Of a DNA stretch of 41,329 bases, positions 1 to 41,329 are shown piece by piece (within the stretch, counting starts at the first letter, position 1; each line of letters opens with the position of its first letter). The notes under the pieces were generated by a model. It was not told the DNA's origin, searched no databases, and saw only the letters and a program-made list of their open reading frames with translations. Origin of the DNA: Jimgerdemannia flammicorona (Eukaryota); NCBI GenBank assembly GCA_003990765.1, contig RBNJ01000109.1:1-41329 (forward strand). Direction: 5' to 3'. The translations under genes and the position numbers were made by a program.

Positions 1-15
1 AAAAAAAAAAAAAAA

Positions 16-1352
16 CAGAAGGGAAGGGATGTGGATTTGTAGAGAATGAGCAGGACTATACTTTTAAATGTTATTCCTAATGAACAGTACAACTGACATT
101 TTTTCTCTGAATGTGAATAGATTATAGAAATCTGGATAGTGGAAGAACATTTTTACTTGGCTTAAGAGATTAGAGGCTAATCTCTTTCTGCTGCAGAATA
201 TATGTTGTGAGGATGATGTGGATTAAGTGGAGTAGACTAGAGAATGGAGAGGAGCTATAGCTTGGATTGACAAAGTGGCAATTTTGATGTGGAGGGGTAA
301 ATGGGATTTAGGTGGAATTAGGAGCTGGAGAGACTATTTGGTATAGGGGAAATGGTATCAATCTGAGTGGGAGCCAGTGAGAGTTGGCTCTTGCTACTGC
401 CCAGCAGCTAGGGGTGAGCAGATTGCATAGATTAAGGGTCTTTTAGAGAAGGGCACATTTTTGGAAGATGGAGTAGATGTTCTGAGAGGTAATTTCAATA
501 TGATATGGAATCTTCAGTTAGATTGAACTGATGGAGGGAGGAGCACTGGTAGAAGGAGTAGTATCCTGGATAAATGGGAGGAGGTGGAGAACCTTAGCTC
601 CTCAAGGGATATGGGCAGAATATAGTTGGGAGAAAAGAGGATTTAGATGCATTGGATAAATGGCTGAGATACAAGAATTGACTAGATACTGATGGCCAAA
701 TCCTGGGGCCTAGATGTTTGGAAGACTCAGAGGTGGAGTGGTGCCCATGATCAGACTATTGGGGACTGTTAGGACAGGAGCAGTTTGAGGGAAGTAGAGA
801 TGAACCCAGACATTAGTGCCTTTACTTCTCCCTACTGGCTGAGAAGATATTGTAGGACCCTTGGACAGAGGAGATTCAGGTGAATGATCATAAGCTAGAT
901 ACTTGAGAGCTTGCATATAGATATCTGGTGGATGAAGTTGAAAGAGACTGTAAGGGTTTACTAGAGAGAAGTTGGTAGGGATGCTGGGAGATAAAGAAGG
1001 AAAAGAGTGAGGTATACTTCTAATATGTTAGTTAAATTACAGATGAAATGGGCAAATTTGATAAATTCTGATGAGATGGATAATTGGAGGTTAGTGCAAG
1101 CTAGACTAGAAGTAATGGAGTTCCAACAGATGTTGGGAGAGGAGGAGAAGATGCATATAAAAGGAATGGCAGCTAGGTTGAGGTGGCAGAGACTTGAGGA
1201 GGTGGAGAGGCCATCTAGGTACTTGTCAAGGCTCCTCTAAGTGAGAAGGGTGTGATATTGATGGGATAGAGTCCTTGATGCCAAGGGGGAAATAGTCCAT
1301 GGTATACAACAGATCTAGTGGTTGCTGAAGGAGCAGTGGAGCAGGTTTAGGT
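16..1352 (+). mobile_element. Degenerate L1/Tx1-like LINE fragment (end of ORF1, APE endonuclease part of ORF2), 3'-truncated
   Basis: Collinear with 4350-5690 of the full LINE: ATG at 80 (MNSTTDIFSLNVN), GNFN (GDFN) near 488, TRID near 670. Many TAG/TGA stops. Preceded by a poly-A run at the window edge. Confidence 0.85.
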
Positions 1353-2387
1353 ATGTATAGTAGTTAATTTTCAACTAGTTATATTTGAAAACTATTTTTT
1401 TTTACTGCTAGACAGGTGGATGATAGTTGCTCTGATTACTGCATTTCCACTGACTGGAATGTAGAGGTTTCAATCAGAACTTGCACATGGATCTCTGAAT
1501 TATTTCCTTTTTTCAAACTATATATCACATGAAATTACCATATATCTCAGATATAGATTTCAAAGTCTATATGATTTTCCACTATATCTAAGGAATATGT
1601 GTTTGACCACCTTTTGTTTGAATTTATGCCTATTGGTACTCTTGTCAAGAATATATATATCATATCTAAATATGAATAGATGTGATATGTTGGGCTTGAT
1701 TTTTCTCTATAACTCTTCAGGAGTAAGATCATCATCCTTATACTTGTTGTTGCCAGCTTTCTTACTTAGCAATTAAGATATACATCTATTGCAGATATAT
1801 ACCACTATGTTGATGACTTTGGCCCAATAGAAATATCCTAGTCTGGCAGTATTGATCATTTTCCATACTATTTTGATAGCTATACAGTTAAATTGCTTTG
1901 TCATGCTATTTTTGTAAGGTCTATAAGGAGCTGTCATCTGATGGCTTATATCATATTTCATCAAGAATTGTTTGAATATATCATTGATATATTTGAATTC
2001 ATTAGTTGAGTATATAGTGCATGTTTGATGTTCTGTTTTATTCTCAGTAATTACTTTGAATTCTTTAAATTTCTCCAAGACTTTACTCTTCACTAATAGG
2101 AAATATACATATGTTTTATATATATAATCATCAATAAATGTTAGAAAATATCTCTTTCCAGAATATAACAGAGTATGCATTGGGTCACATATATCTGTAT
2201 GGATTAAATTGAGGATCTCTAAGATATGCTTTAATCATTCTTTGAATGAGTACTGAGAAGCTTTATTTTCCATGCAATCTTTACAGAAACTATCATATAG
2301 ATATATATGCAATCTCATCACCATTCAGGTTACACAACCTTTGGAATGCACTTATAACATCATTTTTAGAGAAAAGAGACTAACAAC

Positions 2388-4390
2388 ATGGTGACTGACA
2401 GGCAATCTGAGGTGGGCAGCCCAAGCACTTTCAAATGGCAGTAGGTGGGGAGGGGCCCAGGCCTGGGAGGGGGCATGAGGGGGCTGCTGGTGAGAGGATG
2501 CAGAAGAGGTGGAGGTAATGATGGTGGACAAGAGTCTGGAAGAGTGAGCTTTGGAAGGGAAGGCAGCAGGCATCAGGGCTGGAGGGCTGGCTGAGGAGGG
2601 GCAAGGAGACTGAGAAGGCAGTGGCACATGGGAGAGCAGCCCTTGGAAAGGGGGGCAGTGGAGCTGGGGGAGTAGTGGCTGGGGGGAGTGTAACTGCTGA
2701 TGGTGACAGGACTGCTAATCTGGAAAACAATCCAGATATGATGGCTATTGGTAAGGCTGAGCAACTGAGGCTTGGAAGACAAGGAGATTTGGTGGATGGC
2801 ATGATGGGCCTGGCAGTGGCCCCGTTACTTAAAAAATTAATCTCGACATTCATGGTTACACTGTGCTTCCAGAACTTAGCAGTAATGATGAAAATAGTAC
2901 TGGGGCTTATCACTAAGCAGGTGGCAGGAGCCATGTTAGTGAAGTTTTTGAAGGGACTGAAGGGTGTGGAGGTGGGTTTTGAGGAGGCTGAGTCACTGGA
3001 GGAGGCATTGAAGGTTGGGTTGGTGGTTGGGGAGGTGTGTGTTCTGATGGTGAGGTGTCTGAAATGGGACCCAAGGGTGGTCTAACTGCTGGTGAAAGGA
3101 GTGCCCATAGTGACAGTGATGGAGATGAGAAAGAGAGTTGAGAATGTCATGGCAGAGTATGGAGAGGTGGTGGATATTGGATTCAGGGTCTGGGAAGGGA
3201 CCTCACTCAGGACTGGGGATATGGATGTGAGGATTCGGCTGGCTGGGAAGGAAGCTACTGAGAAGGCAAGGGACTGGCCTGTGGTGATGGTCTGGGGAGC
3301 AATCTTGTGCAAGGTGATGAGGGTGAAAGGAAGCGATGAGGAGGAAGAGGATTTATTGGAGGTACTGGAAGAATTAGATGGTGATGTGGAGTGGCGAGCA
3401 AAGGCTTGGAAGGCTTTTGTGGAGTCAATGCACTTGGAGGTAGTGGATGGCAAGAGGATTCGAGTGGACAAGGTGTAGTGGGAAAGGGCTCAGGGGCATA
3501 AAAGACAGAAGGATCTGCTGGCTAAACTGGAGAGCAGACCACAGGAGGATGTGAGCAAGATGATGGATGTGGAAGGGGCCAAAGTGAGTGTCTGGGCTGG
3601 CAAGAGGAGTGGGACTGCTGGGGAGGAGACTGGGAAGGCAAAGGAGGTAAAGATTATTGACCCATATGCTGATGGCACCTTAGAGGTTTGGAATGAGGTC
3701 TGGGAGGATTCCCCCACCCCTTCTCCTTTTATCAAGTGAGGCCCAGCTTCCAGAAACAAGATGGTGGAGGACATGATAATGCTGGGGACCCATCAGGTGA
3801 AATTCGGCATTCCAGAGATGATGGATGGAGGACATGTGGTGGTGGCTGGGGAGGAGGAACTGGTGGATGTCCCAGAGGTGTGGGATGAGACTGTGAGTGC
3901 TGGAGCTGATACCACAATACTGGATAGAGGGAGGCTGGTGACCCCTGGAGGGAAGGAGGTGAGGAACCTACTTTAGATATGCAGGATGATGAATAATCTG
4001 GTGGCAGAAGAGTTGGGGGAGGTGGACTTGTGAGTGATAGATGATGAGCACTGGATGCAGATTTTGCAGGGAGATGGAGTAATGTTGGCACTAAAGGTAG
4101 AAATTCTCATGGTGTATCTGGAGGAGGAAGGGTATGAGATGGACAAGGAGCAGGAGGCAGAGATAGTGGTTGTCACTGGGGAGAGGGCTGAGTACTGTTG
4201 GAACAAGCATCATAGATTGCAGCTTTGGCAAGAGGCATATATTGAGTACCAGGAGGAGTTTGAGGAGAAGGCAGATGGGGAGATAAATGAGCTGTTGGCT
4301 GGATTGGAGGCTCAGAGGGCTGAAGAGGAGGAGGTGATGGCAGAACATAATCTTGACACAGCACAGGAGGAGATGAGCATGGCACAGTAG
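2388..4390 (+). pseudogene. LINE ORF1 (Glu/Gly/Val-rich, interrupted)
   Basis: Chain of same-strand ORF fragments (2621-3085, 3092-3478, 3551-3739, 3761-3976, 4034-4390) separated by single stops, directly upstream of ORF2. No CCHC knuckle recognised. The start at 2388 is out of frame with the fragments, so it is approximate. Confidence 0.7.
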
Positions 4391-4419
4391 AGATCAACTG
4401 ATAACAATTGTATTTCATT

Positions 4420-7400
4420 ATGAACAGTATAACCAACATTTTTTCTTTGAACATGAATGGGCTACGGGGCACTGTTAGATGTAGGAACATTTTTATTTGG
4501 CTAAAGGGGTTGGAGGCCAATCTCTTCCTCTTGCAGGATATCAGGTGTGAGGATGACTCTGATAGAATGGAATGGACAAAGGAATGAGGTGGTATGGCAA
4601 TTTGGAATGGCAAGGTTGGAATTCTGGTTTGGAAAAGCAGAGGAGAGATAAGAGATATGAGGAGCTGGGGGGAGAGGCTGGTCTGGGGTGAATGGATTCG
4701 TGCAGGCTGAGAACCAGTTATAGTTGGCTCCTATTACTGCCCTGTCATAAGGGGGGAGTATGTAGATTGGGTGAAGGGTCTCCAGGAGAGTGGGATCCTG
4801 GCAGAGGCTGGAGTGGATATACTTAGGGGAGATTTCAATATGGTTCGAGATATATAGATGGATAGAACTGATGGAGGACAGGGTGCTGAGAGCAGGAGTG
4901 GGGGGTTAGTGATGTGGGAGGAAGTTGAAAGACTGGGAGCACTGGTAGATGCTGGTAGAGAGTACTGGGGAGATAGGAGGGTATATATGTATTGGGCTGG
5001 AAGCCTGGGGACAAGGATTGACTGGTTTCTGATGGCCAACTGTTGGGGCCAAGATGTTTGAAAGTTGTTGGAGGTGGAATGGTGTCCATGGTCAGATCAC
5101 TGGGGCCTTTTGAGACAGGGGTGCTTTGGGGGTAGTGGGGATGGGCCTGTACATTGGCACCTAATTTCCTCCTTGTTAGATAATGAGTCCAAGTGGGAGG
5201 AGTAGGCTAAAGACATTCAGCTGAGGGTGGGGACCTGGTGGCAAGAAGGTGCCATGATTGGGATTCGGTGAATGAGGTTGAAAGAGATGGCCAGGATGTA
5301 CTGAAGTGAGGCTGGCAAGGAGGCAGGGAAGCAGCAAAGGCAGAGAGTGCATCAGGCTTCTACTAGATTGGCTAGGCTTCTGGAGGAGTGGGTGAGACTG
5401 GTGATGGTGGAGGGAGAAGAAAATTGGAGAGTAATGAGGGCGAAGATGGAGGTTGGGAAACTACAACAGGTGCTGTGGGAAGAGGAAGAGGCAAGGGTGC
5501 AAAGCTTGGTGGCATGGCTTCATTGGCAGGGGCTGGAGGAAGGGGAGAGGCCTTCCAAGTTTCTCATGAGGACCCTTAGGGCAAGAAGGGTATAGCAACA
5601 GTGGGAAGGGGTACTTGACTCAGATGGAGTACTAGTGCATAGTGTACAGAATATTCTTGGATTACTGAAGGAGCAATGGAGTGGTTTGTTGAGTGAGGAG
5701 GAGGGTGGGGCAGATACTACTACCATTGACCAAACATTGGAGGATTGGCACCCACCATGAGTTGCAGGACTAGGTGACCTGGTGATGCCTGTAAAGGAGG
5801 ATGAGATCCACCAGGTTCTTGCTGTGAGAGTCTCAGATACAGCACCTGGGGAGGATGGCCTACCCTGGGACTTCTGGAAGTAAATGGTTGGAGTCCCAGG
5901 TATGATGGGAGAGCTGATGGCATTGTGTGACTCTATATTGCAGACAGGGAGATAGGTGGGAGAGCAGGATCTTGGGCTGGTGATGCTGCTTTATAAGAAC
6001 AAAGGAAGGTGAGAGGATTGGAAGAACTGGTGGCTGATAATGTTGCTAGATATGGACAGAAAGATGGTGACTAAGGTGTTGGTCGCGAGGCTACAGAAGG
6101 TAGCCCAGCAAGTTATAGATATTGAGCAGAGGGGATTTGTGGGTGGTTGGCTCATTAGAGATGGCACAGCCTGGGTACATAGAGATATTGAAGGGGCTAG
6201 AGCCTGTGGACTGGATGGGCATCTTGTCTTCTTGGATCAGAAGAAGGCTTATAACTGAGTGCAACAAGTCTGGCTGGTAAAAGTATTGAATAGAATGGGG
6301 GTTCTAATCCAATTTCGGTCAGCAATGATCAGCCTACTGTAAGGGAGTAGGGCTGCACTCATGTGTAATGGGCATAGAGAGGTAGTGTTCCCTCTGGATA
6401 GGGGGGTGCCCCAGGGAGACCCACTGTACCCCATCTTGTATGCTCTTTCCCTAGAATCCCTAATAGACAGAATTAGGTGGAGGATAGTGGGGATCTCTAT
6501 CTATGGCATTGGGTGGAAAGTTGGGGCCTTTGCAGATGACATGGTGGTTGGTTTGGGATCGATTGCTGATGTCAAAGAGCTCAAGAAGACAGTGGAGTGG
6601 TATGAGGAGAACTCTGGGGTGAAGCTGAATTGGCACAAGTATGAAACAATAGTGCTAGGCAATAGCCTGGTGGGAGGAGAAGTTATAGGAACAATTGTTC
6701 CCACTGGTGAGGCAGTGTGATACTTGGGCATCTATTTGTCAGTCTATGGGTCAGTTCTGCCCAGGCTTTAGTGGGAGCAGTGAATTGGAATTTGGGAGGT
6801 GGACCTGTAGGATTGGGGGGGAAGACACTTTTCTCTGATGGGATGGGTCTCAATTTTGAATGTATATTGGCTGCCAAAGCTGTGATATTTGGCTTATCAT
6901 CTGGACTTCCCAACCTGAGTGGTGAAAAGATTGGTGAAGGTGGCCAAGGGATGGATTTGGGCTGGCAGACAGAGCCAGATTGATTGGGAGACCTTGTCCC
7001 TATTGGTGGTGAGAGGTGGTCTTGGGCTGGTGGACTTTCCCAAATGACTGCACTGCTTGAGGGCATGGCAGCTTAAGAGGGCGGTGGAGTTGCAAGGAGG
7101 GGGTTGGGTTCCCCTGCTGCAGAAGGTCTGAGAGAGGTGGTCATTACCAAGAGGCTCAACTGGTGACCTTCATGTATTGGTTGGACTTCAGAATAATGCA
7201 CAATTGCAATATAAAGATTTCTGGTGGGGGATAGTGGAGGGCGTACACTGCATTGGTATTCACTGGTGGGGGAATAAGAGGGAGGAAGCTTGGGGCCCAG
7301 TGATGTGGAGATGGGATGGCATACTGCTGGATGGCATGCCTTTACTTGAGTTTGACATTGGTGATGGAATAGAATGCTAAAGGGGACTAGGCCAGGATCT

Positions 7401-8025
7401 GTGGCCTAGCAGTTGGCAAGGAGTTGGAATTGGAGAAGAGTGAGACTGGCATGGTGTTTGGATCTGGAGTGCTGCAGTACAAAAATGGATGCCACCAAAG
7501 TACTGGGTGGTCTGGTGGTACTTGCTGAGGAGTAATGTAATACTCAACTTCCACTCAGGATACCTTATTATGGGGGGTTGCTTCGACTATGAGGAGTGCC
7601 ATAATGTAGGGCAGGAAGGAGGCTTTGTACAGATGCCAGAACATTGGCTAGGAGAGTGCCAGATGTTGGGAGACTTTTGGCAGGTCTTCGGAGACCACTT
7701 GGGAGTGAGGCATAGGAGAGATGAAGTACAGGGGAGGTGGGAGGACTTGAGGGATCAGTTGGTAGAAAGGGTAGGAAAAGAGTAGATTATCTTAGGTTGG
7801 GCATTGGCTATTTGGGTTGGACTGGCTGGTCACTGGCTATTTGTTTTTGAGGATGGGAGGTGATAGAGCTTGGAGAGCCAGTTGTCACAGTGGCAGAGGC
7901 TTATGGAAGACACCTTGACAGGCTGGTGGCTTGGTTGGGGGCTGCAGAGGGGTCAGAGGTACTGCTTGGTAGAGAAAATCTGTGGACAGAGTAGTGGGAG
8001 AGTGGGAGTCATTGGTGAAGGGTGA
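4420..8025 (+). pseudogene. LINE ORF2: APE endonuclease + reverse transcriptase + C-terminal Cys/His motif
   Basis: FSLNMNGL, LLQD, GDFN (about 4830), TRID, SDH (5092-5100). RT motifs QRGF, LDQKKAYN, GVPQGDPLYP, FADD (about 6530). PEHWLGEC near 7640. In-frame stops and frameshifts; 3' end approximate. Confidence 0.92.
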
Positions 8026-8138
8026 TCTTTATTCATAAAGTGGTGGAGAGGGGCTCCCCTATGGGGATTGGATAGTAGATGGTGATATTGTATACTTATT
8101 CATAGACTGGTAATAAAGATGGAGTCCAAGTGACTATA

Positions 8139-8169
<31 letters not shown>

Positions 8170-9287
8170 ATATATGCTAGCAATCCTTTCACTGAGCCAC
8201 TTTTAATCATACATTTAAGGTACATCTTGCCAATATATCCCAGGTATTGATACCATATATTAGATGTGTCAGATATAGTTGTTATTACATATGTGGAGGC
8301 TTTTGTACTATTTGGTGTCTCATTGATTATATAAAAATTACCATATTTTGAAGCTATCATTAACTTTTTATTATTATGTGAATCATATACTGTTGCACTC
8401 TTTGAATATATATATATCTCTGTTGCTGCAGGATCTTATTTTTTCCATCAACAAGAGATTTCTGTCTATTTCTGGAGTATATAGTATGTTTACAAAAGTG
8501 CTAGTATGTTCTATAATATTGCTATAGAGATATATCCCTATATTTCCCTTACCTTGAGTATAGATGATATTGTTGTTTCTTAATTTGATAGATATAGAGT
8601 GTTCAAAAGACTCATATATAGAGAACTATTCCCTGTATATTATCATATATTGTGTGGCTCCAGAATCTATTAACCAGACATCATTATCATCAGCTATATT
8701 GGTACATTCAGTGGGTGTATAGTTGCTAATAGTACTGATGTCATCACAACTTTTCATCAGCCCAAAAGTATTTTGCTGACCAGTTATAGATATCAGGATG
8801 GTAGATTTGACAGTAATGGAACTGCTTATAGATATAGGTCTCATACTAATAGAACTAGTGCTGGTGGTAGATTTGGTAGGACTTTTTAGTCCAAAATTAT
8901 CATTCTTCTAACTAGGTTTCATAGATATAGTGGAACTCATACTGATAGAACAGATATTGGTGGTAGAACTAGTAGTTGGTACAAAAAATAAAGTATCACT
9001 TTCATCAGTTTCAGTGGTGTTTGCATTGCTATGCTTCTCTCAATAGTTCTTTCCACTACTCTCACATTATCAGTATTGGTATTTTCCACATTATTGCTTA
9101 TTTTCAATACTCTTCTTGTCATTTTCCCAGCTATAGCAATGGCATTTCCTATATCCATACTTGTCACAGTATTCACAGTAGCTATCATACTTGGTTGATT
9201 GATTAGTAAACTAGTTGTTGCTTTATTGAGCTTGGGTTTGGGTTTGCTAACCTTATTGACTATACTTTTGACCTCATTTGACACTAT

Positions 9288-9848
9288 TAGTGCTCCTAAT
9301 AAGTCAATTTAATCCAGATTGGATTCGGATTGATTTGGATTGAATCCCATCCAGCTCAACTCAGATAGGATTCGAATCCCATCCAGATGGATTCAAATCA
9401 ACTATTGTTTTGATTTCCAAATTAGACAATTAAATGTTTACATCAATAACTTGATGAATAATCATCCATTTTGATGATCTTAGTATCATTAGAAAGCTAT
9501 TAATAAGGCCTATCTAATGATACCAAGAACTTTGAAATCAGAGTTGAGTTATGAAGGAAAATGTCTGAATCACTGATTTTGGAAATTCTTCGATTTACCA
9601 ATTTTGGAAATTTCATCAAAGAGAATGTTTTCCTTAATATCTTGGCAATGCATAATCTGATTTTAATTTTCTAGATATCATTAGAAAGGCCTTATTATGG
9701 GCTTTCAAATTATACTACAATCATCAAATTTAGATGATTATTCATTGAGTTATTGATGTAAATATTTATTTGTCTAATTTGGAAATCAAAACAATGGTTG
9801 ATTCGAATCCATCCAAATCTCATCTGGATTGACTCATTCGGAGCACTA
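9288..9848. mobile_element. hAT-type MITE (561 bp)
   Basis: Terminal inverted repeats TAGTGCTCCTAATAAGTCAAT...ATTGACTCATTCGGAGCACTA, perfect 8-bp TSD GACACTAT (9280-9287, 9849-9856), internal inverted repeat of about 140 bp, non-coding. Confidence 0.9.
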
Positions 9849-9993
9849 GACACTATGTCCACAAGATCTGTAGAGTGCATTTTCATCATTATTAGCACTA
9901 TTAGAACTATTTTTTTTAGCATATTTCCTCATTCATGAGACTCATTATTACATGGGTATAATCCAAAAGACTGCTACTCTCATATATGGCTAT

Positions 9994-11131
9994 TGTGACA
10001 AGCCAAGACGTACCACCCGAATCATATCTTAACCAGATGACGTGAACAAGATGACGTGAACACTCAGCCTAGTAACTAGCAACCCTTGCTGCAGAAGTTG
10101 TATAAATAGCCAGATATACCAGAAAGGGTCTGTTTATCTGTACAGACTCTGTACACCTGCCATAAGTAGCAGATCTATAGTTAGCCACATAGTAACCAGA
10201 TAGCAACCAACTTGTATAAATTACCCCAGTGGCGAGAGTGAATAAAACCTCAGTCCGAAAGTTGAATACAAACCAAAGCAAAAGTCAATTGTCTGGTACA
10301 CTTAGGAGAAACACCTGCCAAAAGCCACTTGATCCAGGAAGGATTGCAACACTTAGGAGATACGCCTGCCAACGAGCTACTACCAAGAAGTTGTGAGCTT
10401 GGTTCTCTTCTCTTCCACTCCAGTCCACTTTCCGATACAAAGCTGATTTTGCCGCCTAAGTTCAAGGAAGAACTTCGCCGCCTTTGGAATTATTGTTATT
10501 GGTTCGCTTGCCAGATAAGCCTGAAGATTTCCGTCACCTTTTTTGCCACAAGCTAGTCTTTCTGACGCAACTTCGCAGTGGAGCCAGTCTACGACATAAC
10601 CCCATGCAAACAAAGCCAGTCTTTGACGTAACTTGCCAAGAATCCAAGTTATTTGCCGTTTCTAAGTTATCCGCCGCATTTCCAGTTAAGCTGCCATTTT
10701 CAAGAAACCCGCCAAATCCACATTGTCTGTCACTTTTGAGTTATCCGCATTTCCAGAAAACCCACGCCATCCGAGTAGTATTCCCAGTTGAAGCCAAAAC
10801 CGCGACATCTGAGTTATTCGTTATTCCCAGTGAGCCTAGGAAGAATCCGCGCCATACAATTCCCAGTGAGCCAAATCGGGTTATCAGCCAGTTCGCCGCA
10901 TTCCCAGTTGACCTGCATAAGGAACCCGCCGCGCTACACAGAAATCGTCGCGCTACACAGAGATCGTCACGCAGAAATCGCATAAGGAGAACCGCTAAAT
11001 TACCAGACCGTCATGCACAGAGATCGTCACCAAGAACATTTTGTTGCTTTTAACAAAGTAACTGGGGGCTCAAGCCAAACTATATCAATCCCCAACCTTG
11101 TAATTTGCCTCCATTGAGCCGGCACGTTACA
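9994..11131 (+). mobile_element. Solo LTR of the Gypsy family (1138 bp)
   Basis: TGTGAC...GTTACA termini, 4-bp TSD CTAT (9990-9993, 11132-11135). Last ~95 bp nearly identical to LTR ends at 23130, 31907 and 37591; 5' end matches the LTR at 36198. Confidence 0.92.
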
Positions 11132-12829
11132 CTATAATGATAATAATGTTTCCAGAAGTTTCCTTATGAGTGCTATAACCTTATCTTCATTTCTAATATA
11201 ATCTGTAGATGTGCTGAGGAAATTCACTTGATTCACCAGATCATCAACATTATTTGTATAATTGCAGATATACTTTTTGGGTTTTATTCATATATTGAAT
11301 AATTGAGATTTCAAGTGGAATCAATTGGATATAGATGCTTGTACATAATGAGTGTATAGAATCTTCCATATATAAAATACCATCATAACATATATTATAA
11401 GCTTTATTTGCAAGTTCAATAATATGAATACAATCTCATATAATGCTCAGAAATTGTTTGCAGAGTTGTAATCTTGAATTAGTACTTATGACTTCATATA
11501 CTCTACTAAGCTGTATTCTTTAAAGAGATTCATCATATAAAATATCCAAATAGCATAGTCTCTCTCATAGAAGATTAAGATAGACCTCTTGACTATATTT
11601 ATACTAATAACTAAGACTGTGTTTCCTATACTTGTTATTGTGGTAACATCTACAGCAGAGACTGTTATTACTGGAATACTCATGATCAGTATATCTATTT
11701 CTATATTTATATTGCTAGACTGGTCATCAGATATTTCTAGTATATATATAGTATATTTAAAGAGGTATATTTACTATAGCTACTTAGTACTATTGGGGCT
11801 CATGACCTTTGTTATAAAAGAGGGAGATTTTATTAAAGTTATATAGGTCATATATTTCTTGTATTACTGATGAATGATACAAATCTGATAGAATGGCATA
11901 AGGTTATGTACTTTGTCATTTTAATAAATTAGAGTACTTCTTTATATATATAAAGCTTATCCTAATTATTGTAGATGTAGAGGTCTAATTCTCCTTGGTC
12001 ATTAGGTTCAATTTACTTCAGATTATCAGATAGATCAGAATAAATTCCAGTTCAGTAGTTGGGCTTTATACCAACTTATAGAATTTCTATTGAGAGTTGT
12101 AGTTAAGTGAGAAAGTATCTTGAAGCAGAATTGGATTATAAATCACTGCTACTAAGTTTTAAGAGAGTTATTTATTAAAGTACTATTATATAGTTCTAAA
12201 AGAGTTTTCAGAAAGCTCTGAATACCCCAGAAGACAGTTTTCTAAAGCTCAAGATCGCTTTCATATAGAGTTCATTCTTTATACTTATTGATTTCAAGAT
12301 TGGATTAATGTCTTAACTAAAGTCCTTTCTCAGACTTGCTCTGGATATTCAGGATTTTCTCTATTATAAGAAGTTCAAAAAACTAATACCAGCTTAGTTG
12401 AATCAGCATATTGCTGTAGACAATACCTAATTAGGAAATTTCAGAATCTAGTAGGAGTAAGACCTAATATAGTATAAGTTTACTTAAGAGTAGTTTATAA
12501 GTTATTGAATAGATTTATTTGTTATTTATAATATTACTTTAGACTAATACTAGGAATAGTATATGAAGAGATATTTGTGTTAAAAAGTGTTCTTGACTTG
12601 TTTATTTGTATTCTTGTCTCTGTTTCTAAGATCTGGAAGAGTGGATATTTATATTAATAAGAAGCTATTTGGACTATACTAAATATGAGTATAGTACTTA
12701 GTACTTGATGAGTCACAATGCAGTCTTATAGTATAAATGTAAACTGATATATCAAGAGATCAACTGACTGCTGAGTTAGTAGACAGTCATGTAGGATAAG
12801 ACTAATATAACTATACTAATAACTACTAC

Positions 12830-14720
12830 TCAATCTAACTCATATATAATGCAAGAGTCTCACCTCTACTCAATCTTCTTAAGAAGACCCCCTCTGACAC
12901 TTTTATAATTAAAGACTACTAAGCCATTAATCATCACAACTCTCCCTCTATTCTTCTTATAAATCTCCTTTACTAGATAATAATAATAGTCTCCCTGAAG
13001 CTCCACCCCACCTATATTCTGAACAAAACATCCCCCACCGACCCTTCTTACTATAGTAGACACTCCTTTAAACTCATCTGTCTACTCTTCTCAAATATAT
13101 ATAGCCTATAGCTAGTCAGATTCCACCCAAACTGTTAAGACCCTCTTAATAGTAAGCTATTCATTACTAATACATCTCACCAACTATTCTTATAAATTCT
13201 CCTACTGACTTTGCTTGCTATCTGTCTTTCTTACCACTCTTAGATAGTTTCTAATTATTATTCAGAAGTCTCTAAAATCTCACATTCACTCAGTCAATAT
13301 TTAGACATTTGTACAAAACTCTCTTTTGCTCTATATTAAAGTACTCTTTATAATTAAAGATCCTGCCATCTACCAAATAACTCAACCTAAAGTTCAGTAT
13401 GATATTTCTCCTCAATAGATACTACTACACTACTCAGAACTTCAGAGAAAGTCACTAATATACCTCTTTACTTTAGGACCAGATAACTGCTCAGTTCTAC
13501 TACTTACTAATTCTAGCTATCTGCTATCTAACAGACTACAAATCCTGGCCCATTTATTAGTACTCTATATCAGCATCGAGATTAAAGTTAACTAGTAGAG
13601 AACAATCTAACAGAAGTCTATTCCATCTCCATATTACTGGACCTCAATCTAAATCACTCTCAGCACTATATTAATAAAATCAATACAATGAGTACCCTCT
13701 GCTACCTCTACCATAAGCTCTTAAACCACAAGTGCTAACTGCCACTCTGTTCTACCAATTTTAGTAGATTACCTAAAGAGCCCCTAGGAGAGAATCTCAC
13801 CTCCCAAACCTTCTGTTGTAGTGATACCCATCTATCTCTCTATAGTTCAATAGCTTGCTTCAATTATTAAACTCTTAAGCAATATAGCCTCTTAGAAAAG
13901 TCTACCTATCTAAGGTCTCTCCTATCTACTAGTAATGTCAAGACCTCCTAATCTATCTGATACTACCCTCTAGCCCAGATCTAATTCTTTCTTTACTATC
14001 TATATATACTAGATACTATGACTTTAGTAATCAGTAAATATTCAATATCAACACCTGTTCTACCAGAGAGATGTAATGTCCCTCTTAGCTCTGAAGAGCT
14101 TTTCTCCAAATAACTATCTTTCTCTTTCATATAAGATAGACTCATAAGATACCTAGCTACTATATAGTCTCTCCTACAGGAATAAATGTTTCAATAATAT
14201 TCCCTCTTACTAAACTATTCCCCAGTACTATTATCTCACACTTATACCAGTTGAGCTTTGTTCTAGAGTACTCTTTATACTATTCTACAGCCTCTCTCAA
14301 TAATCCAACATCAGTGATAGAGCTAAGGCCAATTACTATATTATCAGCAAAGATCCCAATCTTTTAGACTATTCTATAAATTAAGAGTCCAGCCACTCTA
14401 TAATAATTCTGTCCATTAATAGTTCTAGCAATAGAGTATATTGAATAGGAGACAATAGATCCTCTGAAAAATCTCTCTTCTTAATGAAAAAGTGACACTA
14501 TGATAATTATTGCACAAAAGTACTACTCAGCTACTTTCTAGTAAACTGATTATTAAAACTTAGGATGGATAAGAAATACTAATCTAGTCTAGTATATATC
14601 TTCTCTAACTATATCTGTTAGATATAATCATATATCTTTTCCTAATCTAGGAAGACCAATCTCCTATTTAGCCTACTTGCTCTTATTTCCTTAATCATAT
14701 CATATACCTATATATAAATA
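12830..14720 (-). mobile_element. Highly degenerate LINE RT and 3' region, related to 2311-8161
   Basis: Minus strand KIGIFADNIVIGLSSITD (about 14310-14362) matches KVGAFADDMVVGLGSIAD. A decayed QGDPLSP-like motif lies near 14450-14480. Boundaries approximate. Confidence 0.75.
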
Positions 14721-16146
14721 TTCTCTATACTAAGTATATTATAATCTCAGCTCTGCTTTTTCCAAATATAAAAATAAAGTAATATTCTTATTATAAAAAA
14801 TTCTCAGATTCAACTTATTAATAATTTCAATCCTAATCAACTTGAGATATAAGTATAATACTTCTACCAGTATAAGGATCTCAAAGTAATATCTAGACTT
14901 AGCAATATTAGATAATTAGAACTCAGTACTTTTTCAAGAACTCAGAAGTATAGTCAATAGTCACTATTAATTATTTGCAATATAATAATTTTATTGGCAT
15001 ATAGTTTTATTATATAACAATTTAAAATTAGAAATAATTAAAAAGAAAAAAATTAAAAAAAAAATATATTTGGTTTAAAAAACAAAAAAAAATATAATAA
15101 GAGAGAATTTCTAATATTGTTATTAAATAATAATAAGAGAAAAATAAGAAAGATATTATAGATTATTATAAATTAAAGTATATTAAAAAAGAAAAAATTT
15201 AAAGTCTAGTTATATTTGTTAAAAATAATATATTTTAGCTATAAGATCAAATTAAGAAATATTAAAATTAATCTAATATTGATCTAAAAAATTTTACAAG
15301 ATATTATAAAACCTATTATTATAAAAATTTATCTATAATAATATATATTATTATACATATTATAGATAAAATATTTAAATATTTATAGTATATAATATAT
15401 TTTATATAAATATATAGAAATAATAAGTAGAATTTTTTATAATATTTTTTCTTAATATTAAGATAATCTAACTTTAATATTCTATTAATAATAATTAATT
15501 AGTTTTGTTATAAAATATAGTTTACTAAATATATAAACTATACTATATATATATATATATAACTAAATAGTATAACTGTTATCAAATCTTATATCTATTT
15601 ATATATATCAAAATAGTTATATAGTTATTAATAATTAATTAAAATAATCTTTATATTATAATAATTAGATCAATTATAATATATAATATTAAAAATTTAT
15701 ATGGTGAATTTTTTTAAATACATATAACTTATACCAAATTTTGACTCTATATAATAATAATTCTTTATTTTAAAGTTATAGAGAGTTTTAAAAAAAAATT
15801 ATATTAAGATTCTAACTCTGTCAAGTCAAGCTGAGAATTATTCTACAGAATTAATTTTAAATATAAATTTTTCTCTTTATGTTCCATTAATTAAAAGGTT
15901 AACGCTAGCACATGACAACCACTCTATGTGTTTCACGCGCTTAGCCCCCCTAATTTATGACTCCAATTTGTACAAGTCACACGTGATAAATGTTTTCACA
16001 GACAACCTAACAAAGCGGCAAGCCAACTATACATAATCCAAGTATATTACTTTCTTTCTACACTCCCTATACTTCCTCTTTGATCTTTGGGGGCTTCTGA
16101 CTCATTATTAGGACTTTACCAACGTCTTTTATAGACCTCATCTACA

Positions 16147-19100
16147 ATGACGACAACTACTATAAAGCTCTTCTGTCTTGTCCGTGGTGATGACCCACGC
16201 CGTACCTTCACTGTTCAAGTTACCAAAACTGACACGGTCCGCGACCTTAAGAAGTTGGTGAAGGCAGAGAAGGCACACAAGTTGGATAACTTTGACGCTG
16301 ACGAGCTCACACTCTGGAGGGTCAACATTTCGAAGGACGACCTTGCCAAGCTCAGCTCCAACTTTGACATAAAAGACGACGGAATCGAGCTGTCACCCTT
16401 TGCCGAAATTCAAGATATCTTTCCTGAAGGCCCTGCATCAAAGCACCTGGACATTGTTGTCGAGATGCCATTGGTGTTCACTAGTAAGTATCAGACTTTA
16501 TCGAAAACATTCGAGTATTATTCTGATTTGATAGGGTAGAGAGCCTCATTGATTTCAATTACCACTAGACTTCATTTCTAACTGCTCAATCCCCCGCACA
16601 CAGATGCCCCGTCTGAACCATCATTTCCTCAAACTGGAGATCGTATCATTGAAGGTATGCTAGGACTCTTGATTGTTATTGCATTGTTGCTGCTCTAATT
16701 CATCCGCAGAAGTGTGGCATTTTTGCCATATTGTGTGGTAGTATAGTGTTCATCTCCATTAGTATAATGATATCTTTTTGTCTAAATCCGGCAATTATTT
16801 CTTCTCATCTATATTTCCCATTGCTATACCCGTTAACGTGCGGTTCAACGTTACCCGAAACATATCCTGCGATTTTCCAAGGTGCTAATTCATTTCGACA
16901 TTTTTATTGCTTGTTAAATTCTGTCTTTGGAATCACTATCCGTTTTCTTTTTCATATCGTCCGGCATATATATATCCCCCTTACTCATTCGTTTCCATAC
17001 ATCGATCCATTCCCTTGTCCCCACTATTATTCCATACCCCTACGCAAGGTACGACTCCTCGCTACGATGTTATCACATGCATTTTGACTCGTCCTAAACT
17101 AATGTTATACTCTTTCGTGTATAACTTTTGCCTTGTTCGTGAATTGCCCTTGGTCACTACTGGCAGCTCCCCAAGGTATGTCGTCAAACCATGTATAGTT
17201 GTATCCACATTCATCCATCTATGCTGCTCTTTGTACTACAGTTTTCCATACTTTCGTTAACTGCTCATTCTTACCATCCATCTATCCATAGCAACCGTAT
17301 TGAAGAGGAAGCTATATGAGACGTTCCTTCCACCTAGTAAGTCCGGTTTTTATTTTTAATAAACATAATCTCCAGCAGATATGGGCACTTCTGACCTACC
17401 GATTACTCGCAGAACGTCGCAGGTTCGCCGCTGGTGAGGCTTATCCGTTATTAAATTTTTTCATTGAACCTAAAATTCTCGAAAACCTTGGATCAAACCT
17501 CCTTCAACGGCAGTTCTGTCTTTTATTTGGGCACCGCCAGAGTGGCAAGACTACTACTACTTGTCAGGCGTTAGTGCAATGGTTCCACCAAAATCCGGAA
17601 AAGTTTAGAGAATTAGCCGGCGGTGACCAGGACGACTTCGCGATATATGTCGCAACCTTCGATAGCGCGGTTAGGGCTGATCAAGGGCCAAAGGTGTTCT
17701 GGCAAACTCTGTGCAGGAACATTTATTCTCTAGATGAAAGCCGACGTCAACGCGATACCGTGATGGATTCCGTAACTTTCAAGAATTTCTTTTCAAAACA
17801 CATTAATCCTTCGTCAAAGCCAGTAATTCTCATCATCGATGAAGCTTCGCGTCTGACTAGTGTGGGTGGTCGGACCATATCTGAAGCCACAAAGGAAGTT
17901 ACCGATGAATTCATCAGCGCGCTGCGGTCTCTCAGGAATGCCAATGATTACTCACTACATGCTGTTGCGCTCGTTGGCACCGAAAGTATTAGGGAGCTCC
18001 TGATCCCTCACAACAAACCTGGTTCTTCGTCTCAAGTCTCGCCGCTTACGAGTGACGCATCCTGGATGACTGACCGGTTTACGAAAGCAGAGGTCAAGGA
18101 GCTTTTTGATCAATTCGCTATGGATATAAACGTCGAGTTCGAATCAGCCGATATTTCAGCGGATATTTTCGATCTCACTCTTGGCCATAAAGGTCTCGTT
18201 GGCTGTTGCGGTTCTTATATTCAGCAAACATATGAAATTCAGACTGCTCCCATTAAAACGGCTGATGAATGGAAGAAGACAACTATCGTTGAACTACGGA
18301 GATATATATTAAATATGGAACATTATGAGTCTTTGATGCGATCTCTGGACAACCTCACACCGGAATGCAAGTCTATTCTTACTGAGGTTCTTCGTTACGG
18401 CACTCATGAAGTTAATACGGTAAGTTATTGGTTTTATTCATGATTTGGATCTTTAACCTGCAATTTATTCATTTTATTTTATTTAAAAAGAGAAAAGATG
18501 CTACAAAATATCTTCTTGCAGAAGGAATGGTATCTGTGAAAGAGGAAGGAGGGCTCAAGAGTGCTATAATCGAGTGCAGCGCTCCTATCCTCCGCGGTTT
18601 GATGCTTTCCTGCATAGCCCTACCTACAATTCGTCTATCTCAGAGTGTGCCGGATGAGAAAAAACTCGATCCTCAGTGGTTGTTGGCGCGCACAATTGAG
18701 GTGGGTTATACCGAAAATTGTTGGACAATATTGGCCGTTTTTTTTTTTTTTTTTTGACTGACTAAATACCTCTTTTTCTACAGAACTTGTGCGTTCGGCA
18801 CCTCTACTCTCTGCTGACCTTAAATAACGATGAAAATCCATCAGAATATGCCTTCCAAACCGAATTTGCCACTATCTTCAGGAATTTGGTCCCATTGGCA
18901 TACCCGCTCTTGCGATACCAAATTTTGGTGGAGGTTAGAGAGCGTGATGAATTTGGCCGTCGTGACCAACGACTAGACATTCTCGTCCGCAACGGTGATT
19001 CTCTACCTGCATACGGCTTCGAACTCGTCGTTGCAGCGAGCAAGAAAGAATTTGACAAGCACTGCGCGCGCGCCGAAAAATACGGAGAGCTCCATGGCTG

Positions 19101-19302
19101 CCAGATGTTTATGGTCAATCTCTGCCCCAAAGCCACGTTGCGTAAATATTTTGGAGAGCGCTCTTACGACTTGACTCCTGTGAATGTGGTCATTGATCTT
19201 GATCACGATGAGTGGAAGGGTATTATAGGATATGCAGAAATTGATGAACTTGTGTTGATTAATGGCTTCGAATGGAATATGCTGTTCAATATTAATGACT
19301 GA
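16147..19302 (+). CDS. Crinkler (CRN) family protein: ubiquitin-like header + P-loop NTPase + REase-fold C-terminus. Exons 16147-16483, 16604-16654, 17292-17336, 17413-18419, 18491-18700, 18784-19302 (2169 nt, 722 aa)
   Basis: N-terminus LFCLVRGD..F.V.V...TVRDLKKLVK...DADELTLWRV...HLDIVVEMP is the CRN header signature. Walker A GHRQSGKT, Walker B ILIIDEA. C-terminus SEYAFQTEF...RLDILV...GFELVV...H..RA.KY. All introns GT-AG and phases join without stops. Small exons 2-3 are less certain. Confidence 0.88.
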
Positions 19303-19539
19303 TGTGTAAAGTTAGTAGCAAACGTGTGCATGTAAATGATTGCTTTGGCTTATGAGTTCTGGTAAAGAAATGAGAACTGCTTAATTGTGTGCATAATTGT
19401 TTAACTATAAAGTGAGTTTTATATAGGACTATAAAGCTATCTAATTTGAAAGTGATGATTTTATACTTTATAATTACTAATATTAAGTATAAAACAATAT
19501 AATATTAAATAATACTATTCAATGATCTTATCTGATTTA

Positions 19540-19837
19540 TTTACTAATTTTTACAAATTAGATATATAATTTGATTTGAAATATTTATTCCAAATTTGAA
19601 ATATAATAACTCAATAGAAATATGTCTAAATATAATATTCTTTATTATACTAGATTCTTCATTATAAGGTATATTGAACAAGTTAAAATTCATTAAATTT
19701 AAATATGTTTTGGTGAAGTTATTGAATTTTGAAAATTAGATTCAAATTGGACTTTAAATTGAATTGGATCTTAATTTATTCTGAATTGAATCAAAATGAG
19801 CCTAAATTTAATTCAATCTAATTTATTCCAAGCACTA
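19540..19837. mobile_element. Degenerate relative of the hAT-type MITE (right end recognisable)
   Basis: Ends in ATTTATTCCAAGCACTA, similar to the MITE end ACTCATTCGGAGCACTA. Decayed GGATT/AATTC sub-terminal motifs and remnants of the internal inverted repeat. Left end and TSD not found. Confidence 0.45.
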
Positions 19838-19899
19838 CTTATATATAACTATATCATTTCTATATTATATCACTTAATATATAAAATTAATAGTAAACA

Positions 19900-21828
19900 A
19901 TACTCCTTCCTCTTTCAACTTCATATTTCTAACTAAGTTATTAAAAAGGTTATAATTCTCACTTAGTAACTAAGAAAACATCTCTCTAAGATATATACTA
20001 CTCTATATCAAGATATTATAAGAGACAAATTAAGAAGCTAGTAAATACAATGGGTATAAGTACTCTTAGAATAGATATGATAACTGTTATAGTACTTATG
20101 ACAAATATAAATATAGCTAAGAGATCAATTCCAATATTTGATAATAAGGATTATACTATTTGGATATTCTATATAAGTAATCTTCAGATGAGTATAGCTT
20201 GGTAGAATATATGAAACTATAAGTATACATTTAAGATTACAATACTATAAATAATTACTAAGTAATATAAGAGATCAATTTTACCCATATTATTAGAAGC
20301 TTATAATATATACTATAATAGTCTACAATGTGTAGAAGACTCTATAAAATTATTATAGATAAATATTCTTATCAAATTAGTTTTATATAAAATCTCAGCT
20401 ATTTAATCTAAAAAATAAAGCCTAAGAAGAGTATCTGTGAATATACTAATCACTATAATGATCTGGTAAATCAAGTGAATTATCTAAGTATATCAGCAGA
20501 GTATATCAGTAATAAAGACAAAGTTCTGAAAATTATAAGAGGTTTCTCCAAAGTATACAACATCATAGTAGTCACTATACATAAGATTGGAAAACTTATA
20601 GACTATGCTTATATAATAAAAAGTCTCATCAATGAAGAGATATATTAAGAAAATAGTAACAATAATAATGAGAAGATATTCTCTAGATTATGTAGATGAG
20701 ACAAGAAGTACTAATAAGAACAATAATATGAAATGTTAGATAGAAACTCTATTACTAAGCTAGTATAGACATATGTAAAGCAAATACTATTACAAAGTTA
20801 AGGAGAATAATGAAAATAAGCATAAAAGTCAATAATGGTAATGTGGGAGAAATAGAAAGAATTGAGAGAATAATAAAGAGCAATATAAGGCAAATACTAC
20901 TGAAACTAATAATAACTAGAGTGAAGATATATTTTACATATAAGCAATATATATCAAACATCTGGAGAAAATATCCATATCTATAACTAAGTTATATATT
21001 TTCATATTAGTGAAAAATAATAATATTAATATAAGCAAAGTATGTACTAATATAGCTAATAATAATAATATATAGCTAATGGATTCTGGTGCTATATAAT
21101 ACATAATGACCCACTGAGAATAATTTTCTATATATGAGCTATTTGAGTATCTAGTTCCAATTAAGTTAGATGATAATAATATTATATATCCTCAAGAAAG
21201 AGAAAATGTCAGTATATATCTTTATGAGAATATCTTAGAGCCCATTAGTATATTTCAGAATATACTATATACTCTGAAGATAAGCAAGAATTCCTTTTCA
21301 ATCAGCAAAATAATGGTCTGGGATAATAAGAAAATACATATATATCCAATAGAAGTAATAGTATATATATAGTTTAAAAAATAATAAAAAGATTATAATA
21401 GTATTGAAACAAGATAATCTTTATATGATCAATGGTATACTGAGTGGTATAAAAGCTTCTCTATATATAATAACTATATCTGATGTATTTAATATATATG
21501 TATTATCAATACTTAGAATATATAGAAATAGTTAGATGAGTAGATTATTGGTAATATATCCTGATGATAACTTTTATAAAAATTATACAACAGATATAAT
21601 ATATATCTAGTATACTCAATTTAATCCATATAGATATATATAGTCAATATATACTACTTTCTATAGAGAGAAGAGATATTTTATCATGTTTATCAATAAT
21701 TATACATATAAAGTATGTATGTACTTCTTGTTAACAATGAGTGAAGTCTTGGATAAATTTAAAGAGTTTAATAATTGTAGAAAATAAAACAAGATATAGA
21801 ATATACTTAGATAATATATATGAATATG
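19900..21828 (+). mobile_element. Ty1/Copia relic 2 (gag, protease, 5' integrase), same family as relic 1
   Basis: RSIPIFDNKDYTIWIFY..EYSLVEYMK (about 20120-20220) matches relic 1 gag; *LMDSGA protease at about 21073; EKRYFIMFINNY integrase at about 21670. Continues after the Gypsy as NSIFKQYLRKYNI (31913-31955). Confidence 0.8.
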
Positions 21829-23130
21829 TGTGATAAGCAAATAGTATAATATAGCCAGATGATGTGAACTCCTAGCATAGTATAGTTACTTATGCCTACT
21901 ATATTATAATTAGCCAGAATACCAAATCAGGGTTGTTTATTTGTATCCTGAGGACATATCTGACACACTCATGTCCTGCAGACACACTCATATCCTGTGG
22001 ACACACTTATGTACTGTGAATACACCCAAACATTACCAGAAATAGTAAATCTATAATTATCCAGATAGCAACCAGATAGCAACTACAATATATAAAATAT
22101 CTCAAAGACAAATATAAATAAACCTCAGTCTGAATTGAAGTATAAACCAAAGAGGTCTCTAAAGATTGAGCATTGGTCCCCTTTTCCCACTCTGGTCCAC
22201 TTTCTGATATAAAGAATGAGTCTGTTTTTGGTTCACTTGCCAGATAAGTCTGAAGATTTGCTGCCAAAAGTTCAAGTAAAGAACTTCACTGCAATTTGAG
22301 TAGTCTGCTGCTTAAGGAATAAGCTGCTGTTTTCAAGAAATCCACCATCTTGTCACAAAGCCAGTTTGTTGATGCAACTTCACAGTGAACTTATTCACAC
22401 AAATGAAGCCAGTCTCAATATAACTTGTCAAGAACCCACATTCCCAGAGAGCTCTTAAGGAACCTTGCCACAAGTCAGTCTTCTGAAGTAACTTCGCAGT
22501 AGAGCCAGTCCATCCAATATAACTCTGTGTAAATGAAGCCAGTCTTGATATAACTTGCCAAGAATCCACATCTGAGTTATCTGCCATCCCCAGAGAGCTG
22601 CCGATTAAGGAAGAATCTGTGACATCCGAGCTATTCATCCATTCCCAGTGAGCCCAATTCAGAAGAATCCACACCATCCTCTATTCCCAGTAAGCCACTG
22701 ATTCAGGAGAACCTGCACCAAATCAAGAAGTCTGCATAAAGAAGTCTGCCAAGATCGTCGTGCTACACAGAGATCATCATGCCAGAAATCGCATACTTTT
22801 GGAGATCGTCGTACTACACAGAGATCGCCTGTCACCCAAAGAAGAAAAACTGCTAAATTTCTAGACCGTCACATATACTGCACTACACACACACAAATCG
22901 CCGCTACACCCAAGAAACCATCCCATTAAGGAAATTGACACACAAATCGACTGCCACATGAACAGAGGAACTACTGTTGTATCCAGATTGACTATTATAC
23001 TACTAAACACCAAGGACCTCAGGAATCTTAGAATATTTTGTTACTTTTTGACAAAGTAACTGGGGGCTCAAGCCAAACTAAATCAACCCCCAACCTTGTA
23101 ATTTGCCTTCATTGAGCCAGGCACATTACA
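21829..23130 (+). repeat. 5' LTR (1302 bp) with 19-bp tandem CCTGTGGACACACTCATGT in U3
   Basis: Direct repeat of 30619-31907, TG...CA ends. Confidence 0.9.
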
Positions 23131-23132
23131 TT

Positions 23133-23150
23133 TGGGGGCTCAACTGGGAA
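23133..23150 (+). promoter_or_regulatory. Primer-binding site, tRNA-Pro type
   Basis: CA-TT-TGGGGGCTCAACTGGGAA right after the LTR, close to the known tRNA-Pro PBS TGGGGGCTCGTCCGGGAT. Confidence 0.8.
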
Positions 23151-23692
23151 GATTTTAAAATCCATATGACTTTTCAGCTTACAAGAACTCACAGTCAAAC
23201 TGGATACATTTGATACAACACCAATCTCTGCCACTATAGAAGAACCAGTCATCACTAGGATTTGGACAGAAAGAAAAGTAATTACCTCAAGACTTACTAA
23301 CTACTCAGCATCAGAAGGATCCCAACCAGAAGCCAGTATAGCCCGAAATCTTCAACCAGAGTCAACCAGACAATACAGGCAGTCCTGTTGGAAACTTTGA
23401 AGAACTTATATAAGAACTAGAAGATCTTATTTCATAAGCCTGACATTCTACAGCCAGATACCTCAGAGAGGTTCTACCAATCTCACCCATTGAACCTTTA
23501 TCACCAGCCCTTGTAGAATTAGAAATAGCTCCTTCAAGATAACTTAAGCTCATTCTACTTCATCTGAGGTCCATAATACTATCCTCAAGATACCCAAGCC
23601 CCCATCTCCAGTAATAGTTTGGAAAGTAAACCAGAGTCAGAATCTGAATCAGAATCCAGACCAGAACTAGAAACACAAAAAAGTGATAATAA

Positions 23693-25545
23693 AATGACCA
23701 TCCCATTGTCAATCTTTGCAGGATATCCAGAAGAAGATTCTAGAGAATTCCTTAATAGAATCAAGAGAATTTCAGTCCTGTAGAATCTCTCAGATGAAAG
23801 AAAAATTGCTATCTACAAGGCCTACCTCAGAGAACCAGCCAGAGGAATTTTCCACTGAGTAGCAAACGACTCACATTCAGAACTTGTAACAGAAATACAA
23901 GCAGTAGTATCTTATCAGTGAGAATACATAGCCATAGCCCACTGGCTCATCAAGAAGTATGCAGGAAATGAAGATGAACCTTAGAGAATCACCCAGAGCC
24001 TTCTTCACAAGAATTCAGAAGAGAATGTATACAGTCAGGTTCAATGTTATCAACTAAGACATTATAGATCCAATGACCTTTATGAATGGAATTCTCCTGA
24101 ACATTGCTCAGCATATCTGCACCTTAGGTATCAGAAGGTCCAAAGAGCAAGTAGATGTAGTCCAAGAATTCTTTGATATCAGATAAGGAACTACCTGGAG
24201 TGTCCTTGACAAGAAGGATGACAAAGAAGATATTCTGGTCAAAGCACTACAAGGACTCCTTCAAGAACAGAAAAGATCCAAAGAAAAAAGATCAGCCAAA
24301 GAAGAAAAGAAGGACAGAAATAAAATCCAAGACCTCAGTTCCAAGTTGGACTAATTGGTTAGATAGAATCAAAAACTCACCATACATAAAAATCAGAGTT
24401 TTCAATAAGACAACAGAGGATACCTACTACAAAGAAATCAAGGTTATCTACCCAGAGATAACAAGAGTTATAAGTAAGAGGAAAGAAGATACTCTGTATA
24501 GGACAAAGCCCAAGTTCAATGCTTCCACTGTAGACAATTCAGATACTATGCTACAGAATATAACAACAAAAGAAGTAACCAAAGGGAGTCAGAACTTCCA
24601 AACCAAAGGAATGGCATCAAATACAAGAAGACTGAGGCCCATCCTGTCAAATATTTTGAAGAAGAAAGTAATAGTGAAGACTACAGTGACCTGGACTTGT
24701 ATCCAGCCAAAGTCATTACCCAAAAAACAGTTTACTCAGCAGAGAAGAGGAAGAGACCTGAAGGAAGACTATGCAGAAATACCAGCAGAAGAATCTAAGA
24801 GAAAGATGAAGAACATAAAGAGGAGCAAGTAGAAATATCTCCTAGATCTCTCTCACCTTTTGTTTCTGAAACAAATGAACTACCTCTAGAGAATGAAGAA
24901 ATGGAGCAAAAAGAATGGGAACCTGCTGCCTCAAAGCCCAAGAAGAAGTATACCCCAAAGACTATATTCAGAGACATCTACATTGAAGTCTGGCAAAATA
25001 TTCAAGAAGCCAAGATGGAAGTTCCTCTTCTGCAGTTCCTGTAACTGACACCAGCTAGAGTCTGAAATAAATTGCTGGAGACCACCAGGTCTAGTGCTGG
25101 CCAAGTCTCTATCCTACAGCAAGAACCAGCTTCCACCCCTATTCAGGCTGTAGAGAGATATATCAGCACCTATTTATATAGAGATATTAGAGGACAAAAG
25201 GTGAAAATCCTCATAGATATAGAAGCAGCTATCTGTGTTATTGCTAAATAATTTCTAGATACCCTCCAATGGCCCATTGATGGACCATCCAACCTCAGCA
25301 TCATAGTAGCAGATGGAGCCTGAACTCAACCTCTTGGAGAAGTATGAAACATCACCATCTCTCTTGGATACATTCAGTTCTCCATTCTGAAAGCTGTTGT
25401 CACTAAAACTATCATCTATAATATGATCCTTGACACCAACTAGATAAAGGAAATAAATGCAATTATTGATATTGATCAATAAGTACTTAAGTTTGACTAC
25501 CAAGATAAGAAGTATAGAGTTAAAGTGACCAGCTATAAGCAATCA
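23693..25545 (+). pseudogene. Gypsy gag + aspartic protease (copy 1)
   Basis: IFAGYPEED.REFL, decayed knuckle CFHCRQFRYYATEY (about 24520-24560), ILIDIEAA (DTGA in copy 2) at about 25207. Confidence 0.85.
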
Positions 25546-26820
25546 AAGAAGAAGAAGAAGATCACCACCTAGGAAGAATATGCCAGCAGCGAAGAGTTTA
25601 CTATAGAAAAGAAAGAAGAATCCAAAGATGGAAATGATTCCAGACTCTATCCCCAAATCAACTTGGTGGATAACAGACCAGAAGACAATGTGTGGGCTAG
25701 AAATACTATCCCCATCACCATTGGAGCCATTGCAGGAGAGATCAAAGGATGCCCTATCTGTCTCAAAAGACACAAGTGCCCCAAGCACTCCTCCAAGATC
25801 ATTGGGACAAGGAATTCGCCTGGTATAGCCTGCCCTGAGTGCAGAAGAAAGAAGAAGAAATATAGACATGTTTCAGAGACACCTGCAACTGAAGCTGCAG
25901 AAGTACAAGCAATTTGGGGTCAAGAATCATCTAAAGAAAAAGAAACCCCTAAATAGAGATTTCTGAACAAGAAGTATCTGAAGAAGAGGTCCCCAAACTC
26001 ATTCCCTGGAATGACCTTTACTAGACACCACCCAAAGATAATGATCCCTGGAATGTTGAAGAAGGACCCAGCATAATCCCCATTATTCCAAAGTAAGAAA
26101 CTTATTAGAATAGAGCCTTTTGGCTAGGAAGATGTCCACATCAAATAGTCTTTCACCTCCCTGAGACTACTGCTATCAGTACCACCTGTTGGACTAATAA
26201 GAAAGATAGAGACTACAAATATTAGAACCCCTGACCATAGTTATACAGTCAACCACCTTCCAGGAAGTCACCACTAAGTTGTAAAGTCTATTTAGAGGAT
26301 AAGGTCTCTTTATCCAAACAGAAGTATATCTCTTGGCCACCCTTCCCCCAACTTATGACCAAGATGGATACTGATTTCCAAGATAACAAGAGATCAATAA
26401 CTGGGAACAGCATTTCTGAACAATGGGATATTATAACTCTAGAAGACACACAGACTATCAAGACTGCAGACACCTGAAGATTCATCTCAGCCAGAATGCT
26501 GCAATTCATATCTTGAAGAGAGGAGATAACAGAGGTCAGACCTGAAAAGTCAGATGAAGAAACCAGCATGAAGGACTCTCAAGATCTATTATTTGAGAGA
26601 AAATATCCTAGCTCTCATCAGATATATAACCTGCTAAGGATAGATAGAGAATGCCACCAACTTTATGATAGCCCTAGACCCTACAGGAAAATGAGGAATC
26701 AATTATCTCTGAGATCCCTCTACTGGGGCCAAATGGCCACACCTCAACCTCAGAGCTTGGAGACTCTCTGCTAGTAGAGCTTCAGCCCAAGAATAACCTG
26801 AACTTAGTAAAGATGTTACC

Positions 26821-27225
26821 CAGTATACTCTGCTACATTCCAAAGACAAACTCTCAACCAAAGCTCATCAAGAAGATATATGGTATGACTTCTACAGCCT
26901 GGAGGACAAACTCATTAAGTCTGGAAGAATACTGATGTTCAGAAACAGACTAGCTATACAGTCACTCCAAGGAACTTATATCCAACTGACCTCAAGGTCT
27001 GGGCTTGCCAGATAAGAAATAACCGTAGAAGGAGAAACCATAGACCTCGGATATATAGGCAAAATCAAGGTCATTCTGCACAACAGTAGTACAGAATGGT
27101 ACCAAATTATTAGAGGACAGAAGATTGCTCAAGCAGTCTTCATGAAGGTCAAGACCCCACAATTATAAGAAGTCTCTGAACTGACTGAAGAAACAAGGCA
27201 AGCTGAAGAATTTGGAAGCTCAGAT
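26821..27225 (+). pseudogene. dUTPase domain in Gypsy pol
   Basis: All five trimeric dUTPase motifs in one frame: AHQEDIWYDF, SRSGLA, ETIDLGYIG, GQKIAQ, RQAEEFGSSD. One internal TAA. Confidence 0.9.
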
Positions 27226-27779
27226 AAGAAAGAAGTACATCTCCTTCAGGTCAATCACCTTAAGAGGAATGTTCTTTATCAAGTATTCTGCCAACCAGTC
27301 TATCTGTACAAGAATCTCATCCTAGAACCTAGAGAGCAAACCACCTATGAAATCTTTACACCACCTGACACCTGAAACCTCTTCTTTGAACTGAATAAAG
27401 ATATCCCAAATCTGGATGTAGAAGGATACACATTTCCTGATAAGATGAATCCAGTGCACTCTTGAGTAACCAACCAAATTTGAGAGACCATCATCTTGCT
27501 AAAGAGAACTATCATAGGACATCTGATGCTTTTTCTCAATTGAACTCAGAGAGAAGTCTATGAACTAAAGTTATTGAGAAACAGCAAAAGGTCTCAGAAG
27601 AAAGAAAAGACCCCTCTATGACCCAGAAGACAGTGAAGCCTTCTACTAATATTGGAGAAGAATTGACACCCCAGCAATAGCAACAACTAGTAGAACTCCT
27701 CAACAAATATCAAGATATCCTTACTATAGACTATGGCAACTTTCCATACAATCCATCATATCACTACAGTATAAATATG

Positions 27780-30090
27780 GAAAATGTAACAGCCAAACAG
27801 AAATCCTATAGAATACCCCTTTACCTAAAGACATTCAAAAAGGAATACATTTAGAACTCTTCGACAATGGAGTCATCTGACCCTCAACCAGCCCTTGGGC
27901 CAGCCCTATACTTATTATACCAAAGAAAGGAGAATGGAGACTCTGTGTAGACTACAGAAAATACAATTCAGTTACCAAAAAGGATTCTTATCCTTTGCCA
28001 AGAATCAACAACATTTTGGACCAGTTACAAGATACAGATATTTCAGCAATATAGACCTTTTCACAGAATTCCATGGGATCCCCATGGACTCAAAAGACAT
28101 TCAGAAGACAGCCTTTCTTACATTAGGAAAACTGTTTGAATACCTCTAAATACTTTGGACTTTGCAATATACCTCCCATCTTCCAGAGAATGATGAATTC
28201 AGTCTATGCCTACTTAATCCACTACTGCCTGATTGTATATATAGATGATTCCAATATCTATTCAGCAAATTTCAAGGAATACCTACACCACTTAGAAGAA
28301 TTCTTCAAGCTCAACTATAAGTATCACCTGAGACTCAATGCCAAGAAATACTACTTCAGGAAACAGAAACTTGAATTCCTTAGATTTATAGTTTTGAAAG
28401 AAGAAATCCATACAGATCTAAAGAAAACTGAGAAGATCAACAATTGGCCAGTACTTAAGACTCCAAAGGAAATACTATCATTTCTGATACTAGTATTCTA
28501 CTATAGATGGTTTATTAAGGAATTTGCCTCCAATCCAAATTCTTCTTAAGAAAGGAGTACCTTACAAATGGATGGAATCACAAGAGAAAGCCTTCAAAGA
28601 ACTCAAGCACTGCATGACTACAGCATCAATTCTTGTCCACCTCAATCTACAGAAGTCATTCATCTTGTATACAGATGTCTCCAAAGATGGCCTGGGAGTT
28701 TTAGCCTAAGAGGAATCTGATCAACAATACCATATAATAGTTTATACAAGCTGAGCTATCAATAAGCAGCAGATGAACTATGGTAGCACCAAATTGGAAT
28801 GTCTTACAATCATATGGACAGTCACCCTATTTAAGCATTATCTTAACAGAAAAGGTTTACCCTGATAACAGATCATATAGCCCTCAAATGGCTGTTCAAC
28901 TGCCAGAATCCTAGCCTGCTGAATTCTTATCCTTCAGAATTATAAAATCACCATCATCTACAAAGCAGAGAAAGCTTACAACAATGTTGATGTACTTTCT
29001 TGTCAACCTCAATTAATCAGAAGAAGAGTATACTGAGGAACTACACCCTAAAGAAAGCTTCTCAGACCATCAAGGCACAAGAAGATCTCATCTGAAAAGA
29101 ACATTAGAAAGCCCACCAAGGACAGGCAAATATAGAAAAAAAACTACAAACAATATACCAACATTGGCCCAATCTCAGAATATAAATTCAGGACATACTC
29201 AAGAAATGTGACACCTGCCAGAAGTACCAAGGAAGGAAGAACCACCAAGCACTACTACAATCAATTGTACTATCAGACAACATCTTTCAGAGATAGGGAG
29301 TAAATGTAATTGAACCCCTACCAGTTATATCAAGAAGAAATAAATATATTCTTATATTTGTAGAATATCTGACCAAGTGGCCTGAGACTTTTCCAATGGA
29401 AATTGCAGATGTCCTAACCATTGTAGGCCTTCTCCATAGACTCACACTCAGATATAGACCTCTAGAAGAACTTATTTCTGACTGAGATATAGAATTTATC
29501 AACAACATAATCACAAGTTAAACTCAAATCAACAAGATCTACCTCAAACAGACTACATCATATTACTCTCAGACCAATGGCATGACAGAAAGGATGAAAT
29601 AGACCATCAAGAAAGAACTTGCTTAAGTCAATTCTACCAACTAGAACCTCTGTTTATCTGAGATCCTATGGGAAATTCAGAACACCCCTGCTGCCTCTAC
29701 CAAATAAAAGCCCTTTGAGATGATATTTACCAAGAAAACCAGAACTACTGACTATGAGAACTTCAGAGACCTCCTCAAGAAGGCAGAACAGCTATATAAT
29801 CAATCCCAAGTTCAGATTATCAAAGCCCAAGAAAGACAAAAGAAGTACTATGATCAGAAGCAAAAGGATCAGAAGATCAAGATTGGAGATCAAGTACTAG
29901 TTTGGAGAAGCATGATTGAAATAAACTTTACCACCAAACTGGAGCCCAAATGATAAGGACTCTATCTTGTACACAATATCAGAGGAACCAGTATCTATTT
30001 AAGAAACATGAATGGACAAACTCTGAGGACACTTGTATATATCAATTATCTCAAAATATACCTCTCCCCACATCAAGAATCAGAGAATTG
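27780..30090 (+). pseudogene. Gypsy reverse transcriptase, RNase H and integrase
   Basis: [23 protein letters not shown] (about 28235), LYTDVSKDGLG, NYGSTKLEC, KYILIFVEYLTKWPE, QTNGMTER, GDQVLV...KLEPK..GLY (GPY/F). Frameshifts and stops present. Confidence 0.92.
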
Positions 30091-30509
30091 ACAACTGCCT
30101 ACAGACCCTTATCCTTAGTTTCTTCCAAGCTCTGCCAGTTCTCCTACTACAGTTCTGAGAACCCAATGGAATATATCTCCAAAGAATCCAGATTTATCAA
30201 GAAAACCTCACTCTGGCCAAGAGATTACTCCAGGTCCACCAGCTGCAGACCTACTATATAATTGGGGAATAGTTGCAGAATCTTCCTCTCTCAGACCTGA
30301 TCTATGTCCACAATACTACTGATCTGAATAGAAGAATTATCACTACTGCAGAAAGACCATACACAATCTACAAACAAAACCCTTCAGCCCTGATCTAGAC
30401 CTAGTTCTCTCTGAATAATCTCCAAAGAATGACACAACCTATCTATCTCAGTATTATCTACCAAGTTGAGACCCTATTCTCTGAGAGAGAAGAGGAGCCC
30501 CTAGAATAG
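30039..30509 (+). pseudogene. Putative extra ORF between integrase and 3' LTR
   Basis: About 155 codons in one frame, different from integrase, whose internal stops are one TGA and three TAG, all explicable by C-to-T: ...LQRIQIYQENLTLAKRLLQVHQLQTYYIIGE...RIITTAERPYTIYKQNPSAL...SLNNLQRMTQ. Confidence 0.55.
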
Positions 30510-30618
30510 AGTAACTATAGCACAGATAATGAAAGGTATAGATACAGAAGCTGCTTATTCTTATTGAGATAATGATTGAAAAACAGTCTGAGGCAGACTA
30601 TTCTTCATTGAGGACTGA

Positions 30619-31907
30619 TGTGATGAGCAAATAGTATAATATAGCCAGATGATATGAACTCCTAGTATAGTATAGTTACTTATGTCTATTATATTATAAT
30701 TAGCCAGAATACTGAATCAGGGTTATTTAGCTATATTCTAAGAATATATCTGTGTCTAGCAAATATACTCATATTCTGTAGACATACTTATGTCTTGCAG
30801 ATATACTAATATCCTATAGATATACTCAAATATTTCCAGAGATGATAAATCTATAATTTTCCAGATAGCAACCAGATAGCAACCACAATGTATAAAATAC
30901 CCCAGAGACAAGAGTGAATAAACCTTAGTCCAAATTGAAGTACAAACCAAAGAAGCCTCTAAAGATTGAGCATTGGCCCCCTTTTCCCACTCTGGTCCAC
31001 TTTCCAATATAAAGAATAAGTCTGTTTTTGGTTTGCTTACAAGATAGGCCTAAAGATTTGCTGTCAAAAGTTTAAGTGAAGAACTTTGCCACTATTTGAG
31101 TAGTTTGCTACTTAAGGAATAAGCTGCTATTTTTAAAAAATCCACCATCTTGTCACAAAGCCAATCTATTGATCCAACTTTGCAGTGAACTTGTTCATGC
31201 AAACAAAGCCAGTCTTGATGTAACTTTACCAAGAACCTACATTCTCAGAGAGCTCTTAAGAAGCCTTGCCACAAGCCAGTCTTCTGATATAACTTTGCAG
31301 TAGAGCCAGTCTATCTAATATAACTCTATACAAATGAAGTCAGTCTTGACATAATTTGCCTAGAATCCACATCTGAGTTATCTGCCATCCCCAGGGAGCT
31401 GCCAATTCAGGAAGAATCTGTGATATCTGAGCTATTTATCTATTCCTAGTGAGCCTGATTCAGAAGAATCTGCACCATCTTCTATTCCTAGTAAGCTACT
31501 GATTCAGAAGAATCTACATCAAATCAAGAAGTCTATATAAAGAAGTCTGCCAAGATTATCACAATATAAAGATCATTACACCAAAAATCACATACTTTTA
31601 GAGATCATTATGCTACACAGAGATCACCTATCACCCAAAGAAGAAAAATGCATACTGTGCTACATATATATAAATTACTACTATACTCAAGAAACCATCC
31701 CAAAAAGGAAATCAACACACAAATCAACTGCTCCATGAATAGAAGAACTACTATTGTATTCAGATTAACTATTATACTACTAAATACCAAGGATCTCAAG
31801 AATCTTAAAATATTTTGTTGCTTTTTGACAAAGTAACTAAGAGCTCAAGCCAAACTACATCAATCCCCAACCTTGTAATTTGCCTCCATTGAGCTGGGCA
31901 TATTACA
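30619..31907 (+). repeat. 3' LTR (1289 bp)
   Basis: Direct repeat of 21829-23130. Preceded by hairpin AGTCTG-AGG-CAGACT and a weak purine tract. Confidence 0.9.
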
Positions 31908-32514
31908 ATAGTAATAGTATATTCAAGCAGTATCTGAGAAAATATAATATATAGTGTACTACATATATAGTTTTTTTTTTTTTTATTAAAAACTCTATTT
32001 CTAAACAATTAACATTATAAAAAAAAATAATTTATAATCTAATAAAAATCTTTCTTGAATTTAATTCAATAGAGAGTTTTTTTTATTATTCTCTCTGATA
32101 TTTATAATAATTAATTTTTTATAAAATATTACTCAAATTTGCTAAATTTGTAGCTTAAAATTAATCACATAACTGTATTTATTCTAATTTTAACTCAATT
32201 TCCATACCTATACTCAACCATTTTAATACTCTTTTTTTAGATTCTAACTTTATAATAATGATACAATATATATTTTTATTAACATATATCAAAAAAGTTA
32301 CATTCTAGCTATAATCCTATAGAAAGTTTCTTTTAATTTTATTATATTTATAATAAGTAATAATTATTTGAAAAATATATAAATTATTTTTTCGACTTCT
32401 ATTTCTTAAAAATGACTTATAATTTTTTTTTAAAATAATATAAAATAATCTAAATTATTTTTAACTTAATTCTATAAAGAGTTTTTTTTTGAAAAAATAT
32501 CTATTGATAGATAT

Positions 32515-33494
32515 AAATTCTCATTAATAATAGCTTATCATTATTACTAAATTCTCATTAATAGAGGCTTACTGACAAAGAACCATTGATAGACTCAATG
32601 GTAGAGAAAGATCAATAGAGGTTTGATGACAGGGAACTATTATTACTGCTGAATTCTCATTAATAGAGACTTGATGGCAGAGAATGCTCAATAGAGGCTC
32701 AATGGTAGAGAACTATTGATGGAGGCTTAATGGTAGAGAACTATTATTGCTATTAAATTCTCATTAATAGAGGCTCAATGGCAGAGAATGGTTGATGGAG
32801 ACTTAATGGTAGAAAACTATTGTCACTACTGAATTCTCATTGATAGAGGCTTGATAGCAGAGAACTTGAATTCTCATTGATAGAAGCTCAGTAGTAGAGA
32901 ACTATTATTGCTGCTGAATTCTCATTGATGGAGGCTCAAAAGTTCACATTGATGGAGACTCAAAAGTTCACATTGATGGAGGCTCAAAAGTTTACATTGA
33001 TGGAGACTCAAAAGTTCACATTGATGGAGGCTCAAAAGTTCATATTGATGGAGGCTCAAAAGTTTATATTGATGGAGGTTCAAAAGTTCACATTGATGGA
33101 GACTCAAAAGTTCATATTGATGGAGGCTTAAAAGTTTACATTAATGGAAACTCAAAAGTTCACATTGATGGAGGCTCAAAAGTTCACATTAATGGAGACT
33201 CAAAAGTTCACATTGATGGAGACTCAAAAGTTCACATTGATGAAGACTCAAAAGTTCACATTGATGGAGATTCAATGGTAGAGAATAGTCAATGGAGACT
33301 TGATGGTAGAGTATTGTCATTACTGCTAAATTCTCATTGATGGAGGTTTGATGGCAGAGAATGGTCAATAGAGACTTAATGATAGAGAACAGTCAATAGT
33401 AGAGACCTATTATCACTACTGAATTCTCATTGATAGAGAGAGAATAGTTAATGAAGGCTTAATGATAGAGAACAGTTGATAGAGACTCAATGGC
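32515..33494. repeat. Complex satellite (core ATTGATRGAGRCTYAATGGYAGAGAA) with a homogeneous 24-bp sub-array at 32923-33272 (about 14.5 x CATTGATGGAGRCTCAAAAGTTCA); resumes at 35112-35252
   Basis: Units read directly; translation repeats LME(A/T)QKF(T/I) every 8 codons. Confidence 0.9.
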
Positions 33495-35075
33495 CAGACA
33501 GGGGCAACACAGGCAACATGGGCAACATGGGCAATAAGATGGGCAAGATGGCAAGATGGCAAGATGGGCAACATGGGCAAGATGAGCAGATGGCAAGATA
33601 GGTGATATGGGCAAAATGAGCAAAACAGGCAACACAGGCAACACAAGCAACATAGGCAGGCAACATGGGCAACACAGGCAACATGAGTGGGCAACATGGG
33701 CAATATAGGCAACACAGGCAATACAGGCAACACAGGCAACACAAGCAACATAGGCAGGCAACATGGGCAACACAGGCAACATGAGTGGGCAACATGGGCA
33801 ATATAGGCAACACGGGCAATACAGGCAACACAGGCAACGCAAGCAACATAGGCAGGCAACATGGGCAACACAGGCAACATGAGTGGGCAATATGGGCAAT
33901 ATAGGCAACACGGGCAATACAGGCAACACAGGCAGGCAAGATGGGCAAGATAGGCAAGACAGGTAAGATGGGCAAGATGGGCAAGATGGCAAGATGACAA
34001 GATGGGCAACATGGGTAAGACAGGCAAGACAGGCAAGACAGGCAAGATAGGCAAGATAGGCAAGATGGGCAAGATGGGCAAGATGGACAAGATGGCAAGA
34101 TGGCAAGATGGTAAGATGGGCAACATGGGCAAGATGGGCAGACAGCAAGATAGGCAACATGGGCAAGATGGGCAAAATGGGCAAAACAGGCAAAATGGGC
34201 AATATGGGCAATATGGGCAACATGGGCAGGCAATATGGACAATATAGGCAACATGGGTGGGCAACATAGGCAATACAGGCAACATAGGCAACACAGGCAA
34301 TACAGGTGGGCAAGATGGGCAAGATGGGCAAGACAGGCAAGATGGCAATATGGGTGACATGGGCAAGATGGGCAGACAGCAAGATAGGCGATATAGGCAA
34401 GATAGGCAAAATAGACAAAATGGGCAATACAGGCAATATAGGCAACATGGGCAACATGGGCAATATGGGTAATATGGGCAATATGGGTGGGCAAGATGGG
34501 TAAGACAGACAAGATGGGCAAGATGGGCAAGATGGGCAAGATGGCAAGATGGCAATATGGGCAATACAGGTAACACAGGCAGGCAAGATAGGCAAGACAG
34601 ATGACATAGGCAAAATGGGCAAAATGGGCAAAATGGGCAATACAGGCAATATGGGCAACATGGATAACATGGGCAACATGGGACATGGGCAACATGGGTG
34701 GGCAAGATGGATAAGATGGGCAAGATGGGCAAGACAGACAAGATGGCAAGATGGCAATATGGGCAATACAGGCAACATAGGCAGACAAGATAGGCAAGAT
34801 GGTTAGATAGGCAAGACTGGAGGCACTAATAGGGGTAGGTCAGGTGCACTAGATGCCAAGTACTTGAGGTGGTTGGGGCTCACAACCCATACCTACTGGG
34901 TGGGGCAGGCTGGGTAAGAGGATCTAGTTACTTGGGCAGTAAGATCATAACTTATACTCTAAAGATGCAAGGCTGGGTGAGGATGAAGGTGGATTGAGAT
35001 TGGGGTGGAATGGGGCTACTGATGTTATATGAGGATATGTGGCATATTATGGATAGTTAATAAATGAGGCTACAG

Positions 35076-35111
<36 letters not shown>
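33495..35111 (+). mobile_element. Retroposed insertion: GGCAA-based array (33495-34817) + about 258 bp G-rich unique 3' end + poly-A
   Basis: 14-bp direct repeat AGAGACTCAATGGC at 33481-33494 and 35112-35125, AATAAA at 35059-35064, A-run 35076-35112. Confidence 0.75.
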
Positions 35112-35115
<4 letters not shown>

Positions 35116-35439
35116 ACTCAATGGCAGAGAACTGTTGATAGAGACTTGTTACTACTAAATTCTCATTGATGAAGACTCAATAATAGAGAATTGTAGATAG
35201 AGGCTTACTGATAGAGAATTATTGATGGAGATAGATAGAGAACTGTTGATGATATATATAATAAAATATATTTACCTGGTTAATATATATATGTAATATA
35301 AAAATAATATAATAAAAATAATAAAATAAAATATAGTTATTCTGTAACTAAATACTAAACATTAATAAAATGAACCACGCTTTGAGAAATATATTGATGT
35401 GAATGATATTTTTTTACTGTATGTTCTACAGTAACTAAA

Positions 35440-36152
35440 GTAAGTCTCTACTGAGATATAATCATATATCTTTAACAATGATGTATATATTTTTGGATAG
35501 TAAAAAGGTCAATAGATCCTAAAGCTTTAGGAATATTTTACTTCAGTCTTATTCATATATAGTCACAATAAGGTCCAATTATTATAATTAATGAAATATT
35601 AAAATTAATATTCTAATTATCATATATACTGCTAATTTAATAGATATATATATATACCTATAGTATAGTTTTATAGCACTTCAAAAATATTCAATGTAAT
35701 TTAATTTACAATAAAATTTTGGATAAAAAATACACTTATAATCTAAGACTTCAATGGTCTCTTGAATAAGTGGTTTTTGTGCTATAAAGTTCTCTTGTAG
35801 AGATATTATTTTTTTAGCACAATAATTGTTAAGCTTGTATACTTCTCAACATCTTGCTAATATTTTTTTCTTTTGGCCAGAGACCTCTTTCTTTAAGTAC
35901 TACATTTAATTCTTTTGCTTAATCTTAATGATTTTCATCAGGATAATTAGGTGAAAAAACCATTTCTTGTAAAGTACTATTGTATATTATAGTATATATT
36001 AATGTTTGCTTTTCACCTGGATTAAGATTCATCTTGTGAGCCAGTAAAGCATCTGAGATATATATTGAGTATTCTTGACTATTGTCAAATGTAAATACTC
36101 TAATACAGTTGGAGTAAACTGCTTTAAAAATTAGAATTACCTTTGTTGTAAC
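35440..36152 (-). pseudogene. Tc1/mariner-IS630-like DDE transposase relic (intron-containing)
   Basis: Minus strand VFTFDNSQ...DALLAHKMNLNPGEKQ...QEMVFSPNYP...VVLKERGLWP...QKPLIQETIE...KCIFYPKFYCKLNYIEYF*, then after a probable intron CDY...IPKALGSIDLFTIQKY. Matches the FDNS / PKFHCELNxIExxW family signature. Confidence 0.85.
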
Positions 36153-36197
36153 CTAAATATTAAATAAATAAAAATAAAAATTTTGTTTTGAGTATAT

Positions 36198-39100
36198 TGT
36201 AATAGACTAAAAACATACCACCTGAATTATAACTTAGTCAGATGATGTGAACAATTAGCATACTTACTCAGCATAATGTGACTTCCAGTATATCATAGTT
36301 ACTCATGCCCACCATACTTATAATTAGCTGAGACATCAGATCAGGATTGTTTATATATGTCCTAAGGACACACTCATGTCCGGCGGACACACTTATGTCC
36401 TGTGGACACACTCATGTCCTGCAGACACACTTATGTCCTGTGGACACACCTGTACCCAGAGGACATACCCAAACATTACCGAAGATAGCAAATCTATAGT
36501 TAGCCACATAGCAACCAGATGGCAACCAACTTATATATATTACCCCAGAATTGAGAGTGAATAAAACCTCAGTCCGAATTGAAGTACAAACCAAAGAAGT
36601 CTCTAAAGATTGAGCAATTGGTCCCCTTATTCCCACTCCGGTCCACTTTCTGATACAAAGATTGATTGGTTCACTTGCCAGATAAGCCTGAAGATTTGCC
36701 ACCTAAGTTTAAGGAGAACTTTGCCGCCTTTTGAGTAATCTGCCACTTAAGGAATAAGCTGCTATTTCCAAGTTATCTACATTAGAAAGCTGCCTTGCCC
36801 AAGCCAGTTTCTGATGCAACTTCGCAGTGATCCATTCGCGCAAATGAAGCCAGTCTTAGATGCAACTTTGCCAAGAGACCCTTTCCAAGCTGCCATCCCA
36901 TTTCCCAGTTAGAGCCACTGATTCAGGAAGAATCTGCACCATCATATTCTCAGTTAAAGCCGCCGATTCAGGAAGAACCTGCGCCATCTGGGTTAATTTC
37001 CAGTTAAGCCACCGTTCTCAAGAAACCGCTGATTCAGAAAGGATCCGCGCTGTCCGAGTTATTTCCCAGAAGCCCACCGATTCAGGAAGGATCTGCATCA
37101 TCTGCCATTTCTGAGTTATCCACATTCCCAGTGAGCCTAGGAAGAATCCATGCCATATGATTCCCAGTGAGCCAAATTGAGTTACCTGCCAAATTATCAG
37201 GACGTCACTCAAGAAGGAAACTGCCACGCTACACAAGAGATTGTCATGCTACACAGAGATCGTCATGCAGAAATCACATAAGGAGAACTGCTAAATTGCC
37301 AGACTGTCACCCAGAAATCACATACTTTTGGAAATTACCTTGCTACACAAAATTGTACCATTCCCAGTTGACCCAAGAAGGAGAGATACAAGTCGCCACT
37401 ACACTCAGAGAATAGTCCCAATAAGGAAACCACTTGCAGATATCCAGCTTTGACTATTATACCACTAAATACCAAGGACCTCAGGAATCTTAGAACATTT
37501 TGTTGCTTTTTGACAAAGTAACTGGGGGCTCAAGCCAAACTACATCAACTCCCAATCTTGTAATTTGTCTTTATTGAGCTGGCACATTACATTTGGGGGC
37601 TCAACTGGGAAGATTTTAAAATCAACGTGACTTTTCAGCTCACAAGAACCTACAGTCAAACTGGATATGTTTGATACAACACTAATCTCTACCACTACAG
37701 GAGAACTGCTCATCACTAGCATTTGGACAGGAAGAGTAGTAATCACCTCAAGACTTGCCAACTACTCAGCATCAGAAGGATCCCAACCAGAAGCAGGAGG
37801 CAGTATAGCCCGAAATCCTCAACCAGATCAATCAGACAATACAGGCAGCCCTGCCAGAGTTTTTAGAGAACTTGCACAAGAACTAGAAGACCTTATTACC
37901 CAGACCCAACACTTTACAGCCAGACACCCCACACAAGCCCCACCAATCTCACCAATAGAACCCCTACCACAACCCTGTGCAGAACCAGAAGTAGCTCCTA
38001 CAAGAATACCTAGGCCTATTCTACCCCACCCAAGGACCAGAACACCATCTTCAAGATACCCAAGCACCCCAGTCTCTAGTGACAGTTCAGAAAGTGAATC
38101 AGAATCAGAATCTGAACCTGAACCAGAATCAGAAGAAAGTGACGATGAAATGGCCACCTCATTACCAATCTTTGCAGGATACCCAGAGGAGGACCCCAGA
38201 GAATTCCTTGATGGAATTGAAGGAATTGCAGCCTTGAGAAACCTCTCAGATGAAAGAAAAATCGCCATCTACAAAGCCCAGCTTAGAGAAGTAGCTAGAG
38301 GAATTTTCCACCAAACAGCAAACAATCCAGATTCGGAACTGGCAAGACAGATACAAGCAGCATTCTCTGATGAGCTAGAATATCAGGCCATGGTCCATTG
38401 GCTCATTGAAAAATATGCAGGAAATGAAACCCACCACAAGGCTCAGGAATCTATCATGGGAATGAAGATGAATCTTAGAGAATCACCCAGAGCCTTCTTC
38501 ACAAGAATCCAGAAGAGATTGCATTCTGTCCGGTTTAATGCCACCAACCAAGACATCATAGGTCCAATGACCTTCATGAATGGAATTCCTCTGAATATTG
38601 CCCAGCATGTCTGCACTCTAGGCATCAGAAGGTCTGAAGAGCAAGTAGATGCAGCCCAAGGATTCTTTGATGTCAGGCAAGGAACTACCTGGAGTGATCA
38701 TGATAAGAAGGAAGATAAAGAAGATATCCTGGTTAAAGCCCTGCAAGGACTCCTCCAAGGACAAGAAAGATCTGAAGAACGAAGGCCAGCCAAGGAAGGA
38801 AAGAAGGATAGAAGTGAAATCCAAGATGTCAGCTCCAAGTTAGACCAATTGGTCAGACAGATTGAAAAACTCACCACATGCGAAAATTGGGACTATCAAA
38901 ACAGCAGAGGGTACCCACCACAGAGGAGCCAAGGTTACCCACCAAAAGATAACAGGAATTACCAGCAAGAAGAAAGAAGATACCCTGTCCAAGACAGAGC
39001 CCAAGTCCAATGCTTCCACTGTGGACAATTCGGACACTATGCTACTGAGTGTGACAACAAAAGAAGTGACCAGAGAGACTCAGAACTACCAAACCGAAGG

Positions 39101-41310
39101 AATGATACCCAGTACAAGAAGACTGAAGCCCATCCTGTTGAAGATTTCGAGGAAACAAGCAACAGTGAAGACTACAATGACCTAGACTTGTACCCTACCA
39201 AGGTTACTATGTGAAAGACAGTCTACCCAGCAGAAAAAAGGAAGAGACCTGTGGGAAGACCATCCAGGAACATCAGCAGGAGAATCATTCAAGAAGAAGA
39301 TGAAGAATATGAGGAGGAACAAGTTGAAACACCTCCCCGAACCCCCTCACCTTTTGTGCCTGAGACAAATGAATTGCCACCAGAAGATGAAGAAATGGCA
39401 CAAGAAGAACGGGAACCTGCTGCTCCAAGGCCTAAGAAAAAGTATACTCCAAAGACCATGCCTAGAGACATTTACAATGAAGCCTGGCAGAAGATCCAAG
39501 AAGCCAAGATGGAAGTTCCTCTTCTGCAGTTCTTGCAATTGACACCAGCTGGAGTCTGAAACAAATTGCTGAGCACCACCAGGTCTAGCACTGACCGAGT
39601 ACCAATCCCACAACAAGAACCAGCCCCTATTCCTGTCCAAGCAGCTGAAAGACATGTCAGCACCTACTTACATGGAGACATTGGAGGACAAAAAGCAAAA
39701 ATCCTCATAGACACTGGAGCAGCTATCTGTGTCATTGCCAAATGATTCCTGGACACCCTCCAATGGCCCATTGATGGACCATCCAACCTTAGCATCATAG
39801 TAGCAGATGGAGCCTGAACTCAACCTCTTGGAGAAGTACAAAACATCACCATCTCCCTTGGACATATTCAGTTCTCCATCTCTAAAGCTGTTGTCACTGA
39901 AGCTGTCACCTATGATATGATTCTTGGCACCAACTAGATGAAGGAAATGAATGCAGTTGTTGATATCGGCCAACAAGTACTCAAGTTTGACTACCGAGAC
40001 AAGAAGTATAGAGTTAAGGTGACCAGCTATGAGCAATCAAAGAAAAAGAAGAAGGTCACTATTCAGGAAGAGTATGCCAGTAGTGAAGAATCTACTACAG
40101 AAGAAGAAGAAGAATCCGAAGATGGAAATGATCCCAGACTCAATCCTCGAATTAACCTGGTGGATGACAGACCAGAAGACAATATGTGGGCTAAGAACAC
40201 TATCCCCATCACCATTGGAGCCATTGCAGGAGAAGCCAAAGGATGCCCCACATGCCTCAAGAGACACAAGTGTCCTGAGCACTCCTCCAAGATCATGGGA
40301 ACAAGGAAATTGCCTGGTGCAGCCTGCCCAGAATGCAGAAGAAAGAAGAAGAAATGCAGACATATTCCAGAAACACCTGCAACTGAAGCTACAGAGGTAC
40401 AAGCAATTTGGGGTCAAGAATCATCTGAGGAAAAAGAAACTTCTGACCAAGAAGTTCCTGAACAAGAAGCACCTGATGAAGAAGAAGTCTCTGAACTCAT
40501 CCCCTGGGATGACCCTTGCTGGACACCACCTGAAGACAATGACCCCTGGAATATAGAGGAAGGACCCAGTACTATCACCATTATCCCCAAGAAAGAAACC
40601 TACCAAGAGAAAGCTTTCTGGCTAGGAAGATGTCCACATCAAATGGTCTTCCACTCTCCCAGAGACTATTGCTATCAGTGTCATCTGTTGGATCAACAAG
40701 ACAGAGACGCCAGAGACCAGAACCCCCAACTATTCTTGCATAGTCTACCACCTTTCAAGAAGTCACCACAAGGTTACAAAGTCGATTTAGAGAACAAGGC
40801 TTCTTTACCCAAACAGAAATATATCCCTTATCTACCCTTCCCCCAACCTATGATCAGGATGGGTACCGATTTCCCAGACAACAAGAGATAAATAGCCAGG
40901 AACATCATTTCCGAGCAATGGGATATTGCAACCATGGAAGACACCCTGATTGCTGAGACTGCAGACATCAGAAGATTCATCTCAGTTATGATGTTGCAGT
41001 GCACACTCTGAAGAAAGGAGATATATAACTAAAGCCAGATCCAAAAAAGTCAGATTCGAAAAAGCCAGACCAAGAAGCCCAGAAAAAGAATTCTCAAGAT
41101 CTATGATTTGGGAGAAGACATCCTAGCTCTCATCAGACATGTAATCTGCCAAGGATGGGCAGAAGATGCCACCAACTTCATGGAAGCCCTTGACCCCACA
41201 GGAAGGAGGGGAATCAATTACCTCCGAGACCCCTCTACTGGAGCCAGATGGCCACACCTCAACCTCAGAGCTTGGAGGCTCTCTGCTAGTGGAGCTTCAG
41301 CCTCAGGAAA
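36198..41310 (+). mobile_element. Second Gypsy copy (5' LTR 36198-37591, PBS 37594-37611, gag, protease, Cys-rich insert), cut by poly-T at the window end
   Basis: LTR TGTAAT...TTACA; internal region collinear with 23131-26790 and less decayed. Confidence 0.93.
37667..41310 (+). pseudogene. Gypsy gag-pol, copy 2
   Basis: ORFs at 37667, 39251 and 39938 share one frame and are separated by TGA/TAG. Knuckle CFHCGQFGHYATEC, protease ILIDTGAAICVI (about 39700). Probable true gag start at ATG 38150. Confidence 0.9.
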
Positions 41311-41329
41311 TTTTTTTTTTTTTTTTTTT

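Follow-up and report, generated by a model that had tools for sequence, protein, structure and literature searches.

Ty3/Gypsy retrotransposons that carry a dUTPase between the protease and the reverse transcriptase (RT) are described from Postia placenta (PosPlaTy3-5), and elements from Phanerochaete and Tuber are also reported to carry a dUTPase (PMC2864245). The element analysed here lies in a 41,329-nucleotide stretch of the Jimgerdemannia flammicorona genome (the whole of the DNA analysed, referred to as the window). Like PosPlaTy3-5 (PMC2864245), it contains long terminal repeats (LTRs) and encodes a single polyprotein comprising gag, protease, dUTPase and RT, in which the dUTPase is located between protease and RT. 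The passages on the PosPlaTy3-5 type describe the dUTPase only and mention no Cys/His-rich region of ∼420 codons between protease and dUTPase (PMC2864245), which is the feature considered below. A second related system is the betaretrovirus Mason-Pfizer monkey virus, for which a nucleocapsid-dUTPase (NC-dUTPase) fusion protein is described (PMC1802613). In both the viral protein, as described there, and the window element a region with zinc motifs is positioned directly upstream of the dUTPase in one chain (PMC1802613), and the proposed common logic is that nucleic-acid binding may be joined to dUTP removal at reverse transcription. The retroviral partner, however, is the Gag nucleocapsid with its C-x2-C-x4-H-x4-C knuckles (PMC1802613), whereas the gag of the window element keeps a knuckle of its own (39011-39052). 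The window module is instead encoded separately, within pol; its ligand patterns differ, its acidic linkers are long, and it adjoins the dUTPase in a single frame as a putative fusion.

The window contains two collinear copies of the element (22980-26787 and 37441-41302), which are 80.2% identical across an alignment of 3,884 columns. LTRs (21829-23130 and 30619-31907; 82.7% identical over 1,313 columns) bound copy 1, a full element of Ty3/Gypsy (Metaviridae) type. Homology of copy 2 to copy 1 stops at 41302 and is followed by a poly-T run up to the window end. Both copies are dead, containing many stop codons and frameshifts. The order of the polyprotein is gag with a CCHC knuckle, protease, insert, dUTPase and RT. 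The copy 2 gag knuckle matches Pfam zf-CCHC (E 7.5e-5), and a six-frame regular-expression search for C-x2-C-x4-H-x4-C found this site only, with none in the insert. The decayed copy 2 protease (a retropepsin; 39560-40029, + strand) has its D-T-G at 39713-39721, and its last strands finish near 40027. A stop-free piece of this protease (39560-39745) gave weak Pfam aspartyl-protease matches (E 0.006-0.007), and the protease is collinear with the Pfam-called protease of a distant element, P0004 (residues 392-502). Residues 6-27 of P0001, a translation of copy 2, were predicted by AlphaFold2 to form three strands (pLDDT 73-89). The copy 1 dUTPase (26797-27165, + strand) is collinear with that of P0004 (residues 897-1021) and matches PF00692 over 27016-27165 (E 6.8e-7), while copy 1 RT is identified by RVT_1 (28127-28546, E 2.9e-9). 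For the integrase, which follows RNase H in the Gypsy order, two stop-free pieces of the heavily decayed sequence beyond RT (29708-29950 and 29920-30258) matched no Pfam family at E≤0.01. The element is of the dUTPase-bearing Gypsy type, with the enzyme between protease and RT.

A preliminary description of the sequence had noted a Cys/His-rich insert of ∼410 residues with acidic tracts between protease and dUTPase. The insert is present in both copies (25537-26785, decayed with many stops, in copy 1; 40031-41300 in copy 2; both + strand), where it comprises ∼420 codons in one ancestral frame that is now disrupted by stops and indels private to each copy. In copy 1 the frame is shifted by deletions at 25954 (1 base), 26156 (1 base) and 26528 (19 bases). 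In copy 2 a private 4-base deficit at 40697-40698 (a gap of 4 vs copy 1) moves codon starts from 2 to 1 mod 3, and an indel zone at 41021-41059, aligned with gaps of 19 and 1 in copy 1, returns the frame to 2 mod 3. All the frame changes are accounted for by the three deletions in copy 1 and the two indels in copy 2. The same description had claimed that the supplied track of open reading frames follows the wrong frame after about 40710, which proved correct. In addition to the four bases missing at 40697, dN/dS over 40701-40888 is 0.26 in frame 1 mod 3, compared with 0.72 in the long open frame and 0.90 in the third frame, and past 40701 P0004 aligns to copy 2 solely in frame 1 mod 3 (12/30 identical, E 1e-5).

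The insert is a composite, not one domain: three or four small modules are strung along acidic linkers that are disordered, and the close association of the whole is with the dUTPase. In copy 2, where all parts are on the + strand, it begins with tract 1 (40031-40240), in which a run of lysines gives way to acidic sequence rich in Glu, Ser and Thr (net charge −8 over 70 aa), modelled mostly at pLDDT <50; P0003 is 84% identical across the start of this tract. The basic Cys/His cluster (40244-40363; 25750-25869 in copy 1) has the pattern C-x2-C-x5-C-x2-H-x14-C-x2-C-x6-C (motif to 40357), providing seven putative ligands. It carries a net charge of +11 over 41 aa between tracts of −8 and −21, and its model is of low confidence (pLDDT 45-54). 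Tract 2 (40364-40591; −21 over 76 aa, pLDDT 40-61) is acidic and contains the conserved Trp motifs I-W-G-Q, I-P-W-D-D-P and D-P-W-N. Finger 1 (40592-40699; 26094-26204 in copy 1) carries no net charge and comprises a helix, a C-x-H knuckle and a C-x2-C that opens a long helix, a CHCC arrangement with ligand codons at 40631, 40637, 40670 and 40679. A spacer with the motif D-G-Y-R-[FW] (40744-40926, frame 1 mod 3) aligns to P0004 residues 736-765 (E 1e-5) and leads to finger 2 (40927-40971; 26432-26476 in copy 1), which has the pattern C-x-H-x5-C-x2-C (motif 40927-40962). The C-terminal block (41090-41272; 26575-26757 in copy 1), extending from ILKIYDLG to NLRAW, precedes the dUTPase. Copy 2 contains all of the motifs originally quoted, namely the basic cluster, the first finger (C-x-H...C-x2-C-H, 40631-40684), a second Cys/His motif in another frame and the C-terminal block, and the ‘(R)' given in the second motif is the exact position of an in-frame TGA (40954-40956) that is CAA in copy 1. 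Copy 1 has the same motifs in decayed form, with several Cys codons converted to Tyr, and its C-terminal block runs in frame into the dUTPase, as had been stated, although stops interrupt the reading.

Comparison of the two copies indicates that the insert has been under purifying selection. The whole insert (409 codons) displayed a pN/pS of 0.34, while 500 spectrum-preserving permutations of the differences within this one sequence pair gave a median of 0.62 and no value as low (0/500). The insert is similar in this respect to gag (0.40) and protease (0.27). Over 40031-40888 the NG86 dN/dS was 0.27 in the coding frame vs 0.58-0.67 in the alternative frames. Constraint is strongest in finger 1 (pN/pS 0.13, 7/500 permutations as low); the basic cluster (0.21, 1/500), tract 1 (0.30, 27/500), tract 2 (0.32, 0/500) and the spacer (0.39, 3/500) gave higher values. 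In this single copy pair selection was not significant for finger 2 alone (155/500) or the C-terminal block alone (49/500); dN/dS for the latter was 0.41 vs 0.87-1.08 off-frame. Among the 40 best-supported variant sites in related contigs, 22 were synonymous in the inferred frame vs 13 and 8 in the shifted frames. These data uphold the earlier proposal of a synonymous excess, with dN/dS not near 1, and show that selection has acted on the insert as a true component of the Gag-Pol polyprotein. The view that it has no function, being neutral sequence or an artefact produced by translating decayed copies, with motifs that arose by chance, can draw on the dead state of both copies and on the dominance of transitions among the copy differences (567/697 substitutions), a bias that by itself brings the expected pN/pS down to about 0.6. 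It is nevertheless highly improbable, as the observed value is below all 500 permutations, off-frame controls are neutral, homologues at 28-38% identity keep the same order of motifs, and AlphaFold2 folds finger 1 at pLDDT 95-97.

Constraint extends to the acidic tracts, which constitute about one third of the insert, as would be expected of functional linkers. In the P0001 model, 140 of the 317 modelled residues have a pLDDT <50. Such features are consistent with a mostly disordered spacer or pro-region that is structural or regulatory for processing, through spacing, cleavage sites or control of protease or dUTPase trimer assembly, with the Cys/His knots acting as stabilizers. We consider this explanation unlikely, however, since frame maintenance alone does not produce a low dN/dS, the strongest constraint falls on finger 1, the ligands of which are invariant among homologues, and 420 codons represent a considerable cost to a retroelement.

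The possibility that the insert is absent beyond the two window copies was refuted by P0004 and by the many related contigs carrying it in four public sequencing runs. P0004 is collinear with the window element over 977 columns (27.8% identity, E 1e-84) and displays the same gag-protease-insert-dUTPase order (dUTPase, Pfam E 1.3e-32), with no family called between its protease and dUTPase. It lacks the basic cluster and retains all other parts of the insert, including a finger 2 counterpart, C-x-C-x11-C-x2-C, in the same place. P0002, which represents the copy 2 C-terminal block, aligned to P0004 residues 795-866 (E 2e-8, 21/72 identical). P0002 also matched P0004 residues 299-353 (E 0.003), but the pre-protease segment of the window gave no alignment, and a duplicated pre-protease segment was rejected. 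The conserved core of the insert shared with P0004 is the Trp-acidic motif, finger 1, the D-G-Y-R motif, the second C-x-[HC]...C-x2-C finger and the block that runs into the dUTPase. Co-occurrence with the dUTPase is seen in the window family and P0004. Four short metagenomic proteins also contain finger 1.

As judged by database comparison, the insert appears to match no described protein family or PDB sequence family at threshold. In agreement with the preliminary description of unannotated domains, neither P0001 nor P0002 matched any Pfam family at E≤1. Pfam scans at E≤10 returned sub-threshold rows only, and members of alignment A1 gave nothing below E 0.05. The match of A1 to 3tix in a PDB profile search (E 0.66) involves an affinity-tag-like stretch and was attributed to chance. 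The ESM Atlas contained no usable match for P0001 or for P0004 residues 620-890, a word-based search with P0001 among longer proteins gave no match, and a protein search with P0004 residues 520-896 recovered only the query itself. On metagenome contigs, P0001 confirmed none of 176 stretches that matched the pattern. A single match to a degenerate finger 1 DNA pattern (L001), on a high-GC contig without a related open reading frame, was also ascribed to chance; viral contigs gave no match to that pattern or to P0004. A literature search found no description of such a Cys/His module between protease and dUTPase.

The basic cluster has a distribution of its own. BLASTP identified two J. flammicorona hypothetical proteins, RUS25563.1 (P0010), which contains two Myb domains, and RUP13587.1 (P0007), which are 34-39% identical to it across 54-90 residues (E 1e-11 and 9e-13); no other relatives were found, and a protein search with P0010 residues 150-215 recovered only the query itself. 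In the four-row alignment of the cluster, positions occupied by C, C, C, H, C and C, together with G, R, P and K, are invariant. Beyond the Cys cluster the two proteins have nothing in common with the element or with each other. The basic cluster is lineage-specific within the elements and is found in addition in two cellular-looking proteins of this early-diverging fungus. It resembles the fungal Zn(2)Cys(6) family (PF00172; LAC9, PDB 1cld) in having six Cys in two C-x2-C-x(5-6)-C halves and in being Lys/Arg-rich. The Zn(2)Cys(6) pattern is C-x2-C-x6-C-x5-12-C-x2-C-x6-8-C, whereas the basic cluster, C-x2-C-x5-C-x17-C-x2-C-x6-C, does not fit this spacing and has an invariant His after the third Cys. 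PF00172 was matched in three of the four rows (best E 0.002) over half of the profile only, the second half of the cluster aligning to profile positions 2-18, the first half of the family cluster; the window copy scored 15.1 bits against a gathering cut-off of 21 (E 0.025). In a PDB profile search LAC9 appeared at E 7.8. A suspected resemblance to copper fists was discarded, as that family was absent among the eight listed at E≤10.

A role for the basic cluster, and perhaps the fingers, in recognizing chromosomal DNA or chromatin, thereby steering integration or acting on transcription or silencing, is suggested by its occurrence in a protein with two Myb DNA-binding domains, its half-resemblance to Zn(2)Cys(6) and its strong positive charge. 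Against such targeting, the Zn_clus match is below the Pfam cut-off with a Cys spacing that does not fit, the cluster is missing from P0004, which retains the rest of the insert, and it sits between protease and dUTPase, far from the integrase, so that after processing it would not be joined to the enzyme that chooses the target. We regard targeting, which the preliminary description had raised together with anti-silencing, as quite unlikely, and the observations lend no support to anti-silencing.

Finger 1 is the best defined of the modules. The motif A-F-x2-G-x-C-x-H-x3-F-x-S-x4-C-x2-C is present in five of the seven rows of A1 (the window copy, P0004, P0006, P0009 and P0011). AlphaFold2 modelled the finger at pLDDT 95-97 with a 13-row alignment and 84-96 with the 7-row alignment; alignment A5, comprising whole P0004 and fragments, was scattered by MAFFT and left out of fold prediction. 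In the model the C-x-H lies in a tight loop with a bridge pair, and the C-x2-C is at the start of helix 102-116. In knuckle-plus-helix (‘treble-clef-like') fingers a tight loop supplies one pair of ligands and the first turn of a helix the other. The predicted secondary structure of finger 1 fits this scheme. VIA-align fold searches gave best Z scores of 2.7 and 2.3, with no structural neighbour that hinted at function. Foldseek searches returned best E values of 0.84 and 9.1, and no PDB match was obtained for finger 1. The missing fold match does not establish the fold of finger 1 as new. Zinc binding by the insert motifs is suggested by their ligand patterns and by this predicted geometry. 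As a test of paralogy between the two fingers, finger 2 segments were scored with a hidden Markov model of finger 1; their scores did not stand out from those of shuffled sequences (166, 210 and 99 of 300 scored as high).

The neutral charge of finger 1 would suit a protein contact. It could be envisaged that the module is an adaptor for host proteins, in which finger 1 and the Trp-acidic motifs recruit a cellular factor of transport, chromatin or repair and do not bind nucleic acid. W-D-D-P and D-x-W are kept in the acidic tract of the window copy, P0004, P0005 and P0008, and the tract 2 motifs may resemble known Trp-acidic binding motifs. Short motifs of this kind are, however, common in disordered regions, and we view host recruitment as improbable.

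The explanation that we favour, although with slightly less than even confidence, is that the module serves as an adaptor retaining the dUTPase within the reverse-transcription complex, by analogy with the betaretroviral NC-dUTPase fusion. The protease would free the insert either joined to the dUTPase or alongside it, and the module would keep the enzyme within the nucleoprotein particle in which reverse transcription occurs. Contact with nucleic acid would fall to the basic cluster and contact with proteins to finger 1, which is charge-neutral, and dUTP would then be removed at the site of cDNA synthesis. The pattern of processing, the binding to nucleic acid and the role in dUTPase function are features that we infer. 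The lack of net charge on finger 1 and the strongly acidic character of the whole module, as predicted from their sequences, do not favour nucleic-acid binding, and because the basic cluster is absent from P0004 its activity cannot be the conserved function. The module may also not travel with the dUTPase after processing.

Gypsy elements with a dUTPase were already known, and a conserved, selected partner region provides a handle on why the enzyme is carried and how it is used. The region defines a small domain family, and perhaps more than one, whose fold is predicted with confidence and which has no described relative, and the basic cluster suggests that a retrotransposon and host regulatory proteins have exchanged a domain. 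A broader scenario, which is possible but rather doubtful, is that a tethered dUTPase evolved in a Gypsy clade of early-diverging fungi independently of retroviruses; a new CHCC finger fold and its partner motifs would form an obligate unit with the dUTPase, and one lineage would have exchanged a new basic zinc-cluster domain that binds nucleic acid with host Myb-type regulators.

Related contigs show that copy 2 departs from the common state both at 40697 and near 41021. Four extra bases at 40697 occur in related contigs of all four public runs (depth 50.1/52.8 in X1, 6.07/6.07 in X2, 8.41/8.41 in X3 and 3.9/6.1 in X7). At 41021 four bases are absent in related contigs of X1 (11.4/36) and X3 (11.2/11.2), and contigs of X2 lack 1 and 3 bases at 41024 and 41029, respectively. 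The copy 2 TAG at 40741 is CAG in most related contigs. Because open-reading-frame tracks run out of frame on these decayed copies, the module will escape annotation pipelines.

The window holds one Ty3/Gypsy family as two copies, with a polyprotein that runs from gag with a CCHC knuckle (E 7.5e-5) through protease, an insert and dUTPase to reverse transcriptase (RVT_1, E 2.9e-9). Copy 1 is a complete element, bounded by LTRs at 21829-23130 and 30619-31907 that are 82.7% identical, and contains the dUTPase match (PF00692, 27016-27165, E 6.8e-7). In copy 2 an LTR ends near 37591 and the element then continues to 41302, with the protease D-T-G at 39713-39721. Homology to copy 1 stops at 41302, just where the dUTPase begins, and poly-T extends from there to the window end (41329); the dUTPase of copy 2 is thus not visible in the window. 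The copies are 80.2% identical over 3,884 columns, and their MAFFT alignment (3,926 columns) comprises 3,117 identities, 567 transitions, 130 transversions and 112 gap columns. Both are dead, with greater decay in copy 1. The TGA that interrupts gag in copy 2 (39212-39214) is CAA in copy 1 (24721-24723), indicating that gag and pol were probably one ancestral frame. The other in-frame TGA of copy 2 (40954-40956) is also CAA in copy 1 (26459-26461). Decay of a single ancestral CpG-containing codon on opposite strands would produce such pairs, in keeping with the pronounced excess of transitions (567 of 697 substitutions).

The Cys/His-rich insert between protease and dUTPase spans ∼420 codons (copy 1, 25537-26785; copy 2, 40031-41300). 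In copy 2 the insert begins with tract 1 (40031-40240; net charge −8), in which an acidic stretch of Glu, Ser and Thr comes after a run of lysines, and a basic cluster (40244-40363), C-x2-C-x5-C-x2-H-x14-C-x2-C-x6-C, with a net charge of +11 over 41 residues. Tract 2 (40364-40591; net charge −21) displays conserved tryptophan motifs and precedes finger 1 (40592-40699), C-x-H-x10-C-x2-C, which has no net charge. These are followed by a spacer with a D-G-Y-R motif (40744-40926), finger 2 (40927-40971; C-x-H-x5-C-x2-C), which houses the TGA at 40954-40956, and a C-terminal block (41090-41272), whose copy 1 counterpart continues in frame into the dUTPase. The motifs quoted in the preliminary description were all located where it placed them in copy 2, and each occurs in decayed form in copy 1.

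All frame changes in the insert are accounted for by indels private to one copy: copy 1 has deletions of 1, 1 and 19 bases at 25954, 26156 and 26528, while copy 2 is 4 bases short at 40697 and carries extra bases at ∼41021-41059. The view that, from about 40710 onwards, the long open frame is not the true coding frame was borne out by dN/dS, by alignment to P0004, a protein from a distantly related element, and by related contigs. Across 40701-40888 dN/dS is 0.26 in the frame with codon starts equal to 1 mod 3, compared with 0.72 in the open frame, and P0004 aligns to the former frame only (12/30 identical, E 1e-5). Related contigs came from four public sequencing runs in two studies, three labelled soil metagenome and one labelled with an organism. 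Four extra bases at 40697 were present in all four runs (depth 50.1/52.8 in X1, 6.07/6.07 in X2, 8.41/8.41 in X3 and 3.9/6.1 in X7) and four bases near 41021 were absent from several contigs, which together restores one frame throughout. The alternative frame, which misled the ORF track, is open across one shared stretch of the two copies (66 codons at 40691-40888 in copy 2; 78 codons at 26241-26474 in copy 1); in view of its higher dN/dS, this is probably chance in A-rich sequence.

As the differences between the copies are transition-rich, two controls were used: the other two reading frames, and 500 permutations in which the count of each substitution type was kept and positions were random. 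The purifying selection initially proposed for the insert is upheld by a pN/pS of 0.34 over 409 codons, below every permutation (0/500; null median 0.62, minimum 0.42). Gag (506 codons, 0.40) and protease (271 codons, 0.27) likewise gave 0/500 permutations as low. Within the insert, low values were evident for the basic cluster (40 codons, 0.21, 1/500), acidic tract 2 (81 codons, 0.32, 0/500), finger 1 (27 codons, 0.13, 7/500) and the spacer (75 codons, 0.39, 3/500). Taken singly, from one copy pair, the signals for acidic tract 1 (70 codons, 0.30, 27/500), finger 2 (31 codons, 0.38, 155/500) and the C-terminal block (70 codons, 0.56, 49/500) are not individually convincing. Since the LTRs of copy 1 differ by 17%, much of the non-synonymous difference (pN 0.13) has likely accrued through decay after insertion, in which case the active lineage would have been more constrained than the raw ratio implies. 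Among the 40 best-supported of 332 variant sites in the related contigs, 22 are synonymous in the inferred frame versus 13 and 8 in the shifted frames, and none alters a codon for a proposed ligand in finger 1 or the basic cluster. It is highly improbable that the insert is without function.

Nine proteins (E≤0.001) emerged when 1.84 billion cluster representatives were searched exhaustively with HMMER. P0004, a 1,179-residue polyprotein fragment whose sole source name is ‘dUTP pyrophosphatase', aligns collinearly with the window family, from gag through the dUTPase and beyond (27.8% identity, 977 columns, E 1e-84). Pfam identifies its protease (392-502) and dUTPase (897-1021), with no call between them. 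P0004 retains the W-D-D-P motif, finger 1, D-G-Y-R-W and the C-terminal block (E 2e-8); its second finger is C-x-C-x11-C-x2-C, and the position of the basic cluster is a gap. The C-terminal block of copy 2 (P0002) also aligns weakly to P0004 299-353, just before the protease (E 0.003), and does not match the window's own pre-protease segment. The finger-1 ligand motif occurs in five of the seven rows of alignment A1 (the window copy, P0004, P0006, P0009 and P0011).

In the same search the basic cluster matched only P0007 and P0010, hypothetical proteins of Jimgerdemannia flammicorona (Endogonales, Mucoromycota), at 39% and 34% identity (E 9e-13 and 1e-11), and all four aligned rows share its C, C, C, H, C, C. 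P0010 also contains two Myb domains, and the two proteins have nothing in common beyond the cluster. This distribution points to a small mobile domain common to an element and cellular-looking proteins; transfer may have run either way. A DNA-targeting or regulatory role for the cluster is quite unlikely. The match between the cluster's second half and the opening half of the Zn(2)Cys(6) profile falls below cut-off (15.1 versus 21 bits); three of four rows matched (best E 0.002), and the spacing does not fit the pattern of that family.

Neither P0002 nor P0001, a copy 2 translation that includes finger 1, matched a Pfam family at E≤1, and PDB sequence profiles yielded only LAC9 (E 7.8) and a chance match to a tag-like stretch. 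In the AlphaFold2 model of P0001 (13 alignment rows) pLDDT averages 59 and is under 50 for 140 of the 317 residues; confidence is low (40-54) for the basic cluster and both acidic tracts. Finger 1 (residues 215-265) reaches 95-97, and 84-96 in a second model from seven rows. It is predicted to comprise a helix, a tight loop bearing C-x-H, and C-x2-C opening a 15-residue helix. No convincing neighbour emerged when the two models were used in fold searches; for a domain this small, that neither shows nor refutes a novel fold.

Fungal Gypsy elements with a dUTPase between protease and reverse transcriptase are already published (PMC2864245), and in the main text of that paper the term ‘zinc finger' does not occur; no description of the module was found in the literature, although the supplementary element tables of PMC2864245 could bear on the point. 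Its conserved core lies directly upstream of the dUTPase in both the window family and P0004. The closest functional precedent is the betaretroviral nucleocapsid-dUTPase fusion, in which, according to PMC1802613, nucleic-acid-binding zinc knuckles are joined to the enzyme. Given this precedent and the core's constant position, we tentatively favour the possibility that the insert is an adaptor that would retain dUTPase in the reverse-transcription complex. This reading is weakened by the lack of charge on finger 1, by the acidity of the module as a whole and by the restriction of the basic cluster to one lineage. It is unlikely that the insert is instead a structured spacer or pro-region, and improbable that it is an adaptor for a host protein.

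A second unannotated conserved stretch of ∼200 codons occupies the interval between dUTPase and reverse transcriptase in copy 1 (27169-27850). The C-terminus of P0004 (residues 1022-1175) aligns to it collinearly within a 345-column tblastn match (31.6% identity), and no Pfam family was reported for either. LTR-like fragments of the Gypsy family at 10160-11138 (e.g. 11033-11131 versus 23030-23130, 91%; 10167-10278 versus 36486-36596, 89%) are probably a solo or broken LTR. A minisatellite at 33498-34814 can be counted as ∼143 repeats of 9 bases or 74 of 18 bases; it leaves the minus strand free of stops in all three frames over 447-469 codons, and this openness is no sign of genes. A 24-base repeat (14.9 copies) lies at 32919-33275.
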